DNA of 64,000 nucleotides. It comes from Octopus vulgaris (taxonomy: Eukaryota). Below the pieces are notes generated by a model that saw nothing but the letters and a program-made list of their open reading frames with translations, was not told where the DNA came from and searched no databases. A program made the position numbers and the translations under genes. The number at the start of each line of letters is the position of its first letter. The first letter of the stretch is position 1. Location of the stretch: contig OX597834.1 of assembly GCA_951406725.2 (NCBI GenBank), positions 6,014,001 to 6,078,000 of the forward strand, written 5' to 3'. Positions 1-64,000 of the stretch are shown here, piece after piece.

Positions 1-213
1 TTATGCTTTAAAATGGAATAAAAAATGATGTTAAATTATTTTTAAAATCGTAGACTCATCGTTGACGCGCGCTAATAGTCAGACGGGCTTGATAAGAATC
101 ACGACTATAAGATACCCGAATTTGGTTAAACTGCACCGCAAAATGTGGGAGGAGTTAGGAATCTAAATCGAAGGGGACAGACACTCACACAACTAGAGTT
201 TTATATATATAGA
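1..213 (-). mobile_element. 5' portion of a non-autonomous Helitron-like element (runs off the window)
   Basis: Ends in ...ttttatatatatagat, like the copies at 221-579 and 62141-62539; this reads 5'-(A)TC.. on the minus strand. Confidence 0.4.
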
Positions 214-220
214 TATATAT

Positions 221-579
221 ACTAGCAGTTAAGCCCAGTTTCACCCAGTCTGTTTGGATGATGTGGCTGTGATCGTTTTTGGTTAGGCATAATCTATATC
301 AGCGTTTCTCAACCTTATCATTTCGGGTCCCCTGTTTCGATTGAAGCCTTCAGCTGTATGAAAATTTCTCCCCCCACCCACATCAGAAAACAGCTTCAGA
401 TCGATTTTCTTGGTAAGTATGGGGGCTAGGAAAAAAAATACAAACTGCATTCCAATCTATGCACCCGTCTTCACATGTGTGCTATTTTTCATATGAATCC
501 ACCCAGCCATTTGGCTGTGAACCTCAAGACAAGAAAGAATACAACGATTGCCAATGTCCAATTTATATTATAGAAGATA
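221..579 (-). mobile_element. Non-autonomous Helitron-like element
   Basis: Minus strand starts TC, ends with a degenerate subterminal hairpin region followed by CTAG|T (plus strand actagcagttaagcccagtttcacccag); no TIR or TSD. Confidence 0.5.
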
Positions 580-584
580 TAATA

Positions 585-1052
585 TGAGAAAGATATGCCA
601 TAATATACATCTGGAAGATCCTAGAAGGACTTGTCCCAAACTTTGGCATCGAGAGTTACACAAATACTAGAACTGGGTGCCATTGCATAGTGCCAAGGAC
701 TCCAAATTTGCCATCAAGTTGTAGGACAAGATACTGTGATAGCCTGGGCTTTAGAGGCCCACAGCTCTTCAATATCCTCTCGAAGAACCTGAGAGACCTG
801 CATGGGGTGGATGCAGATGTCTTTAAAATAAAACTGGATCTCTTTTTATGTCAGATGTCCCAGATGAACCAACTTCACGGCAGGAGGTGCAGATGAAGGC
901 AGCTGCATCAAACTCTCTCATGCACCAAATGGCAATTGCTAAAAAGCATTTGTGAAGTAAAATCATGTAGCAACACCAAATGGCGGTGCCCCAGAATGGC
1001 CACAGCTCGTGAGCTGAAACTAGATAAAATAAAAAAATAAATAAAAATAAGA
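585..1052 (+). mobile_element. 3' fragment of a CR1/L2-group LINE (ORF2 C-terminus plus 3' tail)
   Basis: Translates ERYAIIYIWKILEGLVPNFG...SLGFRGPQLFNILSKNLRDLHGVDADVFKIKLDLFL, typical of the post-RT region of CR1/L2-type ORF2; ends in an A-rich tail. Confidence 0.7.
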
Positions 1053-1057
1053 TTATA

Positions 1058-1128
<71 letters not shown>
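1058..1128 (+). repeat. (GATA)n microsatellite
   Basis: Direct reading. Confidence 0.95.
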
Positions 1129-1129
<1 letters not shown>

Positions 1130-3792
1130 GGACTGTTTGCAATTAAGGAGTTAGTTTCATTCCAACCACATAGTTTCATTTTTAGTCTCATCATGCCTGT
1201 AAACTGGCAATATCCAGTCCAAATGTTCTATCTATTTTATATTGTAACTGGCCAGATCTTGCTTCTCAGACTTATTCTGCTATGTCAATCTTAAGATAAG
1301 TAATCCCTTCATTAAAATATTTAAAACTACAAGATAATCCAAGATCAATTCCAAAAACGAGGAAAACATGAATGAGCTCTTCATTTGAGAGAGAGCAATT
1401 TGAATGTTGAAGGGTTTTGGTGAATGCTTTCTACAATAGCACAAGGCTGACCAAAACCTTGTGAGTGGACTCTGTTGATAAAAACTGAACAGAAACCCAT
1501 CATATATCTCTCTCTCTTTCTATATATATCCTCCTCCTCCTCCTCCTCATCATCATCATCGTTTTATATGTCAATAGCATGGGTGCCACTTATGTGTCAT
1601 TGGTGCAGGTGCCTTTTTCATGCCCCTGGCACAAGTGCCTTTTTCATGCTGCTGGCACAGGTGCCTTTCGCACATGACCGGCACCAGTCATGGCTACAAT
1701 TTCCCTTAGCTTGACATGTCTTTTCAAGCAGAGCAATTCACCAGAAATCTCAATTACTTGTCATCACCTCTGTGTGACTTCACATCCGAAGACCACATTT
1801 CTCCACATCATCCAAAGTCTTCCTGGGTCTACCTCTTCCACAGGTTCATTCCACAATTATAGACCAGCACAGCAAAAAAAAAAAAAATGTAGTTCTAGGT
1901 GCATTAGATCCAAAACACAGATTAGAATACCTTTGATCATAGGCAGCTCTGTCTCAGGGTTAAAATGGAGCTAAACAAGAGCAGCATCAACATGTGTGAA
2001 TATATTTTAAAAGAAATGTATGTGAAGTTAAACTCTATTTATAAAATGCGTTGGTGGATAATAGATGGAATTACATTGCATATCAAATATGTTAAAACGT
2101 ATATTATACATATAAACTACACAATTTAAGTATGTTAGAAATTATATCAAATATACAACTGCTTGCCAAATTTGTAGCTGTACATTGTGGATTTTGGAAT
2201 TTAGACTTAAAGCTCTAAACATGATAGAAAATTTACAAGTATTATTGAAAGAAATACCTCACATCTATAATAATGCAATTCATGTAACTATTGCAAAAGT
2301 GGGTTGCCTGATCTTGGCTTGACTTTACAAGCATACGAGAATGTATAAAATATAGCATATGAGCAAAAGTATATACAGAGTTATATTGCAAATGCATAAA
2401 AATACTATGAACAAGAAGATAATATTCAAAACATTTAGTTCCACCGTCTACAACGGTACCAATAATTTGGCTCCTTATTGAATGGATATCTTACAATCAT
2501 CTCCCAGAACTATTTCAGTCTTTATGCTGCACCAGTTAGTAACAGTCATGGAAAAAATGTTGAGAAAATTATAGTCCCAAGAAAATATATAAATGCGTTG
2601 CCAAAAGGCAGTGAAGTAATTTTAGAGTATTTCCAACTTAAAAAATTACAAGATATATATATAATAAAAAATTTTCCTTTCATGAATTCAGAAGATTATT
2701 TTCTAAATCATAGTTTATAATCTTTTAACACCTTTCCCTATCGAATGATATTTTTGCAACAAATTTACATTGTAGAAGTGAAATAGCCAACTGGGTATAT
2801 CTGACAACCAGTTTATAAATCTTGAGTTCTCGTTAACACACATACAGGATTTCAGATACACAGCTAGGCACTGGCTGTGTCGTTTCTTCTTGCCTAACTG
2901 CTAAGTTAAAAACAATATGTATTATATTTAGAAACGCTGTGTTAGAATTACAAGAGGCAGATCAACATGGTTTGATTTTCTTAAAGGTATCAGCAGTAGG
3001 AATATTAGTAAAATGGTTAAAAATTGAAATTTGGTCTCAGGTTTGATTAACCTTCAGACAATCCCCACTTTATATTTTACAATTCCATACTGCATTATAG
3101 AAAAGTACCTCCTCCTCTTCTTCTTCCTCCTCCTCCTCCTCGCCACTGCCACCACACCACCACCACTGCCATTTAATGTCAACTTTCCCATGCTTGTATG
3201 GGTCAGATGAAATTTGTTGAGTCGGATTTTCTATGACTGGGTGGTCCCTTTTTGTTGCCAATCTTCACTTATTTCTAAGCAAGGTAATATTTCCCCATGG
3301 CCAGACGGGGGCCAGTCAGGTGGTACTGGCAATGACCTCACTCGAATCTTTTTACATGTGCCACTGGCACAGGTGCCAGTGAAGTGACGTTGGTAACGAT
3401 CACGCTCAAATGGTGCCCTTTTTACGTGCCACGGGTACAGAAACCAGTTGGGTACGGAAGCCAACTTCTAAAGTTAAGAATGATATAAGCACTCTAAATC
3501 ACCATTCTTGAGTTACATACAAAATGAGACCCTGCTGTGTCTGATAGGATACCTTCTTTTGTTGTTTACTTGTTTTAGTCACTAGACTCTGGCCATGCTG
3601 GGGCACCACCTTGAAGAATTTTAGTTGAATGAATAGATCTTGGTGCTTTTTTTCTTTTTTTAAAGCCTGGTACTTATTCTGCAGGGGTCTTTTGCTGAAC
3701 CACTCAGTTACAGGGATGTATACAAAAGGTCACCAGTTGCTAAGTGACATTGGGGGACAAACACAGACACAAAAACACACACATAGGTAGTA

Positions 3793-5022
3793 TTGGGTCA
3801 TCCCATAAATAATGGAGCTTTTTCGATTGCATGAACTAAAAGTTGGAGTGAGACAGGATAAACTACCTCCATCAACTTTCTATAAAAGCAGGTAGAAATT
3901 TTACCTTATATTTATTCTTAGTGCAAGTTTTGAAGAGTGCAGTTTGATTTTAACAGTTATTTTTTCAAAGTTATAATGGAAGTGACAAAGGAAGACATTT
4001 AGCATATTTTGCTTGATGAGTTCAATAAAAGCAACAAAACAATGGAAAGTGCAAGGAATATTAATGGAGTAAGTGTAAGCCAGTGTCAATAGTGGTTCCA
4101 GAAATTCTGAGCCAGAAACTACAGCCTAGAAGATGAGTCTCATCCTGGAAGATCTGTAGAGCTCGACAAGGGCATTCTGCAAACCCTGGTGGAACAAAAT
4201 CCCATCATAACTATTGGGGTACTAGCAGAGAAACTTAGATTTGGTCATTCAACCATTCATTGACACCTCTGTGCCATCAGAAAAGTTAGCAAATTGGGTC
4301 AATGGGTTCCTCACAAACTTTCCGAGTCAAATCATGCTCTTCTTTGCTATCACATCTCATGAATCTACCTTTTTTTTTGGCCCAAATAGTGACTGGTGAT
4401 AAAAAATGGGTTCTCTGTAAAAATGTCAAGCACTGAAGACAGTGGGTAAGGGAAGGAGAAACACCAGCACTCCAGGTCTTCACACACATAAGGTGTTATC
4501 TGTTTGGTCGGATATGAAAGGTTTAGTCCACTTTGAACTTTTAAACTCAAACCAAATGATAGCAAAGGCGATCTACTGTGAGCAGCTTCATCAGCTTAAG
4601 TCAGTACTAGAAGAAAAATGACCATCTTTGGTTTCAAGACGAAAGGTGTTCTTCCATCAGGATAATGTTCGCCCACATGCAGTGAGGATGACATTCCAAA
4701 GGCTGGAGCAGTTTGAATGGGAAATGATGACCCACCCACCATATTCGCCGGACATTGCCTCATCTGGTTATCATTTATTCCGCAGTCTTCAAAATCATTT
4801 GAACAGAAAAAATATGAATTTTGTACAGAAGGTCAGAACAGTATTTTTCGTCATGGACAAGAGAATTTTGGAAGATGGGGCCTTGCAAGTCTATCAGATA
4901 GATGTAAGTGCATTGTAGAAAAGGAAGGAGAGTATATTTTAGATTAAAAAAGAACTTTGTGTATCCTAATTTTGAAAAATAAAAGAAGTATAAAAAGACT
5001 ACATTATATAGAGACGACCCAA
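3793..5022 (+). mobile_element. Full-length but decayed mariner (DD34D) DNA transposon, ~1.23 kb
   Basis: Imperfect TIRs ttgggtcatcccataaataatg / cattatatagagacgacccaa with TA on both sides; motifs WVPHKL, VTGDKKWV, FHQDNVRPH, HPPYSPDIASSGYHLF in broken frames. Confidence 0.9.
3990..4947 (+). pseudogene. Mariner transposase pseudogene (frameshifts, stops, third catalytic D changed to G)
   Basis: ORF 4628..4918 carries HQDNVRPH and HPPYSPDIASSGY; ORF 4717..4947 ends with the typical KCIVEKEGEY C-terminus. Confidence 0.85.
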
Positions 5023-5151
5023 TATTTATGTATATATATATATATAGTTAATCCAAACAAGAAAAGACAAAAAAACAAAAAAACACAACAACACGAGGAC
5101 GTGGAACAAATAAAGTATTATTGGACGCTCAGGAAAGAAGGAAAGAAGGAG

Positions 5152-5187
5152 GGTTTAACGTTTCGAGCGGAGCTCTTCGTCGAAAAC
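5152..5187 (-). ncRNA. Degenerate minimal type I hammerhead motif (same family as 57950-58295)
   Basis: Minus strand gttt-TCGACGA-a-gagc-tcc-gctc-GAAA-cg-TT-aaac; core deviates from CUGANGA. Confidence 0.5.
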
Positions 5188-5473
5188 ATAGGAGAAGGAA
5201 AGATCCAGAGAAGGGGAGACAGAGGAAAAAAAATCGCCAACGGTACACATGCGGTCACATTTTGAATGACCGGATATATATACAACAGGCTTTCTTTCAG
5301 TTTTTGTCTACCAAATCCACTCACAAGGATTTCTTCTGTCTGAGGCTATAGTAGAAGACACCTGCTCAAGGTCCCACAGAGTGGATTGAACCCAAGACCA
5401 CATAACCATGCCTGCAACACTGATGAGATATATTTCCTTTAAAGTGACAGTAATTTTGATAACTATTGATAAC

Positions 5474-5890
5474 AGCGCAGGAGTGGCTGTGTGGTAAGTA
5501 GCTTGCTAACCAACCACATGGTTCCGGGTTCAGTCCCACTGCTTGGCATCTTGGGCAAGTGTCTTCTGCTATAGCCTCGGGCCGACCAATGCCTTGTGAG
5601 TGGATTTGGTAGACGGAAACTGAAAGAAGCCTGTCGTATATATGTATATATATATATAAGTGTGTGTGTGTGTGTGTTTGTGTGTCTGTGTTTGTCCTCC
5701 TAGCATTGCTTGACAACCAATGATGGTGTGTTTACGTCCCCGTCACGTAGCGGTTCGGCAAAAGAGACCGATAGAATAAGTGCTGGGCTTACAAAGAATA
5801 AGTCCCGGTGTCGATTTGCTCAACTAAAGGCGGTGCTCCAGCATGGCCGCAGTCAAATGGCTGAAACAAGTAAAAGAGAGAAAGAGAGTA
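5474..5890 (+). mobile_element. tRNA-derived SINE family A (representative). Other copies approx. 6760-7170+, 9515-10070+, 14220-14635-, 18570-18930-, 23238-23555+, 25270-25700-, 26185-26600+, 27550-27975-, 32510-32905-, 33375-33670+, 45180-45590-, 46215-46635-, 47560-47985+, 49835-50240-, 51330-51765+, 52218-52625+, 60565-61100+, 61700-62100-
   Basis: A-box tggctgtgtgg, B-box ggttcagtcc, CORE-like ccttgggcaagt, internal (TA)n(TG)n, tail ggcggtgctccagcatggccgcagtcaaatgactgaaacaagtaaaagag; repeated many times on both strands. Confidence 0.9.
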
Positions 5891-7269
5891 ACCTGGGCTA
5901 GCAATCAGGATGTTGGCTCTGAGTTTGGAAGATTAGCTTTTGGAAAAACAGGAAGTAGAAGACGACAAAATATTACAATCATCGATGGCTGGAACTGATA
6001 ACATCAGCATTATTATAGAGGAATTGAAGTGCAAGCAGAGAAGAAAGGTGGGCAAAATGTTTTTAGCTGTAGTTATAGAAGGAAATGTAATTATAAAATT
6101 CATTTCTTGTAGAGTTATAAACTCAATAATGACAAACTTAATTGCTATAAAACGACAGGAGGAGACCCTTCTGTTATCTGTTTGCAAAGAAGCAAATCAT
6201 ACAGGAATGACCTCAGCAGGTCGTCCCAGTACTAAATTATTCTATAGCTTAATAATTATGCCAATCATTGGCAACTTTTGAATGCAAAAGAGCAGTTGGT
6301 TATGATAATTTTGTTTTTTACCAAAATATGATGGGTGTAATTTTATTCCTCGAATTTGTAAACATTGCGCAAATAATAATGATGTTGATATTTCCCTAGG
6401 TTTGGGCAAGCCTACAACAATAAATCAGGCCCCTGCAGCTCTTTTGCTGCACAGCAATCAGCTGACTCCCCTAACTGGTACTGTGCCACTTCGTACCCTG
6501 GTTGATGGTCCACAACGAGCTGCCAGCAAACCTGGCAATGACAACAAAGAAAGAGAAAAATTCTATGAGCTGGTAAAGTGGGGAGTATTAACACTTGCAG
6601 TATATTCCCAGGGAAAACTCCAAAATGTTTATTTCCTTTTAAAACATTTCCTTCAGAGAAAACTACATTTAACTAACAAAAGGAAACAAAAAAGGCAGAT
6701 TAGCTAATTTTCACATAGCTTAGTGAAATCTGGGAAGAATATTTACGATATTTACAATAGGTGCAGGAGTGACTGTGTTGTAAGTAGCTTGCTAACCAAC
6801 CACATGGTTGCGGGTTCAGTCCCACTGTGTGGCACCTTGGGCAAGTGTCTTCTACTATAGCCTCGGGCCGACCAAAGCCTTGTGAGTGGATTTGGTAGAC
6901 GGAAACTGAAAGAAGCCCGTCGTATATGTGTATATATATGTATATATGTGTGTGTGTGTGTGTGTGTTTGTCCCTCCAACATCGCTTGACAACCGATGCT
7001 GGTGTGTTTATGTCCCCATCATGTAGCGGTTCAGCGAAAGAGACCGATAGAATAAGTACTGGGCTTACAAAGAATAAGTCCTGGGGTTGAGTTGCTCGAC
7101 TTTAAAGGCGGTGCTCCAGCATAGCCGCAGTCAAATGACTGAAACAAGTAAAAGAGAAAAGAGAAAGAGAGAATACTGTAAAAATCCTTTATTTTAGTAA
7201 ATTAATGATCATTTATATGTCATCTCAACAACTGCAAAGTTACACCCTGGAGATACTGAAGAATTAAGG

Positions 7270-8010
7270 AAAAGCAAGTAAATAGAAAATATGCGATTGT
7301 GGATTTGGAAAATGGAGAAAAAGGATTGTTGATCCAAGGAAAACCGTTGGTTGTGTGGGTTTGCTTATCACTGAGAAACAGATAAATAGCTATACTCCTC
7401 ACCAACACAAAGAGTGAAAAATAAAAACAGAAACAATGTTTGGAGATAGTGAAAAGGGAACACTTAAGATCAGATTAATCAGCCTCAAACACAAGCTAAA
7501 AACCATCAGAGGAAAACATTGGCATCAGAGGAGAGCAACTGAAAGAGAAATAATTAGCAAAGAATTTAAGTGAAACCAATCGGCTATATACAGAGATATG
7601 AGGTGGCAATCGATATATATGCCACAGAGGATCTTTCTCGGAAAAATACAGAATCACTCTAGAGAAAAATCTGGAGTGAAGTGAAGGAGCTTAATCGGAA
7701 TACAGGATGGTTAGAAGAAATCTAGAGCAAATATTGTCAGTGTATTAAACCAAAAGTGTATGGCATCAATGGTGAAACACTGTGATTCAAGAACTTCAAG
7801 ATGGAAAGAGACTTTATTGTTGGGTACTGGTATGACAAAAAAATCAAAACTTTCTATTGGGAGTATCTTATTGGCCATTACCAGCTCACTCTCAATGAAG
7901 ATATAAACATGCTAAGTTGTTTGTGGCACAGGCAGAAACAAAACCGATACTAAAAAAACATGCAGAGAAAAAAAAAACCAATACCATTCATCCAGTTGCA
8001 TACCAGAATC
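7270..8010 (+). pseudogene. Highly decayed non-LTR retrotransposon fragment (region upstream of RT, R4/Dong-like)
   Basis: A-rich coding-like sequence with remnants such as IWSE..LNRNTGWLEE, GYWY and HPVA; many stops. Confidence 0.3.
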
Positions 8011-8096
8011 ACCATCATCATCATCATCATCATCATCGTTTAACGTCCGTTTTCCATGCTAGCATGTAAATATATATATATATGTACATATATGTA

Positions 8097-8306
8097 GGGG
8101 TGCTGAAAAATTCCTGGCTTTAAGGTTATTGCAAAAGGCCTGTTTCGAAGCCCAGCCATCTGAGTTCTTTTACAAGGCTTAGAAAAACCAAAGGACCACT
8201 GCAATAAGTGTGTGATTGTGAGAGGGGAATATGTTGAATAAAATCATAATTAACTGATTCTTCTGTATTTTCTTTTACTGAAAACCAGGAACTTTTCAGC
8301 ATCCTC
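8097..8306 (+). mobile_element. Mariner-derived MITE
   Basis: TIRs ggggtgctgaaaaattcctgg / ccaggaacttttcagcatcctc with TA TSD; retains a transposase C-terminal remnant KCV..RGEYVE*. Confidence 0.75.
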
Positions 8307-8889
8307 TAATACAACAATCATCCACAAAGATGGAGCAGTCACCATATTTGATGTGCTTTTGTATAATTTCTATCCACAAGATGTTGGTCAGCCCAAGTTA
8401 ATCATGGAATCCATTTAACCAAGGTGATGTGGGGTGTGATCAAGCACTCTACCTTGAAATTGCCAAACAAGCACCTTAACTGCAGAGCAATTTCTGAGCC
8501 CATTTAATACCTTTAAAGCGAATGAATTGTAGTATTTATAAAATGTAATTTTATAAAAACCAAGTAACCAATTTTAAATTAGAATTGCACTTGTCAGTTG
8601 AAGATATTTTTAATGCAATAAGTTTTATGATCCGAAAGAAAGTGATGACAGAATTTGTGATTAAATTCCAAGTTTAAAAAGGAATAAGTGGTTTTATTTG
8701 GTTCAGCATCTTGTCATTCTCCCTTTAAATTCAATTTTAAAATTAATAAGATGACAGTGAAATTTTCACAAATTTGGCCAACTGCAAACGTTTTTAATTA
8801 ATTAGCTTTTGGGATATTCATTACCCTTATAGGAAATCATTTTGAGGTACTGTAACTTATCCTTGATTCCCTTCGTAATTATATATACA

Positions 8890-9258
8890 GCCCAATGGTT
8901 AGGGCAGTGGACTCGCGGTCGTAGGATCGTGGTTTCGATTCCCAGACCAGGCGTTGTGAGTGTTTATTGAGCGAAAACACCTAAAGCTCCACAAGGCTCC
9001 GGCAGGGATGGTGGTGATCCCTGCTGTACTCTTTCACCACAACTTTCTCTCACACTTACTTCCTGTTTCTGTTGTACCTGTATTTCAAAGGGCCGGCCTT
9101 GTCACTCTCTGTCTCACGCTGAATATCCCCGAGAACTACGCTAAGGGTACACGTGTCTGTGGAGTGCTCAGCCACTTACACGTTAATTTCATGAGCAAGC
9201 TGTTCCGTTGATCGGATCAACCGGAACCCTCATCGTCGTAACCGACGGAGTGCTTCCA
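8890..9258 (+). mobile_element. tRNA-derived SINE family C (other copies 15190-15430+ variant, 44468-44860-, 47130-47520+, 54262-54649+, 60319-60430 fragment)
   Basis: Head tggcccagtgg (A box) ... ggtttcgattcc (B box); conserved 3' cgtaaccgacggagtgcttcca. TSDs are visible at other copies: actctgcccaa at 54.25/54.65 kb and aaattgaa(t/c)cca at 47.12/47.52 kb. Confidence 0.9.
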
Positions 9259-9729
9259 TTCCCATATATACTCCCATCTACAGCAGTGATTCCCAACGCG
9301 GGGTTTGGGAAAATTGTGGTGGCACATGGGATCCGAAATATTTTTGTCTTTTTTTTGTTTTTGTAGCAGAACATGGAAACACACTATACCGATACTCACC
9401 CTAGCCAAACCAATCCCTGCTACCAAGCATACTGTGTGAAGACTGTCTGCTACAGTACAGGGATATTCTAATGCCATGGTGTGGATATTTCTTTAAGAAA
9501 ATATATATAACATAGCAGTGGCTGTGTGGTAAGTAGCTTGCTTATGAACCACATGGTTCCGGGTTCAGTCCCACTGCGTGGCACCTTGGGCAAGTGTCTT
9601 CTGCTATAGCCTCGGGCCAACCAAAGCCTTGTGAGTGGATTTGGTAGACGGAAACTGAAAGAAGCCCGTCACATATATGTATATGTATATATATATCCAT
9701 GTGTGTGCATATGCTGGTGTGTTTACGTC

Positions 9730-9808
9730 CTGATGAGAAATCTGCATAATGTACTCCTTATTCCTTCAGAATTAGGAATATGCAGCCTTCGAAACATATG
9801 TCGAAATT
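9730..9808 (+). ncRNA. Type I hammerhead core (stem I 5' arm lost) inside a ~140-bp insert in a SINE
   Basis: CTGATGA-gaa..ctgcata/tatgcag..ttc-GAAA-catatg-TC. Confidence 0.65.
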
Positions 9809-10602
9809 AAGGATATTTGTTAACTAGTCGTTCAACTCCATTCTTTCATATACTTATAATTTTAAAATATATGTATATATATATATCCATGTGTGTGTAT
9901 ATGCTGGTGTGTTTACGTCCCATAACTTAGCGGTTCGGCAAAAGAGACCGACAGAATAAGTACTAGGCTTACAAAGAATAAGTCCTGGGGTCGATTTGCT
10001 AAACTAAAGGCGGTGCTCCTGCATGGCCACAGTCAAATGACTGAAACAAGTAAAAGAGTAAAAGAGTAAAACTTTGAAATATTAAAAATAAAGTTGTTTT
10101 TTCCTTTCCAACTGCTGATGGGGACATACATTTTTCTGGATAGATATAGTAGGGCCTGGGGGAAAATGAATTAGGAAACACTGATCTACAATGTTTGTTA
10201 ACCTTTCACATGCATGTATCCTTTCATGTAGCTGATATTTTATGTTAGACTTGGAGAAAATCCAGAGACACATTGAACATTGGGAATATGACAACCTCAC
10301 TGATCAAATAGGACAGCAACTTTGCAGGCAGTTTAAAATACTTGCTTCAAATTTTGGCAAAAGCTCCATAATTTTAAAAGGGAATGGTTTAGTATTTGAC
10401 TAGTATTGTATTTTATCAACCGCAGGGGGAATGAAAGGCAAAGTCGGCCTTGGCAGGAATTGAACTCAGAATGCAAAGTGCTGAATGAATGCCACCAAAC
10501 ACATTTTTCCAATGCTCCAATAACTCTGCCAGCTCACTACATTAATGGTTTCAAATTTTGGCACAAGGCCAGAAATTTTAGGAGAGAGGTTACATTGATT
10601 GC

Positions 10603-11378
10603 TGGCAGAAACGTTAGCATGCCGGGTGAGATGCATAGCTGTATTTCATCTGCCGTTACGTTCTGAGTTCAAATTCCGTCGAGGTCAACTTTGCCTTTCA
10701 TTCTTTCGGGGTTGATTAAATAAGTACCAGTTACGTACGCACTGGGGTCGATGTAATCGACTTAATCCATTTGTCTGTCCTTGTTTGTCCCTTCTGTGTT
10801 TGGCTCCTTGTGGGTAGTAAAGAAATAGGTATTTCACCTGTCGTTACGCTCTGAATTCAAATTCCACTGACGTCAACTTTGCCTTTTATCCTTTCAGGGT
10901 CGATAAATAAAGTACCAGTTTCACACTAGGGTCGATATAATCGACTAAATCCATTTGTCTGTCCTTGTTTGTCCTCTCTGTGTTTAGCCCCTTGTGGGTA
11001 GTAAAGGAATAGGTATTTCGTCTGCCACTGCATCCTGAGTTCAAATTCCATCGAGGTCAACTTTACCTTTCATCCTTTCGGGGTTGATTAAATAAGTACC
11101 AGTTACGCACTGGAGTTGAGGTAATCGACGTAATCCGTTTGTCAGTCCCTGTTTGCCCCCTCTGTGTTTAGCCCCTTATGGGTAGTAAAGAAATAGGTAT
11201 TTCGTCTGCTGTTACGTTCTGAGTTCAAATTCCGCGGAGGTCAACTTTGCCTTTCATCCTTTCGGAGTTAATAAATTAAGTACCAGTTATGCACTGGGGT
11301 TGATATAATTGACTTAATCCGTTTGTCTGTCCTTGTTTGTCCCTTCTGTGTTTAGCCCCTTGTGGGTAGTAAAGAAAT
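10603..11378 (+). mobile_element. Tandem tetramer of SINE family B (~180-bp period) with a 16-bp TSD
   Basis: Four copies of ...gagttcaaattcc...gcctttcatcctttcggggtcgat...gtaaagaaata; aggttacattgattgc at 10587-10602 and 11379-11394. Confidence 0.85.
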
Positions 11379-12097
11379 AGGTTACATTGATTGCACTGAG
11401 CCCAGTACTCAGCTGGTACTTAATTTATCGATTCCCAAAAGGATAAAAGGCAAAGCTGACCTCAGCAGGATTTGAACTCAGAACCTAAAATGACACACTG
11501 AAATTCCATAAATAACAAACCTAAAATAAAACTCAGAGTATGATGGGCCAGGTGAAATGTTGCTAATGATTCTGCCAGTTGAGTGCCTTCAGTGTCTTTG
11601 ACTCTTACTCTCATGTGCGGTTCTCCATGTCTTAACTCCTCCTTGTTCATCGAAGGATTTGGTAAAAGAGACTAAAAGCGAGTGAGTTTAGAATGCAATA
11701 ACTTTCATGAAGCCTTCTAGGTGTCTACATGACCTTGAAATGTTACGGGTCATATCCTGTGGAACCCGTTTGTGGACCTAGTGACGAGGCATGTTTTTTT
11801 CAAGTGCTTCATGAACAAGTGTCTACCATGGATTGGAACAATCTTTTGACATTAAGAATTAAAATAATCCTTTCCAATAGAGGCACAAGGCCTGAAATTT
11901 TAGGGGAGGAGGGAGAAAGTCAATTGTATCGATCCAGGGCTCAACCGGTATTTGTTTCATCAATCCTGGGGAGATGAAATGAAATTCAGCCTCCTTGGTA
12001 TTTGAACTCAATGTAATTACAGAAAAAGTGCTGCCAAGCACTGGTATACTAACAGTTTGACCAACTCGCCACTTTAATCGGCTGAAAATAAAGCATT

Positions 12098-12520
12098 CAT
12101 CATCATCATCATCGTTTAACATCTGCTTTCCATACTAGCATGGGTTGGACGATTTGACTGAGGGCTGGCAAACTAGATGGCTGCACCAGGCTCCAGTCTG
12201 ATCTGGCAGTGTTTCTACAGCTGGATGCCCTTCCTACCACTCCAAGAGCGTAGTGGGTGCTTTTACATGCCACCAGCACGGGGCCAGTCAGGCGGTACTA
12301 GCAAAGACCTTGCTCGAATCTTTTACATATGCCACTGGCACAGGTGCCAGTAAGGCGATGCTGGTAACAATCACACTCGAATGGTGTCTTTTAGATGCCA
12401 CCGACACGGAGGCCAGATAGTCGCTCTGGCAATGATCATGCTCATGTGGTGCTCTTAATACCCTACTAGCACAGGGCTTGAGTGCTATTAAGGCGATGCT
12501 GGTAACAATCACACTCAAAT
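12098..12520 (-). mobile_element. (GAT)n-tailed SINE family D with internal ~60-bp subrepeats (other copies 1550-1860, 3170-3460, 13230-13545+, 14760-14985+, 15905-16370-, 17708-17860-, 49310-49520+)
   Basis: Conserved ccaacccatgctagcatggaaagcggacgttaaacgatgatg tail and ggcattaggaagggcatccagc block. Confidence 0.75.
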
Positions 12521-12534
12521 CGTTATTATTATTA

Positions 12535-12605
<71 letters not shown>

Positions 12606-13093
12606 GTTGTTGTTGTTGTTAAGATGACAAACTTGGTAGAAACATTAGCCTGGCAGACAAAATGCATAGCAACATTTCTTCCAGCTGTATGTTCTGAGTT
12701 CAAATTCCACTGATGTCAGCTTTGCTTTTCATCCTTTCAGGGTCAATAAAATAAGTACCAGTTGAACACTGGGGTTCAATGTAATTGACTAGTCCATCCC
12801 TCCCCTCAAAACTGCTAGCCTTGTGTGTATAGAAGAAACAAGCTATAACTATTATCATTATTTTTACTGCTACTACTACCATTATTATTATTTTTTTGGT
12901 GGATGGGGTCTGGAGGTGGAGGTTGAATCCATGACCACTGAGAAAATTCCAAGATTGTGTGTTTTGTGTTTTCTAATCAACTACAAATATATCAGCCGAA
13001 ATTGCGAGGATGATCCGGTTCTTGACTGAAGATTAGAGGCTTCAATATGATGTCTGGCCTATTTGCCTATTATTATTATCATTATTATTATTA

Positions 13094-13164
<71 letters not shown>

Positions 13165-13165
13165 T

Positions 13166-13212
<47 letters not shown>

Positions 13213-14448
13213 TATTATTATTATTATTATTGGCACCCGTACTGGTGGCACGTAACAAACACCATCTGAGCATGGCCGTTCGCCAGCCTCGTCTGGCACC
13301 TGTGTCGGTGGCACATAAAAAACACCATCTGGGCGTGGCCATTTGCCAGCCTCGTCTGGCACCTGTGTTGGTGGCACATAAAAAGCACCCACTACACTCA
13401 CGGAGTGGTTGGCATTAGGAAGGGCATCCAGCTGTAGAAACACTGCCAGATCTGACTGGCCTGGTGCAGCCTTCGGGCTTCCCAGACCCCAGTTGAACCG
13501 TCCAACCCATGCTAGCATGGAAAGCAGACGTTAAACGATGAAGATGATTTTTTATATACAAATATATTTTGTATGATATTGATTTAGTTGTTGTTTAGCA
13601 CCGAGTAGATCAGCTGTAAACGAGCAGACCAATGAACAAAAATAATCCATGATTGTCTTGCCTTTTTACATATCTAGAACTACATCATGTAATATCTCTT
13701 TTGTAAGACAATACCTAGTCTTGATTAGTCATATTTTTACTAAAATCGCTACTTTTAAAATATATCTGTATTTTTCCTATTTACATGAGCTGTATTTTAT
13801 TTTTGTCAAATACTTATTAAACAGGTTGATAGTATTTCTTCTATCGACCAGAATTAAATATTGAAAGTCATTAAATGTGGTAATCGTAAACTTCTGCCGG
13901 TCATCCGCCGTAATTATTGAGTATCATTAAGCAATATTACATCAAACACAAAAACACAATTCTTTCAATTCCCCCGTGTCACATTCCTGGCAAATAATGT
14001 TCATTAATTCCTCATTGGTTTCTGTTTCAATTTATCTCTCAACTTCTGTGATTGTTTCATGTTGTTGACCTCTATATTTAAATTACTTGAATGACTTTCT
14101 CGTTTATGTAGTTGTCAACATATGTTGTTATTAGTTAACCCCACAACAACCCAATCAACAAAGAACTTCCAGTCGTGACCACCCCATAGTTCTATTTTCA
14201 AACAGAGACACAGATACTCTTTTACTCTTTTATTTGTTTCAGTCATGTGACTGTGGCCATGCTGGAGCACCGCCTTTAGTCAATCAAATCGACCCCAGGA
14301 CATATTCTTTGTAAGCCTAGTACTTATTTTATCGGTCTCTTTTTTTGCCGAACCGCTATGTTACGGGGACGTAAACACACCAGCATCACTTGACAACCGA
14401 TGTTGGGGGGACAAACACAGACACACAAATACGCACATACATACATAC

Positions 14449-14495
<47 letters not shown>

Positions 14496-15906
14496 TACGA
14501 CGGGCTTATTTCAGTTTCCGTCTACCAAATCCACTCACAAGGCTTTGGTTGGCCCGGGGCTATAGCAGAAGACACTTGCCCAAGGTGCCACACAGTGGGA
14601 CTGAACTGGAACCATGTGGTTCGTAAGCAAGCTACTTCAAAATATTACCTTCTTGTCTGTATAATATATATATATAATGATAAAGATGATGATGATGATG
14701 AGGAGGAGGAGGAGGAGGAGGAGGAGGATATATATATTATGCAATTTGGTACCCGAGCTGGTGACACATAAATGCATCCTGGTGACATGAAAATGGCACC
14801 TGTGCCAGCAGCACATAAAAGCACCCATTACACTCTCAGAGTGGTTAGCATTAGGAAGGGCATCCAGCCATAGAAACCATGCCAAATCAGACTGGAGCCT
14901 GGTGCAGCATTCCAGCATGACAGCCCAGTCAAACCGTCCAACCCATGCCAACATGGACAACAGATGTTAAATGATGATGATGATGATATACTATATATAT
15001 ATATATATATATATATAAGGCAGTGAGGGGGAAGAATTGTTAACATTGTGGGCCACATGCTTAACAGCATTTCACCCATCTTTACATTCTGAGTTCAAAT
15101 TCTGCCAAGCTGGACTTTGCTAAATAGCAGTTGAGGTGTGTGAAAATTTGAGATCAATACATATATATATGTGTGTATGTGTGTGTGTGTGGAGGCGCAA
15201 TGGCCCAGTGGTTAGGGCATCGGACTTGCGGTCGCTTCACGAGGCTCCGGCAGGTGGGGGTGATCCCTGCTGTACTCTTTCGTCACAACTTTCTCTCACG
15301 CTTTCTTCTGTTGGCCTGCTCGCTTAGCCAGCGGGGTAGCGTCATTTGAAAGCTAAAACAATGCAAAGCGCATTGTGACCAGCGATGTGTTGCAGCATCT
15401 GACGGCCTGGTCGTTCACGGTGATCATGGTGATATACGTATATATAATTGAATAAGATAGAGTCAACAAGAAGGAATATGGTTAGACAGTTATTTGATAA
15501 TCACTACACAGTATATATGAAGGGAGATGTTCATATATACAGGGTTTAAATTATGCAATGGTTTACCTGTATAATGGGATGCAGTTGTATTTCTTCAGGT
15601 GATACACAATTGTTGTCCCCGTTTGTTACAAAACCATCAACATCAATGCTAATACACACTTGAGGTAGTGAGCTGGCAGAATCATTAATATGCCAGGTAA
15701 TATGCTTAGCAGCTTTTCACCTGTCTTTACGTCCTGAGTTCAAATTCTGCCAAGGTCACCTTTGCCTTTCATCCCTTCAGAGTTGATAAAAAAAATACCT
15801 GGTGAGTACTGTGGCTGATGTAATCAACTTGATTCCTCTGTTAAAAATGCTGGCCTTTTACCAAAACCGATATATATTTGCATATAGACAGAGGTGCATG
15901 TGTATC

Positions 15907-15938
<32 letters not shown>

Positions 15939-16659
15939 TTAACGTCCGCTTTCCATGCTAGTATATGTTGGACGATTTGACTGAGGTCTGGCGAACCAGA
16001 CTCCAATCTTGATCTGGCAGAGTTTCTACAGCCGGATGCCCTTCCTAATGCCAACCACTCCGAGAGTGCAGTGGGTGCTTTTACGTGCCACTGGCACGAG
16101 GGCCAGTCTAGTGGTACTGGCAACGACCATGCTCAAATGGTGCTTTTTATGTGCCACCTGCACAGGAGCTAGTCCAGCGGCACTGGCAATGACCTCGCTC
16201 GAATGTTTCATGTGCCACCAGTACAAGTGCCAGTAAGGCGGCATGGTAACGATCACGCTCAAATGGTGTGTTTAACGTGCCACCGGCACAAAGGCCAGCT
16301 TGTTGCTCTGGCAACAATCTCACTCGTATGGTACTCTTAGCGCTCTACTAGCAACGGACGCCAGTCACTAAGTTTGACATATATTTCTATATGTGCATGC
16401 ACATATGCACACACACACACACACATGTACACACTCACAAATGTATACATATATATTCGTGTGTGTGTGTGAGTGTGTGTCTGCATATATATTTATATGT
16501 ACACATATGTACTGTATTATGTGGGTCTACTAAGTATTTTGATAGCAAATAATAGATTTAGAATTTGCTTCATTGAAATTTTTAATGCAGATAATCATTG
16601 TTAATTCCATTGTTTAAAGTATTTTGATTGTATAACTTGGATTACCAGCTGCATTTCTA

Positions 16660-16708
16660 GTCTATCTATCTATCTATCTATTTGTCTATCTATCTATCTA
16701 TCTATTTG

Positions 16709-16771
<63 letters not shown>

Positions 16772-16784
16772 GTCTATCTGTGTG

Positions 16785-16847
<63 letters not shown>

Positions 16848-16866
16848 GTCTGTCTATCTATCTATC

Positions 16867-16914
<48 letters not shown>

Positions 16915-17012
16915 ACTACCTATCTATCTATCTATCTATCTTACTATCTATCCATTTATCTATCAGTCTCTCCCTCTCTCTCCTATCTGTCTGTCTGTCA
17001 ATCAGTCTATCC

Positions 17013-17068
<56 letters not shown>

Positions 17069-17513
17069 GTCTGTCTATCTATTTACACACACACACACAC
17101 TCACAGACACACACACATATATTCATATATATATACACATGCAGTCATGACCTCTTCATGTGTGTGAGTGTGTCTATGTGATTATGTGATTATGTGAGAA
17201 GCATAATCAATATAATTTTTTCTTTTAATCAAAGTTAAATCCAGGTGAATTGTTATATAACGACTTACCTGTCTCCTCCATTCTTACAAAGCTGCCACAT
17301 GAAAGCCAAATGTAGTGGAGTTACACATTGAACTTGCCGAGGTGAACGCTTGCTGAACAGACTTTAGCATCATTATCCACATTGTCGATTAACAAGCCTG
17401 CAAGACACAACGTTGCTCTGTTTTGTTTTGCTAGGTTTTATCGACTGAACGATGATGCAGTTATACGTGTGTGTGCATGTGATACATACATATACATATA
17501 TGTATATGTATAT

Positions 17514-17583
<70 letters not shown>

Positions 17584-17875
17584 GTATATGTATATATATA
17601 TATGTATATGTATATATATATGTATATATATGTATATATATGTATATATATATATATATATATGTATATGTATATATATATGTATATGTATATATATGTA
17701 TATATGTCATCATCATCATCATCATCATCATTTAGCGTCCGCTTTCCATGCTAGCATGGGTTGGACGGGTCAACTGGGGTCTGGGAAGCTGGAAGGCTTC
17801 GTCAGGCCCAGTCATATCTGGCAGTGTTTCTACGGCTGGATGCCCTTCCTAACGCCAACCACATATATATGTATG

Positions 17876-17910
<35 letters not shown>

Positions 17911-18151
17911 GTATATGTATATATATGTATATATATGTATATATATATATACATATATATATATGTGTATATTTATATATATATATACATATATATAATA
18001 TATATACATATATACACAAACATACATATGTATATGCATGTATATTTATACATATATTTTTTTGTTTACATATATGCATACTCACACAAAGACGAGAAAT
18101 GCGCTTAAATTCTTCTTTATCTGTCTATCTACCTATCTATCTATCTGTCTG

Positions 18152-18230
<79 letters not shown>
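16660..18230. repeat. Microsatellite cluster (TATC)n, (TA)n/(TATG)n, (CA)n, (CAT)n
   Basis: Direct reading; source of the spurious YLSI/IYIY ORFs. Confidence 0.95.
17269..17397 (-). other. Candidate exon of a host gene (5' UTR plus start of CDS, M-E-E-T)
   Basis: Minus strand ttgcag| acceptor and ACAG|GTAAGT donor; agaATGG in strong Kozak context at 17281; unique sequence amid repeats. Confidence 0.3.
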
Positions 18231-18231
<1 letters not shown>

Positions 18232-18342
18232 CATTATATAAATAAGGATAAGATTGTTATTTAAATACCGGTCTTATCAGGTGGCCAGCATGTGAATAAA
18301 ATCTTTTCAAAGGTAATAATTATTTAAAATTATAATTTAGGA

Positions 18343-18543
18343 TATCTAAGAGATAGCACCATGCTGGAAATAACAGTAAAAAATTGACTCTAAAACCACA
18401 TTAAATGTATCCAGTAATTTTTTTCTTTTTGCTAGTTTATTTTGTCTCTTTGTCTTCTCTCCTGGTGCTGTATGAACATTTAATGTAGTTTAAGAGTCAA
18501 GTTTTGACAACTATTTCCAGCCTGGTGGTATCTCTTAGATATC
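18343..18543. repeat. Imperfect inverted repeat (~68-bp arms)
   Basis: gatatctaagagatagcaccatgctggaaata...acattaaatgt versus acatttaatgt...tatttccagcctggtggtatctcttagatatc. Confidence 0.8.
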
Positions 18544-19370
18544 TTTTCTTTTTCTTTTTTTTCTTTTTTTACTTGTTTCAGTCAGTTGACTGCAGCCATG
18601 CTGGTGCACCGCCTTTAATCGAGCCACTCGACCCCAGTACTTATTCTATCGGTCTCTTTTGCCAAACTGCTAAGTGACAGGGACATAAACACACCAGCAT
18701 CGGTTGTCAAGCAATGCTAGGGGGACAAACACAGACACACAAACATACACGCACATATATATATACATACATATGTATGACGGGCTTCTTTCAGTTTCCG
18801 TCTACCAAATCCACTCACAAGGCTTTGGTCAGCACGAGGCTATAGCAGAAGACACTTGCCCAAGGTGCTACACAGTGGGACTGAACCCGGAACCATATGG
18901 TTGGTAAACAAGCTACTTACCACACAGCCACTCTATCTACATTATGTATAAATAATGAGGGAGATAAATTGAATATTAATTTAATTAATATCAATTTAAA
19001 ACCACTAGCCTAGCATATAAAAAATATGAAAAATAAGAAAAAGTTTCAATACATGTGTATATTTAGGGCTAAAAAACCACTAGGTGGATAACCACATGCT
19101 AGAAGAAGATCACATACGATCTAAATTTAAATTGATTGATTGATTCTAGTTTCAGCTTATGAACACTGTGGCCATGCTGGGGCACCGCCAAATGTTGAAG
19201 TGAATCTAACGGTTTTGTGTGTTTCTTAAATGGCTTATAAACACCTTCCACGGTGCAATTGTTTTTGTTCCAGCACACAATCTCAGATCAAGTCACTCGC
19301 TACGCAAGTACATCTCCGTATATACATTATGTATATGTAAAAAGATAGATAAGAGAAGAGAGAGGGAGGT

Positions 19371-19445
19371 GGGGAGAGCAGATGGGGAGAGCAGATGGGG
19401 GGAGCAGATGGAGGGAGCAGATGGGGAGAGCAGATAGGGAGAGAA
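19371..19445 (+). repeat. 14-bp minisatellite (gggagagcagatgg)
   Basis: About 5 tandem copies. Confidence 0.85.
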
Positions 19446-20484
19446 ACATTGAGCAAAAGAGAAAAAATTAAGCAGTGCTTTTTGTTAGATAGTCTAAGGT
19501 AACCAATAAAGTATCAGAAATGGTGAAGCAGTGGCTATAATGCATTTATATTATTCGCTTGCCACTCTCTACATTCTTCCTTACACCTCTGTACAGTGCT
19601 CAGACCTTGTCAGGACTTTCTTTAAATTTAATATATCTTTGATCAATAAACGTAGAACTAATCGTTTCTCCAATGGTTTATCTAGTTATTGTCAGTGGTT
19701 GAGAACCTTATTTTCTTCAAGGTGTAGGGACCGTCTTCATAATCTTTGATGTGGCTCAAAATAAAGTCTGAAACCAATACAAGTTTGGGTATGTGGGTAT
19801 TTTGAAAATACCTCATGGAGTGATTACTATGTCCTGTATAGATACAGACTGCCCTTTGACACGGCATGGTACCCATTCAACTTGCCAGGGTTACAGCTAA
19901 GTCATGGGACTGTAGCGTAGTGGATTGTGAAGAGGTAGCATCATCTTGAAGAGCAATAGTCAAACACATCAATCAGTGGTGAGTCTGCTTCTTATCCTAT
20001 CTGTATCTTGTGTCATACTACTGAGTCAGGGGATGTAAACAAACCAACACCTTGCAAATGGTTTCTTTTGTACTCAATTTTTTTCTCTCAGATCATTCTT
20101 CATTCGAGTGGTTGTATACTGTCAACTTAACGTGACAGTCCCGTGAGGGAATTACACCACCGCTGTTTAGCCCTAGGAAACATCAACGCTTCCTGTCAGC
20201 CATGACACATTTCCTGTGTCTCTATATATTTACGAAAGGGAGCCAAACACCCACAACAGCTAGGCCTGCATCTAGAGACACGCATTCGTTTCCAACCTTC
20301 AAGCATCTTCTGCAGTTAGTGTCAATATTCCACAACCATTTCAGTTTGTTCTCCAGCATCTTCCAATCTACCCTTTGCCCATAGAAAATAAAATCTTATT
20401 GTTAACCGAGATAAAATACATTACAGACTGAAAATTACTATTTTTAAATCTCACAATGAGAGATATTCAGCAACAGCACTTTGG

Positions 20485-20883
20485 AGTAAAGATTGTTTGA
20501 CAACATAACATGGCAGTCCTGGTTTAGGGCGAATGTTGCTGTAATTTAGCCCCAGGAGACATCGTCTCCAGCTGGCTATACAACACGATCTGTGTCCTTA
20601 TATTTTCGAAGAAGGGTATCAAGCACCCCCACTCAGCTCAAAATAATATCTGCGTATCATGATTTCTGGGTTATTTTCAGGTTATGAAGAGAAATGACCC
20701 AGAAATCATGGTACACAGATATTGTTTTGAGCTGAGTGGGGGTGCTAGATTCCCTTGTTCGAAATTATAAGGATACAGATCATGTCATATAACCAGCTGA
20801 AGACGATGTCTCCTGGGGCTAAATTACAGCAACATTCATCTTAAACCAGAACTGCCATGTTATGTTGGCAAACAATCTTTACT
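20485..20883. repeat. ~400-bp fold-back palindrome (~190-bp imperfect arms)
   Basis: agtaaagattgtttgacaacataacatggcag... versus ...ctgccatgttatgttggcaaacaatctttact; near-duplicate flanks tacattacagactga / tgcattatagactga. Confidence 0.85.
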
Positions 20884-21540
20884 GCATTATAGACTGATGT
20901 AAAATTTCTATGATATCTTAGAATGTGAGGTTGTATAGATCACATGACAGACAATTAAGGGAAAAAAATGTTTTTGGTGTACTTTAGAATTATCCGTTCT
21001 ATCACAGCATGGAAAAAAAGAGCATTCACAATAACAACAACAATAACAATAATTATGATGAATCTTAGACTCCAAAAAAATAATTACATTATAATTAATT
21101 TAGCAATGCATGGCAATTAAGGATCCTTACTTAAAGAAAGTACTTTCAAAGTTTTGCCCAAGGCCAGCAATGTCAGGGGATGGGGTAAGTCACTTATATC
21201 AACCCCACTGTTTAACTGATACTTAACTTATCGACCTTGGAAAAGGGTGGGAAGCGAAGTGGATTTGAACTTGGAACATCAAAATAAAAAAATACATGTC
21301 ACTAAGTGTTTTGTCTGATGTGCTAACAAATCTGTTGCTGGCAGGGAGATGAATCACTGCTGCTTCTAGAGGTTGGGTGTCCATCACTGACAAGACCATA
21401 CAAAGTCGAAACCACATGATCTGGGATTTCTCTGCCCACTAGTGATACAAACAGGAGACCATCTCATACTAAGAAAATCAATATGAGAGCTTCTCTCATG
21501 GTAACTACCGCAGTAGATTACAGAGGATCCATGTTTAAGT

Positions 21541-22200
21541 GGGGAGCTCACAGAAACGTTAGCACACCGGGCAAAATGCTTAGCGATGTTTTGTCTGCCA
21601 TTACGTCCTGAGTTCAAATTCTGCCGAGGTCGACTTTGCCTTTCATCCTTTCGGGGTTGATAAATTAAATACCTGTTACGTACTGGGGTCGATATAATTG
21701 ACTTAATCCATTTATCTGTCCTTGTTTGTCCCCTCTATTTTAGCCCCTTGTGGGCAGTAATGATATAAGAAACGTTAGTATGCTGGGCGAATTGCTTAGC
21801 GGTGTTTTGTCTGCCGTTACATTCTGAGTTCAAATTCCGCCGAGATCAACTTTGCCTTTCATCCTTTCGGGGTCGATAAATTAAGTACCAGTTACGTACT
21901 GGGGTCGATATAATTGACTTAATGCGTTTATCTGTCCTTGTTTGTCCCCTCTGTGTGTAGCCCCTTGAGGGCAGTAAAGAAATAAGAAATGTTAGGACGC
22001 TGGGCGAAATGCTTAGCGGTGTTCTGTCTGTCTTTACGTTCTGAGTTCAAATTCCACCGAGGTTGATTTTGCCTTTCATCCTTTCGGGGTTGATAAATTA
22101 AATACCTGTTACGTACTGGTGTCGATGTAATCGACCTTATCCCTTTGTCTGTTCTTGTTTGTCCTGTCTGTGTTTAGCCCCTTGTGGGCAATAAAGAAAT
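21541..22200 (+). mobile_element. Tandem trimer of SINE family B (single copies also at 24060-24268+ and 27173-27393-)
   Basis: Three ~216-bp repeats of gaaacgttagcac...gagttcaaattcc...ccccttgtgggcaataaagaaat. Confidence 0.85.
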
Positions 22201-23090
22201 AATAAATGTTACCTCTCACTATTACTACTGCCTTTGTCACTAATAGATAATTCCATCAGTCTACTGTCTTCCTTTTCTCAAAGACAAATTCTCCCTTTCT
22301 CAATGACATTGATAATACATCAGCTAATTGCCTTTGTTGCTTTAATAGTTTCCAATGTTTGTCACAGAGAGATATGGAACTGACATGTTCTTTCTGTTAT
22401 ATATGTCAATTTGTAAATCTAGTCTAGACAAATTTATTCATTTAATATCTCTAGACAACTTAGTATGTTGTTTAATTAATATGTCTTAAATGTTTTAATC
22501 AATTATTTGCTTTTAAAAAAAGAATCAACGATATGCTAGATGGTCTGAAAAGATGTAATTATTTAATATTGAAGCAAACATATAATTCAGATCATAAATT
22601 ATTTTACAATTCTGAATTTGAAATTGTCATTGTAAGCAAAAGGAAGAGGAGAATGGTATGAAAAATGTGAAAATGCGATCAATTCAAAATGTTATAATTA
22701 TAGTTGGAGAATAACCAAAAAAAAAAAAAAAAGTCAAAGATGTCATTTTAATTCTCAGAACAATTCTATTCTCCCACACATATTGTATATTTATGCATTG
22801 ATACTTTTGTTGCTACAATGGTGAGAGCAACTTTGTTGCTGAAGTTGAAATAATACCGAAACATATTCCGAGTTGTCTCCCTTACATGCCAAATTAATAA
22901 AAATGATAACAGCCAATACCTCTTGTCATTTTTGCCTCAGAACATATATATTTCTACTTACTTACTGCTCCTCGATTTAAATATTAGTTTTTATGTGGAT
23001 GTCTTCTCCATGAGATTTATTCCTTAAACAATTTTACTTTTCTGTGCCGTCTAATGATTCCTTCCTTCGGTAAGCATGGCAAAGTCTATA

Positions 23091-23965
23091 CAGTAATGCC
23101 TCGATTAACAAGTTAATTTGTTCCCATAGTCCACTCGTAAAGCAAAAAACTCATAAAGCAGAGCAATAATTTCCCATAGTAACAATGTTATAAATCGTGA
23201 TTCGTTCCTAGAAAAATATTTCATCTAAAAATTTATAATAGGAGTGGATGTGTGGTAAGTAGCTTGGTTACCAACCACATGGTTCCGGATTCAGTCCCAC
23301 TGCATGTCACCTTGGGCAAGTGTCTTCTGTGTGTCTGTGTTTGTCTGTGTGTCTGTGTTTGTCCCCCTAGCATTGCTTGACAACTGATGCTGGTGTGTTT
23401 ATGTCCCCGTCACTTAGCAGTTCGGCAAAAGAGACTGATAGAATAAGTACTGGGCTTACAAAGAATAAGTCCCGGGGTCGATTTGCTCGACTAAAGGCGG
23501 TGCTCCAGTATGGCCGCAGTCAAATGACTGAAACAAGTAAAAGAGTAAAAGAGTAATACTCGTAAATAAATGGCAATAAAACAACAGTAGAATGTAAAGA
23601 ATATTTTATGTAAAATAAGGAATGTCAAGATTATAATAAAAAATATTATTATTATTACTATCATTTTCTGAATCTCTTTCACTTACATTAGTCTCACGCA
23701 CCCCATCACTTCTAGACATGATCACCAACTCACAAGCACTCATAGACGGACTTATAGATTTCTTTTTAAAAAGCAACTCTAGAGCTGTTTGCTTAGAAGA
23801 AGCTGTTTTTCTCGCTCAATAAATTTCTTGGTAACATGCAAAAGCATTTGTTATAGAAGTAGAAACTTTTGAATTTTATTCAAAATTTAGATCTTGTGCT
23901 TAAAAAATAAAACTCGTAAGCCTGCGGTCTCGCAAAACAGCTCCTCATAAATTTTGATATTACTG
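23091..23965. mobile_element. pogo/Tigger-like non-autonomous element interrupted by a SINE A copy
   Basis: TA|cagtaatgcctcg ... gatattactg|TA termini. Confidence 0.5.
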
Positions 23966-26900
23966 TACTTTGCTGATGTGGTGATAATAATATTGAAACA
24001 AATACATAGTTGTCTCCCTTACATTCAAGACTAATCAAAATAATGTTAGACATATGCTGATGGCAGAAACGTTAGCACGCCGGGTGAAATGCGTAGCCGT
24101 ATTTCATCTGCCGTTACGTTCTGGGTTCAAATTCCGCCAAGGTTGACTTTGCCTTTCATCCTTTTGGGGTCAATAAATTAAGTATCAGTTACGCACTGGG
24201 GTCAATGTAATCGACTTAATCCGTTTGTCTGTCCTCTCTATGTTTAGCCCCTTGTGGGTAGTAAAGAAACAGATATTGTTATACTTCTCCCTGCAAATAA
24301 TCCATCCATTCCATTCGTCTCCACTGCCCACTGATCCATTGAAGAAGGGTCCTTGGGGACTTCTTCGATAAGGTCCCATCAGAAGCAACCATCATTACAC
24401 TTTCTGGCTGGATTCTCAAGCATAACCAACTGAGTGAATGGATATTATCCAATCATCTCGTTCTCGATCTAATTCTAGGTCAGTTGTTGGTTGATTTTGA
24501 ATTGAAGAATCTGTTTTGAAATTCTTTCTAATTGAACCAATCCTATGACTGGCACCCAGCAGTTGCCAGGACCTCTGGACTGACTCCTGTGCAGGTGGCA
24601 AGTGAAGAAACACCATTTTGACCCTGTGTTTGAGGAGATCCATTGAATCAAGTACACCAACATCAAAATCAATGGAAACTGCAGTTGCGATCCCTGTGCC
24701 AGTGGCATGTAAAAAGCACCATCTGGATCATGGCCGATACCAGCACCGCCTTGACTGGCTTCCGATGATGATGATACATGCCTGTAGTATTTGAGCTGTG
24801 TCCTCTCAATATGGATAAGTAAGGGTTCAACTAAGAGACATCTTGAATAGAAATACCAGCATGGTGCCTGGCACAAATAAGACCACTAAAAACTACAATA
24901 AGAAAAGAGAGTTAACAAGTGTTAACGATGGACTTATTCATTCTTAATTAGGGGTGTCTGTTAGTACAACCTGCAACAAGCCTGCAACTGATACATATCT
25001 CAGAACACAACAGTGGGTTCAGGAGGGAACAATTATTAGAAGTTGGGAACCATATATTTATTTCAAAAATCCAACTGATGCTGCAGGTGTCATATCTCAA
25101 GTTTTCTAACCTTTGCTAACAACCTCTGTTGGTTTCTATTATAATTGGTTCTAATGCAGGCTCCCAGCGGCAGCAGATTCCATTTCTACTGCTATGTTAT
25201 TTGTTTCTAGTTACATTTTTAAGATCTCTCTGCATCAATTTAATTGGATGTTTAAATCTCTTTCTCTCTTTCTCTTTTACTTGTTTCAGTCATTTGACTG
25301 CAGCCATGCTGGAGCACCGCCTTTAGTCGATCAAATCGACCCCGGGACTTATTCTTTGTAAGCCCAGGAGTTATTCTATCTGTCTCTTTTGCTGAACCGC
25401 TAAGTGACGGGGACATAAACACACCAGCATCAGTTGTCAAGCAATGCTAGGGGGACAAACACAGACACACAAACACATACACACATACACATATATATAT
25501 ACATACACATATACGACAGGCTTCTTTCAGTTTCCGTCTACCAAATCCACTCCCAAGGATTTGGTCGGCCCGGGGCTATAGCAGAAGACACTTGCCCAAG
25601 ATGCCACGCAGTGGGACTGAACCCGGAACCATGTGGTTGGTTAGTAAGCTACTTACCACACAGACACTCCTGCACCTATAGCCACTCCTGCGCCTATTGG
25701 GTTTTTGGGGGTTTTTTTCAATTCCAACAAATTCTTTAAATTTATTTGCAATTTCAGAAAGGACTGAAGATACCCAGGTAGCATTGCCCTATTGGCTGGA
25801 TTACTTGAAAATTCCTGTGGTTCTATTTAGTTTCCTGTGATTCTGTCTAATTACTTCACTTGAATCAAAGATCACCTAAAACCATGACTTCTGAGAAATA
25901 TTTGACAAAGTAGAACAAGTCACTTCAGGACCCAGAGATCCTCTCAAAATATGAGGTATTCACGACTATATTTTTAGGCAGAAGCCCAGCAGATAAACAT
26001 AGGCTAAACTAGGGGTAGGATTCCACACCAATCTACCAGCTGAAATCCCACTCTCTTATGGATAATCTTCTCTTATCCCAATCTCTTAATACATGCACGA
26101 AGTGGATTTGTTTGACAGATTTGGTAGAGTGGATTTGGTAGAGTGGATTTGGTAGACGGAAACTGAAAGAAGCCCATCGTAAAGGTGCAGGAGTGGCTGT
26201 GTGGTAAGTAGCTTGTCTACCAACCACATGGTTCCGGGTTCAGTCCCACTGCGTGGCACGTTGGGCAAGTGTCTTCTACTATAGCCTCGAGCCAACCAAT
26301 GCCTTGTGAGTGGATTTGGTAGACGGAAACTGAAAGAAGCCCGTCATATATATGTATATATATATATGCGTGTGTATGTTTTTGTGTCTGTGTTTGTCCC
26401 CCTAGCATTGCTTGACAACTGATGCTGGTGTGTTTATGTCCCCGTCACTTAGCAGTTTGGCAAAAGAGACCGATAGAGTAAGTACTGGGCTAACAAAAGA
26501 ATAAGTCCCGGGGTCGATTTGCTTGATTAAAGGCGGTGCTCCAGCATGGCTGTAGTCAAATGACTGAAACAAGTAAAAGAGTAAAAGAGTAAAGAGTAAA
26601 TAGAGTATATATGTATATATATATATGTGTGTGTGTGTGTTTGTGTGTCTGTGTTTGTCCCCCCAACGTCACTTGACATGCGATGCTGGTGTGTTTACAT
26701 CCCTGTAACTTAGCAGTTCGGCAAAAAGAACCCGATAGAATAAATACTAGGCTTACAAAGAATAATTCTTGGGGTCGATTTGCTTGACTTAAAAGGTGGT
26801 GCTCCAGCATGGCTGTGGATTGGATTTATAGTAGTACATTAATAACTTTTATATGTTTCAGTCTTATCACACCTCACCAGTTTAACGGTTATTGCAGATT

Positions 26901-28952
26901 TGAGAGAAAAAGGAAAATATGTATTGAATTATAAATATAACCAAAGAAATAAAGACATCCTATAATTGTTGCAGTAATTAGACTATGACCATTCTGGAGC
27001 AATGTCTTGAAGAAATTTTTGTTGAATGAAAAGACTCCAAAACTTTTTTTTAAGCCTGATACTTATTCTGTTGGTCTATTTGTTGAACTGCTGAGTTATA
27101 GGGAGGGATGTAAACACACCAACACCATTTGTCAGGTGGTGGTGGGGCAAACACAGACACAAAGACAAACACCTATTTCTTTATTACCCACAAGGGGCTA
27201 AACACAGAGAGGACAAACAAGGACTGACAAACGGTTTAAGTCGATTATATCGTCCCCAGTTCGTAACTGGTACTTATTTAATCGACCCTGAAAGGATGAA
27301 AGGCAAAGTCGACCTCGGCGGAATTTGAACTCAGTACATAACGGCAGACTAAATACGGCTATGCATTTTGCCCGGCGTGCTAACGTTTCTGCCACACACA
27401 CACATGTACAACAGGCTTCTTTCAGTTTCCATCTATGAAGTCCACTCATGAGGCCTTGGTCAGCCCAAAGCTATAGTAGAAGACACTTGCCCAAAGTATC
27501 ACCATGTCGTTAGGAGGCAAACTCCTCACCTCACAGCCACACCTGCAACATACTCTTTTACTCTTTTACTCTTTTACTTGTTTCAGTCACGTGACTGTGG
27601 CCATGCTGGAGCACCGCCTTTAGTCGAGCAAATCAACCACAGGACTTATTCTTTGTAAGCCTAATATGTATTCTATCGGCCTCTTCTGCCAAACCGCTAA
27701 GTTATGGGGACATAAACACACCAGCATCGGTTGTCAAGCGATGCTGGGCGAACAAACACAGACACACAAACATATACACACACATACATATATATATAAA
27801 CATATATACGACAACGGCTTCTTTCAGTTTCTGTCTACCAAATCCACTCACAAGGCTTTGGTCGGCCCGAGGCTATAGTAGAAGACACTTGCCCAAGCTG
27901 CCACACAGTGGGACTGAACCCGGAACCGTGTGGTTTGTAAGCAAGCTACTTACCACACAGCCACTCCTACGCCTATGTTGACATTTTTTAAGACAAATCT
28001 CCAGAAATATGGAACCAATAAAATCTTGTGTGACATAACAGTGCTAAAAATTCTTTGCCATGCACTAATTTTCTTGAAGAGACAGTTTATGAGTTACTGA
28101 ATCAATGCTTACATACGCGTTTTAAAGTCACTAGAAACAGCAGTCAAATCTCTCTCAAATCCCGCCATCACATTTTACAAAAGGAAGGACCCTGTTGTTT
28201 TAGATATTCTATCTAGAGAAGAAAGATGAGATGGTCATGGGCGGACTACCTTTGATCACATTTCCACTCATTTATGGCTCTGGGATGGGACGGGGCGGTG
28301 ACAGAAAGCATTGAACAACGACAACATCAACAACTTACAAGTTTGGGTATTGAAATGATGCAAAATAAGTGGTATAGACTTTACCATTTTTTATGGTTAT
28401 TGCTTCTTTGAGGTTACATCTAGGGCATTCTTTTGAATGGAATGCAACTTAATGTCTCATAAAATGAATCATTTATTGTCCAAGGCAATGCAGTGGTAGA
28501 GCTGTCCAAATTTTATTGTCTGGTAGAGAACTGCGACGGTGCTATATCAATTTTTGTTTGTTTTCTTTTTTTTTCTTTTTCAGTAGCTGAGAATATGTCA
28601 TATGCAATACCAAATATTTTGATGATCAGCAGTGGGCGGGGCCTCTCTACTATTTTGTCTCTGTGGGCGGAGCTATGCTATCTTGTCTCGGTGAGTGGAG
28701 CTTGAGTTTCCAGTCTCCGTGTGTGTTCGAATAGAAGAGGAATGCAGTTTTATGGAAGTACAAATTATAACAAATATCTCGATTTTAAAACAAATGACTG
28801 AAAGCAAATACTTATAGCTTATTTCATTGTGATTTGTCCACGTTCTGATGGTTAAACTGCATATGTATTTAGTGGCTATATATATCAACGTCATCATTTT
28901 CAGACATATATCTGTGCGTGTGTGTGTGTCTATACATATACATATATATGTA

Positions 28953-28991
<39 letters not shown>

Positions 28992-29215
28992 CTCATAACG
29001 GATTTTTTAAAAATTTCTAGTGGCTTGTTTTGAGACGCATAAATTATAATGGTTATTGACAATTTGGCTTTTTTTGGCATATTTAGCATTAGAATTTTTC
29101 TTTTGCTCTTATTTTATAAGTTATTTATAAATTTAACCTTTAAAGGCACTTTTTGATATGCTGGCCATTGATAAAATGTTTTTTCGAAAAATAAAAAATG
29201 TTATCCTACATTAGT

Positions 29216-29247
<32 letters not shown>

Positions 29248-29368
29248 AACAATAAAGGAACGGCCATAATAGGCCATTCACCCACTAGAAATAACAGCCA
29301 AAGCTTCAACCGCAAGTAAAAGTTAATTCAGTAAACCAGGAGAAAATTTAAAAAACATTTACCCTGTA

Positions 29369-29475
29369 ATTTCTTATACGATATACCGTTTCATCTGCTG
29401 ATTAATGGTAAACTAACCTGATTAAATTAAATCAAGCCTATCTTCCACAGGCCCTCAGATTCTTCAGTAAGAAAT
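29369..29475 (-). ncRNA. Type I hammerhead ribozyme, unit 1 (near-identical copies at 29862-29968, 30355-30461 and 30848-30954, all minus strand)
   Basis: Minus strand: atttctta-CTGAAGA-atctg-[58 nt]-cagat-GAAA-cggtatatcg-TA|taagaaat; 8-bp stem I, 5-bp stem II base, near-palindromic stem III, GUA cleavage triplet. Confidence 0.88.
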
Positions 29476-31445
29476 AGCCCAAGACGGAACAGATATTTTC
29501 ACGAGGCATTTCCGACGTTGCCAAGTTAATATCTGACCTAAAATTTTCAAATCGTCGCACTCGCGCCAAATTTATCGGCAGCAAATAAATATAAGCCGTC
29601 GATTCCATTACGGAATTAACCAGAAAATTCATAATTAATCAATATAGGGTGGCAAAAAAAAATTTTGTAGAATTCTTTTGCCACCAGCGGCCTAGTAGGA
29701 AAAATTAAAATAGTCATAGACCATTTTTAAGTTCAACATCAACAATAAAGGAACGGCCATAATAGGCCATTCACCCACTAGAAATAACAGCCAAAGCTTC
29801 AACCGCAAATAAAAGTTAATTCAGTAAACCAGGAGAAAATTTAAAAAACATTTACCCTGTAATTTCTTATACGATATACCGTTTCATCTGCTGATTAATG
29901 GTAAACTAACCTGATTAAATTAAATCAAGCCAATCTTCCACAGGCCCTCAGATTCTTCAGTAAGAAATAGCCCAAGACGGAACAGATATTTTCACGAGGC
30001 ATTTCCGACGTTGCCAAGTTAATATCTGACCTAAAATTTTCAAATCGTCGCACTCGCGCCAAATTTATCGGCAGCAAATAAATATAAGCCATCGATTCCA
30101 TTACGGAATTAACCAGAAAATTCATAATTAATCAATATAGGGTGGCAAAAAAAATTTTGTAGAATTCTTTTGCCACCAGCGGCCTAGTAGGAAAAAATTA
30201 AAATAGTCATAGACCATTTTTAAGTTCAACATCAACAATAAAGGAACGGCCATAATAGGCCATTCACCCACTAGAAATAACAGCCAAAGCTTCAACCGCA
30301 AATAAAAGTTAATTCAGTAAACCAGGAGAAAATTTAAAAAACATTTACCCTGTAATTTCTTATACGATATACCGTTTCATCTGCTGATTAATGGTAAACT
30401 AACCTGATTAAATTAAATCAAGCCAATCTTCCACAGGCCCTCAGATTCTTCAGTAAGAAATAGCCCAAGACGGAACAGATATTTTCACGAGGCATTTCCG
30501 ACGTTGCCAAGTTAATATCTGACCTAAAATTTTCAAATCGTCGCACTCGCGCCAAATTTATCGGCAGCAAATAAATATAAGCCGTCGATTCCATTACGGA
30601 ATTAACCAGAAAATTCATAATTAATCAATATAGGGTGGCAAAAAAAATTTTGTAGAATTCTTTTGCCACCAGCGGCCTAGTAGGAAAAAATTAAAATAGT
30701 CATAGACCATTTTTAAGTTCAACATCAACAATAAAGGAACGGCCATAATAGGCCATTCACCCACTAGAAATAACAGCCAAAGCTTCAACCGCAAATAAAA
30801 GTTAATTCAGTAAACCAGGAGAAAATTTAAAAAACATTTACCCTGTAATTTCTTATACGATATACCGTTTCATCTGCTGATTAATGGTAAACTAACCTGA
30901 TTAAATTAAATCAAGCCAATCTTCCACAGGCCCTCAGATTCTTCAGTAAGAAATAGCCCAAGACGGAACAGATATAGCCTGTGGAAGATTGGCTTGATTT
31001 AATTTAATCAGGTTAGTTTACCATTAATCAGCAGATGAAACGGTATATCGTATAAGAAATTACAGGGTAAATGTTTTTTAAATTTTCTCCTGGTTTACTG
31101 AATTAACTTTTATTTGCGGTTGAAGCTTTGGCTGTTATTTCTAGTGGGTGAATGGCCTATTATGGCCGTTCCTTTATTGTTGATGTTGAACTTAAAAATG
31201 GTCTATGACTATTTTAATTTTTTCCTACTAGGCCGCTGGTGGCAAAAGAATTCTACAAAATTTTTTTTGCCACCCTATATTGATTAATTATGAATTTTCT
31301 GGTTAATTCCGTAATGGAATCGACGGCTTATATTTATTTGCTGCCGATAAATTTGAGCGAGTGCGACGATTTGAAAATTTTAGGTCAGATATTAACTTGG
31401 CAACGTCAGAAATGCCTCGTGAAAATATCTGTTCCGTCTTGGGCT

Positions 31446-31552
31446 ATTTCTTACTGAAGAATCTGAGGGCCTGTGGAAGATTGGCTTGATTTAATTTAAT
31501 CAGGTTAGTTTACCATTAATCAGCAGATGAAACGGTATATCGTATAAGAAAT
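31446..31552 (+). ncRNA. Type I hammerhead ribozyme; predicted cleavage after 31544
   Basis: atttctta(31446-53) CTGAAGA(31454-60) atctg(31461-65) ... cagat(31524-28) GAAA(31529-32) cggtatatcg TA(31543-44) taagaaat(31545-52). Confidence 0.9.
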
Positions 31553-31939
31553 TACAGGGTAAATGTTTTTTAAATTTTCTCCTGGTTTACTGAATTAACT
31601 TTTATTTGCGGTTGAAGCTTTGGCTGTTATTTCTAGTGGGTGAATGGCCTATTATGGCCGTTCCTTTATTGTTGATGTTGAACTTAAAAATGGTCTATGA
31701 CTATTTTAATTTTTTCCTACTAGGCCGCTGGTGGCAAAAGAATTCTACAAAATTTTTTTTTGCCACCCTATATTGATTAATTATGAATTTTCTGGTTAAT
31801 TCCGTAATGGAATCGACGGCTTATATTTATTTGCTGCCGATAAATTTGGCGCGAGTGCGACGATTTGAAAATTTTAGGTCAGATATTAACTTGGCAACGT
31901 CGGAAATGCCTCGTGAAAATATCTGTTCCGTCTTGGGCT

Positions 31940-32046
31940 ATTTCTTACTGAAGAATCTGAGGGCCTGTGGAAGATTGGCTTGATTTAATTTAATCAGGTT
32001 AGTTTACCATTAATCAGCAGATGAAACGGTATATCGTATGAGAAAT
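31940..32046 (+). ncRNA. Type I hammerhead ribozyme; predicted cleavage after 32038
   Basis: Same fold; the stem I 3' arm tgagaaat turns one A-U pair into a G-U wobble. Confidence 0.88.
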
Positions 32047-32269
32047 TACAGGGTAAATGTTTTTAAATTTTCTCCTGGTTTACTGAATTAACTTTTATTT
32101 GCGGTTGAAGCTTTGGCTGTTATTTCTAGTGGGTGAATGGCCTATTATGGCCGTTCCTTTATTGTTGATGTTGAACTTAAAAATGGTCTATGACTATTTT
32201 AATTTTTTTCCTACTAGGCCGCTGGTGGCAAAAGAATTCTACAAAATTTTTTTTGGCACCCTATATTGA

Positions 32270-32312
<43 letters not shown>

Positions 32313-32993
32313 TCATATACATATATATATATATACCATGAGGTGAAGTGTTGAATTTATCTTTGTATAGTCTGATGAGCTGTCCACAAGGCTGCGGCTT
32401 TCATGGATGCAAGACCATTGGTCACTCTCTGGCCAGACTTTAACTTTTCTGCTCTGTTCCTTGCTGTGTGCTTCTAATTCAGACATATGATATTCCTTTT
32501 TTTTTCTTTTATTTGTTTCAGTCATTTGATAGCAGCCATGCTGGAGCACTGCCTTTAGTCGAACACATTGACCCCAAGACTTATTCTTTGTAAGCCTAGT
32601 ACTTATTCTATCAGTCTCTTTTGCCGAACCGCTAAGTGACGGAGACGTAAACACACCATCATCGGTTGTCAAGCAATGCTAGAGGGACAAACACAGACAC
32701 ACAAACATATACACACACATACAAATATATATATATATATACATATATACGACAGGCTTCTTTCAGTTTCCATCAACCAAATCCACTCACAAGGCTTTGG
32801 TCGGCCTGAGGCTATAGCAGAAGACACTTTCCTATGATGCCACGCAGTGGGACTGAACCCAGAACCATGTGGTTGGTAAGCAAGCTACTTACAACACAGC
32901 CACTCCTGGGAATGTAAACACACCAACATCAGTTGTCAAATGACAACATTGACAAACATAGACAAACATGGACATATAAACATGTATCTATCC

Positions 32994-33025
<32 letters not shown>

Positions 33026-33138
33026 CTCTATCTATCTATCTATCTAAAAATAAAAAGGTAAAATTTATTAATTAAATTAATAATTTTATCAGGTAGATTG
33101 GTACGTTAAAATAACCTTTATAGGTAAAATTATGCACA

Positions 33139-33202
33139 TAATTATAATTAGGGTTCAGCTAATTGCTGATGAAGCAATTAGCTGAACCCTAATCATAATT
33201 AT
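33139..33202. repeat. Near-perfect hairpin between (TATC)n tracts
   Basis: attagggttcagctaattgct-gatga-agcaattagctgaaccctaat. Confidence 0.85.
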
Positions 33203-33240
33203 ATATCTATCTGTTAATCTATTTATCTATCTATCTATCA

Positions 33241-33330
<90 letters not shown>

Positions 33331-33689
33331 ATATATATATATACATATCTGTATATATGCTATTTATGTATATAGACACAGGTGTGAATGTGTCGTAAGA
33401 AGCTTGCTTTCCAAACACATGGTTCTAGGTTCAATCCCAGTGAATGGCACCTTGGGCAAGTGTCTTCTACTATAACCTCAGGCTGACCAAAGCCTTGTGA
33501 GTAGATTCAGTAGATGGAAACTGAAAGAAGCCTGCCATATATATATATATTTACGTGGCTGTGTCATTGTGTCCATATTTGTCTCCAGCCACTGTTTGAC
33601 TATCGCTGTTGGTGTGTTTACATCTCTGTAACTTAGCAGTTCACCAAAAAGGACGAATGGAATAAGTGCGAACAAGAGACAACATTCAA

Positions 33690-34000
33690 TGCACACTAAC
33701 AAACTGTCCCACCCATAACACAGATCTATGTATAGAATATAATGTAAGAAATGCAACAAGTTCTATGTGGGTAGCACAACAAGACCTTTACATGTCCGCA
33801 TCAAAGAACATCTGAACACGAGAGCCTCCTCCTTTGGAAAACATTTAGACATGCTGGAACACTGACAAAAGCATAACAGTCACAATTGAGGCCAATGAAA
33901 GAAATTTGGGTAATTTATGGATTAAGGAAGCTATACTCATGCACAGACTAGGGTTCCAAATTAACAACAGGCTGGAGGTTGGTAATCAATATATTATTTA
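33690..34000 (+). pseudogene. Penelope-like element GIY-YIG endonuclease C-terminal remnant
   Basis: Translates YRI*CKKCNKFYVGSTTRPLHVRIKEHLNTRASSFGKHL ... NLWIKEAILMHRLGFQINNRLE: a CxxC between GIY- and YIG-like motifs, R..EH and the catalytic E. Confidence 0.8.
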
Positions 34001-34004
34001 GATA

Positions 34005-34238
34005 CATCTGGGTCATATTATGCAGTGAGAATCCCTGCAGAAGGACATCATGCTCGGAATGGTCAGTGGCAAGAGAGGAAGAGGCCGACCAAGAACCCGC
34101 TGGCTTGACACCATCAGGAGTGATACCAGAATGGACATGGCCAATCTGAAAGACGCAGCCCAGGATAGAACTGACTGGAGGACACTGATCCAATGAGTGA
34201 CCGAGAGTTGACTTCGACTGAGCGGATAGTGAGAGAGG
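34005..34238 (+). mobile_element. 3' fragment of an RTE/BovB-like LINE nested in the Penelope remnant
   Basis: Translates LGHIMQ*ESLQKDIMLGMVSGKRGRGRPRTRWLDTIRSD...LKDAAQDRTDWRTLI, a classic RTE C-terminus. Confidence 0.8.
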
Positions 34239-34530
34239 GTGTGTGTAGGTTCATATTTGATAACATGCTCATATATTGTTTATAACCAAACAAAAAAGAG
34301 AGGAAAAAAGGAGAAGGGAAAAAAAACGGAAGCTGCATGTATAACACATAACTTAGAAGCAGCGCTATGGATGTACCAGCACACATGAGATTGAGACATG
34401 GCTGACCTCACGCACTTCTCATGAGGAATTCCAGAAGGAGCTTCGTGAGAACACTGCTGAGATGCTTCTGAAAAAACAAAGAAAAGCCACTGGAAAACCG
34501 ATTATAGCAGCAACTCCATCAATTCCTAGA

Positions 34531-34576
34531 AATGTCTGAAGAAGGAATTTTTATTCCGAAATATCATGTCAGACTA
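34531..34576 (+). ncRNA. Degenerate type I hammerhead in the Penelope 3' region (pLTR)
   Basis: CTGAAGA-a-ggaat-tttt-attcc-GAAA-tatcatg-TC-agac; stem I is damaged. Confidence 0.6.
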
Positions 34577-34911
34577 TGGATGATTAAATTTTGTATCATC
34601 TTATCCATAAAAATTTACGGGGTGATTATAATCAAAAATAAGCAACAAGAATGACTCCGGTAATTTGGTACAATTGTTTCGCACTACAACATTTTATTAA
34701 AAGTTGTAAGTATTACAGCAGATTTAAGATGCTGAGTGCTCTTCAGCCAATTATATAGGTTTTCCAATAATACAAAATCTTTCAAATCAAGTAGTAACGT
34801 TTTAGAGAAGGTAGATATACAGTTAAAGATGTAGATTTAAATTTTAAGAACATATGAGGTTGTGAAGTCCAGCTACTAACTGACCAAACTATGGTTATAT
34901 CTGACTGCTAT

Positions 34912-34954
<43 letters not shown>

Positions 34955-35072
34955 TAAAAGAGAATGATAAAATAAGTACTAGGCTTAGAAAGAATAAATC
35001 CTTGGGTCGATTCGCTTGACTAAAGGCAGTGCTCCAGCATGGCCACAGTCAAATGACTGAAACAAGTAAAAG

Positions 35073-35110
<38 letters not shown>

Positions 35111-35191
35111 GTACATACAAATGCATATATGTATACATACATAGATACATATACATGCAAACATATATATATATATACTTTATTTTGCTAG

Positions 35192-35241
35192 CAAAAACTG
35201 TCTGATGAACGGGAACGTGAAACTCAGTGTAACAGATTTTG
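35192..35241 (+). ncRNA. Compact type I hammerhead ribozyme inside a 160-bp insert (35178-35340) between (TA)n tracts
   Basis: caaaaactgt-CTGATGA-acg-ggaa-cgt-GAAA-ctcagtg-TA|acagattttg; cleavage after 35231. Confidence 0.8.
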
Positions 35242-35337
35242 TTGAATTTTCTGCTGCTTTAAATAAAGCATATTACTCTACCACTGGTATTTGAGTACTC
35301 TTTTTTCCACCTTGTTTCACATTTATGTGTTTACTCC

Positions 35338-35372
<35 letters not shown>

Positions 35373-35854
35373 TCATCATGTAAATATGTGTGTGTGTGTA
35401 TACACAAATATACACACACACTCACACACATGTGTAAAGTGAGTGGTAACAGTAGTCTCTAATGTAGACTCAACCAGTCTTTCTTGATGGAAAATAAGAC
35501 GAATGTTAAAAGAAGATGGTTTCTCAATTCCACACCATTTTAAATATAAAGACGGAAACATTGCCGTGCACGACATACCAGGGGGTGGGGCTTACTGCGT
35601 GTGTGTGTGTGCATAAAACATTCTAGGAAGAAGTAGGAGGCTTGCATATGTCTGTCTGTGTGCAATAACAGCTGACGGTGAATCTACGCTGTGATTGAAA
35701 CACAAAGTTGCGTTTTGTTTATCGATAAGTGGGGGGGAAGATATCATATATTATACACTGCAGATAAAAAGGGGCCGAGTTTAAGTTTATAATGTTCGGA
35801 GAATTCCAGAAAGGTGTGACTTGGCTTGTTAAAAGGTGAAACTATTGGCTCAGC

Positions 35855-36249
35855 TGTGGCGGTGGTGGTGGTGGTGGTGGGTGGGGGGGGGGAAATAGGC
35901 AGAGCCAGAACAAGAGGGGTGGGGTGGGGGTAACGGTAGAAGGTTATATCAGGAAAACGCAGAACTAACTTATTCTTACTTAATGAAATACAAGTGAGAA
36001 TAGTAGCAGCACCGGCTGCAACAGCAGCAGCAGCAGCAGTGGTAGTGGTGGTGGTGATGCTGGTGGTGCTGGTGGTAAATGTAGTAGCATTAGTAGTAGT
36101 GGTGGTGGTGGTGGTGGTGGTGGTGGTGGTAGCAGTAAAAGTAGTACTAGTAGTAGTGGTGGTGGTGGTGGTGGTATATGTAGTAGCATTAGTAGTGGTG
36201 GTTGTTGTGGCAGTAGTAGTAGTGGTGGTGGTGGCAGTAAAAGTAGTAC

Positions 36250-36297
<48 letters not shown>

Positions 36298-36364
36298 CGG
36301 TGGTGGTGCTGGTGTTAAATGTAGTAGCATTAGTAGTGGTGGTCGTGGTGGTAGTAGCAGTAAA

Positions 36365-36397
<33 letters not shown>

Positions 36398-36475
36398 GGT
36401 GGTGGTGGTGGTGGTGGTGGTGGTGGTGGTGGTGGTGGTTGTGGTATATGTAGTAGCATTAGTAGTGGTAGTAAT
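35855..36475 (+). repeat. (GGT)n/(AGT)n compound microsatellite with higher-order repetition
   Basis: Recurrent atgtagtagcattagtagt blocks; source of the poly-T/V/P/L ORFs. Confidence 0.9.
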
Positions 36476-36764
36476 TTTGTAGCTTCTGGTAAACTCACTA
36501 AGGTTAAACAAAGAATGAAGCGAAGCGTGAATGTATCAATTCTAACTATTTCACATGTTGCAGTGAGTTTGTTTAGCTCAGTACTGGCTGCTGCTGCTGC
36601 TCTGGAAGGGTTGTGTGTGTGTGTGTGCGTGTGTGTGTGTGTGCATGTGTGGGGGAGGGGATAGGGAGTTTGGGGAATGAAATATGGAAGGAAAGAAACA
36701 TGAGGCCGAGGAAAGGAAAATATAAGGTGAGGGAAAAATGGAGAGAGAGAGAAACATAGGAAGA

Positions 36765-37125
<361 letters not shown>

Positions 37126-37427
37126 CTTTCTTTTATTAGCCACACAGGGCTGAATACAGAGGGGACAAATACAAATGCAGAGCTTTTCTTTTCGAGGGTG
37201 GAAAAAAATAAAAAATGTAAGATTGCGATCAAAAGGGATCGAGAGGAGGAAAAAAAAGGAAAAAAAAGAAAATCGTGTATCACAGAAATAATGGTGTAAA
37301 CATTGATATAACAAGATTGGGTTCATCCGTGGGAAGAAAAGCCTACAGAAAAGACCACGGGAACCCCAGTCAGGGAGGAAATAAACACATGAGGTCAAAA
37401 ATGCTCTCTTTCTTTCTTTTTTACGAT

Positions 37428-40400
37428 CTACAGGATCATGCTCAAAATGGTTTCGTTACTAGCACGCACCATCTTTGCAACATTCACCCATCTTTTTTTG
37501 AATCTTTCGCGAGACAAAACTTCCCTCTCCATTCTCACCTTCCTTTTCAAGTGGTACTTGAAAAAGTTGATGAGCGATTGGCCAGAGAGGTAAGTGTTTG
37601 TCTCTAATCCTTTCGCTCGAGTCCACCACACACATTCTTTCACCATGGCCACCAGTACGATGAAAACTGCCTTGCCTTCCCGGTTGAGGGAAGGGGGCGG
37701 AGCAATTCTCACGATAGACTCGGCCGATAGGCGGATTCGTCCCACACGTGACAGCAGCCGTTCGGCATAAGCCCACAGGTCGGAAATGGTTGGACATTGC
37801 ACGAGTGCGTGCAGAACGGTTTCGTCGCTCTGACCGCATCTCGGGCAAGTCGGTCCAGTGTGTCTGGAACCGTGTCTGTAGAGCTTATCCCGAACAGGTA
37901 ATGCTTCTCGATAGCACTGCCAGGCCAGGGATCTTTGATGATTGTTCATAGGTCCCGGCCCGAAAGTTGTCCTGAACAGGCGGGTCAGGTGTTCCTCGTC
38001 GACGCCCAGACTCTGCCCGAGTTCGTCGTCGCGCCTCCCCTCCACTAATCCTCTATAGAATGCCTTTGTTGTGATGGAGTCGCACAAGTTCGATCCCGGA
38101 CGGCAGAGTTGCTTGAGAGCAACGCGACACTCGCGGTGCCATTCGCCTAGCCTCGGTCTCTGCTTGATCCATGACTGTAGTTCGTCCAAGGAGACGAGCT
38201 GCGGGAAAGCGCGCCGCACAAAGGCGACCACCCCTGTTCACCGTTGTCTATGAAGCGCCGGAGATGTCGCAGTCTCAGCGCATGTCTGCGCATCATCAAC
38301 CACGGCATGCCCAGCCCTCCATTTAGCGGGTGTTGGCAGCAAATGGATCGCCTAACCATCGGAACGTTTCCCTTCCACAAGAAGCGGAAGAGTATGCGTT
38401 CCAGTTTGGTGATGGTAGGGTCGGGACAAGGCACGACGGTCAGACGATACTCGATGACGGATGCGATGTACGCGTTCGCCACCTCCGCCCGACCTTTTAG
38501 GGATAGCTTTCTCTCAGTCCATTTCTGGGTGAGAGTAGCCACCCTAGTCGTTATCTCGCCCCAGTTCTTCTCCATTTGGAGGTCCGGACCGAACCAGACC
38601 CCGAGCAATTTAACCGGTCCGTCCGTCCAGCGTCCCACGATGGAGACGCTGTTGGACGGCATGGGCTTGCTTCTCCAGGTGCCGAGCCGCAAGCCCACTG
38701 ACTTTTCCCGGTTAATTTTTGCTCCCGTTACCGCTTCGTATTCTTTCAGTGTCTCGCCGACCAGCTCGATGTGCTCGTAGCTCGACACTATGACGGTGAC
38801 GTCATCCGCGTATGCAGACACGCTCCTCCCGCATCCCAGCTCTCGTGGGATGCCCCTCAGCGTCGCCAGTTTCCGCAGTAGTGGCTCAAGAGTCAGTACA
38901 TACAGCAGCGATGAGAGGGGGCATCCCTGACGAACCGAACGCATGATGTTAAAAGGTCTGGATAGATGACCATTTACGCGAACTACTGAGCGGATGCCGC
39001 TGTATAAGGCAGCGATCCAACCGCGGAAAACTGGACCGAAACCAGCCGCTTTGAGGACAGCCTCCAAGTAGTGATGGTCTACCCTATCGAAGGCTTTTGA
39101 TTGATCCAAATTGATCAGCGCCCCACCCATGCCAGGATTTTTAACTACCCTGTCTATGATGTAGCGCATCAGGTGGAGGTTGTCATGAATACTTCTACCC
39201 GGCACGGCGCATGTTTGCGCCTTGTCGATTAGTTTCTTGATGACAAGCGCCAACCTCTCGGCTAACACCTTGGCCAAAATTTTCAAATCTGCGTTGAGCA
39301 GAGTGATGGGCCTGAAATTATCTATGACGTCCCCCTTGTTTGGGTCTTTCTTGATCAGTGCCACTGCTCCTCGCTTTACAAAAGCAGGAATACTCCCGTT
39401 CTGCTGCCAGTTGCAGTAGACAGCTGCCAAGACGCCTCCAAACAAGTCTGGCATATGAAAATAAAATTCGTAGGGCAGACCATCCAAGCCTGGTGACTTG
39501 TCTCTCGCGCAGCCTACCATCGCATCCTGTACGTCCGCAGCTGTGATAGGCTTTTCACAAGACTCCACCTCCCTTGCTGAGAGTCGTGGCAAGGCATGCA
39601 GGTAGGCACTAAAGTCCACTCTGCTTTCTGACTCACCACTTGTCCCAAACAGTTGGGTGAAGTGTTGTTGAAAAACCCCACACATCCTTTTAGGCTCGAG
39701 CAATTCGCGCCCCTGTTCATCTATAAGAGACTTGATGGTGGCTCTGTTGCCTCGTTGCGTCTCCACCACTCGGGCCTCTTGGGCGGCTCCAACTCCTTCG
39801 TTCCTCAGAGCACGCATCCTAGCTCTGACAACGCATCCCTCGTGTTTGGCGTTGAGGTGTTGGTCGAGGGCCAATCTCGCCGCCAGTACGTTGGACGCGA
39901 TGCCAGTTCTAAGTGCCTCTTCTAAAACCTTAACTAAATCTCCCTCTATTCTATTTCGGTCTAATGCTAGGGCTCTACTGTATCTGACTGATTCTGCTTT
40001 AATCGCTTTTTTAGGGCATACCACCATCTGTTGTTGATGATGGTACCCGTCAAAGCTCTCTTAACTAATGTGCTGATCCGGTCCCTGTAAACCTGTCGTG
40101 CTGTAAAAGACGCGTTCAGTTTCCAGTAACCAGGACCCTGCCTATGTGTCTTATCTAAGTCAAGTGTACAAGTCACAAACTTGTGATCTGTGTAACTGAC
40201 TATATGAAATTGTGGACAACCTACACTATTTTTATCTATTGTCCTACAGAATACTCTATCTAAGTATGATCTGGACGACCCGATGCGGTTACTCCATGTC
40301 CACATTGGCACATTCGGGTGGTCCAGTCGGTACCTGTCAGACAGTTGGAAACGTCTGAGCAGGTCTTTGAGGCATTTGCATCCCCTTCTATTGCTATCTC

Positions 40401-40864
40401 TGCCCACGTAGTCTAGATGCGTGTCCAGGGTGGCATTCCAATCCCCCACTAAAAGTAAAGGACGAGACGTTCCCATGAAAGACTCTAGACGTCGAAAGAA
40501 ATCTGGTCGGCCTGTTAAGGACGGAGCATAAACTGCTATCAGTCGAAAAGCACACTCATTGCTGCCATCGACATCTAAAACGACCAGCCTACCCTCCGGG
40601 TCTAGGAAATTTAGCTCTTACTTTGAGATCCAGACTCTTCCGGATAAGCACCGCGGTGCCACCTCCGCCCATTCTCGGTAGACACGGAGAAAAATAAATG
40701 TTGAAATGTGTACCGAAAATGTGCTGGAGTGCCCGCAAGCTGTGGAGTCTGGTCTCACTGATGGCTATGATATTCAGATTTAGTGACTTGATGTCATTTA
40801 ACAGGTAGCCTTGTTTCCAAGGCGACCCCAAGCCACGTACATTTATACTACCTATTCTGAGCAT
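37428..40864 (-). CDS. LINE ORF2: AP-like endonuclease + reverse transcriptase + C-terminal CCHC (zf-RVT); about 3 frameshifts (~40600, ~40020, ~38235)
   Basis: MLRIGSINVRGL, ISETRL, VGDWN, SRSYLDR, YTDH (APE); KSPGLDGL, FRPITLLN, KAFDRV, QGCPLS, YADD (RT); CPRCGQSDETVLHALVQC; pieces 40589..40882, 39967..40476, 38147..40027, 37428..38231. Confidence 0.9.
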
Positions 40865-43069
40865 GTTCCGATAAAAGTGCAAAAAAGGAAAAGGAGAGAG
40901 AAAAGGTTACTTGTTTTTTCGAAAGTTCTTTGTCTTTCACCTCACGGTCTTCTTCTATGAGGCTTTTATACAGTTTTTTCGATGAGTACTTTTGAAATCT
41001 CCCTACTGCATCAGGGTAAAGAGATTTCAGGGTGTTGTATGTGTTCTGTGTCACGTGTATTATTTTAATGTGTTGTGGTGGTGTTGTGTGTGGGTGGTTA
41101 CTTGTTTTTATGTCGTTTTCAGTAATGTTAGTGTTTGACCTAATGTGTTCCATTAGGTCGTGGTTGTTTGTGTTAATGGCTGTCAACATTTTTGGGGGGT
41201 TTGATGATGGTGTGTTTGTGCTGATGTGTGTGTTTCTGTGGATGTTTTTGTTTCGGGAGTGGTGTATCTTCCCGCTTTGTTTGTTATTTTTTCTTTTCTT
41301 TTTTTCCCCTTTTTCTTCTCCCCCTGTGGCTATTTGCCAATCTTCCGTGTCTTCTTCGTCTAATGACAGATCGGACGAATCGGAGTCTGGAAGAGGGAAA
41401 GTATTGGGGTCTATTGTCGACTGTGTTGGTTTTGTTGTTGGTGTTGGTTGGTGAGCGTTTGGTTGTGGTGTATGCAGTTTTGGATGTGGGGTTTGGGTAT
41501 TTTGTGTTTGAGTGATTGTGGGTATTGTTGTGTTGTTTAGGGTCTCAATTTTGTGGGGATTTGGAGTTGTAATTGTTTCTTCATTTTTGCTGGGTGTCTT
41601 TTTGGCAGATGTCCTTGGTTTGGGAGTTGGTATATTCTTGGTTGTTGTTGTTGTTGGTGATGCTGCTTCTGTTCTTGGTGCTGCAGTTGGTGTGGTTGTT
41701 TGTTTGGTGAGGTTTGTTCCTGCAAAAAGTGGTGTGGGTAGTAAACCTTGTTTATTTGTTTTTGTTTCCGGCTGCTGTTGTTGTTGCTGTTGTTTTCTTG
41801 CGGCAGATTTGCAGTCTTTTTTGAGATGTTGCTCACTGCCGCATATGTAGCAACGTGGTCTTCTGCCATCGACGACCACATATAACTTGTGGTCGTCTGA
41901 TACACATATCTGGGTGGGTATTTTTTTTATATCTTCATGATGTATATGTAGAAGAAATTCTATTTTTTTCCCACCCAGTTTTTATGCTCTGTGACTGTGG
42001 TTTCCAAAATAGTATAATTCGCCATTTTTATGCATAAGGCCTTTACAAGCCATAGACTATTGGCTATTTTGGGGACATTGTTTAGAGTGATCTTAGTCAC
42101 TTTCTGTCCCCGATAGCTTGGTGTAAGTTGGAGTTCATCTGAGTGAAGAGTTAGCGTTGAGAAATGTCTAGCTAACTCTTCGGTGTAGAAAACAACTTGT
42201 ATGTGGGCAAATTTGTTCCACCAGGTTACATATTCTTTGTGATCCCAGATGGGTTTCAAGCACTTCTCTATTTTGCTTGTGTTGGCCTTCTCTGGGATTT
42301 TTGTTTTTTTGTTAACTATTTTATAAATGATTGTTCGTCTTTTTTCATTTTCCAAAATATCTTCTGGTATGTTTATTTTTACTATACCTTCTGATTCTGT
42401 TATTTTGATGTTCGTGTCCTGTATTTGTTGAGCCGTGAAGTATATTGTTGTTTTTTTTTCTTTAATCGCCTCAGCGAAATTTGTTGTTGTTTTGTTATTG
42501 TTGTTGCTTGTGGTGATGTTGTTGTTGGCTGCCGTTTGTAAAATTGGTGTGTTTGGTTCGATCGTGCAAGTAGGAAGGGGTGGGAAATTGCCTGCGTACT
42601 TTAGTCCTGCACTAGGGCAAATTTCGACATTTCGTTTGCTTGTCGTCGTTATTTTTTCACTTGTTGGTGATGGAGTGAGCAGTGGTTGAAGGGAATTGTT
42701 GTTGTCGTCGTTGTTGTTGTTGTTGTTGTTGTTATTGTCGTTCTTGGTGACGGCGGTGGTGTTGGTAGTATTAGTAGCATTGACGGCACGGTCTTTGGTG
42801 GCGGTGATGGTGATGTTGGTGTTGTTGTTGGTGGCGATATCTTTAGTAGGGATAGCAGTTTTAGTAGCAGATTCTGCCATGGTGTTGGTGGTGGTGGTGG
42901 ACTCACTGATGGTGTTGACGGTGCTTGGCCTTGCGACCTTTGTTTTGTATTTGTTGCTGTTGATGGTGGTGGAGTTGTCAGGTTCGGCGTATGCTAACAG
43001 AGCATCCTGTTTTTCTGTTTGTGCGTCACGCTTGACTTGCAACTCAGCCTCGTGGTGGCCAGTGGCCAT
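40848..43069 (-). CDS. LINE ORF1 (gag-like nucleic-acid chaperone), frameshifted near 41960-41880
   Basis: ATG at 43069 (MATGHHEAE), Thr/Asn-rich N-terminus, CYICGSEQHLKKDC zinc knuckle; overlaps the ORF2 start by 17 nt. Confidence 0.8.
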
Positions 43070-43235
43070 TTTGGAAATAAAATGGCTAAATGAAACCACG
43101 AAGGCTATGAGAATTTTTTCTTTTAAATTTTGCCCACAAGGGGCAAAATTTTGTGTCGATATTTATCAAAGGTTTACAGTGGATGTTGTTACACAACTTT
43201 TAAGCACAAAATGTTTGTCAATATACACTTTTAAA

Positions 43236-43289
43236 TAGATAGATAGATAGATAGATGGATGGATGGATGGATGGATGGATGGATGGATG

Positions 43290-43325
<36 letters not shown>

Positions 43326-43326
43326 C

Positions 43327-43360
<34 letters not shown>

Positions 43361-43388
43361 GGAGATAGATAGATAGATAGATTGGATG

Positions 43389-43425
<37 letters not shown>

Positions 43426-43426
43426 G

Positions 43427-43471
<45 letters not shown>

Positions 43472-43508
43472 GGATGGATGGATGGATGGATGGATGGATG
43501 GATGGATG

Positions 43509-43573
<65 letters not shown>
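43236..43573 (+). repeat. (GATA)n/(GGAT)n array flanking the 5' end of the Tx1 LINE
   Basis: Direct reading. Confidence 0.95.
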
Positions 43574-43574
<1 letters not shown>

Positions 43575-43759
43575 GAGTGAGTGAGAGAGAGCGAGAGAGA
43601 AGGAAAATAAAGATATGAAGATATGGTAAGCAATGAGAGAGTGAAAGACATACGTAGTTAAATAGAATAACATTTTAGACACATGTAGACATGTATAGTA
43701 TATGAATTATGTACACTTACATACGTGTATATATAAAATACATACATATATACATATAT

Positions 43760-43792
<33 letters not shown>

Positions 43793-43899
43793 CACACACA
43801 AGCACAGCTTAATTGTTAGTCAAGAAAAAGCAAAATCTAAGTGTTTATAGGCTTTAACCAGGAATATAGTGCTCAGCAACATAAAAGTGTGTGTGTGTG

Positions 43900-43957
<58 letters not shown>

Positions 43958-44224
43958 TGTGTGTCAGCACGTGTGTATGTGTAGATAATGATGCAAATAA
44001 ACAAATAAACATGCTTGGCTTTTCATATATAAATATACATACATACATACATGAAATATAGATATAGGGATATATATATAGAGAGAGAGAGAGCAACAAA
44101 ATTGAAAATATTTATCAGATGAACATTCATGAGTAAGCATATAGTTATTTATATATTTATAGTACAGATTTACATGGAGTACAAAGATACAGAAAACTAA
44201 GAGGGGAAGACATGGTATTCCAGG

Positions 44225-44363
44225 CCCGACAGCTGTTTCTAGGAGCTCAGAATTACATAATTGTTGTAACGTTGGCAGATAGAATGTGCAAAAGGTGAAG
44301 GATATATAACCAGTAGTGGATGCATATAAACTTTGCTGTAAATTTAGCCACCATCTTCAGGGT
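44225..44363 (-). ncRNA. Candidate type I hammerhead with a ~110-nt stem II insertion (partial second copy near 51915-51940)
   Basis: Minus strand cc-CTGAAGA-tgg...cta-GAAA-cagctg-TC|ggg; palindromic stem III; short stem I. Confidence 0.55.
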
Positions 44364-45651
44364 GGAGAGATTGAATGACCCAGGGACAGAACTCATGTCT
44401 ACTAAACGACCTTCAATATTTAATAATTGACACTTTGTCAATGCATGTATTCACCATCCTATTCTCATGGATGGAAGCACTCCATCGGTTACGACGATGA
44501 GGGTTCCGGTTGATCCGAATCAACGGAACAGCCTGCTCATGAAATTAACGTGTAAGTGGCTGAGCACTCCACAGACACATGCACCCTTAACGTAGTTCTC
44601 AGGGATATTCAACGTGACACAGAGAGTGACAAGGCCGGCCCCTTGAAATACAGGTACAACAGAAACAGGAAGTAAGAGTGGAGTGAGAGAAAGTTGAGGC
44701 GAAAGAGTACAGCAGGGGTCGCGACCACCCCCTGCCGGAGCCTCGTGGAGCTTTGGGTGTTTTCGCTCAATATACACACACAACGCCCGGTCTGGGAATC
44801 GAAACCGCGATCCTCCGACCGTGAGTCCGCTGCCCTAACCACTGGGCCATTGCGCCTCCACCCTATTCTCATACAACGTTTTAATTAGAGTAATTGAAAT
44901 CTTAGGACATTCTTGTAACGATGAATATGCTTTGATATGCATGTTTGCTGCTGGAATATTTTCTCTTCTGTTGTCCTCCCTAGATACAAAATTCAAGATT
45001 CACACCACTCCAAAGGTGACCACTTAACTGAAATAATAAACTTTTAGTTCAACCCCTACTCTGTGAAAAGTGAAAATAGTATAAGACAATTGAAGGAAAA
45101 GGGAGTAAGAAATATGATCATTGGCTAAAATATTGCCTTTCTGCTTGCTAAAAATAGCAGCTAAATATATAACAAATACACTTTTACTCTTTTACTTGTT
45201 TCAGTCATTTGACTTTTGCCATACTGGGGTACCGCCTTTAGTCGATCAAATTGACCCCAGGACTTATTCTTTGTATCCTAGTACTTATTTTATCAGTCTC
45301 TTTTTTGCCGAACTGCTAAGTTACAGGGACGTAAACACACCAGCATCGGTTGTCAAGCGATTTTGGGGGGACAAACACAGACACACAAACACGCACATAC
45401 ATATATATATATATATATATACATATATACGATGGGCTTTTTTTTGTTTCCATGTACCAAATCTACTCACATGGCTTTGGTTGGACCAAGGCTATAGTAG
45501 AAGACACCCAAGGTGCCACACAGCGGGATTGAACCTAGAACTATTGTGGTTGGGAAGCAAGTTTCTTACCACACAGCCACTCCTACGCCTATAAAATATT
45601 AGTATTTAGAAATACTAAATCAAATTTCACAAAATGTAATATATGTATATA

Positions 45652-45961
45652 TATAAAATTAGAAAAAAACCACCTTTTATAAATTCAAAACGAACAATTA
45701 AATTACACTATCTAGAAAATTACATATAATAGAAATATTAAAATTAAAATAACAATAATATACCGATGATTAATTTAAATTGCAAAATAATAATAAAAAT
45801 AGTTATTCTACCAAATATATATGTTTTTATTATCATTTTGCAATTTGCTTAATCATCGGTATATTATTGTTATTTTAATTTTAATATTTCTATTATATGT
45901 AATTTTCTAGATGGTGTAATTTAATTGTTCATTTTGAATTGAGAAAAGGTGTTTTTTTCTA

Positions 45962-45970
<9 letters not shown>
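45652..45970. repeat. AT-rich fold-back palindrome (~145-bp arms) between (TA)n tracts
   Basis: aattagaaaaaaaccacctttt...ccgatgatta versus taatcatcgg...aaaaggtgtttttttctaatt. Confidence 0.85.
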
Positions 45971-46002
<32 letters not shown>

Positions 46003-46425
46003 AACTCACATGCGCACTGGTCTGTCACAGGAATTTTCAGTTTTGCCAGCTAAATGAACTGGAATAATGTGGAATGAACAGTTTGCTAAAGCAGTGGTTC
46101 CCAAACTTTTACAGGCTGCCGCCTCCTTGCCACCCAGGCAATATTGCTAGTACACCCTCACCCTCCCAAATACAAATATGGACCACTTTCTGTGGCAAAT
46201 TCAAAACCTATTTTTACTCTCTTACTCGTTTCAGTCATTTGACTGTAGCCATGCTGGAGCACCGCCTTTAGTCGAGCAAATCGATATAATAAGCCTAGTA
46301 CTTATTATATCGGTTTCTTTTACCAAACCACTAAGTTATGGGGACTTAAACACACCAGCATCGGTTGTCGAGCGATGTTGTGGGGGACAAACACAGACAC
46401 ACAAACATATACACACACACAAACA

Positions 46426-46461
<36 letters not shown>

Positions 46462-48477
46462 CACGCACTTATGCGACGGGCTTCTTTCAGTTTCCGTCTA
46501 TCAAATCCACTCACAAGACTTTGGTCAGCCTGAGGCTATAGTAGAAGACACTTGCCCAAGATGCCACGCAGTGGGACTGAACCCGGAACCATGTGGTTGG
46601 TAAGCAAGCTACTTACCACACTGCCACTCCTACACTTATTAATACATTTTTTTTTTACATCTATCACCCCATGTTGGTTATCCCATTACTACCCCATTTT
46701 CTTCAAAGTCCCATTGGATCTTTCCACCCCACCGCACCCCAAGGGGGAAGTACTACTTACTTTGGAACCACTTTTCTAAAAAACACAATGCATTGTCTGG
46801 TCCAGGAATTGAAACCAGTCTGACAATCATAAAGGGTAAAACCTTACACACGAAGCCATGTGATCCTCCCCCCACACCGCCCACACACACATACAGAAAG
46901 AAAGAGAGAAATAGACAGAGAAAGAAGGAGAAAGACAAATCGATAGATAAACAGATAGATAAAGAGAGAGAGAGAGAGAGAGAGAGAAATACTGAATGGT
47001 TAAAACATGGTTACACTGTTGACAAATCTCAATAAACCAAGACAGTTATGTTTGTGTTAGTAAACATTTATTTATACCTAACATGAATGAATAAAGACTA
47101 CAAACTGACTGTGCTGTAAATTGAATCCATGGAGGCACAATGGCCCAGTGGTTAGGGCAGCGGACTCCCGGTCATAGGATCGCGGTTTCGATCCCCAGAC
47201 CGGGCGTTGTGAGTGTTTATTGAGCGAAAACACCTAAAGCTCCACGAGGCTCCGGCAGGGGATGGTGGTGATCCCTGCTGTACTCTTTCACCAAAACTTT
47301 CTCTCACTCTTTCTTCCTGTTTCTGTTGTACCTGTATTTCAAAGGGCCGGCCTTGTCACACTCTGTGTCACGCTGAATATCCCCGAGAACTACGTTAAGG
47401 GTACACGTGTCTGTGGAGTGCTCAGCCACTTACACGTTAATTTCACGAGCAGGCTGTTCTGTTGATTCGGATCAACTGGAATCCTTGTCGTCGTAACCGA
47501 CGGAGTGCTTCCATCCATCCAAATTGAACCCACATTTGCATAAGTAATAGATAATATGGCGCAGGAGTGGCTATGTGGGAAGTAGCTTGCTTACCAACCA
47601 CATGGTTCCGTCTTCAGTCCGACTGCGTGGCACCTTGGGCAAGTGTCTTCTACTATAGCCTCGGGGCCGACCAAAGTCTTGTAAGTGGATTTGGTAGACG
47701 AAAACTGAAAAAGAAGCCCGTCGTATATATGTATATATATATATATATATATGCATGTATGTGTGTGTATGTGTTTGTGTGTCTGTGTTTGTCCCCCTAG
47801 CATTGCTTGACAACCGATGCTGGTGTGCTTATGTTCCCGTTACTTAGCGGTTCGGCAAAAGAGAGCGATAGAATAAGTACTTGGCTTACAAAAGAATAAG
47901 TCCCGGGATCGAGTTGCTCGATTAAAGGTGGTGCTCCAGCATGGCCGCAGTCAAATGACTGAATCAAGTAAAAGAGTAAAAGAGAGAGTATGGTTTACAT
48001 TTTTGTGACTTAATTTTTGTTTCACTCTGAATTTAACACAAGCACCTGTTGTTGTGTTTAATATCATATATTATGAAAGTTAATGTTTATGTCAAGAGTC
48101 AGAGAGTTATACTGTAAAAGGTAGATAGACAGATAGATACTTTTTTTTACATCAGCTCCTGTTAGTATCTGTTTTGCATTAAAACTAACCAGGTACAACC
48201 TTTCACACCTACCCTACAATGTCGTTCTAAAAATATACAAACACACCACAAGACGTGTGATTAAATCAAAACAATGGGAAGAAATAGGCAATACATTTGG
48301 CAAAGATGTGTGAATGCTAAAGAGTTAAACTGAAGTACTCAATACACTTTGTAAGGGGCATCTTTTTTTCTTTTACTTGTTTCACTGATTTGACTACGGC
48401 CATAATGGGGCAATGCCATGAAGAATTTTTTTTGTCAAATGAAATGACCCTGGCCCTTTTTTTATAGCCTGGTACTT

Positions 48478-48815
48478 CCACATCATAAGCGGAAAGCGTA
48501 ACCTCTCGAAAGAGCTGTTCTTCACTCCTGCTCCAGAGCGTCGGCTGCGGGGTCATTCCCGAAAAGCTCTACCTGCGACGATTTCATCTCAATCGAAGGA
48601 GAGGAGCTTTCTCCGTCCGGGTTGCGGATCCGTGGAACAAGCTGCCAGACGAGATGGTAAAGATGCCGACGACCACTTTGTTCAAAGCCTCCCTGGACCT
48701 CAAGTGGCCTGAACTCTTTACATGAACACCACCCTGTACTTAACTCCATGTCCCCCTACATGGCCTTGCTATTTGCTTTTGAGCCAAATTAACTAACTAA
48801 CTAACTAACTAACTT
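48478..48815 (+). mobile_element. 5'-truncated CR1-type LINE 3' end with (TAAC)n tail, inserted in a SINE
   Basis: Translates ...RLRGHS/KLYLRRFHLNRRRGAFSVRVADPWNKLPDEMVKMPTTTLFKASLD; tail aactaactaactaac. Confidence 0.8.
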
Positions 48816-49123
48816 ATTTTATCATTTTCTTTTTTTGCTGAACTGCTAAGTTGCATGGATGTAAACAACCAAAGCAGTTGTGGAGGACAAACACAGACAC
48901 TAATGTCACACATGCTCACACACACATACACACAAACAATAAGATCTTTCAGTTTCCGTCTAACAAATCCATTCACAAGGGTTTGGTCGGCCTGAGGCTA
49001 TAATAGAAGACACTAGCCTAAGGTGCCACACAGTGGGATTGAACCCAGAACCATATGGTTGGAAAACAAACTTCTTACCACACAGCCAAGCCTGTGTCTA
49101 TATATTATATATATATATATATT

Positions 49124-49189
<66 letters not shown>

Positions 49190-49205
49190 AATATATTTGT
49201 ATATA

Positions 49206-49268
<63 letters not shown>

Positions 49269-49478
49269 CACACACAAATATATTTGTATATACATATATA
49301 TATGACTGTGCGGGTGGCATGTAAAAAGCACCCACTACACTCACAGAGTGGTTGGTGTTAGGAAGGGCATCTAGCGGTAGAAACACTGCCAGATCAGACT
49401 GGGCCTGATGCAGCCTTCTGGCTTCACAGACCCCAGTGGAACCGTCCAACCCATGCTAGCATGGAAAACGGACACTAA

Positions 49479-49558
<80 letters not shown>

Positions 49559-51074
49559 CAAATATATACAAATATATTTGTATGTATATATATAAATCCT
49601 TAAAATCCTTAAAAATGTTTTAGCCCGAAGGCCGCGGCCATGCTGGGGCACCACCGCTGAAATACATATATATTTACACAAGAAATGGAGTGCTAGTGAC
49701 TTGAAAGCCTTGACTTGCTAACTAGAATAAAACAAGCAGGTCAAAACTTTGAAGTTACTGTCAACGCTTTTCAATGAAGGCAGAATTACATTCCTTAGTT
49801 CTTCAGCTAATTTATTACCGTGAGCATATACTCTTTTACTCTTTTACTTGTTTCAGTCATTTGACTGCAGCCATGCTGGAGCACCACCTTTTAATTGAGC
49901 AAATCGACCCCGGGACTTATTCTCTTGTAAGCCCAGTACTTATTCTATCGGTCTCTTTTGCCGAACCGCTAAATAACGGGGACATAAACACACCAGCATC
50001 GGTTGTCAAGCAATGCTAAGGGGACAAACACAGACACACAAACACACGCACGCATATATATATATACATATATACGACAGGCTTCTTTCAGTTTCCATCT
50101 ACCAAATCCACTTACAAGGCTTTGGTCGGCCCAAGGCTATAGTAGAAGACACTTGCCCAAGGTGCCATGCAGTGGGACTGAACCCGGAACCATGTGGTTG
50201 GTAAACAAGCTACTTACCACACAGCCACTGCTGCACCTATGTGGCAACAGTTTCCTAAAAGTGCTTGAGTGAAGTAGGCGATGTTCCACAATGACCAAGT
50301 TGCACTTGTACTATGAATTAAAACTGCACCTGAACCACAAATATTTTTGTCAAGATATTCTCTACAGCTTCAGATTATAACTAATTATGTTACATTTTGC
50401 ATGAGTTATATATATAGAGTGATAATCTTCTTGAACGATATTGTTGTCATCATCATCACCATCATCATCAATTAGTATTCGTTTTCCATGCTAGCCTGGA
50501 TTGGACAGTTTGACAGGCGCTGGCAAATTAACACTTTAGCATTTAAACCGGCCATATCCGGCCAAAAGTAGTCTGCCTGTTTTTTGTTCAAACTGGCCAG
50601 ATCTGGTCTCTCACACCAACCCTACAATATCATCCTATAAATTAATAGCTACCTCATCAAAATCTCATAACTACAAGATAATGCCTGATTAATTCAAAAC
50701 AATGTGGATGAAGAAGCATTAATTTTGGCAGAATAATGTGAACACTAAAGGGTTAAAGGACTGCACCGACTTCTGCTGTTTGTTTTGGCATGGTTTCTAT
50801 GGCTTGATGTCTTTGAATATTTTGAGGAGAGGATGTGATTGCATTTCAGACAGAGAAGAGAGGCAATCGAAAGAAAAGATAACTTCTCAGGCTGATGAGA
50901 GGCAATAAGGTCGAAATCATATATTCCCTCACCTGAGAGTAAACAACGTCTTCTTAAAAACAAGAATAAAAATTGTGTGTGTGTGTGTGTGTGTAAGGAG
51001 AGAGAGAGAGAGAAAGAGATAATGATGCAAATAAACTAATAAAACTGCTTGGGTTAGATATATAAGGTATACAT

Positions 51075-51311
51075 CAGTGGTTTTCAACCAGGGTTCTGCA
51101 GAACCTTAGGGTTCCACAGAACCTTAGGGTTCCACCAGTACAGTTCAGGGATTCTGCAAGAAGTTACAAAACTGCTAAAATCGGCAGTAATTTTTAAGTC
51201 TCCTGTGCAGATACGTGTGCATAAGACTATTAAATTATTGCACAGGGCTTCCCCGAGCCAGTGGAATGTTTCCTTGGAGTTCTGCTCCAGCAAAAAGTTT
51301 GAAAAGCACTG
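51075..51311. mobile_element. hAT-type MITE
   Basis: TIRs cagtggttttcaa / ttgaaaagcactg; 8-bp TSD gtatacat / atatacat. Confidence 0.8.
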
Positions 51312-52849
51312 ATATACATTCATATACGTAGGCATACGAGTGGCTGTGTGCTAAGTAACTTGTTTGCCAACCACATGGTTCCAGGTTCAGTCCCACTGCG
51401 TGACACCTTGGGCAAGTGTCTTCTACTATTGCCTCAAGTCGACCAAAGCCTTGTGAGTGGATTTGGTAGACGGAAACTGAAAGAAGCCCGTCGTATATAT
51501 GTATATATATGTGTGTGTGTATATGTTTGTGTGTCTGTGTTTGTGCCCCCAACATCGCTTGACAACCGATGCTGGTGTGTTTACGTCCCCGTAACTTAGC
51601 AGTTTGGCAAAAGAGACCGATAAAATAAGTACTGGGCTTACAAAGAATAAGTCCTGGGCTTACAAAGAATAAGTCCTGGGCGCTATTTGCTCGACTAAAG
51701 GCGGTGCTCCAGCATGGCCACAGTCAAATGACTGAAGCAAGTAAAAGAGTAAAACAGAGTAAAGAGTATACACATGTAAACAGAAAGAAAACAAAGACGG
51801 AAGACATTTAGACGAACATTCCTGTATAGATATACAGATGTTTATATATTAACAGAGTAGACTTACATAGGGTAGAAAGACACAGAAAATTAAGAGGAGA
51901 TGGTATGGCATTACAGGCCCAACAGCTGTTTCTGGGGGCCCAGAATTACTTCATAATGTTGGCAGATGTAGTTCGCAAAAAAGCAAGGATATGCAAGCAG
52001 TAGTGGGAGCTTATAAATATTAGGTGAACCCAGCCTCTGTCTTTGTAAGCCCAAATCATTTGAATGTCATTTATATATAGAACAATGGAGCAATGGTGGA
52101 GGGAAGAGCAAGGAAATCCTCAAAGATGTCAAAAGTGACGCCTTCATTTACTTTTTCATTTGGAACATTGCACGCGCTGGCACGTTCTTTGGAATTTTCT
52201 AGAATATCTATATATAGGTGCAGGAGTGGCTGTGTGGTAAGTAGCTTGTTTACGAACCACATGGTTCCGGGTTCACTCCCACAGCATGGCACCTTGGGCA
52301 AGTGTCTTCTACTATAGCCTTGGGCCGACCAAAGCCTTGTGAGTGGATTTGGTAGACGGAAACTGAAAGAAGCTCGTCGTATATATGTATATATATATGC
52401 CTGTGCGTGTATGTTTGTGTGCCTGTGTTCGTCCCCCTATCATTGCTTGACAACTGATGCTGGTGTGTTTATGTCACCGTTACTTAGCGGTTCGGCAAAA
52501 GAGACCGATAGAATAAGTACTGGGTTTACAAAAGAATAAGTCCTGGGATCGATTTGCTCGATTAAAGGCAGTGCTCCAGCATGGCCGCAGTCAAATTACT
52601 GAAACAAGTAAAAGAGTAAAAGAGTATATATCTTTAATCTTTGACTTGTTTCAGTCATTTGACAGTGGCCATGCTGGGGCACTTCCTTAAAGAATTTCTT
52701 ATTTGAATGAATCAACACAAGTACTTATTTTTTTATAAGCCTGATACTTATTTTTTTGGTCTCTTTTGCTGAACCACTAAGTTACAGAGATATAAACAAA
52801 CCAGCACTGGTTGCCAAGTGGTGATTGGGGAACAAACACAGACACCACC

Positions 52850-52881
<32 letters not shown>

Positions 52882-53168
52882 ACGCACACACATATATATC
52901 AGTTCTTTTACTCACTTCAGCCATGCAGTTGTGGTCATGCTGGAGCACCACCTTGGTCATTTCGATTTCCTCAGTCTGGAGTGTTTCACTTCACCACTCT
53001 TCTATATGACTTTGTCCCAGCTGATGGCCCATTTGGTGAATAAGGGAGTTTGATTCTTCTGCCCTTGATGGGCTTCTTTCAGTTTCCATCTACCAAATCC
53101 ACTCACAAAGCTTTGGTTGGCTCAAGACTATAGTAAAAAACACTATCCCAAGGTACCACACAGCTATG

Positions 53169-53216
<48 letters not shown>

Positions 53217-53218
<2 letters not shown>

Positions 53219-53381
53219 GGAGTAAACACATATATGTGAAACAAGGTGGAAAAAAGAGTATTCAAATACCAGTACTCAAATATTTAAAAGCAGCAGAATT
53301 CTAGCAAAAACTGTCCGACGAATGGGAACGTGAAACTCAGAGTAACAGGTTTTGTTGAATTTTCTGCCGCTTTTAAATAAA

Positions 53382-53383
<2 letters not shown>
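53217..53383. mobile_element. Head-to-head copy of the 35178-35340 hammerhead repeat, between (TA)n tracts
   Basis: 53217-53272 is the reverse complement of 35284-35339; HHR at 53305-53354 ctgt-CCGACGA-atg-ggaa-cgt-GAAA-ctcagag-TA-acag (core U to C). Confidence 0.75.
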
Positions 53384-53430
<47 letters not shown>

Positions 53431-53436
<6 letters not shown>

Positions 53437-54010
53437 TCAATAATAATATAGGGTGAAATTAATTAATTTGGAATAAATTCCAAATTAATTAATTTCACCC
53501 TATATTATTATTGATAATTATATTTCATCCCAGTAAAAAACCGTAGCATCTTATTTTGGCAGCACGCTGGCGGAAGGGGAATGGTGACATACTTTCATTC
53601 ACCCTTTGAATTTGGTGGTACTGGTAATGGCTTACGCTCGCTCTGATACCATGAGTTGAGGTGATGTCTTCTAGTGCCTTCAAATTTAATACACAATTAT
53701 TAATAATTGAGACGCAATTATTTATAATTGAAGAGTCCTACGCTGAAGAGGAAAATAGTTGGGTAAGACATAATTATTTAATTTTTATGCTTTCCTATGA
53801 CTTAATTCCGAAACGTACGTCCGTAGGTGACTTAATATAGAATGATTGTCGTCATTTCTTTCTCCTTTGCCTGTGTTGTTTGCCTTTTAAGTGCTGTGGT
53901 TTTACTGGGATCTCCCTTTTAAGTAGAAAGAATAGCCAAAACTCTTTGACTGCTATTTCTAAATTCGGTGTGTGGTGAGGCAAATCGTTGCTAAACCCTT
54001 AATTACTTAG
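53431..54010 (+). mobile_element. Second retrozyme-like element (~580 bp) with a fold-back 5' end, between (TA)n tracts
   Basis: 43-bp perfect inverted arms 53431-53520; contains a canonical hammerhead; shares caccctatatt and ctttg(a/g)ctg(c/t)tatttcta with the 493-bp unit. Confidence 0.7.
53734..53832 (+). ncRNA. Type I hammerhead ribozyme; predicted cleavage after 53821
   Basis: agt-cctacg-CTGAAGA(53743-49)-ggaa-[52 nt]-ttcc-GAAA(53810-13)-cgtacg-TC|cgtagg-tg-act. Confidence 0.9.
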
Positions 54011-55020
54011 TATATATATATATATATGTGTGTGTAAATATATGTATATAATAATTATATGTGCTTATATGTGTAGAATATGTGAAGAGAGACAGGGGAA
54101 ATAGCATAATGTATACAATGTCAATTAAATCTCCTAATACATTGTCTTCTGTTCTAATATTTTTTTTTATAAAGACAAACATTGACAATATACCTCAACA
54201 CTACTCCACCCCACCATCACTACTTTAACCCTTTCGCATTTAAACTAGCCATACTCTGCCCAAGGAGGCGCATTGGCCCAGTGGTTAGGACAGCAGACTC
54301 GCGGTTGTAGGATCGCGGTTTCGATTCCCAGACCGGGCGTTGTGAGTGTTTATTGAGTGAAAACACCTAAAAGCTCCACAATGCTCCGGCAGGGGATGGT
54401 GGTGATCCCTGCTGTACTCTTTCACCACAACTTTCTCTCACTCTTACTTCCTGTTTCTGTTGTACCTGTATTTCAAAGGGCCGGCCTTGTCACTCTCTGT
54501 GTCATGCTGAATATCCCCGAGAACTACGTTAAGAGTACACGTGTCTGTGGAATGCTCAGCCACTTACACGTTAATTTCACGAGCAGGCTGTTCCATTGAT
54601 CGGATCAACCGGAACCCTCGTCGTCATAACCGACGGAGTGCTCCCATCCACTCTGCCCAAATATTCTATCTGCTTTATGTTCAAACAGGCCAGATCCAGC
54701 CTCTCACACCCACCCTACACTGTTATTCTAAAAATAAGCAATCACATCTTCATCATCATTTTGAATCTACAAGATAATACATGATTAATCTTTAAAAATT
54801 TGGATAAACTACATGTGGGGTAACGGTTAGGGTTTCTGGCTTTCACCTAGGCACCCTGTGTTCAATTCTCAGCTCAGGAACATTTTTATGTTTTGTAGTA
54901 TTTTCACTAGGTTGTGATGCAGCATGGCCACAGTCTAATGGCTGAAACAAGTAAAAGATAAAAGATGAAATAAGCATTAATAAATCTCTGAACGAGGTAT
55001 AAACAGTAACTGCACGACAA

Positions 55021-55283
55021 TGTGAAGTATATTTGCCATCTCAATATGGCTAACCACTAAGGGTGGTAGCCCCAGGAGAACATCTCCTCCAGCTGGCTTT
55101 AGGCACACTTTCTGTGCCCTTAAGGTATTTGCGTATCACTTAGGTTGACGAGGGAAGGATGACCTCCCTTTGAAAATACCTTAAGGGCACAGAAAGTGTG
55201 CTTAAAGCCAGCTGGAGGAGATGTTCTCCTGGGGCTACCACCCTTAGTGGTTAGCCATATTGAGATGGCAAATATACCTCACA
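55021..55283. repeat. Fold-back palindrome (~110-bp near-perfect arms) within an insert bounded by a 12-bp TSD aaataagcatta
   Basis: tgtgaagtatatttgccatctc...aaggtattt versus aaatacctt...gagatggcaaatatacctcaca; TSD at ~54968-54979 and 55285-55296. Confidence 0.85.
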
Positions 55284-55879
55284 AAATAAGCATTATATTT
55301 GATAAATTAATCTGAATGTGAAAGGGTTAATGTGTACACATAAATGACATGCAAACAATATGCAAACGATATATATAGAAACAAACTGAAGAACAAGCTG
55401 TGTGGTGGAGGAGGTTTACTTCTCACCAACTTGGGTTCAGATTAAGTTCCACTCTGTAAGCTCACCTTGAGCAAAACACTTCTAATTCAATCCTGGACCA
55501 ACCAAAGTGAATTTGGTGCAAGGAAACTGGAAGTAGCTCATGTGTGTGTGTGTGTGTGTGTTGACACTTGCAGTCTATGAAAGTTTCTTGCTAGAAGTGT
55601 TGTTGTTGTTGTGGTCGCTTCTGCCAAGAAGTCATCCATTGGTTTTGTACCTCCAAAGAAATGAAATATAAGACGTCTTACTTGGAAAACAGATGAGTGT
55701 TAGCAACAGGAGAGGGCGTCTAAGCTGCAAAACAAATGCTTCAGTAATGTAGTCAATGTAGTCATCTAACCCATATTTGCATGACAAGATATAAAAATGG
55801 AAGTAAAAAGTGGACAAACAAACAGATGTGAACAGGACTGTTTAATAGAGGGAATAGCTTTAAGCATCACTCCTCCTCT

Positions 55880-56250
55880 TTGTCATCATCATCTTCATGG
55901 TCATTGTCATCATCATAATAATCATCATCATCATTATCCTCATCATCATCACCATCATCATCATGGTAATTGTCATCATCATTATAATCCTCATTAACAT
56001 TATCCTCATCATCATAATCATCATCATCACCATCATCATCATCTTCATGGTCATTGTCATCATCATTATAATCATCATTATCATTATCCTCATCATCACC
56101 ATTGGCATTATTCTCATCATCATCGTTGTCGCCATTGTCATCATTATACTTACGTCATCATTGTTAACTTTGTTATCATAATCATCATCATAACTGTTGT
56201 CATTATCATCATCATCATCATCATCATCATCATCGTCATCATCATCATCA
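55880..56250 (+). repeat. Degenerate (CAT)n repeat
   Basis: Direct reading. Confidence 0.9.
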
Positions 56251-57949
56251 TATACATCAGGGTACATGTATAGCCATGTAGTAATTGAATTTTGTTTATG
56301 TAATCATATGATTCCAGGTTTGATTCCGCCACCTGACCCCTTCGGTTATCTCCTTTTTGTAGCCCTGTGATGACTAATGCTTTTCGAAAGGAACCTGCTA
56401 AAGTTCATAGATTTCATGTATGCATCTATGCATTCGCATGTGAGTGTAGCTGACCATGTGTCTGCCTATGATTATATTTATTTGCGCAAAAGCTGGTCTG
56501 GTGTCAAAGAACATAACTCGGTAATTCAATAAAATATAAATCAATAAATCAATAAAATAAATTTCAGACCAAAATGTATTCTGGGTTCTAAGTCTAAGAT
56601 TACATTTGTTTTATTACACAAGCATTAACCATCTTCATTTTATCTTTTATCTTTTATCTTTAACTTGCTTCAGTCACTTACTGCGGCCATGCTGGGGCTC
56701 TGCTTTGAAGAATTTCTACTTCAATAAATCGACCCAAGTACTTTTTTTTAAAGTCTGGTACTTTTGTTGGTCCTTTTTACTGAAATGCTATGTTACTGGG
56801 ATGTAAACAAACCAATACCGGTTGTCAAGCAGTGGTTGGCAGACAAACACAGACATAAAGACATACACTCATATCTCTATATTCTTTTATTCTTTTATTC
56901 TTGTTTCAGTTATTTGACTGTGGCCATGCTGGAGCACTGCCATGCAGTGAGACTGAACCTGGAACTATGTGGTTGGAATGCAAACTTCTCACCACACAGC
57001 CATACCTGCACCTATTTCCAGCATATTATTTTCAAGACTAGTTTATCCATTACGTTGGCATATTTTGAAGGCATTTACCTGGAATTTGAAGATGATTTAA
57101 CTACTATTTCTAGCAGACTGAGTGACTTGGAGTTTTCTTTTGTTCCTTTTTGCTGTTTTTTTTTCCCTTACATAATATTTATATTGCAATCTTCTGTACT
57201 ACTTCTTTGTGTATTTGTGTCCTTCTATCAATACAAGGAATCGCTCTGTCGTCGTAGCACGGCTGTAATGATTGATTTTCTAGATGTATTTTAAACAAAA
57301 TGTCTGCTTTGCTCTTGTGTCTCTGTTATTCAATATTATTACTATTATGGTGCAATGTCATAAGGTCACCGGTGGAGTTTCTTATTTAACGTTATTACCA
57401 CAACAGGTGATGTCAAAAGGTCACAGTTGGGGTCAGTCTTTTGACTTTATGATTACAACCACAGTGATCATCTTAATGTCACCAATACAATTTGTGATTT
57501 GATGTTATTATTAAAGTAGGAGGTCATAAAGTCACTGTCACCTTCCATTGTATGATATTACAAAACACAGAGTGATGTCGTAAGATCATTTTTTAAAGTC
57601 TTTATTTGATGTTACTTCTTCCCTTTCATGTCATAAATTCATTCTTATAATCTGCAATCTTTCGTTATTACTACAGCCTATGATGTCATAAATTCTCAAG
57701 CACAGCATATCTCCAAAGGTCTCAGTCACTTGTCATTGCCTCTGTGAGGCCCAATGTTCGAAGGTCGTGCTTCAACACCTCCTCCCAGGTCTTCCTGAGT
57801 CTACCTCTTCCACAGGTTCATACTACTGCTAAGGTGTGATACTTTTCTACACAGCTGTCCTCATCCATTTGCAATACATGACCATACCAGTACAAGTCAT
57901 CTGTCTTGTACGTGTGAGCATGCAGAAAATAGTAAATTGAAAAAATACC

Positions 57950-58295
57950 GAAGAACAAACACAAAAAAGCAACAACACGAGGACATGGTACATGTGAAGT
58001 ATTAGCAAACACTCAGGGAAGGAAAGAAAGATGGTTTAACGTTTCGAGTGAACGCTCTTCTTCAGAAACAGAGGAAAAGTCCGATAGAAAGGAAGACAGA
58101 GGAAGAAAATCACCATTGATTCCCATGTTGTTACATTTTTCTTCCTCCGTCTTCCTTTTCTATTGGAATTTTCTTCTGTTTCTGAAGAAGAGCTTTGCTT
58201 GAAACATTAAACCATCTTTCTTTCCTTCCCTGAGCGTCTGCTATACTTTACATGTACCACATCCTCGCATTGTTGCTTTTTTGTGTTTGTTCTTC
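57950..58295. mobile_element. Head-to-head pair of a minimal-hammerhead repeat (HHR 58034-58069 on minus, 58178-58212 on plus)
   Basis: gttt-CTGAAGA-a-gagc-nnn-(g/a)ct(c/t)-GAAA-c(g/a)-TT|aaac on both arms; arms are reverse complements. Confidence 0.75.
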
Positions 58296-58490
58296 ATTTT
58301 ATATATATATATATATATGTGTGTGTATGTATGTATGTGCATATATATATATGTATGTATCATCATCATCATCATCATCGTTTAGCGTCCGTTTTCCATG
58401 CTAGCATATATGTATATATATATGTGTGTGTGTATATATATGTATATATATACATATCTATATATATATGTGTGTGTGTGTATGTATCTG

Positions 58491-58537
<47 letters not shown>

Positions 58538-58606
58538 ATACATATCTATATATATATGTGTGTGTGTATGTATATATTATATATGTCTATGCATATACAC
58601 ACACAT

Positions 58607-58646
<40 letters not shown>

Positions 58647-58904
58647 AAGTGTGTGTCTTTATGTTTGACCCCCCCCCCCCACTGCTTATGAACCTTTGTT
58701 CATATACATACTGATGACCTAGCAGTTCAACAAAAAAGGACCAAAATAATAAGTATCAGGCTTAAAGAAAAAGTACTGGTAATACAGTTCTATATTTAAG
58801 AGATGAGGAATTATGTACATTATTTACATTATTTACATTTGACGGATACTTGTCCTCATCTTGTTTGTTGTTAACATGTTTCAGCTGATATATATTATTA
58901 TTCA

Positions 58905-59042
58905 GCTCACTGCCTGGAATTGAACTCAGAATCTTGGGGTTAGTAGCCCGCGATCTTAACCAGTGCACCATATGCCCGTGGGTATAGTGGTTAAAAGCAT
59001 GGGTTACTAACCCCAAGATTCCAAGTTCGATTCCAGGCAACC
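58905..59042. other. Inverted pair of tRNA-like (SINE head) sequences, anticodon loop CTACTAA
   Basis: tagtggttaa A box, gttcgattcc B box; arms centred on tatgcccgtgggtata. Confidence 0.6.
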
Positions 59043-59125
59043 TTAACCAGTTGAGCAAGTCCCTTAGTGGCTGATGATTTGTGCATAATCAAGAGCAGAT
59101 AGTAATAATAATAACCATAATAATG

Positions 59126-59183
<58 letters not shown>

Positions 59184-59432
59184 CAAAAACAACCCTTATT
59201 CAGGGACCTTTTGAGTGGGATGGGTAACCCAACCAGAAGAAAATTCTAACTGGGCCCCACGCGCAAGGTCATGCGCTGTTTATCTTGTTATGAGATCACC
59301 ATGTCGCACACATATGGTTGTGATGCATGTGCCTGGTGTACCCTTATCAGACGGGTAGTCATGATGGGTATACTGGGCTTCGTATATTTGTACCCCAGTG
59401 TCACTTTGATGGTATGCACTGCTCTCTCACTC

Positions 59433-59488
<56 letters not shown>

Positions 59489-59949
59489 CAAAAACAACAA
59501 CATCGAAAAAAAGCTTAGGAGTGAGATCCCAGGTTTGAAATTTCCCCCCAAGACACCTGACGAATGCTGGGTTAGGGTTAGGGTTAGGGTTAGGGGTGGG
59601 GGAAGGGAGCCTTTTTTTTCTTCACAAAATGTAAATAAACCCAATCTGTTTATTAAACAAGGGACATACTCATACGGCACAGAATGTATTTTACCTCAAT
59701 AGACGTCAGTGATTGGTTGAAATTGCAGAAATATCAGCTGAAACACTGCGGTAACAACAAACAAGATGAGGACAAATATCCGTCAAATGTAAATAATGTA
59801 AATAATGAAAAGTACTGGTGTTGATTTGTTCAACCAAACCCCTTCAAGGCAGTGTTCCAGCAAAGCCGAAAGGCAGTGACTGAAACAAATACAGGATTTA
59901 TCTCTCACGCTTAATTAAGGCATGCTTTAAGTGGTATATGTTACACTTT

Positions 59950-60543
59950 GGATCTTTTCCGTTTGAACAGCAGTTTTTTCTAGCGGTGTCATATGAAATT
60001 GTCACCCATAGTTATGACCCTAGAATCGATCTATTGCATTTCAATCTCTTTTAGGGTTAGGGTTAGGGGTGGCGGGAAGGAAATCTTTTTTTTCTTCACA
60101 AAATGTAAATAAACCCAATCTGTTTATTAAACAAGGGACATACTCATACGGCACAGAATGTATTTTACCTCAATAGATGTCACTGATTGGTTGAAATTGC
60201 AGAAATTGAAGAAAAAAAACAACAAATATCTTACAAACTATAGAATGTTCTCAATAAAGCCAAGAGAAAAAGATGTTTTATAAACACATTCTACCAGTAT
60301 TTAAAATTTTTTAACATATGGAGGCGCAATGGCAGTTTAGGGCAGCGGACTAGGATCGCATTCCCAGACCGGGCGTATTGAGCGAAAACACCAAAAGCTC
60401 CACGAGGCTCCGGCAGGAGGTTCCCGTGTAATTTCACCACTTGAAAGGCGGTGCTCCAGCATGGCCGCAGTCAAATGACTGATACAAAAAAAAAAAAAAA
60501 ATAGAAATTATTTAAAAAAACTGCCATTCAAACCGAAAAGATC
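59950..60543. mobile_element. TIR-bounded non-autonomous element containing TTAGGG-like repeats and SINE fragments
   Basis: ggatcttttccgtttgaacagcagtttttt versus aaaaaactgccattcaaaccgaaaagatcc (~30-bp imperfect TIR). Confidence 0.65.
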
Positions 60544-60705
60544 CCAACACAAAAATTCAACATAGGCGCAGGAGTGGCTGTGTGGTAAGTAGCTTGTTTA
60601 CCAACCACATGGAACCTTAGGCAAGTGTCTTCTACTATAGCCTCGGGTCGACCAAAGCCTTGTGAGTGGATTTGGTAGACGGAAATTGAAAAGAAGCCCA
60701 TCGTA

Positions 60706-60751
<46 letters not shown>

Positions 60752-61604
60752 TGTGTGTGTGTTTGTGTGTCTGTGTTTGTCTCCTCAACATCGCTTGACA
60801 ACCAATGTTAGTGTGTTTATGAGGGAAATTGAAATGAAGCCCATTGTATATATGTATATATATATATATATATGCATGTGTGTGTTTATGTGTCTGTGTT
60901 TGTCCCCCTAGCATTGCTTGACAACCGATGCTGGTGTGTTTACGTCCCTGTTACTTAGCGGTCCGGCAAAAGAGACCGATAGAATAAGTACTGGGCTTAC
61001 AAAAGAATAAGTTCCGGGGTTGAGTTGCTCGATTAAAGGCGATGCTCCAGCATGGCCGGAGTCAAATGACTGAAACAAGTAAAAGAGTAAAAGAGAGTAA
61101 AGAGTATATACACATAGTATTTGCACAAATAATGGTGAGAGCCAGTTTCCCAGTTGTTTTACCCTCATAAACATATCCTCTCAGTTCATGTGTTGCAATA
61201 TTTAATTCTCGCCTGTTTGCTGTCAAACCAGACAAATTCAACATCTTGTAGTTTCGATATTTCATGTCACACGAAATAGTGCAGTTGTCTTCTTGTTCTC
61301 TGCAATTAGTTTAATATTAATTTAATGATTACTAACGGCTATTAGAGATGATAGGTGACAGGATTAATTTATTTTCAATGAATTTTTCCCTGATAAAATT
61401 AACTACCTGTAATTTCATCTCTTCTATACTGCATCGTTAATTTCTTCTGATTCTTTCACATAATTAGAATTGGATGTCTATTGCTTCTATAAAATGTAAC
61501 ACTGGGATGAAATAACCCTATGAAAAAGTTATTTTGGCTACCATCTCTAGGATGCAAGTTTCCTATTACAGTGGCGTACCCTGTTATATTTTTTTAATGG
61601 GGGA

Positions 61605-61672
61605 GGACGTAGCAGCTCCTTACTTCTGGACGTAGCAGCTCCTTACTTCTGGACGTAGCAGCTCCTTACTTC
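61605..61672 (+). repeat. 23-bp tandem repeat x3 (ggacgtagcagctccttacttct)
   Basis: Direct reading. Confidence 0.9.
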
Positions 61673-61908
61673 AGCAGACTACCATTTTTTTCTCTTTACT
61701 CTTTTGCTCTTTTACTTGTTTCAGTCATTTGACTGCGCCCATGCTGGAGCACCGCCTTTAGTCGAGCAAATCGACCCCGGGACTTGTTCTTTTATAAGCC
61801 CAGTACTTATTCTATCGGTCTCTTTTGCCGAACTGCTAAGTGACGGGGACGTAAACACACCAGCATCGGTTGTCAAGCAATGCTAGGGGAACAAACACAG
61901 ACACACAA

Positions 61909-61941
<33 letters not shown>

Positions 61942-62140
61942 CATATATACGACGGGCTTCTTTCAGTTTCCATCTACCAAATCCACTCACAAGGCATTGG
62001 TTGGCCCGGGGCTATAGCAGAAGACACTTGCCCAAGATGCCACGCAGTGGGGACTGAACCCGGAACCATGTGGTTGATTAGCAAGCTACTTACCACACAG
62101 CTTCATGTTTATTAATTTCGCTTTTGCTGAATATTACTGA

Positions 62141-62539
62141 ACTTGCAGTATCGCCTGGCGTTGCTCGGATTTGTTTTCTTTTCGACCCTTTAAAATTAAA
62201 ATTTTTGAAAAGTAAAATTTTGCCTTATGTAGCTTGTTATTCTCTTTAAGTGAACATTTTTCTGGTTAAAATACACCAAAAAATGGCGATACAGCAGTAA
62301 AAAAATTGTAAAAAAATAGGGATTTTCATAGAAAAAAAAGCACCTTTTTGATGTAAATAATTTTTGGTTTTAACATGGTGCGATTTGAATTTTTTCTGCT
62401 ACAGAAGGAAGAGCAAGCCTTCTTCTATCATACTCTCAATTTCGGTCAACTTGCGACACAGAGTCTCGGAGGAGATAGTGTTAGTTGAAGTCTACCAAAC
62501 CTGCCATATACAGACAACTTCAGCATTATATATATAGAT
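62141..62539 (-). mobile_element. Non-autonomous Helitron-like element
   Basis: Minus strand (A)TCtatatata... start; end ccgagcaacgccaggcgatactgcaagt (decayed hairpin plus CTAG). Confidence 0.5.
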
Positions 62540-62849
62540 TAAATACAAAGCAATTATTGCAAGCATTCCTTTTGAAGTTGCATTTATTTTTAAAGAGATG
62601 AACCACTGCACAGACAAGGTTTTCGGCTTTCTTATTCATGGGACATGAATTCAGATTTGCTGTATTCAAAAACATAAGCTCGAGCATGGCTGTGTGGTTA
62701 AGGCAGTTGTTTCTCAATCACATGGCTATTGAGTTCAGCCCCACTGCACAGCAGCTTGGGCAAGTGTCTTCAAGTTTAGCCCCAAACTGGCCAAAGCCAT
62801 GTGAGAAGATTCGATGAATGAAAACCGAATCTTTGTTTCAGAAAATAAT

Positions 62850-63420
62850 AATGACAGACTCTCAGCTTACTCAAGAAATGAAGGTTGAGCATCGTGATTT
62901 TGAAATATTTCAATTCTTAAAATGTCACCAGATCTTTTGTCTGCAAAATTCATAAGGAGTAGAGACTGAAGATGGAAACATATCACCAGTATCAAAATGT
63001 AAATAGCATTTTACACGTTTTGAAATCATCAGAACACCTGAACTTATCCAACAAGTTCCACAGACTATTAATTACAATTCCAGAAAATCCATGAGGTCAA
63101 TTGCGAAAAATCTCCATGTGTCAGAAAGAACAATCAGAAATGTTTTACATGAAGACATCAGATATGTCTCATATCATGAGGAAAGGTCAATTTATGTCTC
63201 AAAAAGCAAAAAAAGAAAACAAAAATCTCTACATCAAATCTAAAAGGCTCTTAAACAAACTGAAAAATCCAGTAGAAGAAGATTTGATTTGGTTTTTCTC
63301 AGGTGAGAAAAGCTTTGACCAAGATCAAAAAGTTAACGGAACAAATGACAGATGGTTGTGTGCAGACACTTCTGAAGTTCCAAGAGTTATGCATACAAGA
63401 TTTCCTGCAGCTGTGTCTGC
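62850..63420 (+). pseudogene. Tc1/mariner-superfamily (maT/DD37D-like) transposase fragment
   Basis: HTH IAKNLHVSERTIRNVLHED, then IWFFSGEKSFDQDQKVNGTNDRWLC...VMHTRFPAAV (FSDEK motif with D changed to G). Confidence 0.7.
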
Positions 63421-64000
63421 TGGGTACTTTTAATGTGGCACAGACATGGGCCGCTTTTACATGGCACTAGCAGGAGTGCTTTTCACTTAGCACCACACAG
63501 GACCCCTTGCAGGCCAATGTTCTTCAACCAGAGGATGCAGTCTTAGCTGGTCAATCAATTCCAGTCATTGGCTCAGGATACTTCAGCCATGACATATGGT
63601 TGGTTCCTATTCTAATAATAATTTCTTCTGTTGAGACAAACAGGAAGCAAGACAAGATAATAGCACCTGGATCACATTAAAGATTTCCGAACTTTTGGAT
63701 AGATTGATTTCTTCAGAGTCTGGAACATTAGACTTTGTAGAATACATATTGAATAATCTCAATTGTCTAAGGTGAAATCCCTTCTGAAGTAAATTTAGTA
63801 AAGGCGAAGAAGTTGGTTTAATTCTCTATTGAATATCTTCCAAAATCCTGCCAAGTCACAAATGGCAAACTGATTGGAATGTTGACCAGCTGTTACATTA
63901 TTTTGTAATCTGATAAGAATGAGTTTAAGTTGAGAGAGAAAGAGAGAGAGAGAAAGAAGAGAGAGAGAGAGAAAAAGAGAACGAGAGAGACAGTAAGTCA

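Follow-up and report, generated by a model that had tools for sequence, protein, structure and literature searches.

A recent two-armed insertion of a non-coding hammerhead retrozyme in the Octopus vulgaris genome, probably copied from one circular RNA by a Penelope-like enzyme

The non-LTR retrozymes of metazoans described by Cervera and de la Pena (2020, PMC7229834) are non-coding tandem units that carry one type I hammerhead ribozyme each, have a GC content below 50% and no LTR, PBS or PPT, and occur as dispersed multimers in genomes where Penelope-like elements co-exist. Their units measure 220-245 bp in coral, 350-390 bp in mussel and 330/350 bp in axolotl. A ring and its expression were shown for them, and the conversion of this ring into tandem cDNA by a Penelope enzyme was proposed, not shown. 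The vertebrate retrozymes of a recent preprint (Li, Clavereau and Pollet 2026, bioRxiv 10.64898/2026.07.22.740005) span 51-972 bp, form arrays of few units and are likewise linked to Penelope elements; they display homology to pLTRs, and local amplification at the DNA level was suggested. Among Penelope-like elements, the protein of the anole element Poseidon PAc, predicted to be a dimer, nicks and extends both DNA strands from two internal RNA start sites, with a tail at one end (Frangieh 2024, PMC11167929). Furthermore, such elements show an inverted 5'-truncated copy, a bias towards (TA)n and non-autonomous head-to-tail members (Craig 2021, PMC8557442).

The element reported here lies in a window of 64,000 nucleotides of the Octopus vulgaris genome (assembly GCA_951406725.2, contig OX597834.1, positions 6,014,001 to 6,078,000). 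It is probably a recent insertion of a non-coding hammerhead retrozyme, likely made by a Penelope-like RT/GIY-YIG enzyme that copied one circular monomer RNA from both DNA ends. Two inverted arrays are found between (TA)n runs, with units of 492-494 bp, a spread due to variable homopolymer runs. The left arm (29245-30975, minus strand, 3.5 units) was detected by TRF with a period of 493 and 99% matches, and the right arm, of opposite orientation (30977-32274, plus strand, 2.6 units), with a period of 492 and 98% matches; a single extra base (30976) separates their inner ends. We numbered the unit from the first base 3' of the predicted ribozyme cut (phase 1, window position 31545), taking as reference the full cut-to-cut monomer at 31545-32038 (plus strand), which is 494 nt long here and is the predicted circle. 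The left arm thus has its inner end at phase 375 and its RNA-sense 3' end (29245) at phase 132, named site A, while the right arm has its inner end at phase 419 and its RNA-sense 3' end (32274) at phase 237, named site B. The target microsatellites flank the arms at 29222-29246, where AT overlaps the arm end, and at 32273-32335. The GC content of the unit is 0.33-0.35. No ORF of at least 90 aa, measured from stop to stop, overlaps any part of the array, and the unit is therefore no autonomous Penelope element, which would have an ORF with RT and GIY-YIG. An earlier note on this DNA, made from the sequence alone, had reported the 493-bp period, the near-identical units and the lack of a credible protein, all of which are borne out here; it had overlooked the two diverging arms and their outer ends, fixed at A and B in (TA)n, a build that carries mechanistic information. 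Elsewhere in the window, a broken LINE-type retrotransposon lies on the minus strand (37428-41981), its RT frame (38147-40060; Pfam RVT_1, E 4.5e-32) being flanked by frames that resemble endonuclease and ORF1, and MITE-like long near-perfect inverted repeats are seen at about 55040-55280 and at 20614-20754.

A descriptor scan of the interval retrieved exactly six complete type I hammerheads, at the places where the earlier note had put them. Four are consecutive on the minus strand, at 29369-29475 (with one substitution in the stem II insert), 29862-29968, 30355-30461 and 30848-30954, with cuts predicted after 29377, 29870, 30363 and 30856, respectively; two are on the plus strand, at 31446-31552 and 31940-32046 (with one G-U pair in stem I), with cuts predicted after 31544 and 32038. 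A seventh, read directly from the sequence, is present as its 3' half only (30977-31060, plus strand), the right arm beginning within the stem II insert. Each complete hammerhead is composed of an 8-bp stem I, the CUGAAGA core, a 5-bp proximal stem II enclosing a 58-nt insert, GAAA, a GUA site and a near-palindromic stem III, which is self-complementary in the copy at 31446-31552. Such a motif arose in none of 5000 first-order-Markov random units, and any motif with a stem I of at least 5 bp in 4 of 5000; folding z-scores were -3.6 for the hammerhead region and -4.8 for the monomer. The Rfam hammerhead search gave no match at E<=1 across the window, nor at E<=10 in 31400-31600, as had been anticipated for standard descriptors, and the long stem II is the likely cause.

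Across the family, the only common core variant is at N7, a free position, in 17 of 98 loci. In 14 loci of an older subfamily (84-95% identity, same B end), none of the 11 invariant core sites varies; N7 is found with all four bases, H17 changes from A to C and one stem II pair from G-C to A-U. In addition, the centre of the stem III palindrome changes from AU to GC in one event, which keeps the self-complementarity required by a dimeric hammerhead, and dimeric cleavage through a palindromic stem III has been described (PMC4209133). The stronger conservation of the core relative to the rest of the unit, the lack of which the earlier note had named as a ground for refutation, is not significant when varying sites are counted (5/41 in core and stems versus 82/453 elsewhere, P=0.24). 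Altogether, the sequence data support a functional-looking hammerhead for which cleavage is predicted; against the reading that we favour, we count the report that 8 of 9 retrozyme dimers failed to cleave (bioRxiv 10.64898/2026.07.22.740005). The fetched flanks contain at least 15 more distinct motifs resembling type I hammerheads, many with a stem II of 26-61 nt, and hammerheads beyond the reach of Rfam seem abundant in the octopus genome. One hammerhead-like motif of the window (53307-53355), with a CCGACGA core and a 4-bp stem I, lies in a short piece between two (TA)n runs, and similar ones occur in L103 and L281.

The copy-number check gave 792 exact copies of the 32-base hammerhead stretch genome-wide (2.8 Gb, 227 contigs; control 0), and 176 exact A ends in (TA)n. 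A DNA search returned at least 257 matches, from 39 of 723 candidates, with 97-100% identity among the 150 matches listed. The copies are dispersed over many contigs, with a GC content below 50% and no LTR structure, and the unit is present in sequencing runs from three organisms. These results support the view that the array is one recent copy of a young family of non-LTR retrozymes that a Penelope-like enzyme likely mobilises, as first proposed from the sequence. Plant LTR retrozymes, defined by type III hammerheads in LTRs, PBS/PPT and a 4-bp TSD, do not correspond to its type I topology and tandem units. The octopus family shares with the metazoan non-LTR retrozymes of PMC7229834 the traits listed above, and differs from them by a longer unit with the 58-nt stem II insert, by two diverging arms whose ends are fixed at A and B within (TA)n, a build not described in the accessible text of that paper, and in being known from its genomic footprints. 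That 493 nt is long for an animal retrozyme is true with respect to the 170-400 nt of PMC7229834, but the unit falls inside the 51-972 bp of the vertebrate preprint.

The 118 loci mapped here comprise 38 from the DNA search, among them the window copy, 32 from an internal-motif list and 48 from an A-end list; L060 was removed as a duplicate of L061, with the same flanks, and no further flank duplicates were of concern. The arms diverge from the centre, with their RNA-sense 3' ends facing the flanks, and the outer ends are fixed, site A at phase 132 in 101 arms and site B at phases 235-240 in 87 arms, about 108 nt apart. Sites A and B are paired in 86 of the 118 loci, including 21 of the internal-motif set (versus 1 A/A) and 32 of the A-end set (versus 0 A/A). 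The only A/A pair, L218, is complex and ambiguous, and B/B pairs number 0; in 24 loci, a second arm is either missing or too short for mapping, 6-7 have a non-standard end and 1 is degraded. The window copy, with A at 29245 and B at 32274, is typical. In an internal unit (plus strand), each putative priming site follows a hairpin, at 31643-31676 for site A and at 31729-31784 for site B, and the tail is the stretch between them. (TA)n directly abuts both ends in 92 of 118 loci and one or both ends in 116, and it leaves any target-site duplication unreadable as it stands on both sides. At the central junction of 72 simple loci, the arms mostly overlap by 1-7 bases.

The fixed outer ends rule out priming at random points of a ring, and end-to-end twin priming that splits one linear RNA is ruled out because the inner ends are not at the other start site. 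LINE-1 twin priming also uses two primers from one target site, and its 5' inversion is joined by microhomology; the octopus element shows no poly(A) priming, its arms overlap by whole units and both starts are fixed and internal. The two-armed A/B build is the Penelope 'tail' footprint: the inverted 5'-truncated copy, the one-sided tail and the microsatellite target are those of a non-autonomous element mobilised by Penelope. Relative to the Penelope-like elements of PMC11167929 and PMC8557442, the octopus unit is without ORF, its tail is about 108 nt long instead of 30-40 nt and its arms contain up to 9 identical units, and here the near-strict A+B pairing and the single-haplotype arms have been counted.

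We propose that such a locus would form as follows. The array would be transcribed and its hammerhead would cut the RNA to 493-nt monomers, a step whose trace is visible in the genome, and a host ligase would close the monomer, as suggested by published retrozymes. Both strands of a (TA)n target would be cut by a Penelope-like RT/GIY-YIG enzyme. As the fixed ends and their A+B pairing suggest, an enzyme dimer would sit on one ring at the internal sites A and B, about 108 nt apart, each start site being primed by one cut DNA end through AT microhomology. Both copies would then circle the ring, giving two multimeric arms with the one haplotype that is observed, until synthesis would stop, either randomly or on meeting a gap in the RNA at the ribozyme site, the latter in ~11% of passes to judge from the excess of inner ends. 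Finally, the two cDNA ends would be joined head to head by short microhomology, consistent with the overlaps, and the second strands filled in. The strictest form of this proposal, that each insertion is the fossil of one closed ring copied by both halves of a Penelope dimer and rolling until the hammerhead reopens the ring, has in our judgement about an even chance of being right.

The inner ends give information on the template. Of 204, 39 fall at phases 1-30, where a length-jitter null that keeps arm lengths predicts 13.7 and 0 of 5000 simulations reach 39. Per pass, the stop rate amounts to 0.108 in this stretch, versus 0.015-0.061 elsewhere. This excess, the strongest, starts at phase 1 and is restricted to the 3' side of the predicted cut. 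The first 38 loci alone place 11 of 72 inner ends at the cut site (scan-corrected P=0.38), and the signal is clear only in the 118 loci. Moreover, 7 of 86 loci have both arms ending jointly at phases 1-30 (odds ratio 6.6, P=0.005), and the lengths of the two arms are weakly correlated (rho 0.26, P=0.02). The excess and the joint stops indicate that templates were sometimes open at the predicted cut. Such stops are absent from the PAc data in the accessible text of PMC11167929. When synthesis passed over the cut site, 318 of 321 passes were exact, with three substitutions and no indels, as expected of a ligated ring or of an uncut multimer.

All RNA-labelled data consist of contigs, in which start, end, strand and level are unreadable, and sequencing runs sharing next to no words with the unit were left out. 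In run X2, whose RNA label is guessed, the unit forms a single 523-nt contig (493+30) that is a closed loop in the graph; it has one haplotype and carries a variant absent from the 404 genomic units sampled. This loop fits a ring and a tandem transcript alike. No enrichment of the unit was seen in the three RNA-labelled contig sets X10, X13 and X17: measured against a neighbouring high-copy repeat, it is some 10-fold less frequent there than in the DNA run X8, a rough comparison based on contig depths, with guessed RNA labels and library types not on record. Poly(A) selection would miss rings, and junction reads cannot discriminate a ring because the junction is also genomic concatemer sequence. 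Of the earlier claim that a young family makes a 493-nt circular RNA, the youth stands, and the circle is not reflected in these three sets.

The variants within loci point to a single template. In 81 of 84 loci, both arms carry the same bases at 12 common polymorphic sites, versus 38% (maximum 49%) upon permutation; the three discordant loci are L064, L239 and L199, the last at two sites, joining two haplotypes. Of the rare variants that lie outside homopolymers, 32 occur in every unit that covers the site, 11 are partial, 157 are found in a single unit and 34 are uninformative. A variant arises in one unit, and yet it can be fixed across up to 8 units and both arms, from which we infer that one monomer was copied repeatedly. 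In L199 and L268, two haplotypes are joined or the innermost unit differs, suggesting occasional template switching. The single-unit variants of the 118 loci show, in RNA sense, 36 G>A versus 12 C>T in arms of both orientations; by context this bias is not significant (P=0.06 at CpG, 0.16 elsewhere), and the G>A excess may stem from errors of the RT or from deamination of cDNA. A-to-I editing fixed into copies, a candidate in the first 38 loci (P=0.008), is unsupported in the 118 loci (5/32 versus 9/157, P=0.065; A>G 5 versus T>C 4).

It is possible but unlikely that the same enzyme used a linear, mostly uncut multimer transcribed from a homogeneous array, or two RNAs of the same haplotype, so that no ring would be necessary. 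The exact junctions and the cut-site ends fit partly cut multimers too, no ring was seen in the RNA-labelled contig sets, L199 indicates that two templates can contribute, and uncut RNA is the main in vitro substrate of the anole Penelope protein (PMC11167929), which we count against a ring. However, a new variant on a linear multimer would pass to one unit only, yet the 32 rare and 12 common variants are fixed array-wide while 157 are single, and some step must therefore copy one monomer many times. Likewise, the inner ends are not enriched at the start site of the other arm (stop rates 0.040 and 0.019), an excess that end-to-end twin priming along a single linear RNA would produce.

A bottleneck of one monomer, with stops at the cut site, would also follow from a cut linear monomer whose two ends are paired by stem I and held shut, the enzyme jumping from the 5' end to the 3' end to make multimers. 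We find this quite improbable, as template jumps usually add or lose bases whereas no indel occurs in the 321 junction passes, and as the 3' end would bear a cyclic phosphate.

The DNA-level route put forward for vertebrate retrozymes (bioRxiv 10.64898/2026.07.22.740005) would here mean that a Penelope terminal fragment inserted once per locus and then grew as a satellite, by unequal crossover or DNA circles. The 11 partial variants, some of them periodic (L065, L034), could mean local duplication, but single-unit variants exceed them 157 to 11, whereas homogenisation of DNA would leave many partials and does not easily cross the inversion. The arrays are short and dispersed, both inverted arms are multimeric with one haplotype, and a DNA process would not explain why inner ends gather at an RNA cleavage site; growth at the DNA level is thus highly improbable, and the variant pattern argues for multimerisation at the RNA level, in contrast to the vertebrate case. 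As to the partial variants themselves, one of L065 is present in 5 of 8 units, and those of L065 (2 of every 3 units), L034, L039 and L032 are roughly periodic along the arm, which could be due to multimeric ring templates, local duplication or assembly error. Finally, that the hammerhead is a non-cutting passenger and the excess at phases 1-30 a product of RNA structure or microhomology is barely credible: a second, weaker excess at phases 205-230, near a hairpin and a T run (stop rate 0.061), the non-significant core conservation taken alone and the recurrent junctions at phases 5 and 22, which suggest a choice by microhomology, speak for it, but the strongest excess begins at phase 1, 3' of the predicted cut only, and variation is limited to tolerated positions in two subfamilies.

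A candidate type of enzyme exists in this genome. An intact 781-aa ORF, present in many copies, combines an RT (E 1e-6, just under Pfam's cut-off) with a C-terminal GIY-YIG domain (E 4e-7). All 16 fetched loci have the full ORF and end in (TA)n, with two ends 40 nt apart (A and A+40); the divergent pairs are two A+B and one A/A. This element has no nucleotide homology to the 493 unit, and its tail is 40 nt, not 108 nt. It looks like a young autonomous Penelope-like family (L124-L139, for example), made of the 781-aa ORF, which contains a CxxxCxxC linker, a long frame upstream of it, a ~500-bp pLTR and the 40-nt tail; near its 3' end lies a hammerhead-like motif whose core is UUGAUAA. The GIY-YIG search scored 150 of 6136 candidates; by blastn, no pLTR homology to the unit was found in 44 GIY-YIG-bearing loci, in contrast to the pLTR homology of the vertebrate retrozymes, and neither a motif census nor inspection by eye revealed ends shared with the unit in further GIY-YIG or divergent Penelope loci.

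A motif upstream of site A (31618-31635, plus strand) is common to other repeat families of the genome and is likely a recognition element of the enzyme. Its pattern, of which the end part matches other families and not the 493-unit family, has 3842 genome matches (control 0) in several non-coding families. Loci L164-L193 represent a clan of families with this motif, several with hammerheads of 59-76-nt stem II and one with a CCGAUGA core. The window itself contains a second retrozyme-like family at 53430-54013, with a 600-bp unit, a short inverted B arm and an A arm in (TA)n, and a type I hammerhead (53737-53827) with a 60-nt stem II; its genome copies are ~92-99% identical, among 1980 candidates. 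In this family the ends are 110 nt apart, and all 6 two-ended loci among 30 loci are A+B.

Retrozymes are a known class, and the mechanism proposed here appears well constrained by the genomic evidence. In the literature that we covered on cephalopod and octopus retrozymes, hammerheads and Penelope twin priming, with Repbase, Dfam and subscription journals outside its scope, the accessible texts describe neither the 493-nt family nor A+B paired arms. As far as this coverage extends, such footprints are new for a retrozyme, and so are the tail of 108 nt, the near-strict pairing of A with B, the single-haplotype arms and the cut-site stops. The origin of Penelope tandem and inverted structures, and the role of their hammerheads, have been named as open (PMC8557442), and this family gives countable footprints for each step, namely paired fixed starts, a single template for each insertion, and a cut site that is either passed without a scar or marked by stops. 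The unit also offers a small substrate with mapped start sites for an in vitro Penelope assay. Since Rfam does not see hammerheads with long inserts in stem II, the number of families of this kind is probably underestimated. If our reading is true, the genome would record both that retrozymes transpose through a circular template and that their ribozyme cleaves in the germ line, across a clan of families with one recognition motif.

Follow-up and report, generated by a model that had tools for sequence, protein, structure and literature searches.

A two-armed insertion of a predicted hammerhead ribozyme unit in (TA)n tracts of Octopus vulgaris and its likely copying by a Penelope-type reverse transcriptase

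The insert and its predicted hammerhead ribozyme

The window analyzed here, a stretch of 64,000 nucleotides from Octopus vulgaris, contains an insert at 53433–54011 that is flanked on both sides by TA tracts, with (TA)25 as the left target tract (53383–53432) and a right tract at 54012–54027; the ~580-bp insert between (TA)n tracts proposed in the original prediction was therefore borne out. The insert consists of two arms: an inverted, 5'-truncated arm of 44 nt on the minus strand (53433–53476; L001), which ends at the long 3' end (L) of a repeat unit that we call family A, and a direct arm on the plus strand (53477–54011), which holds 535 of the 600 bases of this unit and ends at its short 3' end (S). 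The predicted length fits the insert but not the unit, which is 600 bp long, 65 bp being absent from the window copy. Similarly, the predicted fold-back is present, and 53428–53518 matches its own reverse complement at 97.8% identity, but it is not the 5' end of the unit; the fold-back at 53433–53476 is an inverted copy, 44 bases long, of the long 3' end.

Along the direct arm, all on the plus strand, lie the 3' half of the terminal hairpin H3 with the A/U-rich tail that forms end L (53477–53517, with 'caccctatatt' at 53496–53506), the hammerhead (53737–53827), hairpin H0 (53930–53961), whose 3' arm is the shared motif M1 (53944–53961), and a segment at 53964–54011 composed of the 5' arm of an outer helix (53964–53973), hairpin H1 (53974–53997) and the tail that forms end S. 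The 3' partner of the outer helix falls within the 65 bp missing from this copy, and 'caccctatatt' stands upstream of the hammerhead only because the copy is circularly permuted. The element used for comparison, at 29245–32274, is a two-armed array of the 493-bp family B, with 3.5 units on the minus strand ending at S and 2.6 units on the plus strand ending at L.

Other features of the window were observed alongside these elements. Directly upstream of the family A element, another insert between TA tracts (53218–53382) carries a short hammerhead with a C-to-U-site core change and, over its final 86 bases, shares 90% identity with the 3' end of a Penelope-type element (PLE) of the Hydra clade (L124). 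A non-LTR retrotransposon occupies 37428–43162 on the minus strand, with ORF1-like, endonuclease-like and reverse transcriptase (RT) sequences split over several frames (domain labels by eye), and a long imperfect inverted repeat of ~140 nt at 20614–20754 was flagged solely by a sub-threshold miRNA model.

The clean hammerhead with a long stem II that had been predicted at the locus was confirmed: a 6-bp stem I (53737–53742 with 53822–53827), the core CUGAAGA, a stem II of 60 nt (a 4-bp base plus 52 nt), GAAA, a stem III of 2 bp within an 8-nt palindrome, and GUC at 53819–53821, with the predicted cut 3' of 53821. It is a type I hammerhead and is predicted to be self-cutting. A generic scan of both strands recovered this hammerhead and seven in the 493-bp array, and no further hammerhead exceeded the scan thresholds on either strand of the window; the Rfam hammerhead families gave no match anywhere in the window at E ≤ 1, where only microsatellite-driven miRNA noise appeared. 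Because Rfam is blank and the isolated motif is not unusually stable, folding no better than shuffles (z −1.05) and lacking stem III in its minimum free energy structure, it is conservation that makes the case for the hammerhead. Of 36 copies (L001–L030), 28 retain an intact core. Across 21 relatives, in an alignment that comprises kin sequences plus five motifs which are short or distant and fit poorly in stem II, 92.4% of cells are paired and 13 of 27 pairs have two-sided changes, with 25–46% paired in slid-partner controls; these figures support the fold but are not probabilities, since the sequences are related and the structures were derived from them.

Genome-wide, a loose long-stem pattern gave 65,720 hits versus 10,541 for its control, and a large population of hammerheads with a long stem II in the octopus genome thus escapes descriptor and Rfam searches. 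From 100 listed hits, 60 stretches were taken after exclusion of random-looking ones by eye, and a stricter stem test left 28 of them; owing to this exclusion, the 28 units give no genome-wide frequency. Two decayed Hydra-clade elements (L167:1529–2630, and L133 near 2930, oriented) have hammerhead-like motifs with a stem II of 52–54 nt after their ORF, and the long stem II is thus not confined to non-coding units. Back-to-back pairs of the loose hammerhead pattern, ~80 nt apart, were also observed at several loci (G000:C1:1415856–1416006, 3630032–3630187 and 4021935–4022085).

Family A copies, their two 3' ends and two-armed insertions

A search of the 2.8-Gb genome yielded 123 family A matches with 91–99% identity (among 40 scored of 2,129 candidates), and an exact 20-nt piece of the 3' half of the hammerhead occurs in at least 883 genome copies, with 0 for its control. 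The flanks of family A copies show a 600-bp period, made up of the 535 bases present in the window copy and the 65 absent from it. Variable 5' truncation, partial tandems (five of seven comparisons used, two mis-anchored ones being left out) and permuted starts are all found among the copies, and subfamilies at 76–85% identity form arrays of 584–599-bp units with up to 4 complete repeats. The expectation of tandem or permuted occurrence, which was to be checked together with the unit length, agrees with these copies, and the contrary possibility that the element never occurs in either form does not hold, because both forms are present. The predicted superfamily of ~0.5–0.6-kb hammerhead units likewise exists as a multi-family group with tandem and permuted copies; this group belongs to a known class, that of the non-LTR retrozymes or non-autonomous PLE derivatives.

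The unit is non-coding, with a longest stop-free frame of 70 aa and a GC content of 35.5%, and as a 600-base circle it folds at −162 kcal/mol versus −126 ± 5 for 30 mononucleotide shuffles. Contigs of four runs, which we guess to be RNA, cover 28–30 of 30 unit bins and join the unit end to its start, a joint also expected from tandem DNA or read-through. Identity within arrays is uninformative on rolling-circle copying, since arrays at different loci are as alike (99.0–99.5%) as neighbours within one array. Nothing points to a host function of family A.

Family A copies abut TA tracts, the microsatellite target, at their 3' ends, and they do so at one of two positions: S, at unit positions 531–543, or L, at 33–48 of the next unit. 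Family B ends ~39 nt (S) and ~143 nt (L) after motif M1, and the distance between S and L is about 105–110 nt. The pairing of one S-ended with one L-ended arm, as in both window elements, recurs elsewhere. Among 51 loci, namely those behind the first 100 motif matches, picked regardless of their ends, 25 are two-armed insertions (five arms being short or partly deleted), and by our reading 23 of these 25 pair S with L; the exceptions, L243 and L252, have both arms at or near S. The L001–L030 set, which is biased towards S, gave 9 S-plus-L pairs, 1 atypical and 1 undetermined. A two-armed form with this asymmetry was also found in an autonomous Neptune copy (L235), which has different ends of its own, ~30 nt apart.

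According to passages of two sources, partial tandems, inverted 5'-truncated copies, tails and a bias towards (TA)n are marks of PLEs (PMC8557442, PMC3846280), and in a part of a third, a PLE protein is described as cutting and extending both strands, with two internal start sites that delimit the tail (PMC11167929). Judged from sequence, the insertion features of family A are insertion marks of this Penelope type.

Motif M1, a predicted shared 3' fold and a proposed model of copying

Families A and B of the window were predicted to share two motifs in otherwise unalignable sequence, and all three parts of this statement hold. The 18-nt block M1 (53944–53961) matches the 493-bp unit (31618–31635) at 16 of 18 positions and is the best local match between the two (pairwise E 0.01), 'caccctatatt' is shared at 15 of 16 with a gap, and the alignment Z of the two families is 0–0.5. 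A degenerate M1 18-mer has 7,555 exact hits in the genome versus 1 for the reversed control, mostly reflecting copy number; of the 51 loci behind the first 100 matches, 48 are A- or B-group units; in ~22, a loose pattern still detects a hammerhead core no more than 330 nt upstream, and most of the others are truncated.

By their 3' regions, the long-stem units fall into an A-group (A, its 77% subfamily, C, E and F), a B-group (B, D, D2, D3, K and, weakly, J) and the unrelated groups X, Y and Z. Alignment Z is 7–95 among the five A-group units and 7–43 among B, D, D2, D3 and K, whereas whole-region alignment between the two clades reaches 3.7 at most, so that homology of A and B rests on M1 and fold topology. 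Family G (L190) combines a B-like outer helix with weak A-group similarity (Z 3.8–6.3). A matrix from the five A-group M1 sequences finds the site in four of six B-group units at 0/300 shuffles (for the remaining two, K 8/300 and J none), and the B-derived matrix finds M1 in 5/5 A-group units, although both matrices were anchored by a pattern drawn from both clades, which favours such cross-matches. M1 is thus kept in five A-group and four B-group families despite drift elsewhere. Six X/Y/Z units and three Hydra ends gave only background matrix scores, and nine Neptune ends scored near background; a GC-A-TTTTC-like block of the Neptune 3' ends was considered as M1 and rejected, as only one of the nine reached 3/300 shuffles. 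As a mark of the whole superfamily, the shared block therefore holds for both clades but marks only one of at least three sampled groups of long-stem hammerheads. Groups X (L152, L198) and Y (L184, L166) were observed to have conserved blocks of their own and insertions with a short and a long arm end, and to be without M1.

The 3' ~200 nt of the two clades are predicted to fold alike, with the same order of helices in single ends and in consensus folds calculated separately from 10 A-group and 5 B-group ends. H0, which includes part of M1, is followed by the outer helix around H1, end S and a variable region, and then by H3 and end L; S and L each lie ~10–18 nt behind a CC-closing hairpin, on an A/U-rich strand. 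The sharing of 'caccctatatt' is explained by this arrangement, because the motif is the foot of H3 plus the A/U-rich strand. In the A-group fold, 93.2% of cells are paired and 6 of 36 pairs have two-sided changes, all in the outer helix and H1, and the covariation term of the consensus fold is slightly unfavourable (+0.32); the B-group fold has two-sided changes in 9 of 40 predicted pairs (five sequences). H0 and H3 are without any two-sided change. Since the sequences are related and the structures were derived from them, shuffle values for the 3' fold are not to be read as probabilities. M1 pairs differently in the two clades while its sequence is kept, and in this it behaves, we infer, as a protein contact would. 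The cross-clade 3' fold is what the family A locus adds; the class of element itself is not new.

M1 holds its distance to the 3' ends better than that to the hammerhead. It lies 154 nt from L in family A, 146 in family B and 148–177 in the A-group, with shorter distances in D-type units, and 64–126 nt from the cut site. A ligation role, one of three offered for the shared motif, finds no support in the latter range, which is too great and too variable for a linear ligation signal. Of the three, RT recognition appears to be the best fit.

M1-like sequence also recurs in an old dispersed repeat, with 49 hits versus 0 for the reversed control in 867 kb not chosen for M1, the 49 including some real units. 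Among 29 M1-like instances outside recognizable units, a hammerhead-like core precedes 2 and a TA tract follows 1, and the downstream flank of the old repeat resembles B-group flanks in four of five comparisons (p about 0.001–0.03). This repeat may be a decayed relative. Old repeats in which M1 is the best-kept part were observed in the window at 57096, 45165, 28148, 18381 and 18503, and further ones at L024, L126, L136, L169, L256 and other loci.

We consider it likely that the insert is an incomplete, two-armed copy of a 600-base hammerhead unit that was copied into (TA)n by the reverse transcriptase-endonuclease of an autonomous PLE, and that the shared blocks belong to a predicted 3' fold that sets two copying starts. 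The hammerhead would cleave multimeric transcripts, probably acting as a dimer formed through the palindromic stem III, and the transcripts may then be circularised. A PLE protein would bind the 3' module, that is, H0 with M1, the outer helix enclosing H1 and end S, and then H3 with end L; it would nick both strands of the (TA)n tract and prime a separate cDNA at each of S and L, in both cases on the A/U-rich strand immediately 3' of a CC-closing hairpin. The two truncated cDNAs would be joined head to head, in the window copy an L-primed cDNA of 44 nt and an S-primed one of 535 nt; because of these lengths, the window copy cannot yield a full monomer. More tentatively, the 3' ~200 nt might constitute a conserved dual-priming platform, in which the outer helix loops out S beside L so that a dimeric PLE protein can prime both strands on one RNA; M1 would then be the protein contact, ancient enough to have persisted in both clades, unalignable as they are, and in a decayed genome-wide repeat.

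We think it unlikely that M1, in the same class of element, is a DNA-level promoter or factor-binding site, shared by the clades or captured independently, and not RT-binding RNA. The conservation of the M1 sequence under different pairing and its recurrence in old repeats with poorly conserved flanks would suit such a site, and a precedent exists in newt satellite 2, which is said in the accessible text of PMC2220036 to use an snRNA-type promoter. On the other hand, the spacing of M1 is steadier to the 3' ends than to the hammerhead, and an snRNA-type promoter role, the third of the predicted roles, did not survive comparison with snRNA genes: M1 (up to 4 mismatches, sense strand) is absent from the 130 nt upstream of 25/25 U2 loci and from the 120 nt upstream of 24 distinct U1 loci, and a U2-derived upstream matrix matches neither unit A nor unit B (19–148 of 200 shuffles reach the score). 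M1 as the U1/U2 upstream element was accordingly rejected, the upstream block of these genes being different from M1. The U1 and U2 genes (L280–L304, L325–L349) have a common upstream block that ends in ATCAGT, ~50–60 nt before the start, which is a candidate snRNA promoter element of the octopus genome.

Still less probable, in our estimation, is a fold-back origin of the two arms, in which one cDNA would snap back on a hairpin and copy itself and the ends would be TA-like stretches that anneal to the target. The starts of the two arms of the window copy are no more than 2 nt apart, inside the H3 loop, near-symmetric junctions also occur at L003, L008, L034 and L244, and self-priming has been proposed for palindromic junctions of PLEs in a passage of PMC3846280; such snapping back may account for the junction itself in the symmetric cases. 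At L002 and L013, however, one arm carries sequence that the other could not have templated, passes S and stops at L, and fold-back alone does not predict S-plus-L pairing at 23 of 25 loci. That A and B are unrelated and share their blocks by chance or convergence in AT-rich DNA is very improbable: hairpins followed by A/U tails are easily found in sequence of 35% GC, and the low Z values between the clades and between the window families would fit, but M1 is present in five A-group and four B-group families and absent from six control families and three Hydra ends, its place in the succession of H1, S, H3 and L agrees between the clades, and family G has an outer helix like that of B together with weak similarity to the A-group.

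Candidate helpers, known systems and significance

For the proposed copying by a PLE protein, an autonomous helper was sought with a GIY-YIG family search, three degenerate RT-motif patterns and 80 fetched stretches, a sampling that is far from exhaustive. Among the resulting 140 PLE loci (30 GIY-YIG, 50 Hydra-motif and 60 Neptune/Poseidon-motif), many of them truncated, none has M1 or a 3' end alignable to A or B. M1-like matches inside PLE loci were considered as PLE ends and rejected, as they are separate insertions in TA tracts. By eye, no M1 was seen in the 3' ends of Naiad_Ovul and Naiad_Obim in the available part of the PMC8557442 supplement, from which the exact motif strings are also absent, although its line breaks can hide matches. 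The genome holds intact Neptune ORFs of 781 and 784 aa (the L067 family and L221, respectively) and an intact Hydra ORF of 762 aa (L124), together with more decayed PLE families and one Poseidon-type family; one locus matches, by eye, the published Hydra-1_Obim.

The long arm of the two-armed Neptune insertion L235 (G000:C1:25776700–25782200) ends in a 45-nt A-type long end with its terminal hairpin, joined at a short CACCCT overlap. This A-type end on a Neptune copy is unique in the genome; we therefore regard L235 as a chimera and reject an A-ended Neptune subfamily. The A-type end could be due to a template switch or to a later insertion, and a nested insertion explains it equally well. L235, long ends in TTTCACCC, and U3-A8-type cores both in Neptune ends and in A-group family C are weak hints of Neptune. 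With low confidence, we favour a Neptune-clade element as the most likely helper, giving it about an even chance, with the remainder going to Hydra or to a family outside the sample. The 3' UTRs of L067, L221 and other Neptune elements contain hammerhead-like motifs in which the core is of U3-A8 type and stem III is a 4-nt palindrome. The UTR of the 781-aa Neptune family contains what we take to be repeated CCAAT- and CRE-like boxes and a TATA-like box.

By every testable feature, family A is an animal non-LTR retrozyme with PLE insertion marks, its cleavage being predicted from sequence. In the accessible portions of the cited papers, animal non-LTR retrozymes (Cervera & de la Peña 2020; Li, Clavereau & Pollet 2026) are, like family A, tandem, non-coding, low-GC units that each carry a single type I hammerhead with a short palindromic helix III, and the family A unit is within the reported size range of 51–972 bp; PLEs have been proposed as the helper (PMC7229834; bioRxiv 10.64898/2026.07.22.740005). 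The octopus families differ in their stem II, which is 60–70 nt long as opposed to ~4 bp and a short loop. Cleavage and circles were demonstrated for some animal families in these two sources, with failure in eight of nine Xenopus elements; in the octopus families both are putative. Within the available text of PMC7229834 and of the preprint, we found no cephalopod and no mention of insertions with two arms, of a pair of fixed ends or of a 3' fold common to several families.

From partial text of PMC8557442 and PMC3846280, the endonuclease-bearing (EN+) PLEs Neptune and Hydra and the non-autonomous Chlamys elements, such as MRC1, share with family A 5' truncation, partial tandems, an inverted 5'-truncated arm, an optional 3' tail at one end, (TA)n targets and a hammerhead near the 3' end. 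Unlike the autonomous EN+ PLEs, family A has no ORF, and its tail is ~105–110 nt long versus 30–40 bp; non-autonomous Chlamys elements generally share 3' identity with an autonomous family, whereas family A does so with none of those sampled. For the Poseidon element PAc of Anolis, the accessible part of an in vitro study (Frangieh et al. 2024, PMC11167929) describes cutting and extension of both strands, two internal RT starts that delimit the tail, a stem-loop where synthesis begins and a predicted protein dimer, which can be compared with the scheme proposed here for octopus. The PAc starts lie near each other within a single AC-rich stem-loop, and the RNA is that of an autonomous element; in the octopus units, by contrast, the starts would be ~105–110 nt apart, each with its own hairpin, in a non-coding RNA.

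The PLE-associated minimal and canonical metazoan hammerheads, as treated in the available sections of Cervera & de la Peña (2014, PMC4209133), are of type I with a helix III of 1–2 bp and a palindromic loop that suits cleavage as a dimer, like family A, and their U3-A8 core variant is also found in the A-group relative L038; their helix II has 4–8 bp versus an interrupted stem of ~19 pairs in family A. With respect to satellites with an snRNA promoter, of which newt satellite 2 is the type in the portion of the source available, the octopus units are without the host snRNA upstream element (U1 and U2 compared). Our literature search, the coverage of which excludes Repbase, subscription papers and preprint supplements, returned no description of the octopus long-stem families and no match for the M1 sequence, the long stem II, the 105–110-nt tail or the cross-clade 3' fold, although Repbase and the preprint supplements may hold such families.

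To date, the link between retrozymes and PLEs in animals has consisted mostly of co-occurrence and pLTR similarity. A small RNA that ends at two fixed places and whose defined 3' fold shows covariation is a ready substrate for mutate-and-rescue experiments on priming in vitro, and it bears on how PLEs make tails and head-to-head inversions. If the 3' fold is indeed a platform for dual priming, these non-coding parasites would reveal the cis element and the geometry behind the tails and inverted arms of PLEs.
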